Shown in pieces: positions 1 through 62,811 of a stretch of 62,811 nucleotides of DNA. The position numbers were made by a program, and so were the translations under genes. Origin of the DNA: Thermoplasmatales archaeon (GTDB lineage Archaea; Thermoplasmatota; E2; DHVEG-1). The notes under the pieces are model-generated. The model worked only from the letters and a program-made list of their open reading frames with translations, was not told where the DNA came from and did not search any database. Location of the stretch: assembly GCA_020350365.1 (NCBI GenBank), contig CP070712.1:1-62811 (forward strand), read 5' to 3'. Numbering within the stretch: the stretch's first letter is position 1; every line of letters starts with the position of its first letter.

Positions 1-579
1 AGTCATCTGCATGGCCATTACAACTTCCATTACCTCTTCTCCAGTAATAGGAGGTTTGTCACGTTTTCGAAGTTCATACAATTTCCTCATAAGACGTCTA
101 TTTTCATTGTAAACTTTTATTGATTTTTCTAGATCTTTTTCTGTAATTTTTTTACCAGTCCAGTCTTCAACTTCATTTTTGAAAGTACGTAATTCTTCAG
201 TTAAAAATTCATAAGAATGAGGACTTTGAACTTTATGCGGCATGCAAAGAAACTTCTCAAATTCCACAGGTCTATGTTTTATCCAACTTGTATATGCTTG
301 CCTAATATGAAGACAAGATTGAGCAATCATAAGACCATCCAAATACTTATATCTGTTTTTTAAGCCCTGTGCAAGACAATCACGACAGAATGGGCAAAAC
401 ATAGCAAAAATATGAGGTTCTGTAACATCCTGTGGTTCATGACTACCCAAAACTCTTACAGGTAAAACACCTGCAGCATACAATATTTCTTCAGGCACAT
501 ATGTACAAAAATAACCCATTACTTTTCCGCCTGTCTTATCCTTCCATTTTTTAGCATAATCATGTCGGTTTTTTTCCAT
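1..579 (-). CDS. 2-hydroxyacyl-CoA dehydratase / benzoyl-CoA reductase BcrB/C (BadD/E, HgdB) family subunit. Only the N-terminal 193 aa are present; the 3' end runs off the window.
   Basis: Not in the ORF track because there is no stop in the window. Manual reverse translation from the ATG at 579 gives MEKNRHDYAKKWKDKTGGKVMGYFCTYVPEEILYAAGVLPVRVLGSHEP...FCPFCRDCLAQG. The YFCTYVPEEI-AAG-PVR block is typical of this family. Confidence 0.7.
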   Translation of the reverse strand, partial: MEKNRHDYAKKWKDKTGGKVMGYFCTYVPEEILYAAGVLPVRVLGSHEPQDVTEPHIFAMFCPFCRDCLAQGLKNRYKYLDGLMIAQSCLHIRQAYTSWIKHRPVEFEKFLCMPHKVQSPHSYEFLTEELRTFKNEVEDWTGKKITEKDLEKSIKVYNENRRLMRKLYELRKRDKPPITGEEVMEVVMAMQMT

Positions 580-643
580 ATCCTTAAATTGTTCGATTAA
601 TTCTATTTTATTACCCCCTTTTTTTCCACATAAATAATCAATT

Positions 644-1087
644 TTACTTAAACTCAAGATTAATAAAACTACTTTTATCAAATCCAATGGATTTGAAAAA
701 TGCAATTAAATCTCCACTATCCCACTTAACTGTTGTATATACCTCATTTATACCTTCATTTTTAAAATATTTAATCAAAGCTTCACCTAGAGTTTTACCA
801 ATTCCTTTTCCCATAAATTTTGGATCTACTTCTATCATCTCAATCCAACCTGATCGCTCTAATCCAAATCCCCATTCCTTTATACAGCCAATTATAAAAC
901 CTGCAACTATTTTATCTTTATCAGCTACAAGGCATGTTTTAGGATATTTTTTAATAAAAGATGAAAAAAGGTCTTCAATTGGATATTCCATCACCTGACT
1001 TAGACCTTCTCTTACAACCTGTCTATGAATATCAGCTGCTTGTTTAATATCGTCTTCCTTCATAGATCTTATAGTAATTCTTGTCAA
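644..1087 (-). CDS. GNAT family N-acetyltransferase
   Basis: 147 aa. Acetyl-CoA binding block VDPKFMGKGIGKTLGEAL. TTG start a few nt after GAGGTG. Confidence 0.8.
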   Translation of the reverse strand: MTRITIRSMKEDDIKQAADIHRQVVREGLSQVMEYPIEDLFSSFIKKYPKTCLVADKDKIVAGFIIGCIKEWGFGLERSGWIEMIEVDPKFMGKGIGKTLGEALIKYFKNEGINEVYTTVKWDSGDLIAFFKSIGFDKSSFINLEFK

Positions 1088-1096
1088 ATCAACACC

Positions 1097-1234
1097 TCAA
1101 TCAATCCTGATAATTTTTACTTTTTTATCTATCCAATCTGGTGGGAGGTATATTCGACCACTATTACCACATTTCTTAACAATTTTTTCAAGCATCTCTT
1201 GACCATATACTTCAAATTTTGCTGGATTTACCAT
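1097..1234 (-). CDS. Small SpoVT/AbrB-like (DUF2080-like) protein, 45 aa
   Basis: Below the ORF-track cutoff. Manual translation: MVNPAKFEVYGQEMLEKIVKKCGNSGRIYLPPDWIDKKVKIIRID. The GNSGRIYLP..W..KKV motif is typical of AbrB-like swapped-hairpin proteins. The stop lies 9 nt before the GNAT start. Confidence 0.5.
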   Translation of the reverse strand: MVNPAKFEVYGQEMLEKIVKKCGNSGRIYLPPDWIDKKVKIIRID

Positions 1235-1300
1235 AAAAAACCCCACAGCTACAATATAGCTATATTTAAGCTATTTATAAATTTTTTTATGATTAAAAAA

Positions 1301-2536
1301 TTATCTATAATAATCTTGTTTGTCAAAAAGAAAAGTTCTACCTTGGGACTTATATTTTACACTATATCCTTCTTTTTTAAAGAAACTTTTTGCATATATC
1401 AACCTTTTGTTAATCTCATCCATAGGAATCTTTGGTTCGATACTTGCTGCTTCAGAACCTGATTTTGAAGAAAAAGGCATTAGTTGGCCAGCGCTGAATT
1501 TACAGTCTTTGATAAAGTCCAAGGTTTGTTTAAATTCCTCATCTGTTTCAGTTGGAAATCCTACAATAATATGAGTATGTAAAGATAGTTTTGGAAAAAC
1601 AGTTTTTAATCTAATAAGAGCATCCTTTATTTTTTCCTTATCATGAAAACGGTTCATAAGTTTTAAAATACGATTACTTCCAGATTGGACAGGAACGCCA
1701 ATACGAATTATTTTTTCTCTTTTCATTAAATCTTCCAGGTGATCAATATATTTTATAACCCATCTTGGACTTAAATTTGCAATTGAAATAAAATATTCAC
1801 CATCAATGCTTGTCATTTTATCTAATAATTCTGAGAAACTAGAACCTATATCCGTTCCGTAAGCACCTATATCATCAGCATTCATCATAAAATGCTTATG
1901 ACCATTTTTTAGTCCAAATTTAAATTCTTCTAAAACTTTTTCAAGGGGCTTGCTTTTGTGAGTACCAATCGCTTGTTTTATACCACAATAAGAACAATTA
2001 CTATTACATCCCCATGAAATCCTCATTCTATACATTGGTTCATCTACCATGATATTGTAGAAAAAGGAATTTTTACCATAAACACTTTTGAATATCTGGG
2101 TTTGAAAATTTACTAAGATTTTTTCTAACCATCCAATATTTCCCAAGAAATTCTTAACCGCTCCAACAAAATCTCCCTCATTTAAGTTAGAAAATGAGGC
2201 ATTTGCATCATCTACATCCCTAAATTTAACGATATTTTCTGGAAATAATTCATCCATCTTATCAGGGTCTTTATCCAGATCCTTTGTATTTATTGTTCTA
2301 CCCTGAAAAACAGAATTAAGTTTATCTTTTTCTATCTCAGGTAAACATCCACCAACAATTAACTCTGCTTCATATTTTTGAAATTCTTTGACCATGCGTA
2401 AAGATTCATCTGAAAGATGGTCAAATGCTCCACATGTTAAGAAAAATATAATATCAGCATCTTTTGGTTTGTTTACAATTTTGTAATTATTTCTTGCAAA
2501 GTATTTAGATATTCTAGTTGCATCAAGATATCTCAA
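1301..2536 (-). CDS. Radical SAM methylthiotransferase-like enzyme (MiaB/RimO/MtaB family). The true 5' end is probably at 2580 but is out of frame.
   Basis: CNSNCSYCGIK matches CxxxCxxC. MTTase N-domain cysteines are present (HTHSCKL in the upstream extension, FFLTCGAFD, VGGCLPE). See the frameshift finding. Confidence 0.75.
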   Translation of the reverse strand: MRYLDATRISKYFARNNYKIVNKPKDADIIFFLTCGAFDHLSDESLRMVKEFQKYEAELIVGGCLPEIEKDKLNSVFQGRTINTKDLDKDPDKMDELFPENIVKFRDVDDANASFSNLNEGDFVGAVKNFLGNIGWLEKILVNFQTQIFKSVYGKNSFFYNIMVDEPMYRMRISWGCNSNCSYCGIKQAIGTHKSKPLEKVLEEFKFGLKNGHKHFMMNADDIGAYGTDIGSSFSELLDKMTSIDGEYFISIANLSPRWVIKYIDHLEDLMKREKIIRIGVPVQSGSNRILKLMNRFHDKEKIKDALIRLKTVFPKLSLHTHIIVGFPTETDEEFKQTLDFIKDCKFSAGQLMPFSSKSGSEAASIEPKIPMDEINKRLIYAKSFFKKEGYSVKYKSQGRTFLFDKQDYYR

Positions 2537-2868
2537 TTTACATGAATGAGTATGGATGAATACCTTTTTCGTTTTTTCATGCCTCCCTATAATATAGATT
2601 TAGTAAAGCCCTAATTAGTATTTTTCATTTAAATGTTTGGTTAAAAATATAATTTTCATAAGAATCCAGTACTAATATAGGTATCTTTGTTTTTCCATTG
2701 GTTTTTTTATATTTTTAAAAAAAAATACGAAACATATCATAATTATATTAGTATGATAAAGAATCAAATAAATATCATCAAATCTTGATTTTCACCAAAA
2801 CATAAAATAATAGTTTAGCATACTATCAAAACTTAGTAATTACATATTCTTTAGATGGAGGAGCTTAA

Positions 2869-3612
2869 ATGCAATTCAAAGATAAATCTGCTATTATAAC
2901 AGGTGGAAGTATAGGAATAGGTGCAACTATTGCAGTAGAACTTGCACGTGAAGGTGCAAACGTAGCGATAAATTACCGCAAACATGATGCTGAAGCAAAA
3001 GAAGTTGCTAAAAAAATCGAGAAGTTAGGAAAAACATGTCTCATTGTAAAAGCAGATGTCAGCAATTATAATCATGCTGAAGGAATGTTTAAAAAAGTTA
3101 TTGAAGAATTTGGCAGATTAGACTTTCTTGTATGTAATGCAGGTATAAATAGAGACAGAGTTATTTGGAAGATGAGTGAAAATGATTGGGATAATGTTCT
3201 CAATGTGAATCTAAAGGGTTATTTCATTTATAATAAACTAGCTTCTGCACATTTTAAAGAGCAAAGATATGGCAAAATCGTTAACCTTACATCAATTAAT
3301 GGTCTAAGAGGAAAATTTGGACAGTGTAACTATTCAGCATCAAAAGGTGGAATTATCTCACTTACCAAAGCTCTTGCAAAAGAGGTTGGTAAATTCAATG
3401 TTAATGTAAACGCAGTTGCACCAGGAATGGTAATGACTGAAATGGCAAAAAACATACCGCCAGAATTCCTTCAAAAGGCAATAGATGAAACCGTTTTAGG
3501 TCGTATTGCTACAACAGAAGATATTGCAAATGTTGTAATTTTCTTATGCAGTGAAAAGGCTAAACATATAACAGGTGAGGTAATCAAGGTCGATGGAGGC
3601 CAATATATTTAA
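2869..3612 (+). CDS. Short-chain dehydrogenase/reductase, 3-oxoacyl/3-hydroxyacyl reductase type (FabG-like)
   Basis: TGGSIGIG, NAG and YSASKGG (YxxxK) motifs. GGAGGAG SD 5 nt upstream. Confidence 0.85.
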   Translation: MQFKDKSAIITGGSIGIGATIAVELAREGANVAINYRKHDAEAKEVAKKIEKLGKTCLIVKADVSNYNHAEGMFKKVIEEFGRLDFLVCNAGINRDRVIWKMSENDWDNVLNVNLKGYFIYNKLASAHFKEQRYGKIVNLTSINGLRGKFGQCNYSASKGGIISLTKALAKEVGKFNVNVNAVAPGMVMTEMAKNIPPEFLQKAIDETVLGRIATTEDIANVVIFLCSEKAKHITGEVIKVDGGQYI

Positions 3613-3627
3613 AAAGTTGGTGAAAAA

Positions 3628-4779
3628 GTGAAGGTAGGAATTGTTGGTATAGGTCATGGAAAATTTGGAAATCGGAGTGATGCAACAGTTCAAGAGCTAG
3701 CTTTTGAACCATTTAAAGAAGCAATAGAAGATGCAAATAATCTAAGAAGAGAAGATATCGATTCATTAATTGTCGGATCGGTTCCTGAATATCATATGCA
3801 GCGCTCACTTCCTGGAGTTGTTGCAGAATATGTAGGTATTAATCCAAAATCTACCTGGCTTACTGAAGCCGCTTGTGGGTCTGGAAGTGCTGCTATTAGA
3901 ACAGCTTATATGTCAATAAAATCAGGAATGCATGATATCGTTGCAGTAATTGGAGTACAAAAAATGAGGGAACTATCTACAGAGGAAATTTTAGCATTAA
4001 TGGGAAGAGTTGGAGATGTTCAATGGGAATCAATTTTTGGAACTACATTTCCTGGTTATTACGCTCTTTACGCAAATAGACACATGCATGAATTTGGAAC
4101 TACAAAAGAACAAATGGCCCTAGTTGCTGTGAAGAATCATTATTATGGTTCAATGAATCCATATGCATTTTTCCAAAAGGAAGTTACAAAAGAAAGAGTT
4201 TTAGGTTCAGAGGATGTGGCATTTCCAGTAAATGTCTTTGATTGTTGTGCTAATGCAGATGGTGCAGCATGCGTAATTATGACAAATGAAAAACTTGCAA
4301 AGAAATTCAATGACACCCCAGTATGGTTTGAAGGTCTTGGTTCAGCTTCAGCACAAATGTCTCTACTTAGAAGACCTAATCTTGTTGAAATTCCAAGTGC
4401 AGTTGAAGCAGCAAAGCAAGCATATAAACAGGCAAATGTAGAACCATCAAATATTTCAGTTGCAGATGTTCATGATTGTTTTACAATAGCAGAAATCATG
4501 GCATATGAAAACCTTGGTTTCTGTGAGAAGGGGAAAGGTGGAAAGTTCATTGAGGAAAAACAATCCTACATTGGTGGTAAAAATCCTGTAAATGTTGATG
4601 GTGGCCTTAAGGCAAAGGGCCATCCAGTTGGTGCAACAGGTGTCTCAATGACAACTGAAATTGTAAAACAATTAAGAGGAGAAGCTGGAAAAAGACAGGT
4701 ATCAGGTGCAGACATTGGACTTACTCACAATGTTGGTGGAATTGGCCAATATACATTTGTTCATATACTTAGGAGGTGA
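3628..4779 (+). CDS. Thiolase (archaeal/SCP-x-type acetyl-CoA C-acyltransferase)
   Basis: 383 aa. EAACGSGSAAI active-site Cys region, HDCF and NVDGGLKAKGHPVGATG blocks. GTG start. Confidence 0.85.
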   Translation: MKVGIVGIGHGKFGNRSDATVQELAFEPFKEAIEDANNLRREDIDSLIVGSVPEYHMQRSLPGVVAEYVGINPKSTWLTEAACGSGSAAIRTAYMSIKSGMHDIVAVIGVQKMRELSTEEILALMGRVGDVQWESIFGTTFPGYYALYANRHMHEFGTTKEQMALVAVKNHYYGSMNPYAFFQKEVTKERVLGSEDVAFPVNVFDCCANADGAACVIMTNEKLAKKFNDTPVWFEGLGSASAQMSLLRRPNLVEIPSAVEAAKQAYKQANVEPSNISVADVHDCFTIAEIMAYENLGFCEKGKGGKFIEEKQSYIGGKNPVNVDGGLKAKGHPVGATGVSMTTEIVKQLRGEAGKRQVSGADIGLTHNVGGIGQYTFVHILRR

Positions 4780-4784
4780 AAATA

Positions 4785-5204
4785 ATGCCATTCAAATATT
4801 TTGGAAAAATCAATTTTACTCCTTATACAAAGGTGGATAAATTTTCAGAGTATCTTCATAAAGGAAAACTAATGGGCAGCAGATGTAAGAATTGTGGCGA
4901 GATTTATTTCCCACCGAGAGCTGACTGCTTAAAATGTATGGATGATAAATTTGAATGGGTTGAGTATTCAGGAAAAGGCATACTTCATAGTTTTACAACA
5001 ATACATGCAGCTCCAAAGGGATTTGAAGATATTGCACCCTATACCTTGGGCATTGTTGACCTTGAAGAAGGGGGACGACTTATATCTTGGATTGGGGATA
5101 TCCCAGAAAAAGAAGTAAAAATAGGAATGAATGTAAAGGTTGTTCCGCGCATCTTTGAAGAAATACCTGAAATTAAATTATATTACACAATTGAAAAACC
5201 TTAG
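4785..5204 (+). CDS. DUF35 Zn-ribbon/OB-fold protein (thiolase-associated)
   Basis: CKNCGEIYFPPRADCLKC zinc ribbon followed by an OB-fold-like region. ATG 8 nt after AGGAGG. Immediately follows the thiolase; an alternative GTG start at 4776 would overlap its stop. Confidence 0.8.
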   Translation: MPFKYFGKINFTPYTKVDKFSEYLHKGKLMGSRCKNCGEIYFPPRADCLKCMDDKFEWVEYSGKGILHSFTTIHAAPKGFEDIAPYTLGIVDLEEGGRLISWIGDIPEKEVKIGMNVKVVPRIFEEIPEIKLYYTIEKP

Positions 5205-5206
5205 AT

Positions 5207-6343
5207 TTATTCTTTCTTTATTGGTTTTGGAAGTACTGCTTCTTTTAGTTTATCATCAAATGGATGACCCTCAGCAATAAGTTGACGATACTTAACAAAA
5301 TCAATTACATCCTTACCAGTAATTTTTTTATTGTTAAATGCATGAAATCCAAGAAATGCCTCAGTTGCCATATTTGTAGCAAGCCAATGACGGTTAGCAA
5401 GTTTTGTCTGATCCCAAAAGAATTTCTTCTTCATTCTGATGCCATCAATTGATTTTATTAAACAACCTGGCATGAGATTTGTATAAGTCCATACTATATC
5501 ATCAACAGCTTTATCCAAGAGTTTAAAATCGGTTGGAGTTGATTTTATAATCTCACGGGCTTTTTTGAATTCTTCCCCCTTTAAAAATTCTCCATAAACA
5601 ATTTCTCCATCCTCTACATACTTATCTATTATTACTGTTGGATTTCTAATGAATTTATTATCTTGTTTTAAAACAGGGACAACTTTGCTAATGAGACTTA
5701 ATCTCTTTGCTTTATATGCAGACCATAATTCACAAGAAATACAATTCCACATTGCATCCTCAATACAAAGCATCCAAGGCAGAAAATCAGTGGATCCACC
5801 ATCAGGTGCAGAACCATGACGTGGTCCAGCTTGACCATATATTGCTAAGTCTGACGATACTGCAATATCACAGGCCATACCTATTTCTTGGCCACCTGCA
5901 ACACGCATTCCATTGACTCTACAAATAGTAGGTTTTTTACAATTTAAAATTGAATCTACCATTGCATTAAATAAATCCATGTAAAGTCCATATTCATTTG
6001 GTTTACCACTATAATATTCTGCATATTCCTTAGTATTTCCCCCAGTACAAAATGCTTTATCTCCAACTGCAGTAAAAATTGCTGCAACAACACTTCTATC
6101 CATTGATGCTTTATGAAATCCTGCGATAACTCCCTTGACCATATCTGTAGTATAAGAATTATATTGTGCAGGATTATTAAGTGTAATCCATGCAGAATTC
6201 AATCCTTTTACTTTTTTTCCCTCATTGTCGATAACAGGTTTCAATTCATAAATTATACCTGGTGAATCACGACTAAAATATTCTTTTCCCCACAAATCAT
6301 GATTCTTTATTTCATTATCTTTTGGTAACCAATCTAATGACAT
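5207..6343 (-). CDS. bamA: 6-oxocyclohex-1-ene-1-carbonyl-CoA hydrolase (ring-cleaving crotonase, BamA/Oah)
   Basis: 378 aa, long for a crotonase. Contains NNPAQYNSYTTDMVKG, AFCTGGNTKEYAEYY, RVNGMRVAGGQEIGMACD and YGQAGPRHGSAPDGGSTDFLP. Confidence 0.8.
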   Translation of the reverse strand: MSLDWLPKDNEIKNHDLWGKEYFSRDSPGIIYELKPVIDNEGKKVKGLNSAWITLNNPAQYNSYTTDMVKGVIAGFHKASMDRSVVAAIFTAVGDKAFCTGGNTKEYAEYYSGKPNEYGLYMDLFNAMVDSILNCKKPTICRVNGMRVAGGQEIGMACDIAVSSDLAIYGQAGPRHGSAPDGGSTDFLPWMLCIEDAMWNCISCELWSAYKAKRLSLISKVVPVLKQDNKFIRNPTVIIDKYVEDGEIVYGEFLKGEEFKKAREIIKSTPTDFKLLDKAVDDIVWTYTNLMPGCLIKSIDGIRMKKKFFWDQTKLANRHWLATNMATEAFLGFHAFNNKKITGKDVIDFVKYRQLIAEGHPFDDKLKEAVLPKPIKKE

Positions 6344-6477
6344 TTTTATCCTCCCTTAAAGTAGAATAGTAGAGCAGAATGAGGATTACATTATTTATAT
6401 CTTTTTTAATTAAAAACTCCTTCAAATAAATAAGATTATATACCCTTCATCTTATGACAGAATAAGGGGAGAAAGTT

Positions 6478-7650
6478 ATGAAAGCTGCCGTTTTATATGG
6501 AAAGGAAGAGTTGAATATCGTTCCTGATTTTGAAGATCCTGTTATCAAAGAATCAGATGTTCTTGTAAAGTCAAAATACACTGGGTTATGCAGTACAGAT
6601 CGCACTCTGTATCGTGGTTTTGTTCCATTCAAACCACCACTAATTATTGGTCATGAAATCGCTGGTGTTGTCGAGGAACTTGGTAAATCTGCAAAAGGAC
6701 TTGATGTTGGTGATCATGTAATTATTCCACCAGTATTCCCTGGTTGTGAAGATGAAAATTGTCCAGCATGCAAAGAGGGACTTACTAACAGATGTAAAAA
6801 TTCTGTATTTATTGGTCATGGAGTTCATGGTGGAGATGCAGAATTAATTGCTGTTCCTTCAAAATATACATTCAAAATTAAAGACAGTGTCCCATTGGAG
6901 GAAGCATGTATTATTCCAGATGCAGTCTCAACTCCATTTCATGCATTAAAAAGTAGATCTGTTCCACCTCATATTATTAAAAACACTCTAAACTCAAGCA
7001 AGCTATTTGATCAAAAGACTCATTGGTTAAAAGGAAAAAATGTAGTGGTTTTTGGAGTTGGAGGAGTTGGTGGACCAACAGTAAACCTTGCTGCAAAATA
7101 TTTCCAAGCAAAAAATGTCCTTGCAGTTGACATTTTTGATAACAAGCTTGATTTTGCAAAAAAACTAGGTGCTACCCAAACTGTTAATTCAAAATCCTAT
7201 TTTGAAGAAAATAACATTAAATTTAATGAACTAACTGGACGAGATAAAGCAAAAGCAATATCTGGTCTGGCAAGACATATTAGTTCTCATTTTGCAGAAG
7301 ATAAATTCCAGGTCGATTGTGTACTTGATTGTTCTGGTGTTTCTGATACTTTTCCGATGGCAGTTGAAACTGTTAGCAAAAATCGAACTGTTATTCAAGT
7401 TGGTTGGCCACCAAAACCTGTTCAAGAATTTCTGAACCAGAAAATCATGGATAAATATCTATCAATAAATGGAACCTGGGCCTGTCCGATGAACGAGTTG
7501 GATGAAAATGTAAAAGCTGTAGAAGATGGAATTGTGGATTTAGATTTACTAGTGACTAACAAGGATTATAAGTTGGATAGTTTGGAAAATGCGATACATG
7601 ATCTTGAAGCAGGGAAAATTCTTGGGAGAGCAACAATTTGTATTGAATAA
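6478..7650 (+). CDS. Zn-dependent alcohol dehydrogenase family. Candidate 6-hydroxycyclohex-1-ene-1-carbonyl-CoA dehydrogenase (Had-like).
   Basis: GHEIAGVV catalytic Zn site, structural Zn cysteines CEDENCPACKEGLTNRC, GVGGVGG Rossmann motif. Divergent from bamA. Confidence 0.6.
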   Translation: MKAAVLYGKEELNIVPDFEDPVIKESDVLVKSKYTGLCSTDRTLYRGFVPFKPPLIIGHEIAGVVEELGKSAKGLDVGDHVIIPPVFPGCEDENCPACKEGLTNRCKNSVFIGHGVHGGDAELIAVPSKYTFKIKDSVPLEEACIIPDAVSTPFHALKSRSVPPHIIKNTLNSSKLFDQKTHWLKGKNVVVFGVGGVGGPTVNLAAKYFQAKNVLAVDIFDNKLDFAKKLGATQTVNSKSYFEENNIKFNELTGRDKAKAISGLARHISSHFAEDKFQVDCVLDCSGVSDTFPMAVETVSKNRTVIQVGWPPKPVQEFLNQKIMDKYLSINGTWACPMNELDENVKAVEDGIVDLDLLVTNKDYKLDSLENAIHDLEAGKILGRATICIE

Positions 7651-7666
7651 TTTGAGGTGTTTGATT

Positions 7667-8434
7667 ATGACATATAAAACAATAATTGTTGATGAAAAAG
7701 ATATGATTGGTAGAATTACATTCAATGTTCCGCCATTAAATATTCTAAATATCGAAATGATGGAGGAGATCAACCAGGCATTAAAGGAATTTCTAAAGAA
7801 GAATTTAAAAGTTTTAATTTTAGATGCGAAAGGTAAGGCATTCTCAGCAGGTGTTGATGTATCTGATCATACTAAAGAAAAAGTTGCTAAAATGATACAA
7901 GTCTTTCATGAAATTTTTACCAATCTTTACAAAATCAATGCACCAACCGTTGCACTTGTAAATGGGGCTGCTCTTGGTGGTGGTTGTGAGGTTGCAACAT
8001 TTTGTGACATTGTAATTGCTTCAGAAAAATCAAAGTTTGGACAACCTGAAATTAAAGTGGGAGTATTTCCGCCAATAGCTGCAGCAATATTTCCCAAGTT
8101 AATGTGGAGTAAAAAAGCACTTGAGCTTATTATTACAGGTGATGTAATAAGTGCAAATGAAGCAAAGGACCTTGGTCTTGTTAATCATGTTCTCCCTGTT
8201 GATAATTTTGAAATAGAATCTGAAAAACTAATTAATGAAAAACTTGCAAGCAACAGTGCAATTGTTCTTCAGCTTACAAAAAGGGCGTTTATAGAAGGAG
8301 CTAAAAATAATTATTCTGAATCTATCAAGATAATTGAAGATATTTACCTCAACAATCTTATGAAAACTAACGATGCAAATGAGGGACTTACTGCTTTTCT
8401 AGAAAAAAGACAACCCGTTTGGAAAAACAAATAA
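7667..8434 (+). CDS. Enoyl-CoA hydratase/crotonase. Candidate cyclohexa-1,5-diene-1-carbonyl-CoA hydratase (Dch-like).
   Basis: 255 aa from the ATG at 7667 (GAGGTG SD upstream). KAFSAGVDV and GAALGGGCE oxyanion-hole blocks. The track start at 7589 overlaps the upstream ADH. Confidence 0.6.
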   Translation: MTYKTIIVDEKDMIGRITFNVPPLNILNIEMMEEINQALKEFLKKNLKVLILDAKGKAFSAGVDVSDHTKEKVAKMIQVFHEIFTNLYKINAPTVALVNGAALGGGCEVATFCDIVIASEKSKFGQPEIKVGVFPPIAAAIFPKLMWSKKALELIITGDVISANEAKDLGLVNHVLPVDNFEIESEKLINEKLASNSAIVLQLTKRAFIEGAKNNYSESIKIIEDIYLNNLMKTNDANEGLTAFLEKRQPVWKNK

Positions 8435-8536
8435 TTTTTCTACCATAATTTTCTGTTACTTTTTTAAATAGTTTTAGCATAGTATTTATATATTGTTTAT
8501 TCTATAGTTATAATAATAAGATAGTGGAGTAATATA

Positions 8537-10093
8537 ATGCAACGTAATACCTTCATCATTAAATTGACTACTTTGATTATAATAGTTCTGTTTATAGGTG
8601 CAGATATTGTTCCATCAACAGGTAACATTTTAAATAAAAAAAATCAACCAACTGAACTCATTATTGAAGGCCCTATAGAGGGCAAAGTAGGAATTGCATA
8701 TGAATATACTTTCTTTTTAATTGATTCAGGAGAGTGCGAATTTTTTCTAAAAGTGAATTGGGGTGACGGAGAAATTACCGACTGGTTTGGTCCATACATA
8801 GAAGGAGAAAAAGCAACAGCCAGTCATGCTTGGGATAAAAGTGGCAAATATATTATCCAGGCGGAGGCTAGGTGTAATGAGTCTAACTATAATGCATCAT
8901 TATTAGTCACAATTACATCAGGTAACATCCTATATGTTGGTGGTGGTGGATCAAATAACTACACGAGTATTCAGGAAGCAATAGATGATGCAATTGATGG
9001 AGATACTGTATTTGTCTATGACGAATCATCACCTTATAATGAAAACATCTCTATTGTTAAATCTATATTTTTGATAGGGGAAAATAAAAATACTACAATT
9101 ATTGAAAATGTAGAAAATGATATTGTTATAATTAATGCCAATAACGTTAAGATGAGTGGTTTTACTATAAGATATGGCAGATATGCTATTAGGCTAATAT
9201 CATCGAATGGATGCTTAATTACAGAAAATATTGCTATAAATAATAGCTTAGAGGGGATTTATTTAGCTAATTCTTCTTATAATACCATTTCTAAAAATAT
9301 TGTTCAGGATAATTATTTTGGTATTGGTCTTCATTGGACCTTATCAGGTCCCGGGCCTTGTTTGTATAATAATATCCTCTATAATAAAATTTTAAACAGT
9401 AACCAAAGAGGACTACATATGAGCCTCTATCACAAATATAACAATATAATTGGAAATACAATAGCATATAACCAAAGATATGGCATTAAGATATGTTGTG
9501 ATTGTAATTTAAATATCATATATCATAATAATTTTATAGAAAACGCTCAAAATGCTGATGATTTATACAACAATACATGGGATAATGGTTATCCTGCAGG
9601 TGGTAATTATTGGAGTGATTACAATGGAACAGATGAAGATGGAGATGGTATTGGTGATACGCCATATAATATTCCTGGTGGAGGTAATAAGGATAATTAC
9701 CCACTAATGCAACCATTTGGTGAAAATAAGCCTCCATTCATAGAAATTAAAAATCCTAAAAAAGATTATTTCCATTTTTCAGGTATTCCTTTATTTTTAA
9801 AGCCCTTCAGTTTGATTGCTGATACAATGACAATTGGAGGTTTTAGATTAAGACCAATCTTAATTAATGCAATAGACGACTTTGATATGAGTGAGAGACT
9901 AACTGTAAAAGTTTTTCTAAATGGTGAAGAACAAGGGGACGCAATATATTGTAATGATTCAGAATTATATGAATGGTTTTGGACAGGACTTGCATTAGGA
10001 AATTATAATTTAACAATAACTGCTGAGGATTCTCTTGGGGAAATCGGAATTACAGAAATGAAGGTATGGAATTTTTGTTTTATACCCAAATAA
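8537..10093 (+). CDS. Secreted or surface protein: signal anchor, PKD-like WGDG domain and right-handed beta-helix (NosD-like) repeats
   Basis: N-terminal hydrophobic segment. VNWGDGEITDW. Repeated N-rich beta-helix turns. YNGTDEDGDGIGDTPYNIPGGGNKDNYPL. Confidence 0.6.
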   Translation: MQRNTFIIKLTTLIIIVLFIGADIVPSTGNILNKKNQPTELIIEGPIEGKVGIAYEYTFFLIDSGECEFFLKVNWGDGEITDWFGPYIEGEKATASHAWDKSGKYIIQAEARCNESNYNASLLVTITSGNILYVGGGGSNNYTSIQEAIDDAIDGDTVFVYDESSPYNENISIVKSIFLIGENKNTTIIENVENDIVIINANNVKMSGFTIRYGRYAIRLISSNGCLITENIAINNSLEGIYLANSSYNTISKNIVQDNYFGIGLHWTLSGPGPCLYNNILYNKILNSNQRGLHMSLYHKYNNIIGNTIAYNQRYGIKICCDCNLNIIYHNNFIENAQNADDLYNNTWDNGYPAGGNYWSDYNGTDEDGDGIGDTPYNIPGGGNKDNYPLMQPFGENKPPFIEIKNPKKDYFHFSGIPLFLKPFSLIADTMTIGGFRLRPILINAIDDFDMSERLTVKVFLNGEEQGDAIYCNDSELYEWFWTGLALGNYNLTITAEDSLGEIGITEMKVWNFCFIPK

Positions 10094-10181
10094 TGCTAAA
10101 AATCATGTCTTAATTATGATTTTTTTGAATTAATTGGACTAATTTCTCGATGATTATAAAAAGAAAAAATGAATTTAAGGC

Positions 10182-11132
10182 ATGTTCATGAATTGTCTAG
10201 TAACTGGTGCTACAGGATTTATTGGAAATGCAATTACTAAAAGACTTGCTAAAGAAGGAAATGTTGTTTATGCATTGATTCATAATAAAAAGCCTGAAAA
10301 ATATGAAAAAAATGTTGAGTACATAAAATGTGACTTAACCAAACCTTCAACTTTGAAGAAACTGCCAAAGAAAATTGATATAGTTATTCATTGTGCTGCA
10401 ATAGTCAAGGATTATGGTCCAAAGGACCTTTTTTACAACGTAAATGTTGAAGGAACAAAAAATCTAGTTAATGCGTGTAAAAAATACAAATTGAAACGTT
10501 TTTTATTTATTAGTCATATGGGATATGAATTAGAAAAAAAGTATAGCTATTATAATATTACAAAAAAAATAGCAGAAAAATATCTAAATGAAAAATACCA
10601 AAATGATGGTTTTCCAGTTGTAATAATTATTCCTGGAAATGTATATGGGCCTGGTGCGACAACATGGGTCTTAAGACCTTTGGAATCCATTAAAACAAAT
10701 AAGATAGCATTAATAAATAATGGGCAAGGTATTTTTTTACATACATATATTGATAATCTTATCGATGCCTTAATCACAGCCATTAATGAACCAAAAGCAA
10801 TTGGTCAAACTATTAATGTTACAGATGGAGATCATTCAATAACATGGGGCAAATATCTAAATGATCTTGCAAAAATAATGGGTAAAAAACCAATAAACAA
10901 GAATTTTTCAAAAAAAACAGGTATGATAATTGCAAAAACTATGATGTATCTATATAAAATTTTTAATTTTCAACCTTGGGTAACACCTTTAGTTGTAAGT
11001 ATATTTTCAAATGATAAAACTGTAAGTATCAAAAAAGCTGAAAAGATTTTAAATTATAAGCCGAAAATTAATTATGAAAAAGGAATGAAAGAAGTTGAAG
11101 AATGGATTAAACATAAGAGATTATCTTTTTAA
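10182..11132 (+). CDS. NAD-dependent epimerase/dehydratase (extended SDR)
   Basis: VTGATGFIGNAI Rossmann motif; 316 aa. Confidence 0.75.
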   Translation: MFMNCLVTGATGFIGNAITKRLAKEGNVVYALIHNKKPEKYEKNVEYIKCDLTKPSTLKKLPKKIDIVIHCAAIVKDYGPKDLFYNVNVEGTKNLVNACKKYKLKRFLFISHMGYELEKKYSYYNITKKIAEKYLNEKYQNDGFPVVIIIPGNVYGPGATTWVLRPLESIKTNKIALINNGQGIFLHTYIDNLIDALITAINEPKAIGQTINVTDGDHSITWGKYLNDLAKIMGKKPINKNFSKKTGMIIAKTMMYLYKIFNFQPWVTPLVVSIFSNDKTVSIKKAEKILNYKPKINYEKGMKEVEEWIKHKRLSF

Positions 11133-11157
11133 AAAAAATATTATAAAAAATAAAAAT

Positions 11158-13197
11158 CTATTCTCCCTTAAATGAAGGTCTTTGTCTTTTTATAATAGAA
11201 TTTAATCCTTCAATAGCATCCTTTGTTGAGAATATCTCTGAAAGATGGTTAAGCTCTATTTCCAGACCATCTTTAAGTTCAAGAGAGCTACCCTCATCTA
11301 TTATTTTGTTGGCAAGTTTTATAGCAATGGGTGCTTTGTAGGAAATTGTTTTTGAAATCTTTTGACCAATTTCGTTTAATTCACCCTTTCCAGATAGAAC
11401 GTATTCAATGTTTTCATCGGAGAAATATTTCTTTACCTTTTGAAAAAATTCAGGTAGTTCTATTTCTTTTTTTATTGATTTCTTAATCATTTTTCCTTTA
11501 GTAATAATTTCAATTATCTTTCTATCTATTTCATCCTGTGTAACAACATGTTCAATTAAACCTATCGAAGCAGCAGATTTTGCATCTAGGATTTTTCCAG
11601 TAAAAATTAGGTATTTTGCAAGTTCCTTTCCGATATATCTAGTAGTTCTTTGAGTTCCTCCCAAACCTGGATAAATACCAATCCCTGTTTCTGGAAAACC
11701 AATGCTTCCCTTATCAGTAGCAATTATTATATCAGCTGAAAGTGCAATCTCTGCACCTCCTCCCAATGCCAGACCATCAAGCTTTGCAATTACTGGTTTA
11801 TTGGATGCATCTATCTTATTTAGAACAGAATGTCCATATCTTGTAAAATTATAGATATCATCAATTTTGTTTTGCTCAATCTTTTTTATAAAGTATTGAA
11901 TATCTGCTCCTGCAACAAATGCCTTACCTGCACCCTCAAGGACAATTCCTTTTACCTTAGGATTGCTATTTGCCTCAGTAAATTTTTCATCTAGTTGAGA
12001 AATAACTTCTTCGTTAATCGAATTCATCGCCTCAGGTCTATTTATAAGAATTCTTGCAATATTTTCAACTATTTTAAGATCTACATAGCTGAAGCTCCAA
12101 GGTTTTTTATTTTCGTATTGAGCCTTTAAAATTGAAGGTGTCTTCATCATCGGATATTTATCAACGAGTTTTGTAACAATTTCATAAGAGCGTTTAATTC
12201 CATATCTATTCATTAATTCAAATGGACCACTTCGCCATCTTAGACCTATTTTTGCTCCCCTATCAATATCTTCTATTTTTGAAATACTTTCTTCTGCAAT
12301 ATCACAAGCAACTAAGAAAACCGTACCAAGTAAACGCTCTTCTATTTCAGCAGCCTTTGAGGGTTCAATCTCTCCACTCATATCCCATTGCTCTTTTTTC
12401 TCAAATTGTTGTCTAAGACAATTACTTGGCTTGTAAAAATCACCTAATTTTTCTCCAAGACTTATAGTTGAGTGATATGCAATTGGAACACCTGTTAAGT
12501 TCATTAACTCAAAAGGTCCAATTGGTATTTTAAAAACCTTTTTTGCAATTTCATCTATTGTAGGAATATTTGCAACTTCCTCTTCCAACAGTCGAGTAGA
12601 TTCGTTTAACCATGGTACAAAAAACCTATTAACAACAAATCCTGGAGCATCTAATGCATTAATACCTGTTTTACCTATCATTTTTGAAAAAACTTCAGCT
12701 AAAGAAATTGTATTCTTACTTGTTTTTTCACCAGGAATTATTTCTAATAAACGATTCTTTGCAGGATGATAAAAAAAATGAAGTCCAATAAACTTTTCCT
12801 GTCTTTTTACTACCTTTGCCAGTTCTGCTATTGAAAATGAAGAAGTATTAGAGGCAAAAATAGTTGAATCCTTACAAACACTATCTAAATATTTGAAAAG
12901 ATCTTTTTTTACATCTAAATCTTCAAATACTGCCTCAATAATGATATCAGCATCTTTTAACTCATCTTTATTTGTCGTTCCAGTTACAAGATTTAAAATA
13001 TCTTTTGTTTGTTCTTCTGTAAGTATTTTCCGTTCAATTGCTTCGGATAGAGTTTTTTTAATGCTGTTTAATCCATTTTGTACAAATTTTTCATCAACAT
13101 CTACCATTACTACATGAATTCCTTCTTGAGCTATCTTTTGGGCAATTCCACTACCCATATTACCTGCACCAATAACTCCTATTTTTTGGATTTTCAT
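11158..13197 (-). CDS. Bifunctional 3-hydroxyacyl-CoA dehydrogenase (N-terminal) / enoyl-CoA hydratase (C-terminal)
   Basis: IGVIGAGNMGSGIA at the N-terminus. C-terminal crotonase blocks KAFVAGADI and GLALGGGAEIAL. ATG at 13197 follows AGGTG; the track start at 13230 overlaps the thiolase stop. Confidence 0.85.
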   Translation of the reverse strand: MKIQKIGVIGAGNMGSGIAQKIAQEGIHVVMVDVDEKFVQNGLNSIKKTLSEAIERKILTEEQTKDILNLVTGTTNKDELKDADIIIEAVFEDLDVKKDLFKYLDSVCKDSTIFASNTSSFSIAELAKVVKRQEKFIGLHFFYHPAKNRLLEIIPGEKTSKNTISLAEVFSKMIGKTGINALDAPGFVVNRFFVPWLNESTRLLEEEVANIPTIDEIAKKVFKIPIGPFELMNLTGVPIAYHSTISLGEKLGDFYKPSNCLRQQFEKKEQWDMSGEIEPSKAAEIEERLLGTVFLVACDIAEESISKIEDIDRGAKIGLRWRSGPFELMNRYGIKRSYEIVTKLVDKYPMMKTPSILKAQYENKKPWSFSYVDLKIVENIARILINRPEAMNSINEEVISQLDEKFTEANSNPKVKGIVLEGAGKAFVAGADIQYFIKKIEQNKIDDIYNFTRYGHSVLNKIDASNKPVIAKLDGLALGGGAEIALSADIIIATDKGSIGFPETGIGIYPGLGGTQRTTRYIGKELAKYLIFTGKILDAKSAASIGLIEHVVTQDEIDRKIIEIITKGKMIKKSIKKEIELPEFFQKVKKYFSDENIEYVLSGKGELNEIGQKISKTISYKAPIAIKLANKIIDEGSSLELKDGLEIELNHLSEIFSTKDAIEGLNSIIKRQRPSFKGE

Positions 13198-13226
13198 AAT
13201 TTTACACCTTTTTTTAAAAAAAAGTA

Positions 13227-14435
13227 TCAATCAATACTAACCTTTAAAATTATAGCAGCACCTGTATCTCCAGCTGCACAACCATCAAAAAGTCCATAGC
13301 CCCCTCCTTTTAATACCAACTCTTCGATAAGCTCAATAATCAATCTAGCTCCAGTAGGAGCCTGTGGATGACCATAAATAAGAGATGAACCATAATTGTT
13401 CATTTCATTCCATTCTATGTCCATTTCCCTACAAAAATAGATATCGTTAACTGCAAATGGATTATGTGTTTTTATAGCATTTATATCTTCAATTGATAAA
13501 TTTGCCTGTTTAAGTGCCATTTTGGCTGCAGGGATAATTGCCATTGCCATATAGCCCTTTTTCGCCCGACCTTCACCATAGGACAATACTTGGATTTCAA
13601 TTATTTTATCCTTGCTTAACTGTTTTGCCTTATCACGAGTAGTAACAATAATACCACAATTACCATCTGCTGGATGAGTTTGTGTGCCAAATGTAACCGT
13701 TCCATTTGGTATTACTGGCCTTAGTTTTTCAAGTCCTTCAGGTGTGGTTGGATAAATTCCCTCATCTCCCTCTACTGTTGCTAGAACCTTTCGACCTTTT
13801 CTATCTTTTACCTCAATAGGACTAATCATATATTTTTTTTGAAAAGCCCTGTTGTTTGTTATTGAATCCTGATACTGTTTGTAACGTAAAAATGTAATTT
13901 TATCTTGCTCTTCTTTAGGTATATCTGCTTCTTTTGCTACATTTTCAGCAGTCTCTACCATTGCATTTTTAGCAAAGGGATCATAACCGAAGTTATCCCA
14001 AACCCAACTCTCTCTATCTTGGGTCGCACCAGGAGCTTGTGGATTTGGATAAACAAGAAGAGGACCATTAGAACACCTGTCTGCGTATATTACAAGAATA
14101 TTTTTACGCAATCCAGTCTCAATTCCAATTGTGGCTAATTCAACCCCTCTTGCACCAGTTGCACAAGCTTGACCAATCATTGGACCGGTGATATGTTCAG
14201 CTCCAATCATACCTGCTAACCATGGAGTTCCATAAAATTGAGAAGGTTGAGGTATTGTAATACCAAAAATCAATTCGTCAAACTCTTTTGGATTTATTTT
14301 TTTTTCCTGCAGAAATCTTGCACCAATATCAGCTGCAAACTTGATTGAATGAAGATTTTGAAAACTTTTTTGCCAAGCACAAAAAGGTGTGCTCCAATAT
14401 CCACCATATGGTATGTATGTATTTTTAAAAACCAT
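13227..14435 (-). CDS. Acetyl-CoA acetyltransferase (thiolase)
   Basis: 402 aa. GQACATGARG active-site Cys, NPFAVND, and C-terminal GCAAGDTGAA. Confidence 0.85.
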   Translation of the reverse strand: MVFKNTYIPYGGYWSTPFCAWQKSFQNLHSIKFAADIGARFLQEKKINPKEFDELIFGITIPQPSQFYGTPWLAGMIGAEHITGPMIGQACATGARGVELATIGIETGLRKNILVIYADRCSNGPLLVYPNPQAPGATQDRESWVWDNFGYDPFAKNAMVETAENVAKEADIPKEEQDKITFLRYKQYQDSITNNRAFQKKYMISPIEVKDRKGRKVLATVEGDEGIYPTTPEGLEKLRPVIPNGTVTFGTQTHPADGNCGIIVTTRDKAKQLSKDKIIEIQVLSYGEGRAKKGYMAMAIIPAAKMALKQANLSIEDINAIKTHNPFAVNDIYFCREMDIEWNEMNNYGSSLIYGHPQAPTGARLIIELIEELVLKGGGYGLFDGCAAGDTGAAIILKVSID

Positions 14436-14711
14436 AATTTCTCCCTGCCCAGGTATAATATTAATTGTATTAATAGATTCCTAGATTTGAATAAATAAAG
14501 GGTTTTTTCTAGTAATAAATTAATAAAATCATTAAAATTGAGAGACAACTCAATTGCGAGGTATATATATTCTCCATCTGACTTTGAAGATTAATAATAG
14601 ATGCATTTAAAAGATATCATTACAACTCTTTATTTTAACACAACTTGATCATTGTAACATTTAAATATCCAATAAAGAATTATAATAAATATTTTGAGGG
14701 AGGAAAACCAT

Positions 14712-15470
14712 ATGAACAAAAAAATAACAGGTACTTTTGTTTGTATACTTTTGATTGTAACTGCTTTATCAGCTGCAGGAGCAACAAATGTTCAAACTAT
14801 AAGATATCTAATTGAAAATAACAAATTAGAACCATGTACAATTACTCCGATTGATTCTAATGGTAATATTGCTATTAAAATCGTTGGTAAGATCACAAAT
14901 GTAAATGATCCAGATAATCTTCTAGGTGGTACGATTCTTATTGGAGATAGAATTACAGGGAAATATAATTATGATTCTGGAACACCGGATTCAGTTGCCG
15001 ATCCAAAGATAGGTGCATATGAATACACTACATCCAATTATGGAATTGAACTTAAAGCTGGTGGATTTGTCTTTAAAACAGATCCAAATGATGTTGACTA
15101 TTCAATTCATATTTGCGATGGTCATTATTTTTGTGATTATTGGGATGAGTATCGTATTTATAGTGATAGTAATTTGCAACTCTCAAATGGAATAGATGTA
15201 GATAGAATTATATGGTTTCTCACTGATTCAACAGGTAATGCTTTATCTAGTGATGCTTTACCAACTATTCCTCCGATTCTATCAGATTGGGATGAAAATA
15301 GATTAGCAATCATGGGTTATCATCCAATGTTCGTAATAAGGGCTACAGTTACAAGGGCCACCTTAAGCAGGGGTAATACAAGAGACGAGTACTTTAATAT
15401 GCAACCCAATTTATTTTGGCTGTTGGAACATTTCCCAATGCTGGAAAGACTACTGAATCTTATAAGATAA
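14712..15470 (+). CDS. Secreted hypothetical protein with a conserved C-terminal LLEHFPMLERLL motif
   Basis: Signal-like N-terminus MNKKITGTFVCILLIVTALSAAGA. GAGGGAGG SD. The C-terminal 30 aa are shared with the CDS at 44948..46609. Confidence 0.6.
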   Translation: MNKKITGTFVCILLIVTALSAAGATNVQTIRYLIENNKLEPCTITPIDSNGNIAIKIVGKITNVNDPDNLLGGTILIGDRITGKYNYDSGTPDSVADPKIGAYEYTTSNYGIELKAGGFVFKTDPNDVDYSIHICDGHYFCDYWDEYRIYSDSNLQLSNGIDVDRIIWFLTDSTGNALSSDALPTIPPILSDWDENRLAIMGYHPMFVIRATVTRATLSRGNTRDEYFNMQPNLFWLLEHFPMLERLLNLIR

Positions 15471-15513
15471 TTATATATAGATATAAGTTGATAAATAAAT
15501 TAAGGAAAAGTTT

Positions 15514-15558
15514 GTGGAAAAATATTTTATACAAAAAAAACCTCAAGTTTTTTTCCAC
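15514..15558. terminator. Candidate bidirectional terminator region between convergent genes
   Basis: GTGGAAAAA / TTTTTCCAC inverted repeat (9 bp). It flanks an A8 run (T8 on the minus strand) and a T7 run. Confidence 0.3.
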
Positions 15559-15705
15559 ATTCTACTCCTTACTTATTCTTTATTTTATTACTTTTACAGG
15601 TAAATTCGATTTGTTGGAATCTCTCAAGTTCGTACAAAATGTTTTGTTGGTATATATATTAAAAAAAATTTATATCTTAAAATAGACAACAGATATTTTC
15701 TATAA

Positions 15706-16908
15706 TCAATTCTTACAAAGATTCTTTTTAAGTTCTTCATTCAAAGCTGGTATAATTTCATTCAAATCTCCAATAATCCCACAATCGGCTATATCAAAAA
15801 TTGGAGCCTCACGGTCAGTATTAATGGCAATTATAGTATCAGAGCTCTTCATCCCTACCTGATGCTGAATTTTTCCAGAGATACCACATGCAATATATAT
15901 CTTTGGTGATACAGTCTTTCCACTTTGACCTACTTGGTTTGTACGTGGTCTCCAACCAGCATCAACAGCTGCTCTTGATGCCCCGACCACACCATTAATG
16001 GTTTTTGCAAGATCTTCCAAAATTTTAAAATTCTCAGCAGATCCCATACCTCTACCACCAGATATGATAATATCTGCTTCATCTAGACTCTTAACACCAG
16101 CCTTAGTTGTTTTAACAACTTCTTTTATAATAATCTTCAAAGCTTTAGGATCTAATTCTATAGGGATAGAAATAATTTCAGCTTTTCTAGAATGATCTGG
16201 TTTTTGTATCTTCATAACATTTGGCCGGGTTGTAGCCATTTGAGGACGAACATTTGGAGAAATAATATCTGCCATAATATTACCTCCAAAAGCAGGTCTA
16301 GTTTGTAATAGTAGGCCATCTTTAATAGATAAACCAGTGCAATCAGCTGTAAGACCAACTTCTAAACTCGCAGCAACCCGTGGAGCTAAATCTCTACCCA
16401 AATGAGTTGCTGGGAAAAGTACAATGTTAGGTTTATATTTTAGTATTAAACCGGTTAAAATCCCTGTATAGTTACTAGTGTTATATTCACTAAGATTTTT
16501 ATTTTCTACAATATAAGCTATATCAACTCCATAAGCTGCGATTTCATCGCATAGATGCTTTGCTTTCTCTCCAAGTATTACTGCTCCTACTTTCTCACCT
16601 AAGGTATCTGCAATTTCTCTAGCTTTACTAGCAAGTTCTAAGCTTACCTTTTTTAGTTCATTTTCTCGAATTTCTACAAAAATCCATACATTCTTATATT
16701 CAGATAAATTTTTATCACTAAGTTTTGGCCTCTCAATAACAATTGCATCAAATTTACAAACTTCCAAACAAGATCCGCAAAGTGTACAATTGGCTTCGAT
16801 TTCAGCTTTCTTATTCAAGATTTTAACTGCAGCAAACGGGCATACCTTTACACAAAGTCCACACCCTGTACATTTATCTAAAATAATTTCTATTCCCAAA
16901 ATCTTCAC
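15706..16908 (-). CDS. etfA: Electron transfer flavoprotein alpha subunit with an N-terminal 2x[4Fe-4S] ferredoxin domain
   Basis: CTGCGLCVKVCP and CTLCGSCLEVC motifs, followed by the EtfA FAD-binding region (SGGRGMGS, VGASRAAVDAGW, QVGQSGKTVSPK). Confidence 0.85.
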   Translation of the reverse strand: MKILGIEIILDKCTGCGLCVKVCPFAAVKILNKKAEIEANCTLCGSCLEVCKFDAIVIERPKLSDKNLSEYKNVWIFVEIRENELKKVSLELASKAREIADTLGEKVGAVILGEKAKHLCDEIAAYGVDIAYIVENKNLSEYNTSNYTGILTGLILKYKPNIVLFPATHLGRDLAPRVAASLEVGLTADCTGLSIKDGLLLQTRPAFGGNIMADIISPNVRPQMATTRPNVMKIQKPDHSRKAEIISIPIELDPKALKIIIKEVVKTTKAGVKSLDEADIIISGGRGMGSAENFKILEDLAKTINGVVGASRAAVDAGWRPRTNQVGQSGKTVSPKIYIACGISGKIQHQVGMKSSDTIIAINTDREAPIFDIADCGIIGDLNEIIPALNEELKKNLCKN

Positions 16909-17705
16909 CTTTTAGTTAGAGCTTCATTTTTGCATAGAATCTTGCTTAATTTTTTTGCAGCTTCTTTTGGATTATCTTCAATAAGCTCACATTCGCCACG
17001 TTTTGGTGGAGTATATGTTTTAATTACCTGTGTAAAAGAGCCATCTAAACCAAATCTAGATTTATCTCCCCCTAGGGTTTCTACATCCCATATATTAAAA
17101 GGTTTTCTTTTTGCCTTTAATATGCTACTCATAGGTGGATGTTCAGGTTGAAATGATGTTGGTGGGAGAAGGGTCAATAAGAGGGGCAGTTTTGCCTCAA
17201 GAATCTGATAGCCATCCTCTGTCTGTTTATTAATAGTAAGTTTGTTTTTATTATCAATCTCAATTTTTTCAACATAGGTTACCTGAGGAATGCCAAGTTG
17301 TTGTGCTAGTTCAGGTCCTACCTGTGCAGTATCACCATCTATAGCCTGCTGTCCACAAAAAACTATATCAAAAAACCCAATTTTTTTAATCGCTAGTGAA
17401 AGAGTATATGCGGTTGCCCAGGTATCAGATCCTGCAAATGCTTTGTCAGATATTAAAATTGCCTCATCTGCCCCAAGGGCCAAGCATCTCATCAATGCAC
17501 TTCGTGCTTGTGGTGGACCCATTGTGAGAACTGAGACACTGCAATCACCAATTTGATCCCTTATTCTTACACATTCTTCAATTGCGAATTGATCATAAGG
17601 ATTCAAAATACTTGGTACTCCATCTCTAATTAATGTGTGGGTTTTGGGATCAACTTTGACTTCTGTAGTATCAGGAACTTGCTTTATACAAGCAATCAGT
17701 TTCAT
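16905..17705 (-). CDS. etfB: Electron transfer flavoprotein beta subunit
   Basis: MKLIACIKQVPDT, CGQQAIDGDTAQVGP. Overlaps etfA by 4 nt. Confidence 0.85.
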   Translation of the reverse strand: MKLIACIKQVPDTTEVKVDPKTHTLIRDGVPSILNPYDQFAIEECVRIRDQIGDCSVSVLTMGPPQARSALMRCLALGADEAILISDKAFAGSDTWATAYTLSLAIKKIGFFDIVFCGQQAIDGDTAQVGPELAQQLGIPQVTYVEKIEIDNKNKLTINKQTEDGYQILEAKLPLLLTLLPPTSFQPEHPPMSSILKAKRKPFNIWDVETLGGDKSRFGLDGSFTQVIKTYTPPKRGECELIEDNPKEAAKKLSKILCKNEALTKR

Positions 17706-17723
17706 TTCTATTCCTACAAGTAA

Positions 17724-18932
17724 TTATCGATACGCCAAAAACTCTTTACCAAGTAATTCTCTAGCAATAATTAACTTCATTATCTCAGTAGAACCCTCAG
17801 CAAGGGTAAATGAACGTACAGCACGCCAGGCTTTCTGATCTTCACATTCCTTCGTATATCCAAAAGCTCCCTGCCATTGCATAACATCGTTTATTGCTTC
17901 AGATGCCCAAATTGAAGCAACAGATTTTGCCATAGCAATTGCCATGCTAACATCAAATCTAGAAGCTTTTCCTTGTATTTCTTGGTCATATGTCCAAAGA
18001 GCTTTGTAACCTAGTTCACGAAGTGCTTGTATACGGACGTGGTTTTCAGCTAGTTTGAATTGAATACCTTCATATTTACCAATATGCCTGCCAAAAGCCT
18101 TACGCTCTTTAATATACGCAATACCATTCTCAAGAGCTTTTGATGCAGCACCTGCACATACAAGGGCTATTAGTCCACGTGCAAGCTCATATCCCTCATG
18201 AACACAGTAAAATCCCTTATTTTCCTCACCAAGAAGATAATGCTTTGGAATCTCAACATTGTTAATGTCAAAACCTCCACATGAGATTGCCTCTCTACCA
18301 ATATCTTCAACATAGGTAGGTGTAATACCTTTTGTATCTTTCAAAGGAAGGTAAAACAAACACATACCTCTTGTTCCTTTATCAGGAGTCATCTTAGCAA
18401 GAGTAACATGACCTCCGCCATATTCCATTGCTTCAGCAACACCGCTAATGTACATTTTCTCTCCATTAATTATGTATTTATCTCCCTTTTTGCTAATCTT
18501 AGTTTTCATAGAACCTAGGTCTGATCCGATATCTGATTCAGTAGTAGCAATACCAATAATCTGTTCACCATTTATTGCTTTAGGAAGAATCTCTTTTTTT
18601 GCCTCTTCAGTACCATATTTATCTATCACATGACCCCATGAGGTTCCCACAAGAAATAATACAGGTATTGAACAGCTGGGATCTGCCCTGGCTAATTCTT
18701 CAGCTGCAATTCCAGCAGTTATAACATCTGTTCCTAATCCGCCATATTCGGGATCTATAATCAAACCAAGAAGTTCAAATTTTGCTAATGCTTTTATTAT
18801 TTCCTTTGGCATTCTTCTTACTTCAGTTAATTTTTCTGTTTTTGGAACAATTTCACTTGCGCAAAATTCTTTCATACTTTCTCTAAAAAGTTCTTGTTCC
18901 TCCGTAAATCTATAATCTACCATCTTAGCCAC
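17724..18932 (-). CDS. Acyl-CoA dehydrogenase
   Basis: 402 aa. ACAD N, middle and C domains; C-terminal TLAEGSTEIMK. Confidence 0.8.
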   Translation of the reverse strand: MAKMVDYRFTEEQELFRESMKEFCASEIVPKTEKLTEVRRMPKEIIKALAKFELLGLIIDPEYGGLGTDVITAGIAAEELARADPSCSIPVLFLVGTSWGHVIDKYGTEEAKKEILPKAINGEQIIGIATTESDIGSDLGSMKTKISKKGDKYIINGEKMYISGVAEAMEYGGGHVTLAKMTPDKGTRGMCLFYLPLKDTKGITPTYVEDIGREAISCGGFDINNVEIPKHYLLGEENKGFYCVHEGYELARGLIALVCAGAASKALENGIAYIKERKAFGRHIGKYEGIQFKLAENHVRIQALRELGYKALWTYDQEIQGKASRFDVSMAIAMAKSVASIWASEAINDVMQWQGAFGYTKECEDQKAWRAVRSFTLAEGSTEIMKLIIARELLGKEFLAYR

Positions 18933-19070
18933 CCACCATATCTAAATAAGGTTATTGGGAATGATTGGTACGGTATAATAATTTTATTATAATCTAAGCT
19001 ATAAACTAGTTTTTATCAATTAAATTAATAACAACGTAAAATAAAGTGTAATAAATCAAAAAGCATTTTT

Positions 19071-20210
19071 TTATAAACCTAATCTTTTTGATATTACAAT
19101 CCTCTGAACTTCTGAAGTACCTTCACCAATCTGACATAGTTTAATATCTCTGAAATATCTTTCAACAGGATATTCACGAAGATAGCCCAATCCACCAAAA
19201 ATTTGTATTGCTTTATTTGTTGCTCTCATTGCAATTTCAGATGCAAATAACTTAGCCATTGCAGCTTCTTTAGAATAAGGTAATTTTTTATCTTCTAAAA
19301 AAGCAGCTCTATAAACAAGTAATCTTGCAGCATCCAAATCAGTTGCCATATCTGCAATCATCCATCGAATAGCTTGAAATTTACCAATCGGTCTTCCAAA
19401 CTGTTGCCGTTGATTTGCATATTCAAGACTGTCTTCAAGTGCTCCCCGGGCAATTCCAACAGACATTGCACCAACTGCTGTACGACCTCGATCAAGAGTA
19501 TCCATAACCCCATAGAAACCTTCATTTTCTTCACCAAGAAGATTTTCCTTTGGTACTCGACAATCTTCAAAAATAAGTTCAGCGGTTCTACTTCCACGGA
19601 GTCCAAGTTTATCTTCTAATTGACCAACTTTAAAACCCTTTGTATCCTTTTCAACAAGTATAGCAGATATTCCCTTCGCACCTTTATCCTTATCAGTCTT
19701 TGCCATCACAATGGTAACACCTGCAATATCACCACTTGTTATGAATTGTTTTGTACCATTTATAACCCATTCATCCTTTTCTAGAACTGCAGTAGTTTGA
19801 AGCCCAGCAACATCTGATCCTGCATTTGGTTCAGTAATTGCTAATGCTGCAAAATTTTCACCATTTGTATAATTTGGAAGATATTTCTCTCGTTGTTCTT
19901 CAGATCCATGTTCATATATATACCCACAACCAAGAGTATTATGTGCTTCAACAGTAAGACCTGTGGATCCACAATATCTAGAAATCTCCTCAAGCGCAAT
20001 CATATAACTTACTTTATCAATTCCTGCTCCACCATACTTTTGTGGAACAGTCATTCCCATTAAACTCATCTTTCCCATTTTTTTATATAGGTCAAATGGA
20101 AAATATTCTTCTTTATCAATTTTTGGAGCTATTGGTTTTAATTCTTTTACACAAAATTCTCTAATAACTTTCTGAAATTGTTTCTGTTGTTCTGAGAGAT
20201 TAAAATCCAA
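19071..20210 (-). CDS. Acyl-CoA dehydrogenase (butyryl-CoA dehydrogenase-like)
   Basis: 379 aa. ITEPNAGSD, QIFGGLGY, QIGEGTSEVQR. Confidence 0.85.
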   Translation of the reverse strand: MDFNLSEQQKQFQKVIREFCVKELKPIAPKIDKEEYFPFDLYKKMGKMSLMGMTVPQKYGGAGIDKVSYMIALEEISRYCGSTGLTVEAHNTLGCGYIYEHGSEEQREKYLPNYTNGENFAALAITEPNAGSDVAGLQTTAVLEKDEWVINGTKQFITSGDIAGVTIVMAKTDKDKGAKGISAILVEKDTKGFKVGQLEDKLGLRGSRTAELIFEDCRVPKENLLGEENEGFYGVMDTLDRGRTAVGAMSVGIARGALEDSLEYANQRQQFGRPIGKFQAIRWMIADMATDLDAARLLVYRAAFLEDKKLPYSKEAAMAKLFASEIAMRATNKAIQIFGGLGYLREYPVERYFRDIKLCQIGEGTSEVQRIVISKRLGL

Positions 20211-20285
20211 TTAAATCACCAAATCCGTGATATGCTAATCCTCTAAAAACCTTTAGGTATAAACTATAGCTAGATGAATTCTTAT

Positions 20286-21359
20286 TTAAAGAAATAAATT
20301 GAATATATATGATAGAATCAGTATCTGAGGAATGGTAAGAATAGGTATCCATAAAGCTGCCTTTTTCCCAATGTTTTGCCATATAAGACCTATCTCTGTG
20401 TAATCGGTTGCTACTCCCGCCATTAAAAAAGTAAAACTATTTCCAAAAGCACCTGTTTTATTAAATATTTCAAAAGCAAGAGGAGAACTTCCCTCGGAAC
20501 ATACTTCAATAATTGTTGCTAAAAACAATGTTACAAATAATCCTAATAAAGATGGCCCCATGTATGTCATAAAGAGATGTTGTGGAATAAATGCATTTGC
20601 GAGAGCTGCAAGAGTCATTCCAATAAGAATCCACCATAGAATCATCTTCGCAAGGTTCCATGAACCTTTAATTGTCCCCTTAAATGCATCTTTTAAATTC
20701 TTTTTTGTAAATTTATATTCCTTTGTTCTTTTTTTAATATCTTGGATAATAGAAAAATCTTCATGTAAAGGTGTATCCTCCCCATTCTCACATTTATCAC
20801 ACTCAACCAAACCTCTTTTTTCAAGTTTTAAAAATATAACCCCAGTAATAAATGCAATAATTAAAGCAGATATTATAATTAGTATAGCTTTTGTTCCAAA
20901 GAATCCGAAAAGTAGTATGGTTATTGGTAGATTAGCCCAGGGAGATGCAAGAAGAAAAGCAACAATTGCTGAGGTACTCGCTCCTTTTTTATATAATTCA
21001 ATTGCAATTGCTAAAATCCCGTGACAACAAGCAGTCATTAGAAAACCAAAAATAATTGAATAAATAATCGTTCTTTTTCTATGACGTGATAGATATTTTT
21101 CTATGTATTCTTTTGGTATAAAATAATCAATTATTCCTCCAACTAGAAATCCTACTAATACAGGTATCCACATTATAAAAAAATATATTTTAAATGAGTT
21201 GAAGAATGGATTCAATTCAACAATAAAATAACTAATTGCTACAAAAAAAATCAATATTGCTCCCACAATAAAAAGTCTTTCTTTATACCATTTTTTTGGT
21301 GTAGAGCAACATGAGCTACAAACTGGTTGATTATCTTTGGGTTTTATTCTTTGTTTCAA
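20286..21359 (-). CDS. Predicted permease (DUF318/COG0701-type) with a Cys-rich N-terminus
   Basis: Multi-TM protein. N-terminal CSSCCSTP. Lies 4 nt downstream of the arsR-family gene. TTG start. Confidence 0.6.
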   Translation of the reverse strand: MKQRIKPKDNQPVCSSCCSTPKKWYKERLFIVGAILIFFVAISYFIVELNPFFNSFKIYFFIMWIPVLVGFLVGGIIDYFIPKEYIEKYLSRHRKRTIIYSIIFGFLMTACCHGILAIAIELYKKGASTSAIVAFLLASPWANLPITILLFGFFGTKAILIIISALIIAFITGVIFLKLEKRGLVECDKCENGEDTPLHEDFSIIQDIKKRTKEYKFTKKNLKDAFKGTIKGSWNLAKMILWWILIGMTLAALANAFIPQHLFMTYMGPSLLGLFVTLFLATIIEVCSEGSSPLAFEIFNKTGAFGNSFTFLMAGVATDYTEIGLIWQNIGKKAALWIPILTIPQILILSYIFNLFL

Positions 21360-21363
21360 AAAA

Positions 21364-21717
21364 TCACTCTATTAGATGGTCATACGCCATTTTTATAAGT
21401 TGAACTACATGTTCGTCGTCTAGTGAGTAATAGACAGATTTTCCTTCTTTTCTAAATTTCACTAATTTTTTATCTCTAAGTAACCGTAATTGATGTGAAA
21501 CTAGTGATATACTCATATTTACAACAGCAGACAGATCACATACACATAATTCCTGTTTTGATAATGCATAGAGAATTTCCAATCGTGTTTTGTCTGAAAT
21601 TGTTTTAAATGTGTCTGATAAACTTTGAAATTTGTTGTCATCTATCATTTGTTTTTTAACTCGCTCAACCTTATCCTTGTTAATAATTTTTAATTGACAA
21701 ACATCCTCATGATTCAT
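21364..21717 (-). CDS. ArsR/SmtB family metalloregulator
   Basis: ELCVCDLSAVVNMSISLVSHQLRLLRDKKLV winged HTH with a CVC metal-sensing motif. Confidence 0.85.
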   Translation of the reverse strand: MNHEDVCQLKIINKDKVERVKKQMIDDNKFQSLSDTFKTISDKTRLEILYALSKQELCVCDLSAVVNMSISLVSHQLRLLRDKKLVKFRKEGKSVYYSLDDEHVVQLIKMAYDHLIE

Positions 21718-21734
21718 CTAGCATCACATAATAT

Positions 21735-21758
21735 TTGAACATTTATTCAAATGTTCAA
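21735..21758. promoter_or_regulatory. Candidate ArsR/SmtB operator (perfect 10-4-10 inverted repeat)
   Basis: TTGAACATTT-ATTC-AAATGTTCAA, 18 nt upstream of the arsR start, in the divergent arsR/ZIP intergenic region. Resembles TGAACA-N-TGTTCA type ArsR/SmtB operators. Confidence 0.55.
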
Positions 21759-21856
21759 TTAAGTATAAATAGTTTTCTTTATTTACAGTTGAGAAAAATA
21801 TAAATATGAAACCAATTATAGTTATAAGAATATTATAAAAATTAGGAATAAAAATA

Positions 21857-22606
21857 ATGATAGAACTTATATATGCAATTCTAGCAGGCCTCACAATCTC
21901 TTTAATATCACTTGCCTTAGTGTTACTAGTTTCCTTAAGAGAAAAAATATTAGATGATATATTACTCCCATTAGTAGCTTTATCTGCAGGTGCAGTAATT
22001 GGAGGTGCATTTCTTCATTTATTACCAGAAGCAATTGAGCTGACTGAAGAAGAATTGATTTTTCCAACAATACTTATTGGATTTATAGTCTTTTATATCT
22101 TAGAAAAAAGTTTACACCATCATCATGTAAACAAAAAGGGGGAGCATGCCCATACTTTTCATTATATGACTATAATAGGAGCATCGATCCATAGTATTCT
22201 TGATGGAATAATTATTGTTGCAAGTTTTGTTGTATCAATTCCAATTGGAATTGCTACATTTATAATGGTTGCATCTCACGAAATCCCAAAGAAAGTGGGA
22301 GATTTTGGTGTTTTAGTATATGGAGGAATTAATAAGAAAAGAGCAATAATAATTAATTTTATTTTATCTCTTGGATTAGTAATCGGTGCGATTGTTGGTT
22401 TTATCATTTCAAGAAATACTGAAAAAGCAACTGAGATTTTATTGCCATTAGCCGCTGGCGGATTCATCTATATAGGAGCAGCAGATTTACTACCAGAATT
22501 TAGAAAAGAAATTGATCTAAGAAAATCAATTATTGTATTTGAATTCTTTATCCTTGGAATATTGATAATGTGGTTGATAAATATTGTATTTCATCATGTG
22601 CATTAA
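21857..22606 (+). CDS. ZIP family metal (zinc) transporter
   Basis: His-rich loop HHHHVNKKGEHAH. HEIPKKVGDFGVL signature. Multi-TM. Confidence 0.8.
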   Translation: MIELIYAILAGLTISLISLALVLLVSLREKILDDILLPLVALSAGAVIGGAFLHLLPEAIELTEEELIFPTILIGFIVFYILEKSLHHHHVNKKGEHAHTFHYMTIIGASIHSILDGIIIVASFVVSIPIGIATFIMVASHEIPKKVGDFGVLVYGGINKKRAIIINFILSLGLVIGAIVGFIISRNTEKATEILLPLAAGGFIYIGAADLLPEFRKEIDLRKSIIVFEFFILGILIMWLINIVFHHVH

Positions 22607-22613
22607 ATGAAAA

Positions 22614-23252
22614 TTACTTCAATATTTTCCCTGTTTCAAGGTACCAAAGATACAAGTCAAGTTCAGCTAGAGTAAGATTTGTTTTTTTTGCTAGTGTTTT
22701 CAATAAATTTTCTATTTCAAAATATTTCTTTTTTGTTATAGTTTTAGGTTTTTTTATCAGATCATAATCTGTTAATATATCAATAATATGAAAATCTATT
22801 ATCGCATAATCATCAAAACCTACATTTCTTAAAAAATGACTAGCCTCTTTATAACCAAGGCCCTTAATATTATCAACAATCCAATCTCTTAAAGCCTTTT
22901 TGTTCGTAATTTGAATAATTTCTTCTAATTTATCTTTACATTTTAATGATTCAAAGATATATTCTGCTCTTGCGTTTGGGAATCTATGGCCATAATCCCT
23001 TAGTTTTTCTGAAATTTCTTTTTTAGAATCTGTTAAAAAACATTCTCCGATTTCATTCTGAATTTTTATACATTTTTCAGCATTATAATTTGCTGTCAGT
23101 ATACAAAAGCATATTTCCTTAAACAGTTCATCGTTTGATTTTTTATTTATATTCTTAAAAATCTTTATCTTTTGTTCTACTGATTTTGCAATATCACTAT
23201 TTTTTAAAGTTTCAATTTTATTTATCAGTTCATTCATAAAAAACATCTTCAT
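22614..23252 (-). CDS. ogg: N-glycosylase/DNA lyase (archaeal Ogg2-type 8-oxoguanine glycosylase)
   Basis: HhH-GPD block GLGYKEASHFLRNVGFDDYAIIDFHI. About 207 aa if it starts at the internal Met. Confidence 0.8.
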   Translation of the reverse strand: MKMFFMNELINKIETLKNSDIAKSVEQKIKIFKNINKKSNDELFKEICFCILTANYNAEKCIKIQNEIGECFLTDSKKEISEKLRDYGHRFPNARAEYIFESLKCKDKLEEIIQITNKKALRDWIVDNIKGLGYKEASHFLRNVGFDDYAIIDFHIIDILTDYDLIKKPKTITKKKYFEIENLLKTLAKKTNLTLAELDLYLWYLETGKILK

Positions 23253-23290
23253 TGGTTTGTATTATGTAACATTTGTTTTTTTAAAAAAAA

Positions 23291-23400
23291 GATGGAGAGG
23301 GTTAAGAAAGCAGGGGAGGGTCTCAAAATATAGTTTTGAGGAGAGGAGGAAAGGATGGGATATAAAAGATGGGTTCACCCTGCCTTTTTCACCCCCAAGT
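23291..23400 (+). other. GC/purine-rich structured intergenic element, copy A (candidate ncRNA or repeat)
   Basis: Local GC island in AT-rich DNA. Perfect hairpin CTCAAAA-TATAG-TTTTGAG. Long-range GCAGGG/CCCTGC pairing. Colinear by eye with 48364..48460. Confidence 0.35.
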
Positions 23401-23684
23401 TCCATCAGCCTGAATGATAATTTTTTTAATCCTCATATCTTTTATAACCAAGAGTTTTTTTACCCCATTAAGCCTCTGATTAACAATTGTTAATATATAT
23501 TGAGTATATAAAAGTTTCGGTGATTTTCGGCATTGAAATTTAAAAAATATGAAAAGGATAAGGACTAAATAATATATATTTATAACAAGAGTAACAATAA
23601 TTAACGTGCCCGAGATATATAATTCGCAACATATGTAACATATTAATAAACAATCGTTAATTATAAGTACACAGAATAATATTC

Positions 23685-24023
23685 ATGTATATGAAACGAA
23701 CTACCTGCGAATACATGATGTGGAATGGATTGCCTGTCATTAGAAAAGAAATAGCGGAAAGCATGATAAAGGATTTTGGTTTAAGTCAAAAAGATACTGC
23801 AGAAAAGCTAGGAATCACACCTGCTGCAGTTTGTCAATATGTATCAAGAAAACGTGGTAGGATAAATATTGTGGATGATATAATTCTTAGTGAAATCAAA
23901 ACATCTGCACAAAATATAATCGATAATGGAAATGGATCTGTAATACCAGAAACCTGCAGGATTTGTAAAATCTTAAGAAAAAGTCCAGAATTTTCTTTAT
24001 TTTGCAGAGCATGTGATGAGTAG
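23685..24023 (+). CDS. HTH transcriptional regulator with a C-terminal CxxC...CxxC cluster
   Basis: LSQKDTAEKLGITPAAVCQYVSRKRG HTH. C-terminal CRICK...CRACDE. Confidence 0.6.
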   Translation: MYMKRTTCEYMMWNGLPVIRKEIAESMIKDFGLSQKDTAEKLGITPAAVCQYVSRKRGRINIVDDIILSEIKTSAQNIIDNGNGSVIPETCRICKILRKSPEFSLFCRACDE

Positions 24024-24044
24024 AATTGAAATTGATATCTTAAA

Positions 24045-24959
24045 TCAAATGCTGTTTTTCGTTACATTAAAGATTTCTATCATATAATGAGGCCTATATG
24101 ACATTTTAGCTTTCCTTAAACCTGGTAAATCCATGTCAGATTCTCGATTGATAAACTTAAAATCTTTTTGAAGTATTTTTGCAGTTTCCTGATTAACAAT
24201 TTTATATATTCCATCAAAATCAGGTGAACCTTTTTCATAATGAACCACTGCGGTATCCTTATCCATAGCTTCAAAAACTGCTATTGCCTCAATTGCATCT
24301 TCAATACGAATTAAAATACCTGATAATCCTAGTTCAAAATAATGATTCATTGAATATAGTATTGCTTTTTTCTCATTTTCAAGTAAGGGATCAGACTCAC
24401 AATCCTTCCAAAGACACCATCTTTTTAAAAATTCTTGAATCTCACTCATGTTTTCTTTTGAAATATTTTCAACACTATAGCTATAATTTCTTTTGAATTT
24501 ATTTACTCTATTTCTAATCTTACTATACGCAGAGCCAGGTAATTCAGCAAGATTAGAAGCAAGGTAAACATAATCATAGTATTCTCTTTTTGGAATAAAC
24601 TCTAAATTTGGATAATTTTTTAATAGCCATTCCTTTGTTTTACTATCAATAACACCAAGTGGATATTCAGTATCTTGTTCTTTTGCAAGCATCAAAACTT
24701 GGTCAAATAATTTTTTATTCCTTTCACCAGAAGGAGGTCTTAATTGAATTTGATTTTTTATGTTGCTCATAATTATAATATTATCCTCAATATAGACATA
24801 TTTGTATTTACTGTATTCCAACCAACTAATTAATGTTGTAAAATTATTATCACTATGAAGTGGTGGATATTTTTTATAATGTTTATCAAATAACTCCTTA
24901 TCATCAAGTGAAATCAATTTGAAATCATCCATTGAAAGCATATCAATCATCTTTTTCAT
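24045..24959 (-). CDS. DUF2156-type protein (lysyl-phosphatidylglycerol synthase C-terminal-like, GNAT/Fem fold)
   Basis: 304 aa. The layout and C-terminal RKAKMSYRP-type block are consistent with DUF2156. Overlaps the upstream GNAT by 17 nt. Confidence 0.5.
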   Translation of the reverse strand: MKKMIDMLSMDDFKLISLDDKELFDKHYKKYPPLHSDNNFTTLISWLEYSKYKYVYIEDNIIIMSNIKNQIQLRPPSGERNKKLFDQVLMLAKEQDTEYPLGVIDSKTKEWLLKNYPNLEFIPKREYYDYVYLASNLAELPGSAYSKIRNRVNKFKRNYSYSVENISKENMSEIQEFLKRWCLWKDCESDPLLENEKKAILYSMNHYFELGLSGILIRIEDAIEAIAVFEAMDKDTAVVHYEKGSPDFDGIYKIVNQETAKILQKDFKFINRESDMDLPGLRKAKMSYRPHYMIEIFNVTKNSI

Positions 24960-25377
24960 ATTTCATAGGAGTATAATTTTTTAATGTTTTAAATCCAAAA
25001 TTTTCATAGAAGCCATATTGACCAGGTTCTGCTATGAGACCTATCCAAGTCAATTTTTTTGACAAACAATAATCCAAAAGTGTTTCTACAAGCATTCGAC
25101 CTATACCACTATCACGATATTTTGGCAAAACTACTAAATCTTGAATATACCCATCTGATACCCTATCAGAGATGACACGTCCCATACCTATTGCTTTATT
25201 TGAGGTTTTATCAACTGCTATTGCAAAAGCAAAACTACCTCTTATTAAATATTTCAGTTTCGATGGATCATAATTATCCTTCCACCAACCTGCAGCTTTA
25301 TAAAGGGTTACAATCTCATTTTCAGGCCATGAATCTACAATTTTTATTTGGATTTTTTCTACTTTCTTTTTTTCCAT
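24943..25377 (-). CDS. GNAT family N-acetyltransferase
   Basis: VLPKYRDSGIGRMLVETLL acetyl-CoA binding motif. Confidence 0.8.
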   Translation of the reverse strand: MEKKKVEKIQIKIVDSWPENEIVTLYKAAGWWKDNYDPSKLKYLIRGSFAFAIAVDKTSNKAIGMGRVISDRVSDGYIQDLVVLPKYRDSGIGRMLVETLLDYCLSKKLTWIGLIAEPGQYGFYENFGFKTLKNYTPMKYEKDD

Positions 25378-25491
25378 CCTACCATATCTTAATAAATTGA
25401 TTCTATAATACTATTTTGAAAATATCGCTTCTACTTTAGTAAGATATAAAATATATAAAATCATTTCTGGAAATGGGAGATACAACTAAAA

Positions 25492-25938
25492 ATGAATAAA
25501 TCAATCAATATTTTTAAATTAATGGTTAAAAATCACCGTAAAATCGAAGATTTATTGAATGATCTTGAAGAAAAAAACAATCAAGATTTCAATACAATGT
25601 ATAATGCATTTAGTAAATTTGAATGGGAACTTGAAAAACATATTTTTACTGAAGAAAAAGCAATATTTACCTCTTACAATCCAGATGACAAAACTGAAGG
25701 ATATAAGATGCTACCTGAACTTACTAAACAGCATAACTTTATCCTTAACAAATTAAATAATTGGAGGAAAGACATTAGAAACAAAAGTAATATATCTGAT
25801 TTTTATAGTTTCAAGGTTTATTTGACCAGACATAAAACCTTTGAAGAAGAAAAAGTCTATCCAATACTTGATCAATCAATAACTGATGATGAAAAAATAA
25901 AAATTGCTGTAAAAATTAATGAAATCGTACAAAAATAG
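25492..25938 (+). CDS. Hemerythrin-like (HHE cation-binding) domain protein
   Basis: H/E ligand pattern: NHRKIEDLL, ELEKHIFTEE, QHNFIL, RHKTFEEEKV. Confidence 0.65.
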   Translation: MNKSINIFKLMVKNHRKIEDLLNDLEEKNNQDFNTMYNAFSKFEWELEKHIFTEEKAIFTSYNPDDKTEGYKMLPELTKQHNFILNKLNNWRKDIRNKSNISDFYSFKVYLTRHKTFEEEKVYPILDQSITDDEKIKIAVKINEIVQK

Positions 25939-25947
25939 GTGAGATTT

Positions 25948-26133
25948 ATGATAGATACCTATAAATGTAAAGAATGTGGGAAAACAATTAAAATAATTGA
26001 TGAAGAAGTACCCGAATGTTGTGGTAAGGTTATGACAAAAGTTCCTCTGGATATTTGTACTCAACCAGCACATGCAGAACATGCAAGACCGATGGATGAT
26101 GAAAATGCATGTGATGATGGAAGAGCAGGATAG
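25948..26133 (+). CDS. Small desulforedoxin-like (CxxC...CC) metal-binding protein
   Basis: MIDTYKCKECGKTIKIIDEEVPECCGKVM resembles the Dx domain. AGGTGA SD. The track ORF starts at an upstream GTG. Confidence 0.5.
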   Translation: MIDTYKCKECGKTIKIIDEEVPECCGKVMTKVPLDICTQPAHAEHARPMDDENACDDGRAG

Positions 26134-26135
26134 CT

Positions 26136-26639
26136 TTATATAAATATTTCAAATCGTTCTTTTTTTGCTTTACAAATGGGGCAAACCTCAGGAGGAGAGT
26201 CTTTTCCACAAAGATAACCACATACCTTACATCTCCAAACAGGTTTTGATAATGAGATAATATTATTTTTTATTGATTTTTCTTTTATCTGTCTTTTTTC
26301 ATCTTTTTGATGTCTGCGTTCTGGAATTGAACCTAATTTTTTCTTCCCATTTAAAATATCTTTTGAAACATAAAGAGCACAATAACATGAACCATATTCA
26401 TTTAAATCATCATCACGATAATCACACGGACAAATAATGTCCAAGTCTCTGCTTTTTTCACCTGTTGCTAGCCTGCATGGACAAGCCAAATAACCATATC
26501 TTTTTTCATTTACTAAAAGCCCCTTAATAAGATCCTTTGTCATATCAATATCTGAATTTAAATGATATCCAAATGATTCAGCTTCTGAATCTAATTTTTT
26601 ATATAGATTTTCAATTTCCTCTGATTTAACTTCACTCAT
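26136..26639 (-). CDS. Ferredoxin:thioredoxin-reductase catalytic-subunit-like protein fused to a rubredoxin domain (FDR type)
   Basis: ACPCR...ICPCDY...CYCALY (FTR-B CPC/CPC/CxC pattern), plus a C-terminal WRCKVCGY...CPICKA. Confidence 0.75.
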   Translation of the reverse strand: MSEVKSEEIENLYKKLDSEAESFGYHLNSDIDMTKDLIKGLLVNEKRYGYLACPCRLATGEKSRDLDIICPCDYRDDDLNEYGSCYCALYVSKDILNGKKKLGSIPERRHQKDEKRQIKEKSIKNNIISLSKPVWRCKVCGYLCGKDSPPEVCPICKAKKERFEIFI

Positions 26640-26917
26640 TTACCAAGAACCTCTCGAATCTCATCTTCATTATAACCAACTATGCATTCCTTGTCATTAA
26701 TTACAATTGTAGGATAGGAATTTCGTGGATTAAATTTCCTTACTTCTTTAATTACTTTATCTTTTTCGCTATCATCAACTAAATCCACATAAATATATGA
26801 ATATTCTACACCAAGTTTACTTAAGAACTCTTTTGTTTTTCTACACCAGCCACATGTACTGAGAGCATATAGTAAAATCTTGCCTCTATTCTCACCATCA
26901 ACATGTTCAATTTTCAT
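26636..26917 (-). CDS. Glutaredoxin-like protein (CGWC active site)
   Basis: 93 aa. STCGWCRKTKEFL. Thioredoxin fold. 4-nt overlap with the downstream gene. Confidence 0.75.
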   Translation of the reverse strand: MKIEHVDGENRGKILLYALSTCGWCRKTKEFLSKLGVEYSYIYVDLVDDSEKDKVIKEVRKFNPRNSYPTIVINDKECIVGYNEDEIREVLGK

Positions 26918-26923
26918 AAATAA

Positions 26924-27487
26924 TCACTTCCTTTCAATATATCTATTTATATATACAAATTCATCTATAGGAATTCTTTCCGGTCGTTTTTTTTCTGCTT
27001 CAGCCTGCTTTTCTGAGAGAACTGGATCGATTTTATCAGAATGTTTTCCAACAATTACTAACGCAATAACATCTATATCTTCTGGAATACCGAGAACTTC
27101 CCGAGTTTTTTTAGGGCTATAACCTGCTATAGGATGAGCAACTAGGCCTAACTCAGTTGCTCTTAGAATAATTGCTTCAGTAGCCATTCCAATATCAAAT
27201 CTATAGTATACTCGATCTCTTATTACACAATCATCTTCCTTTTTACCAAGAACAACGATAATCATTGATGCTTTTTTAGCCCATTCATTACCTGAGGATA
27301 AAGCATCATGCATCTTTATTAACATGTCTTGATCATGAACAAATACATATCTCCAGGGCTGATTATTAAAACATGATGCAGTAATTTGAATGCATTCTGC
27401 AAAATCATTGATTAGGTCATCTGATATCTTAATTGGAATTAAAGAACGAAACGCTCTTCTTTTTCTGATTGCTTCCTTCACATCCAT
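26924..27487 (-). CDS. Nitroreductase family protein
   Basis: IRKRRAFRS N-terminal motif and nitroreductase fold length. Confidence 0.7.
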   Translation of the reverse strand: MDVKEAIRKRRAFRSLIPIKISDDLINDFAECIQITASCFNNQPWRYVFVHDQDMLIKMHDALSSGNEWAKKASMIIVVLGKKEDDCVIRDRVYYRFDIGMATEAIILRATELGLVAHPIAGYSPKKTREVLGIPEDIDVIALVIVGKHSDKIDPVLSEKQAEAEKKRPERIPIDEFVYINRYIERK

Positions 27488-27501
27488 TTTTTTAAACTCC
27501 G

Positions 27502-27906
27502 CTAAGCGTATCCAGAAATACTAGAATCCACCCAAGTTGTTTTTTCAGCACATTGCGAACCATGTTCAAGTGTAATCTCAATCGTTTTCTTTATAATCGT
27601 GGGATAAATTGCTCCAACAAGTTCATTTATAGGTTTACCCTTACAGAAAAATTTGAACGTAGGTGTCCCCATAACACCATATCTTGCTGCAATGGTTTGA
27701 CTTATTGATATATCAACTTCTGCAAAGATAATCTTATCTTTATATTCTTTAGCATAATCCTCAAAATATGGCCTCATCTGTCTACAATAAGGGCAAGTTG
27801 GACTTGAAAACATTACAACTACGGGGTTTTTTCCTTCTTCTACTATCTTTTCCCAAGTTTTATCATTTAACTCGATAATAATATCAGAACTCATTAAATC
27901 CTCCAC
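27502..27906 (-). CDS. trx: Thioredoxin
   Basis: SPTCPYCRQM (CxxC), GVMGTPTFKFF. Confidence 0.8.
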   Translation of the reverse strand: MEDLMSSDIIIELNDKTWEKIVEEGKNPVVVMFSSPTCPYCRQMRPYFEDYAKEYKDKIIFAEVDISISQTIAARYGVMGTPTFKFFCKGKPINELVGAIYPTIIKKTIEITLEHGSQCAEKTTWVDSSISGYA

Positions 27907-27952
27907 CTCTCAAAGTATTAATAAATAATCTAGATTTATTATTTACTATTAA

Positions 27953-28678
27953 CTACAAATTACCAACTACACTCATATAGATAACACTTTCACTTTTACC
28001 ATCAACACCAATAATCTCATTTATTTCATCATCATATAATGCTGCGATTTGACAATTTCCCAAACCTAAACCAGTTGAAACGAGTGCAAAATTTTCAGCA
28101 ATATGACCTGCATCCAGATAGATATATCTGTAGGCTCGCTCACCGTATTTCCATTTTGATCTATTAAAAATAGCAGTCCAGATAAAAACAGCTGCAGCTT
28201 TATTACACATATCTTGATCTAAAGCAGCTCTTGAGATATCAACTCCAAAATCACCAATTTTCAATTCTTCTAAAAGATTATCTTTTATTGAATAATGATA
28301 AATACCTTTTGGAATATCTTTTACTCTATTAATTACTAAATATGTTTCTATTGGATAAAGAGCTCCAGCAGATGGAGCTGTTCTAAATTCAAATCCAAGT
28401 TCTTTTCTTTGGATTCCAGTTGAAGCCCACAATAAGCTGGAAAGTTGTTGTTTAGTTATTGGTTTTTCAGAAAAATTACGAATACTTCTACGATTTTTCA
28501 ATACTTTATCTAAGGATATCTTTGATAAATCTTTAGGCAAATCAAGACTTATTTTCTTACTGTTTGGGTAACTCTTGTACTGTTCAGGAGGATTTCTTAA
28601 GTTGAATCCCCCAAAATCCATTAAGTAACGAGAATATTTTGTTTCCTTTTGAAATCTGTCCCCTATATCGCTGTTCAT
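27953..28678 (-). CDS. SagB-type dehydrogenase / nitroreductase-superfamily protein
   Basis: FQKETKYSR N-terminus, NRRSIRNF, PSAGALYP. Confidence 0.7.
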   Translation of the reverse strand: MNSDIGDRFQKETKYSRYLMDFGGFNLRNPPEQYKSYPNSKKISLDLPKDLSKISLDKVLKNRRSIRNFSEKPITKQQLSSLLWASTGIQRKELGFEFRTAPSAGALYPIETYLVINRVKDIPKGIYHYSIKDNLLEELKIGDFGVDISRAALDQDMCNKAAAVFIWTAIFNRSKWKYGERAYRYIYLDAGHIAENFALVSTGLGLGNCQIAALYDDEINEIIGVDGKSESVIYMSVVGNL

Positions 28679-29142
28679 AATTCTCTAAGAAAAGTTATGA
28701 TTTCATTAATATCTGGTAATTTCCCGATTTCATATATTCGAACAAATTCAATTTCTTGATCTTCATTTACAATCACATTTGCTCTCTCAGAAAAACCTTG
28801 CTTTTCTCTGAATAAATGATACAATTCTGATACCTTTCCATGAGGCCAAAAATCAGAAAGTAGTCTTGTATTTTTCAAACCAAGACTATCTGCCCAAGCT
28901 TTTTTTGATGGAATTGAATCAACATTTATTCCGATAGCAACAGTATTTAACTCTTCAAAATCATTAAAATGATTTTCTAAAGATTTCATCTGTTCAGAAC
29001 AAACTCCTGTCCAAGCAAGAGGATGAAATGATAGTAGAACTCTTTTACCTTTGAAATCAGATAGTTTGAATTCTTTTTCATTATGGTCAAATAAAGAAAA
29101 ATCAGGTGCTTTTTCTCCAGCTTTAAAGCATTTTTTCTGCAT
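28675..29142 (-). CDS. Peroxiredoxin (AhpC/TSA-Bcp type)
   Basis: FHPLAWTGVCSEQ peroxidatic Cys motif. Confidence 0.8.
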   Translation of the reverse strand: MQKKCFKAGEKAPDFSLFDHNEKEFKLSDFKGKRVLLSFHPLAWTGVCSEQMKSLENHFNDFEELNTVAIGINVDSIPSKKAWADSLGLKNTRLLSDFWPHGKVSELYHLFREKQGFSERANVIVNEDQEIEFVRIYEIGKLPDINEIITFLREL

Positions 29143-29154
29143 TTAACTTACCTC

Positions 29155-30003
29155 TTATACCCATTCTTCCTTCAAAATGTCTCCTTTAATTCCAACAACT
29201 ACTGATTTTATTGGAATTTTCCTTGAGGCTTTTTCAGCTGCTCTTTTTGCAAGGTGTAATAAACCGCTACAACAAGGTACTTCCATTGTCATTACTGTTA
29301 GTGTATTTATTTTAGCACCATCAATTAATTTAATCAATTTATCCTGATAGATTTCTTGATTTGTATCTAATTTTGGACATGCAATAGAAATGCTTCTCCC
29401 TTTTAGATAATCTTTGTGAAAATCACCAATGGAATAACCAACACAATCAGCAACTAGCAACACATCTTTGCCTTGAAAATATGGAGCAAATGGTGGTACA
29501 AGATGAAGTTGAATTGGCCATTGCTTAAGATGTGAGCTTCTGGATCCACTTTCATCAGTAGTTTCTTTCTTTTCATCTGAGAACTCCTTCATTTGTGATC
29601 CAGGACATGATTGGTAAGGCTCATGAGAACAAACACTTTCTTCATTATCTATTTTAATTTCAATACCTTGTTCTTCTAGATATTCCTGGGCTTGTCTAAG
29701 ATATTCAGTTTCTCCATGATCTTTCAAATGTTTAAGATGAGCAATAATTGTGTTTTTACCAGCTTTTACAATGTTTACCATGGTCTTTTTTTCATCGTAG
29801 GGTTCTGCTTCTCTTTCTTCTGTTGAAATTGCTCCTTCGGGACAGTGTCCAAGACATGCACCAAGTCCATCACAAAAAATATCACTAATAAGTCTTGCCT
29901 TTCCATCTATGATTTGAATAGCACCTTCAGGACAATTTGGAATACACAGCCCACAACCAGTACACTTTTCCTCATCAATTTTTACAATCTTTCTTTTTGA
30001 CAT
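29155..30003 (-). CDS. 4Fe-4S dicluster domain protein (possible Hcp redox partner)
   Basis: CTGCGLCIPNCP and CDGLGACLGHCP. ATG at 30003 lies 10 nt after the hcp stop. Confidence 0.6.
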   Translation of the reverse strand: MSKRKIVKIDEEKCTGCGLCIPNCPEGAIQIIDGKARLISDIFCDGLGACLGHCPEGAISTEEREAEPYDEKKTMVNIVKAGKNTIIAHLKHLKDHGETEYLRQAQEYLEEQGIEIKIDNEESVCSHEPYQSCPGSQMKEFSDEKKETTDESGSRSSHLKQWPIQLHLVPPFAPYFQGKDVLLVADCVGYSIGDFHKDYLKGRSISIACPKLDTNQEIYQDKLIKLIDGAKINTLTVMTMEVPCCSGLLHLAKRAAEKASRKIPIKSVVVGIKGDILKEEWV

Positions 30004-30013
30004 ATAAATCAGT

Positions 30014-31627
30014 CTATGCAACTATCTTCAATGTTGGAAGGTCATTTTCAACATTTGTATTTGGTTGTATATTGAATTTTTCAACCAAAACTTTTAACAC
30101 ATTTGGTGAAACAAAGGCAGGTAATGTTGGTCCAAGCATTATGTTTTTTACACCAAGTGATAAAAGTGAAAGAAGTACAAGAACTGCTTTTTGTTCATAC
30201 CAAGCGATATTGAAAGATATCGGCAGTTCATTTAATTCTACACCAAAAACTTCTGCAAGTTTCTGGGCAATTACCACAAGTGAATAAGAATCATTGCATT
30301 GACCAGCGTCAATTACTCTAGGAATACCATCTATATCTCCAAGTCCAAGTTTATTATATCTATACTTTGCACATCCAGCAGTAAGAATTGCTGTATCATT
30401 TGAGAGGGCATTTGCAAAATCAGTATAATATTGTCTATCTGGTCTTCGGCCATCACAACCAGCCATAACAACAAATCGTTTTATTTTACCAGATTTTACA
30501 GCATCAACTATTTTATCAGCAACACTTAATGTTGCGTTATGGGCAAAACCAATTGTTATTTCACCATCATCGATTTTTTCAGGTGGAGAACTTCTTTTTG
30601 CATGTTCAATTATTTCTGAAAAATCCTTTGGGTCTCCTTCTGGTATATGTCTCAATCCTTCAAATCCAACAATACCTGTTGTGTATACCCTTTCCTTATA
30701 GGAATCTCTTGGAGGTACAAGACAGTTCGTTGTCATTAGAATTGGGCCATTGAATTTTTCAAATTCTTCTTTTTGTTTCCACCAGGAGCTACCGTAGTTT
30801 CCAACCAAGTGAGAATATTTTTTAAATGCAGGGTAAGCATTTGCAGGTAGCATCTCACCGTGTGTATAAACATCCACACCAGTTCCCTCAGTTTGTTTTA
30901 GAAGTTGTTCTAAATCCTTTAAATCATGACCACTTATTAGAATCCCTGGATTATTTCTCACTCCAATGTTTACATTTGTTATTTCAGGATTACCATAAGT
31001 ACTAGTGTTTGCTTTATCAAGCAATGCTATAGTTTTTACACCCATCTCACCACATTTTAAAACCAAATTAACTAGTTCGTCTACAGGTAAATCGTTTGTA
31101 GTACTAGCAAGACCCTCTTGCATGAACTTAAAGATTTCATCATCCTTATTACCAATAACATATGCATGATGAGAATAAGCAGCTATTCCCTTTATCCCAT
31201 AGGTAAGTAGCCAACGAAGTGATCTAATATCCTCATTTTCAGTACTCAATATTCCAATTTTTTCAGATTTTTCAAAAATCTCATCTTCACTATCAGACTG
31301 CCATTTTACTGAATCATGTTGGGAGTCTACTGAGACATTCTGTTTAATATTTTCCCGTAATTTTATTGCTTCCTGAATTTTATCTAAAAAATATTTTTTA
31401 TCAAAATTTGCATTAGTAATTGTTGCAAATAAATTGTCCATTATGAATTTGTCTGTTTCCTCAGTGTTTTTACCTTGTTTTCTTGCTTCAATATTACATA
31501 TTGATATCCCTTTCATTAAGTAGATAAGAAGATCTTGTAAATTTGCTACTTCCCCTTTTTTACCACATGCACCATTTATTGTGCAGCCTTTATTGTTTAT
31601 TGTTTCTTCACATTGATAACAAAACAT
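30014..31627 (-). CDS. hcp: Hybrid cluster protein (hydroxylamine reductase)
   Basis: [24 protein letters not shown]-terminal cluster motif; 537 aa. Confidence 0.9.
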
Positions 31628-31657
31628 TTTATTTCACCTTTTTAGCCTAAAAAGATT

Positions 31658-32035
31658 TTAAGATTTCCACAAACCATGAACATTACAATATTCACGAGCG
31701 GAAATTTCAGTTGTGGTTATTGAAAATTTTGCCTGTGGCTTATCTCCTGGTTTTAAAAACTTTCTATAAGATACACCATCTGCAATTATCTGTATCCATT
31801 CAATGTAGTGTTTCTCTTCCATTGGATGATCCTGATTTTGACCAACTTTTACAAGAAAACCTTCATCTGTTTTTTCAATATAAGGAACGTGTTTTTCAAT
31901 AGATGAGTCTTCAGTTTTTTCATCCATTAATTCCATTGGTTCCCCACAACATACCAATTCACCAACACCAGCATGTAACATTTCTACAATATTTCCACAT
32001 ATATTACATTTATATATCTCTCTTACTTTTGTCAT
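31658..32035 (-). CDS. dfx: Desulfoferrodoxin (2Fe superoxide reductase)
   Basis: [27 protein letters not shown] Dx domain plus the SOR domain ([19 protein letters not shown]). Start at 32035 after GGGGG. Confidence 0.85.
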
Positions 32036-32057
32036 AACCTTACTACCCCCAAAATTT

Positions 32058-32411
32058 TTATTTCTTTTTTTTCTTCTTATAATCATCAATAGCTGCATGC
32101 AGTGCATCGGCAGCTAAATTAGAGCAATGCATCTTTTGAGGTGGCAGGCCATCGAGTTCATTTGCCACATCATTTCTAGTAATTTTTAATGCTTCATCAA
32201 CTGTTTTTCCAATTGCAAGTTCTGTAACCATAGAGCTTGTTGCAATAGCCGAGCCACAACCAAATGTTTTGAATTTTATATCTTTAATAACATCATTTTC
32301 AACTTTTATGTACATCTCCATTAAATCTCCACAAACAGGATTCCCGACTTTTCCATAACCATCAGGATTTTCAATTACACCTACATTTCTTGGATTTGTA
32401 AAATGATCCAT
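32058..32411 (-). CDS. iscU: Fe-S cluster scaffold IscU/NifU-like
   Basis: [28 protein letters not shown]. Confidence 0.9.
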
Positions 32412-32444
32412 TACCTTTTTACTATATATCGGAATTTTATCACC

Positions 32445-33599
32445 TCATTTAATTAATGGTGAAAGTTTTCTTAATCTACTTACAGTTTCACCAACTGCTT
32501 TTACAATTTTTTGTACTTGTTTCATATTATTTGAACGACCTAGGGTTATCACCATAGATCCATGTGCTTCCTCATGCTTAAGACCAATTGCCAATAGTAC
32601 ATGTGATGGTTCAAGCGTTTTTGATGAACAAGCTGAACCTGTTGCGATTTGAATCCCATACATATCCATATTTAAAAGAATGCTTTCTCCTTCAATGTGA
32701 TTAAATCTAAAACTTGCATGATGAGGTAAGCGCTTTTTTGGATGGCCAGTTAAATAAGTTTCATCAATTTTTGTAATTTCAGATATCAATTTGTCTCTGA
32801 TTTTTTGTAATCGCTTACTTTCAATATTCATTTCTTTCTTTGCAATTTTTGCCGCCTCACCCATACCAGTTATTGCAAATATGTTTTCAGTTCCTGATCT
32901 CAGTCCTCTTTCTTGTCCTCCACCTGGCATTACGGATTGGATTTTTAATCCAGGTTTTACATATAATACTCCAGCGCCTCTAGGCCCGTATAAGTCGTTA
33001 GATGATAATGTTAAAAGGTCAATACCATCTTTTTGTACATCTATAGGCACTCTTCCTGCAGCAGCTGTTGCATCTACATGTAAATATTTTCCTTTTTCAT
33101 GAACAATTTCAGAAATTTCTTTTATAGGTTCAATTGTTCCAATCTCATTATTTGCATACATTACAGATGTAAGAATTGTATTTTTTGATAATATTTTTTT
33201 AAGTTTGGATAAATCAATAATACCATAATTATCTACAGGTATTGTATTAAAAATCCATCCATTTTTTTGAAGGTCTTTCATTGGATTAATAACTGAAATA
33301 TGCTCAATAGCACTTGAAAGGACCTCTTTACCTTCTTTTATATTTCTAAATGCCAGTCCTCTTATCGCAATATTATTTGACTCTGTAGCACTACCTGTAA
33401 ATATTATTGTTTTTTCATTTTCTGCATTTATTAAATCAACAATTTTGGTCCTTGCTTTTTCAATTACTTCTTTAGATTCTTGTCCAAATTCGTATAAAGA
33501 TGACGGATTACCTACATCAAGTAAATATGGCTTAGCATATTCAAATACCCTCGAATCAATGGGCATTGCGGATGCATGATCTAAGTATATTCTTTCCAT
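32445..33599 (-). CDS. iscS: Cysteine desulfurase (NifS/IscS)
   Basis: Class V aminotransferase. SSNDLYGPRG PLP-Lys-region equivalent and the catalytic loop SGSACSS. Confidence 0.85.
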   Translation of the reverse strand: MERIYLDHASAMPIDSRVFEYAKPYLLDVGNPSSLYEFGQESKEVIEKARTKIVDLINAENEKTIIFTGSATESNNIAIRGLAFRNIKEGKEVLSSAIEHISVINPMKDLQKNGWIFNTIPVDNYGIIDLSKLKKILSKNTILTSVMYANNEIGTIEPIKEISEIVHEKGKYLHVDATAAAGRVPIDVQKDGIDLLTLSSNDLYGPRGAGVLYVKPGLKIQSVMPGGGQERGLRSGTENIFAITGMGEAAKIAKKEMNIESKRLQKIRDKLISEITKIDETYLTGHPKKRLPHHASFRFNHIEGESILLNMDMYGIQIATGSACSSKTLEPSHVLLAIGLKHEEAHGSMVITLGRSNNMKQVQKIVKAVGETVSRLRKLSPLIK

Positions 33600-33608
33600 T
33601 TTATCTCT

Positions 33609-33971
33609 CTAAAACCACATGGTTGCTCCAGCATCTAGAGCAAGGTCGTTAAGTGTTCCTGCTCCAACAATTTTAACACCTGGAATAAGTTCAACTTTTT
33701 CCCATCCAAGCATCTGTTTAGAAGCCTCACAAACATAGATTTCTATACCCATATCAAGAGTTTTTTTGATCATCTCAGCAACACTTGGAAAACTACCAAG
33801 TTTTATTTTTTCAGCCTCACCAGGTTTTAAAATCTTGAGTCCCGTCCCAAGATAATATACCATTGGTTTTAAATCCATCATTTTTGCTGTTTGAGCTAAA
33901 ACCAATGGCGAATATTGTTTATCAGGTGAGTCAGTGGTTTGCACATATAATATGGAATTTTCATCTTTCAT
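33609..33971 (-). CDS. DsrE/DsrF-like sulfur-relay family protein
   Basis: 120 aa. DsrE-fold pattern with a conserved Cys in IYVCEAS. Confidence 0.6.
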   Translation of the reverse strand: MKDENSILYVQTTDSPDKQYSPLVLAQTAKMMDLKPMVYYLGTGLKILKPGEAEKIKLGSFPSVAEMIKKTLDMGIEIYVCEASKQMLGWEKVELIPGVKIVGAGTLNDLALDAGATMWF

Positions 33972-33982
33972 ATTTTTTCACC

Positions 33983-34168
33983 TTATTTCATTTTTTTAAT
34001 AAAGAAAGTTAAAATTGTACCTTCTTTTTCAAATTTTAATATCTCATGACCAGTTCGTTTTGCCCAACGTTTAATATCTTCTTCTGCGGCAGGGTCATCT
34101 GCTTCAACTTTTAAGACTTGTCCAATCTCTATCTTATCTATCTCTTCCTTGGTCATAGCAATAGGCAT
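33983..34168 (-). CDS. tusA: TusA-like sulfurtransferase. The annotated ORF lacks the catalytic Cys-Pro motif, which lies just upstream in frame with no start codon.
   Basis: The in-frame upstream extension reads AELDCVGYFCPMPI (TusA CPxP). The body reads VLKVEADDPAAEEDIKRWAKRTGHEI. See finding. Confidence 0.65.
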   Translation of the reverse strand: MPIAMTKEEIDKIEIGQVLKVEADDPAAEEDIKRWAKRTGHEILKFEKEGTILTFFIKKMK

Positions 34169-34221
34169 TGGGCAAAAGTAACCAACACAATCAAGTTCAG
34201 CATCGGATTTTATTTCATCGC

Positions 34222-34740
34222 TCAGAAATTTTGCCCCCCTAAATAATCAAATTCAAACCAATAACCGGTTGAATTGATGTGACTGAACTCTTTTTCAAGT
34301 AACGAATAATGATTTTTTTCTTGTTCGATTATTTCATTGATAACATTTTTTAACTCTTGGTTTTCAAGATTTTCCAAAATATCACTGTAATAATCAATTG
34401 CTTCCTTTTCACTATCCATTGCCATTCTTAAGGCATCAATCTCAGTACTATCTGAATCCATACCAGGAGCATCTTTAAGGTCGGTTGGAAATATTGGTAT
34501 ATTTGCATATTTTTTACTAGAATTTACTAAATCATTCCATTCTGACTGACCAACTCTGTCTTCAAACATCTTTTGAAAAACGTCAAGATGTCTTTGCTCA
34601 TCAGCTGCAAGACTCTCAAAAATGGTTCGCCCCATATCACTTCCTGTTTGGCCAGCAGCTTTTGTATAAAATGCATAGCCATCTTTTTCCATTTGAATAG
34701 CAGTTAGAATTGCATCCTTTACATTTTCAATATTTGTCAA
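34222..34740 (-). CDS. Ferritin-like diiron protein (rubrerythrin family, no rubredoxin domain)
   Basis: ExxH pairs: EKDGYAFY, ADEQRHL, EKEAIDYY, EQEKNHY. Confidence 0.7.
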   Translation of the reverse strand: MTNIENVKDAILTAIQMEKDGYAFYTKAAGQTGSDMGRTIFESLAADEQRHLDVFQKMFEDRVGQSEWNDLVNSSKKYANIPIFPTDLKDAPGMDSDSTEIDALRMAMDSEKEAIDYYSDILENLENQELKNVINEIIEQEKNHYSLLEKEFSHINSTGYWFEFDYLGGQNF

Positions 34741-34759
34741 ATTGTTTCCCCCTTAATTT

Positions 34760-35335
34760 TTAATAAGATTCTACCCAAATCTCATAGTAGCTTTGTGGAT
34801 GTTGACAAGCAGGACAGACATCAGGTGCTTCTTTTCCGTCATGTACATATCCACAGTTTCGGCATTTCCATTTTTTTATATTATCTTTTTTGAATACTTG
34901 TTTTTTCTTAATATTTTCAAGTAATTTTCTAAATCTTCTTTCATGATATGCTTCTACTTCTGCAATCTTTTTGAAGCTATGTGCAACCATTGGAAATCCC
35001 TCTTTTTCAGCCGTTTCTGTAAAATCTGGATAAAGTGAGCCCCATTCCATCTTTTCACCTTCAGCAGCTGCAAGAAGATTTTGAGATGTATCTCCAATAA
35101 TACCAGCGGGATATTCAGCAGTTATTTCGACATCTCCTCCTTGCAGATGTTTAAAGAAAACCTCAGCATGTTCTTTTTCATTTTCAGCTGTTTCTTGAAA
35201 TATTGCTGCGATTTGTTCATAGCCTTCTTTTTTTGCTTTTGATGCAAAAAAGACATATCGGTTTCTAGCTTGTGACTCTCCTGCAAATGCTGCAAGAAGA
35301 TTTTTTTCAGTTTGTGTTCCTTTTATATTTTTCAT
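34760..35335 (-). CDS. rbr: Rubrerythrin
   Basis: Diiron ferritin-like domain plus a C-terminal WKCRNCGY...CPACQHP rubredoxin-like site. Confidence 0.9.
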   Translation of the reverse strand: MKNIKGTQTEKNLLAAFAGESQARNRYVFFASKAKKEGYEQIAAIFQETAENEKEHAEVFFKHLQGGDVEITAEYPAGIIGDTSQNLLAAAEGEKMEWGSLYPDFTETAEKEGFPMVAHSFKKIAEVEAYHERRFRKLLENIKKKQVFKKDNIKKWKCRNCGYVHDGKEAPDVCPACQHPQSYYEIWVESY

Positions 35336-35358
35336 TACTTATCCTCCTTAATTTTAAT

Positions 35359-35850
35359 CTATGGCCCAACGTGTACCATGGGCCAGTAAATGTCACCTTC
35401 CTCAAAACGTTCCATGCTTTCTTTCTCAGTTTCAAGAAGCTTATAATGACCTTTTTCCATATCTGAGAAGTATAACAAGGTGTTGTTTAATTTAGTCCCT
35501 TCCTCAAACCGACCTGCTAGTAACCTATAGAAATCACTTGCAGATTGTTCTGCATTCATTGCTTCTTTTAATAAAATGCTCAAAGGTAGGTCTTCGGATA
35601 TATTTACTTCAGGAAGTGGAACAGGTGAATCCCTTGGTAAAACTATTTTATTTTCAGGGTAATGATTCTTATAAATATCCTCGACAAATATTCTGTGTTT
35701 TTCTTCTTCATTTGCCAGAAATTTAAGTTTATCCTCTAATAGTCCGTTTTTAGTTTTTTTAGACATTTTTAAATAAAGTTTATTACTCTCAATTTCACTC
35801 TTTATTGCTGCTAGTAATAATTCTTCCAGGTCAAAACCACTCAAATCCAT
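35359..35850 (-). CDS. Ferritin-like/rubrerythrin-family diiron protein
   Basis: SEIESNKLY, EEEKHRIF, AEQSASDFY, MEKGHYKLL. Confidence 0.6.
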   Translation of the reverse strand: MDLSGFDLEELLLAAIKSEIESNKLYLKMSKKTKNGLLEDKLKFLANEEEKHRIFVEDIYKNHYPENKIVLPRDSPVPLPEVNISEDLPLSILLKEAMNAEQSASDFYRLLAGRFEEGTKLNNTLLYFSDMEKGHYKLLETEKESMERFEEGDIYWPMVHVGP

Positions 35851-35859
35851 TTTTTCACC

Positions 35860-36396
35860 CTATTTAAGATAATCAGCATGCAAATCCAGATGGTCTTTTT
35901 CTATCTCAACAAGTGCACCAAAGAACTCCTTTAGTCTTGGTTCTGTAGCTTCATCTCTAAACTTTGAATAGGCTTTTATTGCACGGCCTTCCCGTTCCCA
36001 ACCTTCTTTTGAATTTGCTTTTGAATCCTTATTACATGCTTGTTTCATTAAGTCAGGACTTGATATCTTCAAGAATTTTGATATTGCTGATGCATGTTCT
36101 TTTTCAACTTTCATAAGAGCCTTAAATTTAGCTAAACTGTAATCATCACCTGCTTTGTCAGCTATATTTTTTGCACAATCATAGAATGCTGCATTATCTA
36201 ACTCTAGTTGTAATGCTGCTTCAAGATTTTTTTTAGAGATTTCACTTAATGTTACATTAAATTCATCTGGATTCCAATCTTTTGCTTCGACAAAGTATTT
36301 CTGATTTGCACCACAAAATGGACACTGCATTGGAGCCTCCGAACCTATATATGGATCACCACAAATTCTACACCTAAAAACTTTTATCTTCGTCAT
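35860..36396 (-). CDS. Reverse rubrerythrin-like protein (N-terminal rubredoxin-like site plus ferritin-like domain)
   Basis: FRCRICGD...CPFCGA at the N-terminus. ExxH motifs: VEKEHASAI, IEKDHLDLH. Confidence 0.7.
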   Translation of the reverse strand: MTKIKVFRCRICGDPYIGSEAPMQCPFCGANQKYFVEAKDWNPDEFNVTLSEISKKNLEAALQLELDNAAFYDCAKNIADKAGDDYSLAKFKALMKVEKEHASAISKFLKISSPDLMKQACNKDSKANSKEGWEREGRAIKAYSKFRDEATEPRLKEFFGALVEIEKDHLDLHADYLK

Positions 36397-36424
36397 AACA
36401 CTAACCTTCTTTTCAAATATCTCA

Positions 36425-36973
36425 CTATTTAACTGGTATATTTCTACCTCTACCAGTTGTAGGTGTTTTCTTTTTTACCAATATTTCTAATATACCATTA
36501 TTTAACGTTGCATCTGCTTTATCTGGATTTACTTCTTCTGGAAATGCCATTGTTCTGCATATTGTTGAATAACTACGTTCTCGCCTTACCCAACCTTCAT
36601 CTTTTTCATCTGTTTCAATTTTTATTTCTCCACAAATACTAATATTATTTGTTGTAATATTTACTTCAACATCTTTTTTATTAACACCGGGCATTTCAGC
36701 TTTTATTTTGTATTCTTTTCCAGTATCTATCATATCAATAGCAGTAATTTTTTTATCAGTGTCAAACCATTGATCTACTAATTTTTCAGCTGGCGTAAGA
36801 CCACTCCATCTTCTTCGCCAAATAGGAACCCAAGGATCTTCCCAAAACCATCTATCCGTTCTATCCATTAAATCCCATGGATTCCAAACAGTAGGAGTTG
36901 TCATCCTTTCAGGTGGTGTAATCTTACCTTTTTTTGTTTTAATATTTATCTTCTTTTCTTTCTTTTTCACCAT
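36425..36973 (-). CDS. Small heat shock protein (Hsp20/alpha-crystallin)
   Basis: Alpha-crystallin domain: YKIKAEMPGVNKKDVEVNI, LNNGILEILV. Confidence 0.85.
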   Translation of the reverse strand: MVKKKEKKINIKTKKGKITPPERMTTPTVWNPWDLMDRTDRWFWEDPWVPIWRRRWSGLTPAEKLVDQWFDTDKKITAIDMIDTGKEYKIKAEMPGVNKKDVEVNITTNNISICGEIKIETDEKDEGWVRRERSYSTICRTMAFPEEVNPDKADATLNNGILEILVKKKTPTTGRGRNIPVK

Positions 36974-37015
36974 AATTTATCTAACTCCTTTTTGTAAAAT
37001 TCTTACTTTTTTAAT

Positions 37016-37171
37016 TTATTTAATTCTCTTCATTGGTTCGCCACAACAATATGGTATAGACTTTGGTTCCTCATCAAACTCTATTATGCCACAACTGCAT
37101 TCATCCATTGAGCATTGGCATTCATATTGTACTGGCTTATTGGATTCTTTACAACCACAACTTTTACACAT
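37016..37171 (-). CDS. Cys-rich small metal-binding protein, 51 aa (not in the ORF track)
   Basis: Manual translation: MCKSCGCKESNKPVQYECQCSMDECSCGIIEFDEEPKSIPYCCGEPMKRIK. 9 Cys. GGAGGT SD 7 nt upstream. The CCGEPM tail matches the Dx motif in dfx. Confidence 0.6.
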   Translation of the reverse strand: MCKSCGCKESNKPVQYECQCSMDECSCGIIEFDEEPKSIPYCCGEPMKRIK

Positions 37172-37192
37172 TTTTTTACCTCCATTTTTTTC

Positions 37193-38377
37193 TTATTTTT
37201 TGGTTTTTATTAAATTCTTACCAATTTTTTTAGCATTATTCAAATCATCTTCATTAGGAATGTAATTAATATTAATCGATTCTTCAGGTAGTTCCCAATG
37301 AAGCTCCTTTAATATTTTTTCAATTTCACCTACCGCCTGACCTCCCCAACCATAGGAACCAAATACAAATCCAATGCGATTCCTTGGTCTAAGACCTTTA
37401 AGATAAGTTAGAAATCCTCCCATTGAGGGTAGCATTGTGTTATTGATTGTTGGTGATCCAAGAAGAATATATTTTGATGATATTACATCTGTAATTATAT
37501 CTGATATATCTGTGCTTTTTAAATTTCTAATAATTATTGGGATTCCTGTCTCTTCAATTCCTTCAGCAATAGCAAACGCTATTTTTTCTGTTGATCCCCA
37601 CATCGAATCATAAACAATTAAAGCTTTATTCTCGGTTTCGTAATTCGCCCATTTTGTATATTCTTTTAATATATCTGGAATTAAAGAGCGCCAAACTATT
37701 CCATGGCTTGGAGCTATCATATCTATATCAAGACCACTTACTGCATCCAATGCCTTTTTTACTTGATCTCCATAGGGCATAACGATATTTGCATAATATT
37801 TAGTTGCTTCTTCCTTTAAAATCCCCCATTCAATCTCATCGTCAAACCTCTCTATTGTAGCTATATGTTGACCAAATGCATCATTTGGAAGTAATAGTTT
37901 ATCACTAGGAATATATGTGACCATTGAGTCTGGCCAATGAACCATTGGTATATGTACAAAATGAAGAGTTCTTTTTCCAATATTTAGAGTATCACCAGAT
38001 TTTACAACCTTAAAATTTAAATCTTTTTTATAATGTAAACGCAATCCCTTTTCTCCGCGTGTTGATGTAATAACAGTTGCATTTGGGCAATGTTCAAGCA
38101 TCTTTAAAATTGAACCGGAGTGGTCCATCTCAACATGATTTGAAACGATATAGTCAATATTTAATGGATCAACAATTTCCTTAATTCTAGCAAGCATCTC
38201 ATCAAATAGATAATGTTTGACCGTATCAACTAGAGTAATTTTCTTGTCAATTATTAAATAAGCATTGTAAGAAGTTCCTCTTTTTGTGGAATATCCATGA
38301 AAATTTCTAAGATTCCAATCAATTCCACCAACCCAATAAATATCAGGTTTTATCTGAATTTTTTTCAGTATTATCAC
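37193..38377 (-). CDS. fprA: Flavodiiron protein (FprA/ROO-type O2/NO reductase)
   Basis: Metallo-beta-lactamase-like diiron domain ([10 protein letters not shown]) plus a C-terminal flavodoxin domain ([10 protein letters not shown]). GTG start overlapping the upstream stop. Confidence 0.85.
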
Positions 38378-39066
38378 TCCTTACTAAATGATGTCTTTGG
38401 TGCGCCACAAACAGGACAGACCCAATCATTTGGAATATCTTCAAACTTGGTTCCAGGTTGAACTCCATTGTCTGGATCTCCTTTCTCAGGGTCATATACA
38501 TAACCACATACATCACAAACATATTTGTCCATTTTTTTCTCCTCCTTAATTTTTTTATCAACTGCACGGAAATAGGTTGGTGCAGTTTTTGGTGAATAAC
38601 CACCTTTTACCTCATGATAATATTCATATGTCATTGGATTTTCTTCGCTTAGGATATCTGCATCTAGAACATTAGCGCAAAAAATTGTATGAGTACCTAT
38701 ATCAATATTATCAATTAAACTACATTCAATAAAACCCAATGAGTTATCCAGAATAATTGGTGCTTTTGTTTTTCCTATTTTGTAATTTATGCCATTAAAT
38801 TTATCAATATCTCTTCCAGATTTAAAACCAAATGTTCCTATGAATTTCATCGGTGTATTTTCAGGTAGAATAGATATTGTAAAAACCTTACTTTTGAGAA
38901 TGAAGTCATGTGTTAGATTCTGTTTATTTATTGAAACTGCAACTGTAGGTGGTTCTGATGTAACTTGAAATATTGCGTTTGCAATTTGACCATTTTTTTT
39001 ATTGCTATTAATTGATGAAACAACATAAAGTCCATATGAGATTTTATGAAGTGTCTTGCGATTCAT
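38374..39066 (-). CDS. hrb: High-molecular-weight rubredoxin (flavin reductase-like domain fused to rubredoxin)
   Basis: Flavin-reductase fold at the N-terminus. C-terminal [43 protein letters not shown]. Confidence 0.8.
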
Positions 39067-39070
39067 TTTT

Positions 39071-39481
39071 TTACCTTCTCTTTTTTAAACAGGTTTTACA
39101 AATTCCTTTTAAATATCCATGGATTTCTTCAATTTGATGTCCATATTTTTTCATTTTTTCAATATTTGAACATTTTAATTCCACATCAACAACACATCCA
39201 CAATTTTTACAGTAAAAATGATGATGCATACCATGATTTAAATCATATCTCAATTCATTTCCAGAAATTGTAAGTGATTGTATAATTCTATGTTTGTTTA
39301 ATGTCTCTAGTGCATTATATACAGTTGTTTTTGATAACGATGGATGTTTCTTTTTTAGGTATGAATAAATCTCATCAGCTGTTGGATGTGTACAATTCTT
39401 ATCCAAATACTCCAATACAATTAGCCTTTGTGGAGTAATTTTTATATGGTTATTTTTTAATACTTTTACATATTTATCCAA
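39071..39481 (-). CDS. perR: Fur family regulator, PerR-like
   Basis: [27 protein letters not shown]. Sits at the upstream end of the ROS-defence cluster. Confidence 0.75.
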
Positions 39482-39512
39482 TCATTTCACCCATCATTGT
39501 GTAATAATTACT

Positions 39513-39533
39513 AAATTGTAATCATTACAATTT
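39513..39533. promoter_or_regulatory. Candidate Fur/PerR box (perfect 10-1-10 palindrome)
   Basis: AAATTGTAAT-C-ATTACAATTT, 32 nt upstream of the Fur-family start codon. The TTGTAATCATTACAA core resembles 7-1-7 Fur/PerR boxes. Confidence 0.55.
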
Positions 39534-39591
39534 AACACGTAATACAAAATGGTTATTTAAAGTTTTCGATTATTAATTATGATGAAAACCA

Positions 39592-39801
39592 CTAACAAGA
39601 ACTATGCTCAACTGCTTCATTAGGACATGAACTTACACATGCACAGCATTCAATACATTCCCCAATGTTCTTACATACTGCTTTGCCATCTTTTAATTCA
39701 AATATCTCAACTGGACAAGCAGTAATACATTCGCCAGCACCAGTACATTTGTCCAGATCAATGATAATTTTAATATCTCCTTCCTCATATTCTTTTTTCA
39801 T
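39592..39801 (-). CDS. 2x[4Fe-4S] ferredoxin
   Basis: 69 aa from the ATG at 39801. CTGAGECITACP and CIECCACVSSCP. Confidence 0.75.
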   Translation of the reverse strand: MKKEYEEGDIKIIIDLDKCTGAGECITACPVEIFELKDGKAVCKNIGECIECCACVSSCPNEAVEHSSC

Positions 39802-39955
39802 TGTAATACAACCCCCATTTTGACAAATTACCATAAATAAAAAGAAGTATTTTAGGGTTACGAATTTAAGTAAAAATAAATATTTTTTAGGCAATTATTT
39901 ATATTATAAAAAAAATGGTTAAAGTTTAAACACTCATCATATATTTCTATTTTAG

Positions 39956-40969
39956 ATGGACTTTGTTTCGGGAGAAATTTTAACAAAAGATGGGTTAAGA
40001 AAAGGTTATATTGCTTTTGAAAAAAGAAAAATATTAGAAATAGGTAAAGGAAGACCTTTAAAGAAGCCAGTATGTAAGGGTTTAATCATTCCATCTATTG
40101 TTAACTCTCATACGCATATCGGAGATTCTTTTATAAAACAAAAAAAGATAAAATTACCAAAAAACGTAGAAAAACTTGTTGCACCACCTGAAGGTTTAAA
40201 ACATAAATTATTAAGAAAGGCATCAGACAATGATATCATAAAAGGAATGGAAAAATCAATTGATATGATGATAAAAAATGGAACAAAATATTTTTGTGAT
40301 TTTAGAGAAAATGGAATCTTAGGTATAAACCAATTAAAAACTGCTTTACATTTATTAAAAATAAAATGTTTAATCTTATCAAGACCAAACTCGCTTGAAT
40401 ATGATAAGAAAGAATTAGATTTATTATTAAAAGATTCCAATGGAATTGCTCTTAGCAGTATTTCTGATTGGGATTATTCAGAATTAAAAAAAGTGGTGAA
40501 AGACACAAAGGATAAAAAAAAGATTTTTGCACTTCATGCAAGTGAAATCATAAGAGAAAACATTGATGATATTCTTGATTTAAAACCAAATTTTTTAGTC
40601 CATATGATTAAAGCTTCTGAATCTGATCTTACTAGAGTAAAAGAAATGAACATCCCAATTGTAATATGTCCCAGAGCTAATTCATTTTTTGGATTAAGGC
40701 CTGATTATAAATTATTAAAGAAAGTAAAAAATGATATTTTGATTGGAACTGATAATGCAATGATAAATTCTCCAATTATTTTAGAGGAAATTAAATATAT
40801 TAGATCTGTTACAAAAGAATTTTCAATATTAAATCTTTTGTATATTGTAACATATAATGCAAGGAAAGCTTTAAATCTAGATTGTGACATTCTCTGTCCC
40901 AATTCTAAGGCTGACTTTATTGTATTGAATAAAAAATCATTAAAGCCTTTGTATGTTTCCGATTGGTGA
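39956..40969 (+). CDS. Amidohydrolase-family metal-dependent hydrolase
   Basis: SHTHIGDS (HxH) motif, HASE, and a GTDN-type C-terminal Asp region. Confidence 0.6.
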   Translation: MDFVSGEILTKDGLRKGYIAFEKRKILEIGKGRPLKKPVCKGLIIPSIVNSHTHIGDSFIKQKKIKLPKNVEKLVAPPEGLKHKLLRKASDNDIIKGMEKSIDMMIKNGTKYFCDFRENGILGINQLKTALHLLKIKCLILSRPNSLEYDKKELDLLLKDSNGIALSSISDWDYSELKKVVKDTKDKKKIFALHASEIIRENIDDILDLKPNFLVHMIKASESDLTRVKEMNIPIVICPRANSFFGLRPDYKLLKKVKNDILIGTDNAMINSPIILEEIKYIRSVTKEFSILNLLYIVTYNARKALNLDCDILCPNSKADFIVLNKKSLKPLYVSDW

Positions 40970-40984
40970 TATAGGGGGATATGT

Positions 40985-41824
40985 GTGAAAGTAGAAGAGG
41001 TAATGTCTGAAGATTTGATAGTTGGGTATGTTCCAGGAACAGTTAAGGATGCATTAAAGATACTTGCTAAGCATAACGTTTCAGGTATGCCTATTTTAAA
41101 GAAAGATACTAAGGTTGTTGTCGGGGTTTTAACAAGAACTGATATTTTTAGAAATCCTGAGGAAGATCAAATCGCTTTGATTATGAGTGACGACTTTCAT
41201 TATGTTGAAAAGGATAATGACATAAAAGATGCTGCAAAGCTTCTATACAACCATAGAATCCATGGCTTACCAGTAATTAACAATAGAAAGCACCTTATAG
41301 GTATTATAAGTCCAACAGATTTATTAAAAAATATTAATGATGGTATAACTGATAATATTGCTCAATATTTTACAAATTTAGTAGTTCCTATTTATCAGGA
41401 TACACCAATAAATATTGTGATGGAAATAGTAAATATTACACATGAAAACGCTCTTCCAGTTCTAGATGATGATCGAAAATTATCTGGAATTGTTACAGAT
41501 GGTGATTTATTTAAATTGAGTCATATTCGTGAAAGTGTTTCACAAACAAATCTAGGAATGGGTGGAGATGAAGATGCTTGGACATGGGAAGGAATAAGAG
41601 ATACTGTAAGACTTCATTATTCAACTCTTGAGGTATCATTACCACCAGTTCCTGTTAAAGAGATTATGATTTCAAATGTTGTAAAAGCTTACAAAAATAC
41701 TCCAGTTAATGAAGTTGCAGATAAAATGATAAAAAATCAAATTAGCCATATACCTGTTGTTGATGCAAACGATAGACTTCTTGGGATGGTTACTGATATT
41801 GATCTTATGGCCTGTATGATTTAA
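40985..41824 (+). CDS. CBS domain protein (four CBS motifs)
   Basis: Repeated V.D.M....V........A...L......G.PV.D patterns. Confidence 0.75.
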   Translation: MKVEEVMSEDLIVGYVPGTVKDALKILAKHNVSGMPILKKDTKVVVGVLTRTDIFRNPEEDQIALIMSDDFHYVEKDNDIKDAAKLLYNHRIHGLPVINNRKHLIGIISPTDLLKNINDGITDNIAQYFTNLVVPIYQDTPINIVMEIVNITHENALPVLDDDRKLSGIVTDGDLFKLSHIRESVSQTNLGMGGDEDAWTWEGIRDTVRLHYSTLEVSLPPVPVKEIMISNVVKAYKNTPVNEVADKMIKNQISHIPVVDANDRLLGMVTDIDLMACMI

Positions 41825-41875
41825 ATCCCATAATTTCATTTAACTTTTCAGTTTAGGAGTTGGAGACTTTAATTT

Positions 41876-43525
41876 ATGCCGTTGGATACTTATGATAAAA
41901 TAATGATGCTTGCTAAAAGAAGAGGTTTTATCTATCCTTCATTTGAAATTTATGGAGGTGTCGCAGGTTTTTATGATTATGGACCATTAGGTTCACGTTT
42001 AAAATTGAACATCGAAAACCTTTGGCGTAGCTTCTATATTTTAAAGGATAACTGTATTGAGATTAGTACTCCAACTATCACACTGTATGAAGTATTAAAT
42101 GCCTCTGGTCATGTTGATGAATTTACCGATCTTACTGTTGACTGTAAAAAATGTAATCAATCATATAAAGTTGAAGATATCATTAACAATATTAGTGTTG
42201 ATGAGGCAATAAAGGAAAATAAAATAAAATGTCCAAATTGTAAAACAAATCTAAAAGATGCATATCCTATTAATTTAATGTTTTCAACAAAAATTGGATT
42301 TGGAAAAGTCAGAGATGCATTTCTCAGACCTGAAACAGCTCAAGGAATCTTTATTGATTTTCATCTCTTATATAGATATGTAAGAGAGAAACTACCTTTT
42401 GGTGTTATACAGGTGGGAAGAGGCTATAGAAATGAGGTTTCGCCCAGACAGGGTATCATTAGACTTAGAGAATTTTCTATGGCTGAAGCTGAAGTATTTA
42501 TAGATCCAGAAAATAAAACCCATCCAAATTTTAACAAGATAAAAAATTTGGAAATAAAACTTTTTGATAATATAAAAGAAATGAAAATATCTGTTGAAAA
42601 AGCAGTTGATAAAAATGTCATAAATAATCAGGCTCTAGCCTATTATATGATTCTTACTCAGGAATTTCTTTATTCTGCAGGAGTCGATCCTGAAAAGTTC
42701 AGATTTAGAAAACATTCAGATAATGAACTAGCCCACTATGCAACTGAATGTTGGGATGCAGAGCTTTTTAGTGAAAGGTTTGGGTGGATTGAGTGTGTTG
42801 GTATAGCAGATAGATCTGCTTATGATTTGCAATCTCATATAGATTCTTCAGGAAAAGACATGTATGCATTGAGAAAATATGAAGAACCAAAAATTGTTGA
42901 CGTGAAGAAAATAATCCCAAAAATGAATGAACTTGGTCCTCTTTTTAAGGGAAATGCTGGAAAAATAAAATCTATTCTTGAAAACCTGGAAATGGAAGAT
43001 TCAAAAAAGATAACTATTAATTTTGATGGTAAAGAAGTAGAAATTCCTAATAATTGTTATGAGATAGTTGAAACAAAAGAAAAGAAAATTGGCGATAAAT
43101 TCGTTCCGCACGTGATTGAACCATCTTATGGAATTGATCGGATTTTGTATTGTATAATTGAACACAGCTTTTTTGAAGGAAAAGAAAAAGATGAAGAATA
43201 TAAAATTTTAAAATTAAATCCGAAAATTGCCCCTATAAAAGTAGGCGTTCTTCCTTTAACAAATGATGACAGGCTTGTTAGTATTGCTTGTGAATTAGAT
43301 GACAATTTAAGAAATGCTGGAATTGAGACATATTATGATGATGGAGGTTCAATTGGTAGACGATATGCAAGAATGGATGAGGTCGGAACACCATTTTGCA
43401 TTACAATTGATCATGATTCTATTAAAGATAATTCTGTAACAATTAGAGATCGTGATACAACAAAACAAATAAGAAAAAAAATTGATGAACTTATTCCTTT
43501 TTTAAAAGAGAAAATTGATAACTAA
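41876..43525 (+). CDS. glyS: Glycine--tRNA ligase (archaeal/eukaryal-type class II)
   Basis: RRGFIYPSFEIYGGVAGFYDYGPLG, FRPETAQG, GRGYRNEVSPR, IEPSYGIDR. Confidence 0.9.
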   Translation: MPLDTYDKIMMLAKRRGFIYPSFEIYGGVAGFYDYGPLGSRLKLNIENLWRSFYILKDNCIEISTPTITLYEVLNASGHVDEFTDLTVDCKKCNQSYKVEDIINNISVDEAIKENKIKCPNCKTNLKDAYPINLMFSTKIGFGKVRDAFLRPETAQGIFIDFHLLYRYVREKLPFGVIQVGRGYRNEVSPRQGIIRLREFSMAEAEVFIDPENKTHPNFNKIKNLEIKLFDNIKEMKISVEKAVDKNVINNQALAYYMILTQEFLYSAGVDPEKFRFRKHSDNELAHYATECWDAELFSERFGWIECVGIADRSAYDLQSHIDSSGKDMYALRKYEEPKIVDVKKIIPKMNELGPLFKGNAGKIKSILENLEMEDSKKITINFDGKEVEIPNNCYEIVETKEKKIGDKFVPHVIEPSYGIDRILYCIIEHSFFEGKEKDEEYKILKLNPKIAPIKVGVLPLTNDDRLVSIACELDDNLRNAGIETYYDDGGSIGRRYARMDEVGTPFCITIDHDSIKDNSVTIRDRDTTKQIRKKIDELIPFLKEKIDN

Positions 43526-44853
43526 AAATCCTTTAGAGTCTTATCAATAATATTAATTGCTTCATCTATTTCATCTGAAGAGATTATTAGTGGTGGTCTG
43601 AATCTAATAGTTATTGCTCCACATCCAAGAACAATCAATCCATTTTGATATAATTTTTTTACAAGCTCGTCTCTTTTTTCAGGAGTAGTGCAGTCAAATG
43701 CACACATTAGACCAATTCCGCGAGCATTTGATATTTTTTCTGAATATTTTTGTGAAAGATTAATAATACCCTCCAACAGTCGTTTTCCTTGGGTTTCAGC
43801 ATTCTTTATCAGATTTTCTTCATCTATTACTTCCAGATACTTTTGACATCTAACCATATCAACAAGATTTCCACCCCAGGTGGAATTAAGCCTGCTTGAT
43901 ACAGTAAACACATTATCTTTGACTTCGTCAACAATGTCTCCGACCATAATTCCACAAACTTGTGTCTTTTTTCCAAAAGCAATAATGTCAGGCTTGAAAT
44001 CAAAATGTTGATATGCCCACATTTTTCCAGTAAGTCCTACTCCAGTTTGTATCTCATCTAAAATAAACATAATGTCATTATCATCACACAATCTTCTAAG
44101 TTCTTGGAAGAATTCTTTTCTAAAATGATTGTCACCACCCTCTGCTTGAATTGGTTCAATTATTATACCTGCAATATCATTTGGATTTTTTGAAAAAGCT
44201 TGTTCAATTTCTGTTACAGCTTTTTTTTCAAGCTTCTTCACTTTATCTAGATTTTCGTTAGTTAATGGAAATGTGATTTTTGGATTTGTTATTCGTGGCC
44301 AATTGAATTTTGTAAAGTATTTTATTTTATTTTGATTAAATGTATTTGTCATAGAAATTGTATAACCGGTTCTTCCATGAAATGCTTCTTTGAAATGAAT
44401 TATCTGTTTACCTTTTTCTTCACTTATTCCATTTGAAATATTTTTTCTTACTTTCCAGTCAAATGCAGTTTTTAAGGCATTTTCTATTGCAAGTGCTCCA
44501 CCGCTAACAAAAAAAAGGTGTTTGAAATATTTTGGCATTGCAATTTTTGCAAAACTATCAACAAACTCTGCCATCTCTATTGTATAAACATCTGAATTTG
44601 TAGGTTTGTTTATTGCAACTTCACCAATTTTTTTAATAAAATCAGGTGTATTGAGTTTAGGATGATTACAGCCTAGAGGAGATGTAGCAAAAAATGAAAA
44701 ACAATCAAGAAAATGTTTATTAAATCTTGAATCGTAGATCTTGCAACCATTACTTTTTTTTAAATCAAGTACGAGATCTAACCCATCAACAATCAAGTAT
44801 TTTGATAACGTTTCATGTACTTTTGAAGGTTCAATCGTCATAAATTTGTCCAC
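43522..44853 (-). CDS. lat: L-lysine 6-aminotransferase (class III aminotransferase)
   Basis: VHETLSKYLIVDGLDLVLDLKKSNG, KPTNSDVYT, FDWPRI, EPIQAEGGDNHF, DEIQTG, FGKKTQVCG and RLNSTWGGNLVDMVR match my recollection of actinobacterial LAT. Confidence 0.75.
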   Translation of the reverse strand: MDKFMTIEPSKVHETLSKYLIVDGLDLVLDLKKSNGCKIYDSRFNKHFLDCFSFFATSPLGCNHPKLNTPDFIKKIGEVAINKPTNSDVYTIEMAEFVDSFAKIAMPKYFKHLFFVSGGALAIENALKTAFDWKVRKNISNGISEEKGKQIIHFKEAFHGRTGYTISMTNTFNQNKIKYFTKFNWPRITNPKITFPLTNENLDKVKKLEKKAVTEIEQAFSKNPNDIAGIIIEPIQAEGGDNHFRKEFFQELRRLCDDNDIMFILDEIQTGVGLTGKMWAYQHFDFKPDIIAFGKKTQVCGIMVGDIVDEVKDNVFTVSSRLNSTWGGNLVDMVRCQKYLEVIDEENLIKNAETQGKRLLEGIINLSQKYSEKISNARGIGLMCAFDCTTPEKRDELVKKLYQNGLIVLGCGAITIRFRPPLIISSDEIDEAINIIDKTLKDF

Positions 44854-44947
44854 ATAAACTTTATTTTTAATCCTGTTAGAGCGGTATCTATACTAATTAT
44901 AAAATGATATCGGTATTCGTTATAATAAATAAGTTCAATAAATGATG

Positions 44948-46609
44948 TCAGAAAACTTTGATTAATAATAGTATTCGCTCCAGTATTGGAAAATGCTCAA
45001 GCAACAATTGTAACAATGTATTAAATATTGCTCTGTTTCTCGGAATAATTACCTCGAATTCACTCCAATTGCTTTCAAGATCATATTCATCAATGGCTTT
45101 AGCTTTAATCAAATAAGTTCCTTCTTCATTCCAAGTATGATTCAATGTTACTACTTTACCTGATAAAAAGTGTTTAGTCTCTGTAATTTTTCCATCACCC
45201 CAATCTACATAATACTTAATAGTCTGATTATCTGGATCAGTTGAAACAAATGTGAATTCGTAATCAATACCTTGTCTTCCACTAGAAGGACCATCAATCT
45301 CTGGATCAGTTGGAGGTGGATTAATCCCTGTTGAAAAAGTCCATTCAGGACTTGAATTTGATGCACCATGATTATCCCAAGCAACAACCCTCCAATAAAA
45401 ATCCTCAAATATTGGTAGTTCACCATAAGGATCATAACATGTGTAAGTCTGATGAGAAGAAACAAGAGGTGGATCTGGATTTGGTCCAAAATAAACATCA
45501 TAGACTACGTTATCGCAAATATCAGGATCGCCTCCGGTCCAGCATAGTACCTCGGTTACTGGTACATTTGTATCTCCATCAAAAGGATGAGGGTTACTAG
45601 GAGAATATGGTGGATGGTTTAGCATTGTAACATTCAATTGAGATGACCAATTACTCTTCTCTTCTAATGTATTCTTTGCCATTACACTAATACTATATTC
45701 ATCAGGATTACTCCAATTATGAGCTATTACACAAGTTTCATTAGAATTGTACCAATCGGTCCATTCGTCAACTTCAAAATCACCATTCCAATCCCAGCCA
45801 TATGATACATTTAAACCATTTGGATCAGCAGTTGATGTTGAGTAATTATGATCAATACAAATATATCCAGAAGTATTGCCAGATGGTTTAGAGGGTACAT
45901 CTGGTGGATTATAATTTGTGGGGGTGTACCATACAATATATGCCTTATCACTATCAAATACATAAGCACCATCAAGTTCTCCATTTATATAGCTGCGTGG
46001 ATTAAAATGTGAATAATGAAACGCCTCATCTCCATCATTATCAAAATCTTCATACCATTCAATCCATAAACAATCTAAGTATAATATTTCAAATAAAATA
46101 ACTCCAGTACAGTTTTCACTGAGATTATTCCAAATTATTTCCCATTCATAATAAAACCCACATCTTCGATAAAAAGATTGAGCATCAGGATTGCTACAGT
46201 TCATTCCATTAATATGTAATTCAAAATTATTCAAATCCCATGTATGGTTAGTATTGTCTGTTGCAAGAAGTCTGAACTGGTTAATCGTTCCATTGAAATA
46301 TTCATTATTATATTCCCATTCAAGCTCTCTGGGGGGATATAAAAAATATACATAATCACAACCATAAGGATAACTACCAAAAGATTTTTGGGAGTTATCA
46401 ATTGTTTCATAATATTTCCCTGCTGGTTGAGAATTTAAAATATTATTTTCTTCAATATCAGTATTTAGAGAAATCGAATTATTTATCCTTTTATCTCCAT
46501 ATATAACTGGAGTGAAACTCATAGTAATAAAAAGAATTATTATCAACACTATCAGAGTTTTACAAAACAAACCTCTCTTTTTGTCCATTATTTTCTTTGC
46601 CTCCCTCAT
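44948..46609 (-). CDS. Secreted protein: Fn3-like and PKD-like (WGDG) domains plus a C-terminal LLEHFPILERIL motif
   Basis: Signal anchor LIVLIIILFITMSF. YYVDWGDGKITETK. C-terminus RNRAIFNTLLQLLLEHFPILERILLLIKVF. Confidence 0.6.
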   Translation of the reverse strand: MREAKKIMDKKRGLFCKTLIVLIIILFITMSFTPVIYGDKRINNSISLNTDIEENNILNSQPAGKYYETIDNSQKSFGSYPYGCDYVYFLYPPRELEWEYNNEYFNGTINQFRLLATDNTNHTWDLNNFELHINGMNCSNPDAQSFYRRCGFYYEWEIIWNNLSENCTGVILFEILYLDCLWIEWYEDFDNDGDEAFHYSHFNPRSYINGELDGAYVFDSDKAYIVWYTPTNYNPPDVPSKPSGNTSGYICIDHNYSTSTADPNGLNVSYGWDWNGDFEVDEWTDWYNSNETCVIAHNWSNPDEYSISVMAKNTLEEKSNWSSQLNVTMLNHPPYSPSNPHPFDGDTNVPVTEVLCWTGGDPDICDNVVYDVYFGPNPDPPLVSSHQTYTCYDPYGELPIFEDFYWRVVAWDNHGASNSSPEWTFSTGINPPPTDPEIDGPSSGRQGIDYEFTFVSTDPDNQTIKYYVDWGDGKITETKHFLSGKVVTLNHTWNEEGTYLIKAKAIDEYDLESNWSEFEVIIPRNRAIFNTLLQLLLEHFPILERILLLIKVF

Positions 46610-46771
46610 ATTTTACATTGAATTGGAAATATATAAGTGTTTCAGCTAAACTGAAATAAATCTAACATTCAGAAAAAATAGTAAAAATAAGGAAATTAAA
46701 AAGTCATATCTTTCTTACTCAATGGTTAATTTTATCTTTGATTGGTTATCTTTTTAAATTACTAACTTAAT

Positions 46772-48220
46772 TTACCCACCAATTTTCACATGGACATAAA
46801 TCAATATAACAAATCCGCCTCGACTTTCTGTAACAAAAGATTCAGGTATATCGGCTGTTATAGTTAACTTAGTTGGCCCCAATCCAAATATAAAATTTGA
46901 ATTAATTGTAACATTTCCACCTGCAGGAATATTTGTTACACCAGTTGTTTCTTTGCCTATAAATGCACCTCCATCAAGAGTTATCTTCCAATTTACATCA
47001 ATTGCCTCTAAACCACCAATGTTATTAATTTGAGTACTGATCCTAAATAATCCACCCTTGATTGAGTCTATCTTAAGTTCTGCTAATCCAAGAATATCAA
47101 TTAAAAAAATATCAGACCATTCACTAGTCAAACCATAAATATCCTTTGCTTTTGCTTTGATTTCATATAGTCCTTTTTCAGACCATGTATGATTTATAGT
47201 TACCTCTTCACCATTAGAATATGGACCTACCCATCCACTAGTACTATTATCACCCCAATCAATGTAATAATATATATCATCCCAATTAGGATCAGAAGAA
47301 ACAACAGTAAAATTATAATCTTGGTTTATTACTCCAGTATCTGGACCTGAAATTGTTGGAGTTTCAGGAGGAAGAGGAATCCATGTGCAATTATTAGGAA
47401 TCATACAACATGTAACTTCGATTCCATAGCCAATGTTACCAATAAGAGTATATTCCCCCGTATCCAAATCTAATACATACAATTGTCCAGTAGTTGTATA
47501 TGCAGTTATATATAAGAGATTTGTTTCTCTGCAAAAGTCACCATCTGTTAAATAATGGATTGGGAAACCAATTGGATAAGGCGTTGCCTCACCTGTTTCT
47601 GTATCAATTGTGTAAAGGTTACCCAGTTGATCCCAACCATATAATACACCATCTCCATTAAAAGACATCCAAACCATAGACATAACATCACCTCCGAAAG
47701 GACCAATTTGTTCTTGTTCACCTGTAAATTGATCAATTTTATAGAGATGATTGTCTTCTGAACTACCATACATTTTATGATTTTTAGGGTTATATGCTAT
47801 ATCTAGGATATCTACGCCACCACCACCAATCAACCACATCTCACATGTAAAAATATCTAGACAATATAATATACCATTCTCGACTGTAAAATACCATATA
47901 CCGTCACAACCAAAAGTGTTACTACTAGATATAAAATTAGAGAGATTTAAACATAAATAGTTTACTTCTCCAGGATCAGCAAGAGGAAAAAAAATAATTC
48001 CTTCTGGACCAGGATATGCATTAAACCCATACATATATTCACAATCTTCAACAATTGATGGTTGCTTAAAAGCAATGGATTTATCGTCAATTAATATGCC
48101 ATTATTCGTGCTTTTCATTGCAGTTACATATGAAAATTTTTCCTCTATTATAAAACATCCATTAAGAACAAAAGCCAAAAATATAACAGCCAATACAATT
48201 ATTTTAATTTGATTTTTCAT
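46772..48220 (-). CDS. Secreted protein or lipoprotein: four LY.ID..TGE beta-propeller-like repeats, a PKD-like WGD domain and a CARDB-like C-terminal domain
   Basis: Signal with LNGC (lipobox-like). Repeats HLYKIDQFTGE, NLYTIDTETGE, QLYVLDLDTGE. YYYIDWGDNSTSGW. Confidence 0.6.
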   Translation of the reverse strand: MKNQIKIIVLAVIFLAFVLNGCFIIEEKFSYVTAMKSTNNGILIDDKSIAFKQPSIVEDCEYMYGFNAYPGPEGIIFFPLADPGEVNYLCLNLSNFISSSNTFGCDGIWYFTVENGILYCLDIFTCEMWLIGGGGVDILDIAYNPKNHKMYGSSEDNHLYKIDQFTGEQEQIGPFGGDVMSMVWMSFNGDGVLYGWDQLGNLYTIDTETGEATPYPIGFPIHYLTDGDFCRETNLLYITAYTTTGQLYVLDLDTGEYTLIGNIGYGIEVTCCMIPNNCTWIPLPPETPTISGPDTGVINQDYNFTVVSSDPNWDDIYYYIDWGDNSTSGWVGPYSNGEEVTINHTWSEKGLYEIKAKAKDIYGLTSEWSDIFLIDILGLAELKIDSIKGGLFRISTQINNIGGLEAIDVNWKITLDGGAFIGKETTGVTNIPAGGNVTINSNFIFGLGPTKLTITADIPESFVTESRGGFVILIYVHVKIGG

Positions 48221-48363
48221 TTTTTTCCTCCCTCAAAAATATAACCATTAGCTAATATTTAAATGTTATAGAAAACCTAAATAAAATAAAACTTACTAAA
48301 AAATATCTAATTAACATGATTTAGAAAGCTAATCTATCATAGTCCATAATCAGAAATAAATTT

Positions 48364-48460
48364 AAAAGAGAGAGGGGTTGTGGAGGTTAATTATATAGAA
48401 GAGGGAGTAAATGGAATGGGATGCGTCCCCTCTCTCATTTACGGCTGTTTTTACCACTCC
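48364..48460 (+). other. GC/purine-rich structured intergenic element, copy B
   Basis: Perfect 10-bp stem GAGAGAGGGG (48368-48377) / CCCCTCTCTC (48427-48436). Colinear blocks shared with 23287..23400. Confidence 0.35.
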
Positions 48461-48694
48461 TATATTTTTTATAGTATAAATCCTAAAGATTAAATGATTT
48501 AATTATACTATATTACGACAGGCTGAATATTAACAGTATAAACGAAGCTTACGATAATTATTACTGTTGCACATAATCTCTTTTGTAAATTTCTGAAATT
48601 CATTAATTCACTGTTTTCTAATTATATCCATCATGATTTATATATAGTTGGAAAACGTTCGGGAAAAACCAAACAAAAAGTAAAAACCTAATAA

Positions 48695-50020
48695 TTATAA
48701 GACATCCTTTTTCTCTTTAAATTTGATACCCAATTCCTTCAATTCGTTCAAAATTGGATTATAAATTTCTGGTATTACTGGAATATGGACTCCAGATTGA
48801 TTAATCAATCCATTTAGAATCATTTTTACAGCAATTGCTGCAGGTAGAGCAACAGTTCGAGAAATTGAAGAATCTCCATTAGGGATGCCATAATCTACCA
48901 GCGTAGAAGTAATATACTCCTTTTTTGTGGGATACTTAGCGATAAACTCATGAACCATAACTATCATGTCACGCTCTTTTTTATCAAGATACATTTTATC
49001 ATATGTCAGAACATTGAGATAATCTAGTGGACTGTCTTTTCCTTCTGGAAGTTTTAGATCGCTAAAAAGACCTAACCACCCAAGTCTTTTTATTACTGTA
49101 GAATACGTTTCAATTTTTAGAAATTCAGCAGTTTTTTCTATTAATTTTTCATTTTCTTTTGCATTTATCAAAAACCTTGTAAGATCACCATATGACTTAC
49201 CTTTAAATCCATTAACAGGCTTATCATTAAGCCATCCTAAAGCAACAATTTTTCTTAAAGTCTCACACCAACCAGTGAATCTAAATGTTCCCCTATAAAC
49301 AGTTTTTGCATCCTTTAGACCATATATATCTTTGTATGGTATTGAATCCCTATTGGGGTAATTTTCAAAGGTTCCAACACCTTGAACGTCTTGAATATAA
49401 TAATTTTCAAAAAGTTTTTCACCAGGGATAGAAACCTCTTTTCTGTTCTCAAGCCATTTTGCATCATTTCGTGATGCAAGAAGAACGCCTCTTGGTGACC
49501 ATGAGAATTTATAGCCAAATGGATTGTTATTTGCTTCAAAAGAAGGTAATGCACCAGTTGTAGATTTAAAACTAATAATTTTTCCATCATTTTCTTCAAT
49601 CTCATGAATAATTCTCATCGCAGACATATGATCAATTCCGGGGTCAAGACCACACTCATTGAGAAGAATTATACCTACATCCTTTGCTTCTTTATCTAAG
49701 GATTTCATTTCTTTACTAACATAGGAGGTTGTAACCAAATGTTTTTTATGCTTTATACAAAGATTAGCTACCTTTACATGATAATTATATGGAAGAAGAC
49801 TGACAGTTAGATCTGACTCTGATACCAACTTTTCCAAGAAGACATTATCTTTAACATTGAGCGCAACAGCTGTTCCAAATTTATGACCATTGATAATCTT
49901 TTCAGCTTTGCTTACAGTTCTGCTCGCCATTGTAACAGAAAAATTAGGCTGATCAAGTAGATATCTAACTAATGGTTTTGATACCAAACCTGCTCCAAGA
50001 ACCAACACATTATTAGACAT
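48695..50020 (-). CDS. Saccharopine dehydrogenase (L-glutamate-forming; LYS9 / AASS C-terminal-domain type)
   Basis: VLVLGAGLVSKPLVRYL Rossmann motif, GLDPGIDHM, and a Sacchrp_dh C-terminal-like region. Confidence 0.75.
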   Translation of the reverse strand: MSNNVLVLGAGLVSKPLVRYLLDQPNFSVTMASRTVSKAEKIINGHKFGTAVALNVKDNVFLEKLVSESDLTVSLLPYNYHVKVANLCIKHKKHLVTTSYVSKEMKSLDKEAKDVGIILLNECGLDPGIDHMSAMRIIHEIEENDGKIISFKSTTGALPSFEANNNPFGYKFSWSPRGVLLASRNDAKWLENRKEVSIPGEKLFENYYIQDVQGVGTFENYPNRDSIPYKDIYGLKDAKTVYRGTFRFTGWCETLRKIVALGWLNDKPVNGFKGKSYGDLTRFLINAKENEKLIEKTAEFLKIETYSTVIKRLGWLGLFSDLKLPEGKDSPLDYLNVLTYDKMYLDKKERDMIVMVHEFIAKYPTKKEYITSTLVDYGIPNGDSSISRTVALPAAIAVKMILNGLINQSGVHIPVIPEIYNPILNELKELGIKFKEKKDVL

Positions 50021-50067
50021 AAATAAATGCCTCCATAGGAAAGAAATAACCAGCGAAGTGAACTACC

Positions 50068-51363
50068 CTATAAATATTTATTGATATAAGAATAATCAGG
50101 CGTGAGAATACCCTGATATAAAATAACTGCTTTTTTTATCTCAGAAGGTAAATTGAGTTTCTCAAAATCTACTGAAAAATCAGCTCTAACAATGGATGGA
50201 ATAAAGCTCATAAGAGAATTACTGAATTCAATTGAAGATTCCTTAGGGAGTTCACAAGGAAGATTATCAACTGCTATTACAGCAATGCCATCTCCTTTGT
50301 ACCCATCAATAATATCCTCATTAAATGGATTATATACAAAAACAGGATTATCTGGTGTTGTGGCTATTTTGGTAAATTCTATTGCTCCATTAATGTCTAT
50401 ACTAATATCTCCTATTACTTGTAATTTGAATTGATTACTGTAGTTCTTTTTTACAAATTCTTCTGTAATAAGTCTAGGGTATTTATTGCTCCAATAAATA
50501 CAATTCATAAGAATGGAAAGATGTTCTAGATAGCTATGAAAAATGGATTGATACAAATGAGGATTATTATAATAATCCTGTAAATCAAACTTTTTATTTT
50601 CTTTAATGGGTTCAACTATATCTTCCTCCTTAAAAACGACTTTATAAATTACCTTATTTGAGGGATTTTTTTCTATAGTATTAATTTTTTTAGGAGCGAT
50701 CTCTTTTACTGGTAATATATCTAAAATTTCTTGAGCACCCATAGAAACATTTCCATATCCTGCAAATCCAACAACAAGAGGAGAAATTGATTCAGAAATT
50801 CCTTCTTTTTTAATTTTTTCTGCAATTCTATTAAAATGATCCCTTGTATCATCCAAATTTCTATAATCAATTGTTCTCTTAATTTCAGAAATTGGACTTT
50901 TAATTCCTTTCCATTTCATTCTTTGACCATATGCCCAAAGAGTATCAATCATACCTGCATATCCTGCATATTTTCCAAAAAATATCAAACGACGTCCTTT
51001 TTCATCTGAAACCTTTTCATAATCAATTAAATTACACCCTAATTCCATCATTTTCTTTAACATTGGCATGTTATACTTCTGACCTTTAATTGTATGTGAA
51101 AAAAACACATAAGTCTTCCCTGGTTCAAAAAAATCAAGAGGAATTTCTTTAACAGCAAAAATTACTGGAGCAGATATTCTTTCTTTAACTTGTGCCCCAG
51201 CTTTTTTATAATCATCATCTGTAAAAATTCTAATTTTTGAAGGTTGTATTATAGTTTCAATATTATGTTTATTTTTTAATTCAGTAATATGTTTAGGAGT
51301 AATTGGAACTCTTCGTTCCCATTTATTTTTGTCTTCTCTCCGAATACCCAGCGAAAAACTCAT
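50068..51363 (-). CDS. Lysine-ketoglutarate reductase-like (AlaDH/PNT family; AASS N-terminal-domain type)
   Basis: GIRREDKNKWERRVPITPKHI N-terminus, as in the LKR domain of AASS. VGFAGYGNVSMGA dinucleotide site. Confidence 0.7.
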   Translation of the reverse strand: MSFSLGIRREDKNKWERRVPITPKHITELKNKHNIETIIQPSKIRIFTDDDYKKAGAQVKERISAPVIFAVKEIPLDFFEPGKTYVFFSHTIKGQKYNMPMLKKMMELGCNLIDYEKVSDEKGRRLIFFGKYAGYAGMIDTLWAYGQRMKWKGIKSPISEIKRTIDYRNLDDTRDHFNRIAEKIKKEGISESISPLVVGFAGYGNVSMGAQEILDILPVKEIAPKKINTIEKNPSNKVIYKVVFKEEDIVEPIKENKKFDLQDYYNNPHLYQSIFHSYLEHLSILMNCIYWSNKYPRLITEEFVKKNYSNQFKLQVIGDISIDINGAIEFTKIATTPDNPVFVYNPFNEDIIDGYKGDGIAVIAVDNLPCELPKESSIEFSNSLMSFIPSIVRADFSVDFEKLNLPSEIKKAVILYQGILTPDYSYINKYL

Positions 51364-51423
51364 AGATAATACCCAAAAGCACCCATCTTATATCATTTTA
51401 AAAATATTGTGAGAAAATTTTCA

Positions 51424-52506
51424 TTATTTAAATCTTAAAATCGCACCAACATGGCCAAGGTTTGCGATTTCATCACCCTCTGTAAATTCAATATTTGCAT
51501 TTGTTCTTTCTGCAAATTCAATTATTTCTTCTATGATATCAACTTCTGAAGTCTTATTATTACAATAAGGACATGATTTTTTAACTCCCTGTTCAACCAT
51601 CTGACAGCTTTCACAAATCCATCCGCGGATTTTATAGTCCTTTTCTATTATTAATAAATCGACCTGCCCATTTTTTACAGCTTGTAAAGTTTCAACAATT
51701 CCATAGGTTGCTAAACCATCCTTCAATATTTCTTGTTTTAAAAGCTGAACTGCCTTATTACTTTCTATTTTTTCTTTCTCAGCAATTAACTTAAAGGATT
51801 CTTTCAATAATTTTTGTTCGTCTTCTATGCTAATATCAATAACGTCTACAATTTTATCCCTAATCTTCTTTGATAGTATATCCAAAAATTGATTTTTAAT
51901 GGTACCTGGTCCTGCTACTATTATAGAATCATCCGAAAGTTTTTGAAGAGCCTCTGCAACTTCTGACAAAAATGCTTTAATTGCTCCCCTCCTTAATCTA
52001 TTGAATCTAGCTTGGGACCATCCACCCTTCTTATGTTTGTTTATAATATCTGTTGAAAGTTTTTTTATATCTTCAACTTTTCCAGTGGATACAGAAAATA
52101 TCTTAGCAAAATTTGAACTAATCAATAGCAATGTAAATGATTCCCATTCATCTTGGATCCTTGCCAATGGACGAATATAAGGGGATGAATCTACAGTTAG
52201 AAGATTCTGTAATTTCATTGATAATGATATATATCTAATAAAGTCATATTTATGAGAAGCAAAAATAACAATACTACCTGAAGAAATATTTCTAATTTTA
52301 TTTTCAATTTCTTCAATTGTTTTATCAAAATTCTTTAAAATATCTCCTTTTAAAATATATCTACAAGCTTTTATTCTATGATCAATGAATTTTTTATATG
52401 TATTCTTATTAGCATATAAACTTATGAAAGTATCCTCACTATCTGAATCATATATCTCTGATAGATCTTTGATTAATTTCTTTATTTCATCTGTCATTGT
52501 AAACAA
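51424..52506 (-). CDS. eRF1-fold protein (release-factor paralog; baeRF/Vms1-like) with a GGWSQ loop and a C-terminal Zn ribbon
   Basis: HKKGGWSQARFNRLRRG sits where aRF1 has GGQ. There is no NIKS-type N-domain. An eRF1 domain-3-like C-terminus carries a CESC...CPYC insertion. Confidence 0.6.
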   Translation of the reverse strand: MFTMTDEIKKLIKDLSEIYDSDSEDTFISLYANKNTYKKFIDHRIKACRYILKGDILKNFDKTIEEIENKIRNISSGSIVIFASHKYDFIRYISLSMKLQNLLTVDSSPYIRPLARIQDEWESFTLLLISSNFAKIFSVSTGKVEDIKKLSTDIINKHKKGGWSQARFNRLRRGAIKAFLSEVAEALQKLSDDSIIVAGPGTIKNQFLDILSKKIRDKIVDVIDISIEDEQKLLKESFKLIAEKEKIESNKAVQLLKQEILKDGLATYGIVETLQAVKNGQVDLLIIEKDYKIRGWICESCQMVEQGVKKSCPYCNNKTSEVDIIEEIIEFAERTNANIEFTEGDEIANLGHVGAILRFK

Positions 52507-52611
52507 CCAATGAAAATAAACATTGTATATAATTTCTTTTAATCAATATTTATACTTTCAATAAACCCTGATTAAAGAATAAAAAAGGAAAATTATATCA
52601 TATGAAATAAA

Positions 52612-53420
52612 ATGAAGCAAACAAAAGGTCCTAGTTTACCAAGTTCAGATGTTATAAAAGCTTCTGAAATAGGTCAATATTGTTATTGTTCAATTGCATG
52701 GTATCTTCAAAAATGTGGATTTAAACCAAAATCTCAATTACTTGAAAAAGGAGTCAAAAAACATGAAGAGTTGGGTAGTATAATTGAATTTACTAAAAAA
52801 AGTGATAATAAATCAAAATCTTTTGAAATAGCTGGGTATTTAACTTTAATTCTAGGAACTCTTATCTTTATTTTTGGGGTGATTTTATAGATTTTCAAAT
52901 TTGGATTGGACTTCTATTAATCCTTCTCTCATTTTTACTTTTAATCATATCAAAATTATTACATAAAAAAGTTGAAAAAATTAAAAAGAAACATCAAATC
53001 CAAAGTGGAAAAATAACATATCAGGATTTAAATATACCTGCAAAACCATTTTTTTCAAATCGATATAGAATCACAGGTAAACCAGATTATGTTATTAAAA
53101 ATAAAAATTTCTTTATTCCAATTGAGGTAAAAAGTGGATATTATGATACTCCACAAAAAAGCCATATTTTACAACTTGCTGCATATTGTCAATTATTAGA
53201 AGAAAATTATGAACGATTTGTACCATATGGTTTTATTGTTTATTCAAATAAATCTAAATTTAAAATTGCATTTGATCCAAAAATTAGATTTGAATTTGAA
53301 TCAACTGTTAAGGAAATTAGAAATAAGATGAAAACTGGAACAATAAAAAGAAATCACAATGCTTCATTTAAATGTAAAAACTGCTCAATGCGATTGAATT
53401 GTGATTTTAAATTATTATAA
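52612..53420 (+). pseudogene. Cas4-like PD-(D/E)XK nuclease with an inserted TM hairpin, interrupted by a frameshift at the T5G4 run (52871-52879)
   Basis: Part 1 (52612-52890): ASEIGQYCYCSIAWYL...GVKKHEE. Part 2 (frame 3, no start codon): GKPDYVI..IPIEVKSG..HILQLAAYCQLLEE..CKNCSMRLNCD. The stop is at 53418-53420. Confidence 0.65.
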
Positions 53421-53478
53421 TACTATTTTTAAAAAAATTTATAAATAATTTTTTCATTTATCTATTGGGGAGTGACGA

Positions 53479-53694
53479 ATGAAAAAACAACTAACCTTTG
53501 AAGATGGAGTTTTGCTTTGCAAACACATTTATCAAAGCGCTATTGAAAAAATTCTAAGAGGCGTAATTGAGCAAGAGCAAATCTTCTATAGAACACATAA
53601 AATGCTAAACAAATTGGAAATTAAATCCAATAACAAAAGATTAGAAGAACTTCTATTCATACTAAACATTGAAAATATATATTCAATAATTTAA
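53479..53694 (+). CDS. Hypothetical small protein (71 aa)
   Basis: GGGGAG SD 6 nt upstream. I recognise no family. Confidence 0.4.
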   Translation: MKKQLTFEDGVLLCKHIYQSAIEKILRGVIEQEQIFYRTHKMLNKLEIKSNNKRLEELLFILNIENIYSII

Positions 53695-53737
53695 AAAAGA
53701 GGGTAAAATTATAAATAAAATTCAAGAAAAAAAATGT

Positions 53738-53950
53738 TTATTTCTTCCTTAGAACCAAATCAAATGCTTCATTTAGAAACTCTCTTTCCTCTTTTGTTGG
53801 TAGCCAACTAAAGCCATTTTCATCTTTAACAAAATTAGGTGCATTTGGGTCAAACCTTGTCATAAGATTCAAATGACCAGTATTTGGATCTCTATTTATT
53901 TCAAGCTTTATGTGAATATTTTCATTTTTATCCATGGTATCCTCATCCAC
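53738..53950 (-). CDS. Hypothetical small acidic protein (70 aa)
   Basis: ORF divergent from ABCE1. Non-repetitive sequence. I recognise no family. Confidence 0.4.
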   Translation of the reverse strand: MDEDTMDKNENIHIKLEINRDPNTGHLNLMTRFDPNAPNFVKDENGFSWLPTKEEREFLNEAFDLVLRKK

Positions 53951-54043
53951 TATTTTTACAGTATATATTTTTGTATCTTATACTTTTCTTTCTTTTTATA
54001 ATAAAAAACCTTTTAATGAATATTAACTTCTCACTTTTAAATT

Positions 54044-55816
54044 ATGAGGATAGCTGTACTTATTAAGGATAGATGTAAATCTAAAAATTGCTCTAGAGAA
54101 TGCATAAAATTTTGTCCAAGGGTTAGAGCTGGTGATGAAACCATTTTTATGGGTGAAAACGGAAAACCAATAATTTCAGAGCAGCTATGTGTTGGATGTG
54201 GAATCTGTATACATAAATGTCCTTTTGATGCAATAAAGATAATTGGTCTTGCTGAAGAGCTTGAAACAGATCTTGTTCATCAATTTGGAAAAAATGGTTT
54301 TAGACTATTTAAACTTCCAGTTCCAAAAATGGGTACCTGCATTGGAATTCTTGGACCAAATGGTATAGGTAAAACAACAGCAATTAGGCTTCTTTCTGGA
54401 CAGATTTTACCAAATCTTGGTGATTACGATGAAACGGTTACATGGGAAGATATTGTATATTACTATTCTGGAACAGAATTACATGAACATTTTAGAAAAC
54501 TGGCAAATAATGAAATATCAAGTGTAGTAAAACCACAATATGTAGATAGATTACCAAAAATTATGAAGGGTAAAATTGGAGATGTACTAAAAAAAATAGA
54601 TAACTCAGAAAATTTTGAAAATATTGTTGATAAACTTGGAATAAAAAATATTCTAAACAAATATATTGAAAAAAGAGAAATCTCTGGTGGTGAGCTTCAA
54701 CTTGTTGCAGTTGCAGCAGCCCTTTTAAAGGATGTAGATTTATATTTTTTTGATGAACCTTCTTCTTATCTTGATATCCATCAAAGACTAAAGGTGGCCA
54801 GAATAATTAAGGAATTATCTGAAAAGAAAAAAGTAATTGTTATAGAACATGATTTAGCAGTTCTTGATTTTCTTTGTGATAACGTTCACCTTGTATATGG
54901 AGACGAAGGAGCATATGGAGTAATAACAAATGCTCGTGGTGTTAGACATGCAATAAATACCTATCTATCAGGATATCTTAAAGAAGAAAACATTAGATTT
55001 GGGGAAAAGATAGAGTTTTTTGAACATCCCCCAAAGCAAAGACAGCAAATGAACATTCTAATTTCTTATGCAGATCTGACCAAAGATTTTGAGGAATTCT
55101 CCCTTGAAATCGAAAAAGGTATTATTAGAGGAGGAGAAATAATAGGAATTGTTGGACCAAATGCTATAGGTAAAACAACTTTTGTTAAAATTCTTGCAGG
55201 GACAATAAAACCAACTGCTGGAAAAGTAGAATATGATATAAAGGTCAGTTATAAACCTCAATACATAACACCAGATTACAAAGGAAGTGTAAGAGAATTT
55301 TTAGAGTCAAACTCCCAACAAATATTTACATCCTCATTTTATAAAGCAGAAATATTTGACGCATTTAACCTAAAATATCTTCTGGATAAACAAATCGAAA
55401 CGCTATCTGGTGGAGAATTACAAAGAGTTGCAACAGCAAACTGTCTTGTTCAAGAAGCTGATATATATCTTATAGATGAGCCCTCCGCCTATCTTGATTC
55501 TGAACAAAGAATGATTACTTCAAGAACTGTAAGAAGGGTTATTGAAAAGGTAGGAAAATCAGCATTAGTAGTTGATCATGATGTTTATTTCATTGATATG
55601 ATAAGTGACGCGTTAATTGTCTTTGAAGGTGAACCGGGAAAAAATGGAAAAGGATGTGGACCTTATAGTTTGCATGAGGGCATGAACCGTTTTCTAAAAG
55701 ATGTAGACATAACATTCAGGAGGGATGAGGAGACCCATAGACCACGGGTGAACAAACCAGATTCATTTATGGATAGAAAACAAAGAAAAGAAGGAGAATA
55801 CTATTATAGTATTTGA
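54044..55816 (+). CDS. abce1: ABCE1 (RNase L inhibitor homolog; ribosome recycling ATPase)
   Basis: N-terminal Fe-S domain (CKSKNC..CIKFCP, CVGCGICIHKCP) plus two ABC cassettes (GPNGIGKTT x2, LSGGELQ x2). Confidence 0.95.
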   Translation: MRIAVLIKDRCKSKNCSRECIKFCPRVRAGDETIFMGENGKPIISEQLCVGCGICIHKCPFDAIKIIGLAEELETDLVHQFGKNGFRLFKLPVPKMGTCIGILGPNGIGKTTAIRLLSGQILPNLGDYDETVTWEDIVYYYSGTELHEHFRKLANNEISSVVKPQYVDRLPKIMKGKIGDVLKKIDNSENFENIVDKLGIKNILNKYIEKREISGGELQLVAVAAALLKDVDLYFFDEPSSYLDIHQRLKVARIIKELSEKKKVIVIEHDLAVLDFLCDNVHLVYGDEGAYGVITNARGVRHAINTYLSGYLKEENIRFGEKIEFFEHPPKQRQQMNILISYADLTKDFEEFSLEIEKGIIRGGEIIGIVGPNAIGKTTFVKILAGTIKPTAGKVEYDIKVSYKPQYITPDYKGSVREFLESNSQQIFTSSFYKAEIFDAFNLKYLLDKQIETLSGGELQRVATANCLVQEADIYLIDEPSAYLDSEQRMITSRTVRRVIEKVGKSALVVDHDVYFIDMISDALIVFEGEPGKNGKGCGPYSLHEGMNRFLKDVDITFRRDEETHRPRVNKPDSFMDRKQRKEGEYYYSI

Positions 55817-55865
55817 ATTAGTAAAAATCATAATAATTAAATTACCTAGTTTTATTCCGTAATCA

Positions 55866-56444
55866 ATGCCAAGATGTGGGAGGATAAGAAATTTTATTAA
55901 AGAATACAAAGAATCTCCTAGAACTGAAAAGATATCTTTTATCCCACCCTTTCTAATACTTACAATTGAGGCAGTACTAATTATACATGCAATAATTGTA
56001 AATGAAATATATGTAATAATTCTAACAGCAATACTGCTAGTAATCTCCACAATTGAAATAGTAATTGTTTCCTATGAAATACATGAACATTATACAAAAA
56101 TTAATTTTGACAAAAAACTAACAATTAGACTAGATGATTTTATAACAGAAAAAAAAGAAAAAAATGTGAAAAAGATTGTAACAGATTTTATTGATCAATA
56201 CTCTGAATATGAAAAGCACAGAAATGAAATATATCATACAACCTGTCAAATTTTAGAAACACACAAAGAAGAAGAAATTGAAAAAGAAATTACTCTTAAA
56301 ATTATAAAATATATTAGTAAAAGGAAAATTACAACTGTTGATGAAATTGTTTCTTCATTTATTAAAAAATTTCCAAAATACAGAAAATACAGAGGTGAAA
56401 TATATATAATATCTGCACACATCCTAGCAGAAAAATCTAATTAA
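55866..56444 (+). CDS. Membrane protein with two TM helices and a duplicated cytoplasmic module
   Basis: Internal repeat VKKIVTDFIDQYSEYEKHRNEIYHTTCQILE / VDEIVSSFIKKFPKYRKYRGEIYIISAHILAE. Confidence 0.5.
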   Translation: MPRCGRIRNFIKEYKESPRTEKISFIPPFLILTIEAVLIIHAIIVNEIYVIILTAILLVISTIEIVIVSYEIHEHYTKINFDKKLTIRLDDFITEKKEKNVKKIVTDFIDQYSEYEKHRNEIYHTTCQILETHKEEEIEKEITLKIIKYISKRKITTVDEIVSSFIKKFPKYRKYRGEIYIISAHILAEKSN

Positions 56445-56447
56445 AAA

Positions 56448-58325
56448 TTATAAGGATTTACGTTTTCTGAAGGCTTTTAAGAAAATGTCTCTAAGTTCTT
56501 CATCATCCTTTGCATTTATCCATTCTTTTTCAAAATCAGCTTCCTCTGCGATTTGAATAATCCACATCAATGTATGAAGATAAAGGCTCTTCTTATCAGG
56601 TGAAGAAATAATTATAAAAAATGCATGAATAGGATTTATGTCATCAGAAAGAATAATTCCTTTTTTACTTCTTACAATAATTATTTCAAATTTGTCTCTA
56701 CCTTTTATCATATGAGAAACAATTGCAATACCCGGATGAACTACAATATTTGAATCCTTTTCTCTTTTCTTTAAAAGGCTAAAAATCTTTTTTTCACTAA
56801 GATTCAAACGATTAGAAAGTTTTTCAGCAAGAAGCATTGAAAATTTATCAGTTGGTAAATATTTGTAAATATCAATTATATCACAATCTCTAATAAGATC
56901 TTCAAATCGTTCTTCTTCTAATTCATCTCTTTTTATTAGAATTTCTCTTAATTCTTCATCAACAAGATATCCTGTAGATTTTTCACCTGTTACTCTTTCA
57001 ATTATATGTAATAAAGAATATTCACGCCATATTTTATCACGAGCAAATAAAAGATACCAAGAAAATCCAAAAAGAAAGAACCATCCCACAAAGAGCATTG
57101 GAATAATACCCATTTCAAATATAAGAAATAAAAGACCCAATATTCCTAATATCTGAATATATGGATAAAGTGGAGATTTAAACTTAGGATTGTAATTTCT
57201 TATCCTACTTTCTCGCATGATAATAAGGGACAAAATAACAAATAGAAAAAGCAATATCTTTAGTAGTGATGCAGTTTTAACAAGGTTTTCAATATCTAAA
57301 AACAAAATCACAAAAATCATGAATCCAGATGTAAATATAATTGAAAATGTTGGAGTGCCCTGTTTGGATACATGGGCAAATGATTGGGGTAGAAGTTGAT
57401 CCTTTCCCATTGCCATAGGATCGCGTGATGCTGCTAGAAGTCCCGCATTGGCTGTTGTAATAAATGCTAGTATTGCAGCAATTGCCATAACTATTCCACC
57501 AATTCCACCAAGAATTGGTATTGAATCCGCACCGAGTGAGATTGGTGTAAGCGATGTTTCAAGTTGAGAAGGATTAGAAACCCCAATTGTAACAAAAATG
57601 ACAAGCAAGTAAATCAAAGAGATAATTCCCCAGGCAAAAAACATACCTAGAGGAATATTACGACCTGGTCTCTTACATTCTTCTGCAACACTACAAACTT
57701 TAGTCAATCCTCCAAATGAAACAAAAATAAGACCAGCAGTTGAAAATATTGATCCATATCCATATCGTGTAAAATTATCGAAATTAGAAGGTTGAATAAA
57801 GAATAATCCTGCAATAACATAGAAAACAAGAATAGATAAAAGTCCAACAACTAATACTATCTGTGTTTTTCCTGTTCGTCCTACTCCAACAATATTTATT
57901 ATTGTGAATACTATACAAAAGAAAACAGCAATCATCTTCATTTGAATCTCAGAAAAACCAGGATTTAATAAAATTGCAAAAACTCCTATTCCAACTAATG
58001 CAAATGCACTTTTAAATGCTAGAGAGAACCAAGCCGCAAAACCTCCAATGGTTCCCATCATAGGTCCCATACTTCTATCTATAAAAAAATATGTTCCTCC
58101 AGCTTTTGGCATGGCTGTTGCAAGTTCAGCCTTTGAAAGCATTGCAGGAATAACTAAAAGACTTGCAATACCATAGGATATAAGAATAGCAGGGCCTGCT
58201 TTAGCAAAGGCTAACCCAGGTAATACAAATAATCCAGAACTAATCATAGCACCAGATGCAATACAAAAAATTTCAAGGAGCCCAAGCTCTTTTCTTAAAC
58301 TTCTGTTCTCCTCAGAATTACCCAT
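56448..58325 (-). CDS. APC-superfamily amino acid permease fused to a C-terminal PTS-EIIA(type 2)-like domain
   Basis: About 12 TM helices over an N-terminal 440 aa. The C-terminus (HPGIAIVSH, IHAFFIIISS, LYLHTLMWI) resembles the EIIA-2/PtsN fold. Confidence 0.7.
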   Translation of the reverse strand: MGNSEENRSLRKELGLLEIFCIASGAMISSGLFVLPGLAFAKAGPAILISYGIASLLVIPAMLSKAELATAMPKAGGTYFFIDRSMGPMMGTIGGFAAWFSLAFKSAFALVGIGVFAILLNPGFSEIQMKMIAVFFCIVFTIINIVGVGRTGKTQIVLVVGLLSILVFYVIAGLFFIQPSNFDNFTRYGYGSIFSTAGLIFVSFGGLTKVCSVAEECKRPGRNIPLGMFFAWGIISLIYLLVIFVTIGVSNPSQLETSLTPISLGADSIPILGGIGGIVMAIAAILAFITTANAGLLAASRDPMAMGKDQLLPQSFAHVSKQGTPTFSIIFTSGFMIFVILFLDIENLVKTASLLKILLFLFVILSLIIMRESRIRNYNPKFKSPLYPYIQILGILGLLFLIFEMGIIPMLFVGWFFLFGFSWYLLFARDKIWREYSLLHIIERVTGEKSTGYLVDEELREILIKRDELEEERFEDLIRDCDIIDIYKYLPTDKFSMLLAEKLSNRLNLSEKKIFSLLKKREKDSNIVVHPGIAIVSHMIKGRDKFEIIIVRSKKGIILSDDINPIHAFFIIISSPDKKSLYLHTLMWIIQIAEEADFEKEWINAKDDEELRDIFLKAFRKRKSL

Positions 58326-58356
58326 CTATTCATGGGGATGGGATACTACCTATTTT

Positions 58357-59592
58357 TTAATTTCGTTGTTTATCTATTACAATTTTCCCTTTCTTAATTA
58401 CACTTTTTACCAAATTAATCCCGAAATGATAAGGTATAAACATGTGATTAGGGCAATCAAGGATGATAATATCAGCTTGCTTTCCTTTTTCAAGACTACC
58501 AATAATATTTTCTAGTCCAATAGCACATGCTGCGTTGTATGTTGCAGCAGTAATCGCCTCTGCTGGTGTTAATTTCATGTTAAAACAGGCAAGTTGAATT
58601 ATAATTTGCATATTTTCTGTCCAACAGTTGGGATTCAAATCAGTTGCCAATGCTATAGGAATTCCCATATCAATCATTTTTCTTGCTGAAGGATAATTCT
58701 TCATCATCAATGAAAATGGAGTCCCTGGAAGCATAACACCAATTACTCCCTTTTTTACCATTTGTTTTAAACCATTATCATTTGACATAAGAAGATGATC
58801 TGCACTAATTGCACCAACATCTGCAGCAAGAGATGCCCCACCAGTGTCAACAATTTCATCTGCATGAATCTTAGGAATTAATCCTTGAGACTTACCAGCT
58901 TCAAGTATTTTCTTTGATTGATCTACTGTGAAAACTCCCTCTTCACAAAATACATCACAAAAAGTTGATAAATCTTTGATCTTTGGAATCATATCATTGA
59001 TGATTATATCAACATAATCTCTAGTTTCATAATCTTGTGGAACAGCATGTGCACCTAAAAAGGTTGGAACAATATCCATAGGATGAGTTTCATTTAATTT
59101 CTTTTGAACCTTTAATATTTTTAATTCTGTTTCTATATTAAGACCATATCCACTTTTTCCTTCACATGTTGTGGTTCCATATTTAAGCATGTTGTCAAGG
59201 CGAGTTTTACTTTGTTCTAATAAATCTTTTTCTGTTGCTTTCCTTGTTTGATTAACAGTATAAACTATACCTCCACCTTTTTTCAAAATGTCCATGTATG
59301 TAAGACCTTTTAGCTTCATATCAAGTTCAAATTCCCTTGAACCAGCAAATACAAGATGAGTATGTGGATCAATAAAACCAGGCATCACTGTCTTACCCTT
59401 TGCATCTATTACTTTTTCAGAATTATATTTAAGATTTTTACCAATGTCAACGATTTTTCCATCATTAATTGCAATAGAACTATTATTTAGAACCCCTAAA
59501 TTATTCATTTCACTTTTTTTTCTTGGATTATTCTGACCTTTTAAAGTAACTAGCTCATTTGCATTTTTTATTAGGATATCTACTGTTTTCAT
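58357..59592 (-). CDS. hutI: Imidazolonepropionase
   Basis: PGFIDPHTHLVFAGSR, EGKSGYGL, HADE, SADHL, ATDLNP. Confidence 0.9.
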   Translation of the reverse strand: MKTVDILIKNANELVTLKGQNNPRKKSEMNNLGVLNNSSIAINDGKIVDIGKNLKYNSEKVIDAKGKTVMPGFIDPHTHLVFAGSREFELDMKLKGLTYMDILKKGGGIVYTVNQTRKATEKDLLEQSKTRLDNMLKYGTTTCEGKSGYGLNIETELKILKVQKKLNETHPMDIVPTFLGAHAVPQDYETRDYVDIIINDMIPKIKDLSTFCDVFCEEGVFTVDQSKKILEAGKSQGLIPKIHADEIVDTGGASLAADVGAISADHLLMSNDNGLKQMVKKGVIGVMLPGTPFSLMMKNYPSARKMIDMGIPIALATDLNPNCWTENMQIIIQLACFNMKLTPAEAITAATYNAACAIGLENIIGSLEKGKQADIIILDCPNHMFIPYHFGINLVKSVIKKGKIVIDKQRN

Positions 59593-59650
59593 ATTGATAA
59601 TCCCAAACAGTTAAAAGAAAAACTAAGATTAAGGGTTTCGGTGTAAAAAT

Positions 59651-61312
59651 ATGGATAAGATTGTTGAATGTGTCCCAAACTTCAGCGAAGGAAAGGATAA
59701 ATCGATAATTAATGCAATATCAGCAGCTATTGAGTCAGTTGATGGAGTAAAATTGCTTAATGTAGATCCTGGAGAGGATTTCAATAGAACTGTCTATACA
59801 TTTGTTGGTGAACCTAAATCTGTTCTAGAGGGAGCAGTTAAGGCAGCAAAGATAGGTATTGCTCTCATTGATATGACAAAACATAAAGGAGAGCATGCAA
59901 GAATGGGTGCTCTTGATGTATGCCCTTTTATTCCGATTAAAGGTGTCGTGGTCAATGATTGTATTGATATTTCAAAAAAATTTGGTGAACGTTTAGCAAA
60001 TGAAATTGGGATTCCAGTATTTCTTTATGCAAAATCTGCTGTAAAACCGGAGAGAGTAAAACTACCAGATATACGAAAAGGAGAATATGAAGCTCTCGAA
60101 GAGAAATTCAAAGATCCATCATTCAATCCAGATTATGGTAAACCATTATTTATTCCTAAAAGTGGAGCAACTGCTACAGGTTGCAGGGATATCCTTCTTG
60201 CTTATAATATAAATTTGGATACCAATGATAAATCAATTGCATCAAAAATTGCTGGTAAGATTAGAACAAGCGGAGTTATTAAAAAAGATAAAGATGGAAA
60301 TAAAATTTTAGATTCTAATGGAAAAGCAGTAAGAATCCCTGGAAGATTTAAAGGTGTTCAAGCTGGGGGAATGATGTATGATGAAAATATTGCACAGGTT
60401 TCTATGAATCTTCTTAATTATCGTGATGTTAATTTACACGATGTTTTTGAGGCCGTTCAAGAAGAAGCTGAAAAATTAGGCTCAAAAGCAACTGGAAGTG
60501 AAATAGTAGGACTAGTACCAAAGGATTCTCTTATCTTAGCAGGAAAATTTTATTCTAAAAAAGATGGTCTAAATGTTACTGATGAGGAGGAGCTAGTAAG
60601 TATTTCGATTGATAAATTAGGGCTCTCTGAACTTTATCCATTTAAGGTTGAAGAAAAAGTAATTGAGTATATGGTAGAAGAAACAGGTCCTCTTGCATCA
60701 ATGAAAATTAATAATTTTCTTTCAGAACTTGCTTCTTCATCTCCTGCTCCAGGTGGTGGCAGTGTTGCTGCACTTGCTGGAGGTCTTGGAGCAGCATTAT
60801 CATCAATGGTTTGTAATCTTACGATAGGCAAAGAAAAATATTCTGAAGTTCAAAACATTATTAAAGATACTTTAAAGAAAAGTGAAAAAATAAGAAAGGA
60901 TCTAACTCGTTTGATTGATGAAGATACCGAAGCATTTAATGATGTTATGAAAGCATTTAAAATGCCAAAGGAAACAGAAGAACAAAAAGAAAAAAGAAGT
61001 AAGGCAATACAAGAAGGCTATAAAACTGCAGCAAAGGTACCTCTTGAAACAGCAAAAACCTGTGAAAGAATTCTTGATATAGCTCGAATTGTTGCTGAAA
61101 AAGGAAACCAAAACTCAATAACAGACTCAGCAGTATCTGCTCTAATGGCCCAAGTTGGAGTTGAATCAGCAATTTTAAATGTAACTATAAATCTTGGCTC
61201 TATAAAGGATGAAAAATTTGTAAATAGCATATCAATTGAAATTAAAAAACTAAAAAATAATGCTAATAAAAAAGCTAAAGAGATTATAAATATCGTTATT
61301 AGTAAGATTTAA
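59651..61312 (+). CDS. ftcD: Bifunctional glutamate formimidoyltransferase / formimidoyl-THF cyclodeaminase (FTCD)
   Basis: IVECVPNFSEGKD N-terminus (FT domain). C-terminal cyclodeaminase block SSSPAPGGGSVAALAGGLGAALSSMV. 553 aa. Confidence 0.9.
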   Translation: MDKIVECVPNFSEGKDKSIINAISAAIESVDGVKLLNVDPGEDFNRTVYTFVGEPKSVLEGAVKAAKIGIALIDMTKHKGEHARMGALDVCPFIPIKGVVVNDCIDISKKFGERLANEIGIPVFLYAKSAVKPERVKLPDIRKGEYEALEEKFKDPSFNPDYGKPLFIPKSGATATGCRDILLAYNINLDTNDKSIASKIAGKIRTSGVIKKDKDGNKILDSNGKAVRIPGRFKGVQAGGMMYDENIAQVSMNLLNYRDVNLHDVFEAVQEEAEKLGSKATGSEIVGLVPKDSLILAGKFYSKKDGLNVTDEEELVSISIDKLGLSELYPFKVEEKVIEYMVEETGPLASMKINNFLSELASSSPAPGGGSVAALAGGLGAALSSMVCNLTIGKEKYSEVQNIIKDTLKKSEKIRKDLTRLIDEDTEAFNDVMKAFKMPKETEEQKEKRSKAIQEGYKTAAKVPLETAKTCERILDIARIVAEKGNQNSITDSAVSALMAQVGVESAILNVTINLGSIKDEKFVNSISIEIKKLKNNANKKAKEIINIVISKI

Positions 61313-61357
61313 TTTGAAAATATATAAGTACATGTTGTTTGCTCTTGGTTTTAAGTT

Positions 61358-62811
61358 ATGAAATCAGATATTGAAATTGCAAAATCAGCAAAATTAGAAG
61401 ATATCTACTCTATAGCAAATAAAGCAGGAATTAATGAAAATGAAATAATTCCGTGGGGTACTTATAAAGCAAAAATATCACTAAATATTCTAAATAGGAT
61501 CTCAGACAGGAAGGATGGAAAACTAATTCTTGTTACAACCATTAATCCAACTCCAGAAGGAGAGGGAAAGACTACAATTACTATTGGACTTGCTCAAGCA
61601 CTAGCAAAACTTGATAAAAAAACTATTCTTTGTATAAGGGAGCCATCACTTGGTCCAATAATGGGACTTAAGGGTGGTGCAGCAGGTGGAGGTTTTTCTC
61701 AAGTTTTACCAATGGAAGATATTAATCTTCATTTTACTGGCGATATGCATGCAATAACTAGTGCTCATAATTTACTAGCAAGTCTTCTTGATAATCATAT
61801 TCATCATGGGGATGAATTTCATATTGATCCAAGATACATTGTTTGGCCTCGGGTACTGGATATTAGCGATAGGGCTCTTAGAAAAGTTGTGGTTGGTTTA
61901 GGTGGCCCAAAGGATGGAGTACCTCATGAGGAGGAGTTTGCAATTACTCCTGCCTCAGAAATTATGGCAATATTATGTCTATCTAAAGATCTTGAAGATT
62001 TAAAAATGAGACTTGGAAGAATTATTGTTGCATACACTTATGATAATAAACCAATCACAGCAAGTGATCTTAAGGCAGTGGGTGCTATGGCAGTCTTGCT
62101 TAAAGATGCTCTTCAACCTAATCTTGTTCAGACCTTAGAGGGTGTTCCAGCTTTCATTCATGGTGGACCATTTGCAAATATTGCACATGGAACTAATAGT
62201 CTTATTGCTACAAAAATGGCCTTGAAACTTGCAGATTATACTGTTACAGAAGCAGGATTTGGCTCAGAACTGGGTGCTGAAAAGTTTTTCAACATTGTTT
62301 GTAGAATAGGTGAACTACATCCTGATGCAGTTGTTCTTGTTGTAAGTGTGAAAGCATTAAAAAGAAATGGATATGGAGATATTAAAAAAGGTCTTAATAA
62401 TCTTGAGAAACATCTTGAAAATATATCCTTTTATGGTGTACCTGTAATTGTTGCAATAAATCATTTCTTAGATGATACTGACGAAGAAATTGAAATTATT
62501 GAAAACTTTTGCAATATTAAAAATATCCCAGTTGCAGTAGCAGATATTTGGAACCAAGGTGGTGAGGGCGGAATAGAACTTGCAGGAAAACTGGTAAATC
62601 TTATTCATAATACTCAATCAAATTTGCATTATTTATATGACCTAAATAAACCGGTTAAGGAAAAAATAGAAACTATTGCAAAGAAAATGTATGGGGCAGG
62701 ATCAGTTATATATACTGTTGCTGCTGAGCAAGATATTAAACTTTGTGAAAAGCTAGATTTGGATAAACTTCCGATATGCATAGCAAAAACGCAGTATTCT
62801 CTTTCAGATGA
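61358..62811 (+). CDS. fhs: Formate--tetrahydrofolate ligase; the 3' end runs off the window
   Basis: Not in the ORF track (no stop). Manual translation: [16 protein letters not shown]..., [11 protein letters not shown]-loop, and EPSLGP and GGGFSQV blocks read from the sequence. Confidence 0.9.

What the first reader, a model, noticed from the sequence alone, without database searches (positions are those of the whole stretch)
51424..52506. eRF1-fold paralog with GGWSQ in place of GGQ, no NIKS-type decoding domain and a Zn-ribbon insert, located 1.5 kb from ABCE1
The central and C-terminal domains resemble eRF1 domains 2 and 3: HKKGGWSQARFNRLRRG, ATYGIVETLQAVKNGQVDLLII and GHVGAILRF. The Gln is displaced (GG-W-S-Q), as in the Vms1/baeRF-type GSQ loops I recall. 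The N-domain is unrelated to aRF1 or Pelota, and a CESC...CPYC ribbon interrupts domain 3. It could be a ribosome-rescue or peptidyl-tRNA-hydrolase factor distinct from canonical aRF1/Pelota. ABCE1 is close by.
Basis: partly seen in the sequence, partly recalled or inferred. Interest (0 to 1): 0.6.

Follow-up and report, generated by a model that had tools for sequence, protein, structure and literature searches.

The report
Archaeal GGW release-factor paralogue (baeRF-10)

Summary
The ORF at 51424-52506 (-) is real. Its likely true start is the ATG at 52497, giving 357 aa. The genome also holds a canonical aRF1 (with GGQ) and a Pelota, so this is not the genome's only orthologue of either.

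It scores above threshold only for Pfam baeRF_family10 (PF18854). It falls below the cut-offs for aRF1, Pelota, Balon and acVLRF1. In a Pelota-rooted tree it sits in a clade sister to aRF1 (97/94). That clade also holds bacterial baeRF-10 proteins and, on a long branch, mycobacterial Balon.

A high-confidence AlphaFold model (pLDDT 92.5) has the three-domain aeRF1 fold. It superposes best on ribosome-bound Balon (TM 0.76).

- The Trp sits exactly at the Gln position. The Ser-Gln after it is also present in local aRF1 (GGQSQ).
- The N-domain is a shortened aRF1-type N-domain without NIKS, not an unrelated one.
- The Zn ribbon is the ancestral aRF1 feature, not an insert.
- ABCE1 proximity is local synteny only.

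Across the family, GG and the flanking residues are invariant. The Gln position is W, M, C or F, and Q in about 1-3% of members.

Most likely function: a stop-codon-independent A-site and peptidyl-transferase-centre (PTC) factor for hibernation or rescue. Residual hydrolase activity is not excluded.

The family is already known by computation, and this scan found it earlier in another genome.

The parts
51424..52506 (-). Whole ORF as listed (360 aa from TTG, including the stop codon at 51424-51426): aRF1 paralogue of baeRF-1 family 10
   Evidence: ORF. Pfam PF18854 scores 62.7 bits against a cut-off of 27.1. More than 1100 homologues at 60-91% identity.
52495..52497 (-). Probable true start codon ATG (MTDE..., a 357-aa product)
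   Evidence: Nearly all homologues are 357 aa and start at this Met. Sequence context.
52526..52532 (-). TATA-like TTATATA about 30 nt upstream of the ATG (inferred archaeal promoter, near-leaderless mRNA)
   Evidence: Read directly from the sequence. This is inference only; no transcript data were available.
52192..52506 (-). N-domain (residues 1-105): a shortened aRF1-type N-domain with YILK in place of NIKS and no YxCxxxF
   Evidence: hhalign against aRF1 N-domains: probability 87%, E 3.7e-6. Against Pelota N-domains: probability 0.08%. The profile alignment to 4af1 covers residues 19-118.
51802..52191 (-). Middle (M) domain, residues 106-235 (eRF1_2 / baeRF_family10)
   Evidence: Pfam hits at residues 109-231 and 125-233. 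The AlphaFold model is confident here.
51991..52035 (-). Catalytic-loop homologue HKKGGWSQARFNRLR (residues 158-172). GGWSQ itself is 52012-52026, with W163 at the canonical Gln position.
   Evidence: Gap-free alignment to aRF1/eRF1 GGQS. G161, G162, S164, Q165 and R172 are invariant in 121 sequences. Residue 163 counts are W115, M55, C47, F7, Q2 in 227 members, with at least 25 changes on the tree.
51427..51801 (-). C-domain, residues 236-360 (eRF1_3)
   Evidence: Pfam PF03465 at residues 248-360, 1.1e-9. The C-terminal LGHVGAILRFK aligns to aRF1 GGYAGILRY.
51562..51615 (-). Four-Cys zinc ribbon C298-x2-C301...C312-x2-C315 within domain 3
   Evidence: C298, C312 and C315 are invariant and C301 is at least 90% conserved in the diverse alignments. 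The ribbon sits at the same position in this genome's canonical aRF1 and in 4af1.

Best explanation
[quoted passage not shown] It belongs to baeRF-1 family 10, the group recently called 'potential archaeal Balon'.

Shown here: it has the full three-domain aeRF1 architecture. It coexists with a canonical aRF1 and a Pelota. Its N-domain has lost the stop-codon-reading motifs. Its M-domain keeps an eRF1-like GG loop with basic flanks, but carries Trp (Met, Cys or Phe in relatives) at the catalytic Gln position. Its C-domain keeps the aRF1 zinc ribbon.

Inferred mechanism: the protein enters the ribosomal A site independently of the codon there. It is probably escorted by aEF1-alpha, as aRF1, Pelota and Balon are by their GTPases. 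It inserts the GG-Trp loop into the peptidyl-transferase centre, where the bulky hydrophobic side chain packs in place of the water-coordinating Gln. The most likely outcome is occupation and protection of idle or stalled ribosomes, that is, Balon-like hibernation or a holding state. Routine peptide release is less likely.

The family assignment is near certain (about 0.95). The hibernation or holding function is the leading but untested reading (about 0.5).
For: Family and identity:
- Pfam baeRF_family10 is the top hit, and all 70 diverse relatives match it.
- In the Pelota-rooted tree, aRF1 is monophyletic (100/100). The window protein falls in a sister clade (97/94) with bacterial baeRF-10 proteins and Balon.
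- The canonical aRF1 scores 351.9 bits, and Pelota is present in the same genome.

Fold:
- The AlphaFold model has pLDDT 92.5 and pTM 0.86.
- Foldseek's best global superpositions are ribosome-bound Balon: 8v9l_z at TM 0.76/0.73 and rmsd 4.4 A, Rv2629 at 0.71, and P. urativorans Balon at 0.68. Accommodated eRF1 gives 0.60 and Pelota at most 0.44.
- A profile of the family matches Balon MSMEG_1130 over its full length at 4e-35.

No decoding:
- NIKS aligns to YILK, and YxCxxxF is not conserved.

Loop:
- GG and the flanks are invariant. The Gln position is W, M, C or F, with Q in 2 of 227 members.

Accessory status:
- It was found in 74 of 301 sampled Thermoplasmatota genomes and is patchy within genera.
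- Some copies carry in-frame stops.

Literature:
- Balon is an experimentally shown A-site hibernation factor (PMC10901736).
- Several baeRF-1 families are linked to HPF genes (PMC6514570).
- Archaeal homologues lacking NIKS and GGQ were proposed as potential Balon (PMC13324472).
Against: There is no experimental datum for any archaeal or bacterial family-10 member.

Unlike Balon, this family keeps the two glycines and an aRF1-length loop under very strong constraint. True non-catalytic relatives (Pelota, Balon) lost them. This hints at a more demanding PTC role than passive occupancy.

Q165 is invariant here but variable in aRF1/eRF1. Burroughs & Aravind (PMC6514570) single out family 10 as possibly catalytically active.

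Published work says the Gln side chain has mainly a packing role and that Gln substitutions do not fully abolish release (PMC5799190; Seit-Nebi 2000, as cited in PMC12440015).

Balon-type NCBIfam models score far below their cut-offs.

No conserved neighbourhood with hibernation or translation genes was seen across the family.

The high TM-score to Balon partly reflects predicted inter-domain orientation, which is flexible in this fold.
Confidence: 0.5

Rival explanations
1. It is an active, stop-codon-independent peptidyl-tRNA hydrolase, functionally like ArfB/ICT1 or Vms1. The retained GG backbone geometry does the chemistry. Either the backbone NH at W163 or the invariant Q165 (a G-x-x-Q arrangement) positions the water, releasing peptides from stalled ribosomes.
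For: GG, S164, Q165 and the basic flanks are invariant across members down to 25% identity, and the loop length equals that of aRF1. GG is the element whose mutation abolishes release, whereas Gln substitutions leave partial activity (PMC5799190; reference 68 in PMC12440015). Burroughs & Aravind flag family 10 as potentially active (PMC6514570). NCBI names some members 'Vms1/Ankzf1 family peptidyl-tRNA hydrolase'. A few members carry GGQ.
Against: Gln at the canonical position is strongly avoided (2 of 227), in favour of bulky hydrophobic residues that cannot coordinate water. Q165 aligns to a non-catalytic position that is also Gln in local canonical aRF1, and it lies in the first turn of the following helix in the model. 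The NCBI names are automatic. The acVLRF1 NCBIfam score of 21.6 is far below the cut-off of 125.
Confidence: 0.25
2. It is a Pelota-like, non-hydrolytic rescue or recycling adaptor. It binds stalled or vacant ribosomes and recruits ABCE1 to split the subunits.
For: It has the aeRF1 architecture with an intact C-domain and no decoding motifs. ABCE1 lies 1.5 kb away in this window and in 12 other loci.
Against: A canonical Pelota is already present. ABCE1 linkage is confined to close relatives, is divergent in orientation, and is not operonic. Pelota has no GG loop, so the strong constraint on the loop would go unexplained. Structural similarity to Pelota is low (TM at most 0.44).
Confidence: 0.15
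3. It is an alternative release factor for a subset of stop codons or a reassigned code, or a decaying duplicate of aRF1 without function.
For: It is annotated by IMG as 'peptide chain release factor subunit 1'. The TIGR03676 match is 1.5e-36.
Against: The TIGR03676 score of 126 is well below the cut-off of 234.7 and covers only domains 2-3. NIKS and YxCxxxF are absent. Canonical aRF1 with NIKS and GGQ is present in every relative checked. ORFs in the window read normally under table 11. Decay is excluded by 60-90% identity across more than 1100 homologues, many invariant columns, and a confident fold.
Confidence: 0.03

Closest known systems
baeRF-1 family 10 (Pfam PF18854; Burroughs & Aravind 2019, PMC6514570); NCBI name 'baeRF10 domain-containing protein'
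   Same: It is the top-scoring model and above threshold (62.7 bits against 27.1). All 70 diverse relatives match it. It shares the three-domain aeRF1 architecture, the conserved Gln-containing loop, and coexistence with the primary release factor.
   Different: The family was described as bacterial. This member belongs to a large archaeal subclade (Thermoplasmatota, Methanosarcinales, Archaeoglobi, ANME-1). That subclade keeps a four-Cys zinc ribbon, whereas many baeRF families have a two-strand remnant. As far as I found, the paper does not comment on the Trp at the canonical Gln position.
Balon (P. urativorans AOC03_06830; M. smegmatis MSMEG_1130; M. tuberculosis Rv2629), the bacterial A-site hibernation factor (PMC10901736); and the 'potential archaeal Balon' of Madru et al. 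2026 (PMC13324472)
   Same: It has the aeRF1 fold without NIKS and without GGQ. It gives the best global structural superposition (TM 0.68-0.76). It lies in the same clade, sister to aRF1. Its taxonomic distribution matches the reported archaeal 'potential Balon' (Thermoplasmatota lineages, Methanosarcinia) and it always occurs with aeRF1.
   Different: Balon has no GG loop; it has a lasso loop and a bL27 trap, and archaea lack bL27. Balon has a beta-hairpin instead of the zinc ribbon. It lies on a very long branch (2.79) within a bacterial subclade. Balon NCBIfam equivalog models score 46-72 bits here against cut-offs of 320-480. This protein is therefore Balon-like, not a Balon orthologue.
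Canonical aRF1/eRF1 (TIGR03676; PDB 4af1, 3agk, 5lzu)
   Same: It gives the best sequence and Foldseek E-values (2.8e-44 with the family profile; 1.1e-23). The loop HKKGGWSQARFNRLR shares 9 of 15 residues with human HGRGGQSALRFARLR and with the genome's own HGRGGQSQRRFERLT. The Zn ribbon is at the same site, and the C-terminal ...ILRF/Y is shared.
   Different: It scores below the curated cut-off (126 against 234.7). The N-domain is about 40 residues shorter and lacks NIKS and YxCxxxF. The catalytic Gln is replaced by Trp. It forms a separate clade.
Pelota/Dom34 (TIGR00111)
   Same: It is a codon-independent member of the same superfamily, with a homologous central and C-terminal domain.
   Different: It scores 36.6 bits against a cut-off of 177.65. 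The N-domain is not the Pelota Sm-like barrel (hhalign probability 0.08%). Pelota has no GG loop. TM-scores are at most 0.44. A bona fide Pelota is present elsewhere in the genome.
Vms1/ANKZF1 and VLRF-1 families (GSQ/TAQ loop)
   Same: It has a G-x-x-Q arrangement if Q165 is counted. The Pfam acVLRF1 model matches the M-domain (45.9 bits), and NCBI's automatic naming follows that.
   Different: The acVLRF1 hit overlaps stronger hits from the same clan. NCBIfam acVLRF1 scores 21.6 against 125. According to PMC6514570, VLRF-1 families lack the C-terminal (Pelota-type) domain or the N-domain, and both are present here.

Membership tests
baeRF-1 family 10 (Pfam PF18854) | Score at or above Pfam's gathering threshold, and the best-scoring model of the clan on the M-domain | tested here: met
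   62.7 bits against 27.1. It is the top hit. 70 of 70 diverse relatives also match, with a best E-value of 1.1e-36.
baeRF-1 family 10 (Pfam PF18854) | Three-domain aeRF1-like architecture with a conserved Gln in the catalytic loop, coexisting with the organism's primary release factor (PMC6514570) | tested here: met
   The N, M and C domains are modelled at pLDDT 92.5. Q165 is invariant. A canonical aRF1 is in the same genome.
Balon (NCBIfam NF052287/NF052288/NF052289; PMC10901736) | Equivalog HMM score above the curated cut-off | tested here: not met
   71.6 against 330, 67.4 against 480, and 46.4 against 320.
Balon (NCBIfam NF052287/NF052288/NF052289; PMC10901736) | aeRF1 fold lacking NIKS and GGQ | tested here: met
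   Foldseek TM is 0.68-0.76 to Balon chains. NIKS is absent. The sequence is GGW, not GGQ. However, the GG and the aRF1-length loop are retained, unlike in Balon.
Balon (NCBIfam NF052287/NF052288/NF052289; PMC10901736) | Lasso loop and bL27 trap in the M-domain; beta-hairpin in place of the Zn ribbon in the C-domain | tested here: not met
   The alignment to MSMEG_1130 shows a different, GG-less loop in Balon and no Cys ribbon there. The window protein has an eRF1-type loop and a four-Cys ribbon.
Balon (NCBIfam NF052287/NF052288/NF052289; PMC10901736) | Binds the A site of idle or translating ribosomes with EF-Tu/aEF1-alpha and protects them | not testable with these tools
   This needs biochemistry or cryo-EM.
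aRF1/eRF1 (TIGR03676) | Equivalog score above the cut-off over the full length | tested here: not met
   126.1 bits against 234.7, matching only model positions 113-402. The genome's real aRF1 scores 351.9.
aRF1/eRF1 (TIGR03676) | NIKS, YxCxxxF and GGQ motifs | tested here: not met
   NIKS aligns to YILK. YxCxxxF aligns to unconserved residues. GGQ is GGW.
Pelota/Dom34 (TIGR00111) | Equivalog score above the cut-off and a Sm-like N-terminal barrel | tested here: not met
   36.6 bits against 177.65. N-domain hhalign probability is 0.08%.
Vms1-like VLRF-1 (acVLRF1 NF041024 / PF18859) | NCBIfam score above the cut-off; an architecture lacking the aeRF1 C-domain (aVLRF-1) or the N-domain (acVLRF-1) | tested here: not met
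   21.6 bits against 125. Both the N and C domains are present. The Pfam acVLRF1 hit (45.9 bits) is an overlapping, weaker hit from the same clan.

The most novel reading that the evidence does not exclude
The GG[W/M/C/F]SQ proteins may be a mechanistically distinct class and not simply 'archaeal Balon'. In this reading, an eRF1-like factor fully accommodates into the peptidyl-transferase centre. There it either uses a hydrophobic plug to seal and protect the P-site ester or the empty PTC, or it works as a codon-independent hydrolase through a re-wired G-x-x-Q loop. This archaeal clade would also represent the slow-evolving source lineage from which the bacterial baeRF-1 and Balon radiation arose.
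Probability: 0.25. Interest if true: 0.65.

Novelty: new member of a known kind. Interest (0 to 1): 0.4.

Why it matters
Archaeal ribosome hibernation and rescue are only now being mapped (HibA, Dri, aRDF, Sri, AHA). A third aRF1-type factor is present in about a quarter of sampled Thermoplasmatota and in Methanosarcinales, Archaeoglobi and ANME-1. It is a concrete, testable candidate.

It is more eRF1-like than Balon: GG is retained, the loop has the same length, and the Zn ribbon is intact. It is therefore a natural experiment on what the GGQ glutamine does. It is also a plausible intermediate in the evolution of a hibernation factor from a release factor.

Cultured hosts exist (Methanolobus psychrotolerans, Ca. 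Methanocrinis alkalitolerans, Methanothrix), so the question can be addressed experimentally. For annotation, the current labels 'peptide chain release factor subunit 1' and 'Vms1/Ankzf1 family peptidyl-tRNA hydrolase' are not supported.

Tried and rejected
- The first AlphaFold run used 21 close homologues and gave a poor model (pLDDT 56).
- The search for related loci with the very diverse alignment A2 failed because no conserved stretch was available. It was repeated with a KKGGWSQ subset. That seeding pattern biases the loci towards GGW members, so residue counts were taken from the protein searches instead.
- I looked for functional linkage in the gene neighbourhood. Only clade-local synteny appeared: AlaDh_PNT-like and saccharopine dehydrogenase genes downstream, a split Cas4-like gene upstream, and ABCE1 in 13 of 81 loci. 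Nothing is shared with Methanosarcinales or Archaeoglobi. ABCE1 was rejected as evidence.
- I considered whether this is the Methanosarcina 'aRF1-2' discussed for pyrrolysine decoding. The paper describes that copy as a lineage-specific aRF1 duplication (PMC12626013), and no Methanosarcina appeared among my loci. I did not pursue it.
- I searched the genome for an HPF/RaiA domain (PF02482) and found none. This is weak evidence: the genome has masked N-runs, and the model missed three of the four archaeal control genomes.
- Model coordinates are not exposed to scripts. I could not dock the loop into a ribosome or measure where W163 and Q165 point.
Full report
**1. Observation**

The ORF listing finds a 360-aa ORF at 51424..52506 on the minus strand. 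Nearly all homologues are 357 aa and begin at the fourth residue (MTDE/MTEN...). An ATG lies at 52497-52495, with a TTATATA element about 30 nt upstream. The true start is therefore probably 52497; that is inference. ABCE1 is confirmed at 54044-55816 (+) by Fer4_RLI plus two ABC domains. It is 1538 bp away and divergently oriented.

**2. Family assignment**

Pfam gives these hits:
- baeRF_family10 (PF18854): 6.1e-17, 62.7 bits against a cut-off of 27.1
- eRF1_2: 9.6e-17
- acVLRF1: 8.4e-12
- eRF1_3: 1.1e-9

NCBIfam puts it below every curated cut-off:
- aRF1 TIGR03676: 126 against 234.7, covering only model positions 113-402
- The three Balon-type hibernation-factor equivalogs: 46-72 bits against 320-480
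- Pelota: 36.6 against 177.65
- acVLRF1: 21.6 against 125

The same genome is one 1.82-Mb contig. It encodes a canonical aRF1 (351.9 bits; HGRGGQSQRRFERL; its own CTSC...CPKC ribbon) and a Pelota. Both are partly hidden by masked N-runs.

**3. The family at large**

The word-indexed search returns more than 1100 proteins at 60-91% identity, nearly all 357 aa. The exhaustive search of 50%-identity representatives gives 2511 hits, 107 of them below 1e-30. Full-length relatives of about 360-380 aa extend down to about 25% identity. All 70 diverse members I aligned match PF18854.

Source names include Thermoplasmatales and Thermoplasmata MAGs, ANME-1/Methanophagales and Halobacteriota. Bacterial names include WOR-3, Planctomycetota and Caldilineaceae. 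NCBI labels include 'baeRF10 domain-containing protein' and 'Vms1/Ankzf1 family peptidyl-tRNA hydrolase'.

A scan of GTDB species genomes with the pattern KKGGWSQxR found 289 confirmed loci. The best 80 are all archaeal: Thermoplasmatota, Archaeoglobaceae, Methanothrix/Methanocrinis and Methanolobus, including the cultured M. psychrotolerans YSF-03.

In a sample of 301 Thermoplasmatota genomes, the paralogue (E at most 1e-40) is present in 74. The distribution is very patchy: 17/35 in the window's own family, 21/24 in one other, and 0/36 and 0/42 in two large families. It is patchy even within genera. A few copies carry in-frame stops. This is the signature of an accessory gene.

The distribution matches the 'potential archaeal Balon' reported by Madru et al. 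2026. They describe it in several Thermoplasmatota lineages and 30% of Methanosarcinia, lacking NIKS and GGQ, monophyletic, and always with aeRF1 (PMC13324472). An earlier follow-up in this scan reached the same assignment on another genome.

**4. Anatomy, corrected**

*(a) The loop.* HMMER aligns HKKGGWSQARFNRLR to aRF1/eRF1 ...GGQS... without a gap. A. pernix aRF1 reads GGQSQRRYER, and the family consensus is GGWSQxRYQR. W163 is therefore at the catalytic Gln position. The Ser-Gln that follows is inherited, because this genome's aRF1 and eight relatives' aRF1s read GGQSQRRFERL.
- Across 121 sequences, G161, G162, S164, Q165 and R172 are invariant.
- The residue at position 163 is W115, M55, C47, F7, Q2 in 227 archaeal members, and it changes at least 25 times on their tree.
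- In the 50%-identity representatives it is W88, M19, Q4, C3 and others.
- The site is therefore selected for a bulky hydrophobic or sulfur side chain and against Gln, while everything around it is frozen.
- Balon has no GG loop at all.

*(b) The N-domain.* Taken alone, it matches aRF1 N-domains (hhalign probability 87%, E 3.7e-6, 78 columns). It does not match Pelota N-domains (probability 0.08%). NIKS aligns to YILK. The YxCxxxF region is not conserved. It is a shortened aRF1-type N-domain that cannot read stop codons.

*(c) The zinc ribbon.* C298/C301/C312/C315 occupy the same site as the ribbon of canonical archaeal aRF1. They are nearly invariant. Burroughs & Aravind note that many bacterial baeRF families have only a two-strand remnant there.

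**5. Structure**

With a 121-sequence alignment, AlphaFold2 gives mean pLDDT 92.5 and pTM 0.86. Foldseek against the PDB gives:
- aRF1 4af1: best E-value, 1.1e-23, TM 0.58
- Ribosome-bound Balon: best global superpositions. 8v9l_z has TM 0.76/0.73 and rmsd 4.4 A, Rv2629 has 0.71, and P. urativorans Balon has 0.68
- Accommodated eRF1: about 0.60
- Pelota: at most 0.44

TM-scores for this flexible three-domain fold depend on the predicted domain arrangement, so this is supportive and not decisive.

**6. Phylogeny**

I built an IQ-TREE tree (LG+C20+F+G4) of 49 sequences, rooted on Pelota.
- Canonical aRF1 is monophyletic (100/100).
- All family-10-type proteins plus Balon form its sister clade (97/94).
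- The archaeal GGWSQ proteins group together (89/91).
- MSMEG_1130 Balon sits on a very long branch (2.79) inside a bacterial subclade (97/84), together with representatives that have lost the GG.

The window protein is thus Balon-like by clade and fold, but it is not a Balon orthologue. It is much closer to the aRF1 ancestor.

**7. Context**

Clustering ORFs from 81 loci shows one conserved arrangement only among close Thermoplasmatota relatives:
- The gene is followed after about 62 nt, on the same strand, by an AlaDh_PNT-like gene (26 loci).
- A saccharopine dehydrogenase gene follows that (22 loci).
- A split Cas4-like gene lies divergently upstream (20-21 loci).
- ABCE1 lies within 6 kb in 13 loci.

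Methanosarcinales, Archaeoglobi and the other groups have unrelated neighbours. The ABCE1 proximity is therefore not functional evidence.

**8. Mechanism**

*Shown:* aeRF1 architecture, loss of the decoding motifs, a retained GG loop with a hydrophobic residue at the Gln site, a retained C-domain and ribbon, coexistence with aRF1 and Pelota, and accessory distribution.

*Inferred:* codon-independent A-site binding, probably with aEF1-alpha, and insertion of the loop into the PTC.

The function could go two ways.
- *For a non-hydrolytic hibernation or holding role:* kinship and fold similarity to Balon (PMC10901736), the HPF linkage of baeRF families (PMC6514570), avoidance of Gln, and accessory status.
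- *For residual or re-wired hydrolase activity:* the invariant GG, which is the element whose mutation abolishes release, while the Gln side chain has a 'packing role' and its substitutions do not entirely abolish activity (PMC5799190; reference 68 in PMC12440015). Also the invariant Q165, and the remark by Burroughs & Aravind that family 10 may be active.

I rate hibernation or holding at about 0.5, hydrolase at about 0.25, Pelota-like recycling at about 0.15, and other readings at less than 0.1.

**9. Novelty**

The family is catalogued in Pfam (2019) and was flagged as 'potential archaeal Balon' in 2026. This scan has met it before. The window adds another member.

What I did not find stated in the papers read is the quantitative pattern at the Gln site: W, M, C or F, at least 25 switches, and Q in about 1-3% of members, next to an otherwise frozen eRF1-like loop. 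That sets these proteins apart from Balon and makes a sharp experimental question.

Noticed in passing
window 52612-53420 (+): The 92-aa ORF divergently upstream (ASEIGQYCYCS...) is the N-terminal piece of a split Cas4-like PD-(D/E)XK nuclease with a transmembrane stretch. In relatives it is followed by a 168-aa ORF that matches Cas_Cas4 (5e-14) and PDDEXK_1. The pair recurs next to the baeRF-10 gene in 20-21 of 81 loci.
   Followed up: partly
window 48695-51363 (-): An AlaDh_PNT-like gene (431 aa) and a saccharopine dehydrogenase gene (441 aa) lie directly downstream on the same strand, with a gap of about 60 nt. This arrangement is conserved in 22-26 related loci, so the paralogue may be co-transcribed with a lysine/saccharopine-type metabolic pair. 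No functional link is apparent.
   Followed up: partly
L003 (G000:C1:1241380-1244940): The genome's Pelota gene lies immediately next to an NFACT/Rqc2-type gene (NFACT-R_1 1e-32, NFACT_N 3e-20). This is a compact ribosome-rescue and RQC gene pair.
   Followed up: partly
L001, L003 (own genome): Runs of N mask part of the canonical aRF1 (N-domain) and of Pelota (C-terminal half). Their full sequences could not be read, and the Pelota score falls just below the cut-off for that reason.
   Followed up: no
P0017 and P0093 (same 1.07-Mb contig of a Thermoplasmatales MAG): One genome carries two copies of the paralogue, one with GGC and one with GGQ at the catalytic-loop position. The GGQ copy branches just outside the GGC/GGW group.
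   Followed up: partly
L048 ('Promethearchaeota' MAG) and P0362 ('[Eubacterium] cellulosolvens'): Both labelled sequences nest inside the archaeal Thermoplasmatota/ANME subclade. L048 also shares the Thermoplasmatota-type Cas4-like neighbours. This suggests mis-binning, contamination or recent transfer.
   Followed up: no
L010 (G014:C1), G263:C62, G277:C173: Some relatives' copies carry in-frame stop codons or are split in two. This is consistent with occasional pseudogenisation of an accessory gene.
   Followed up: no
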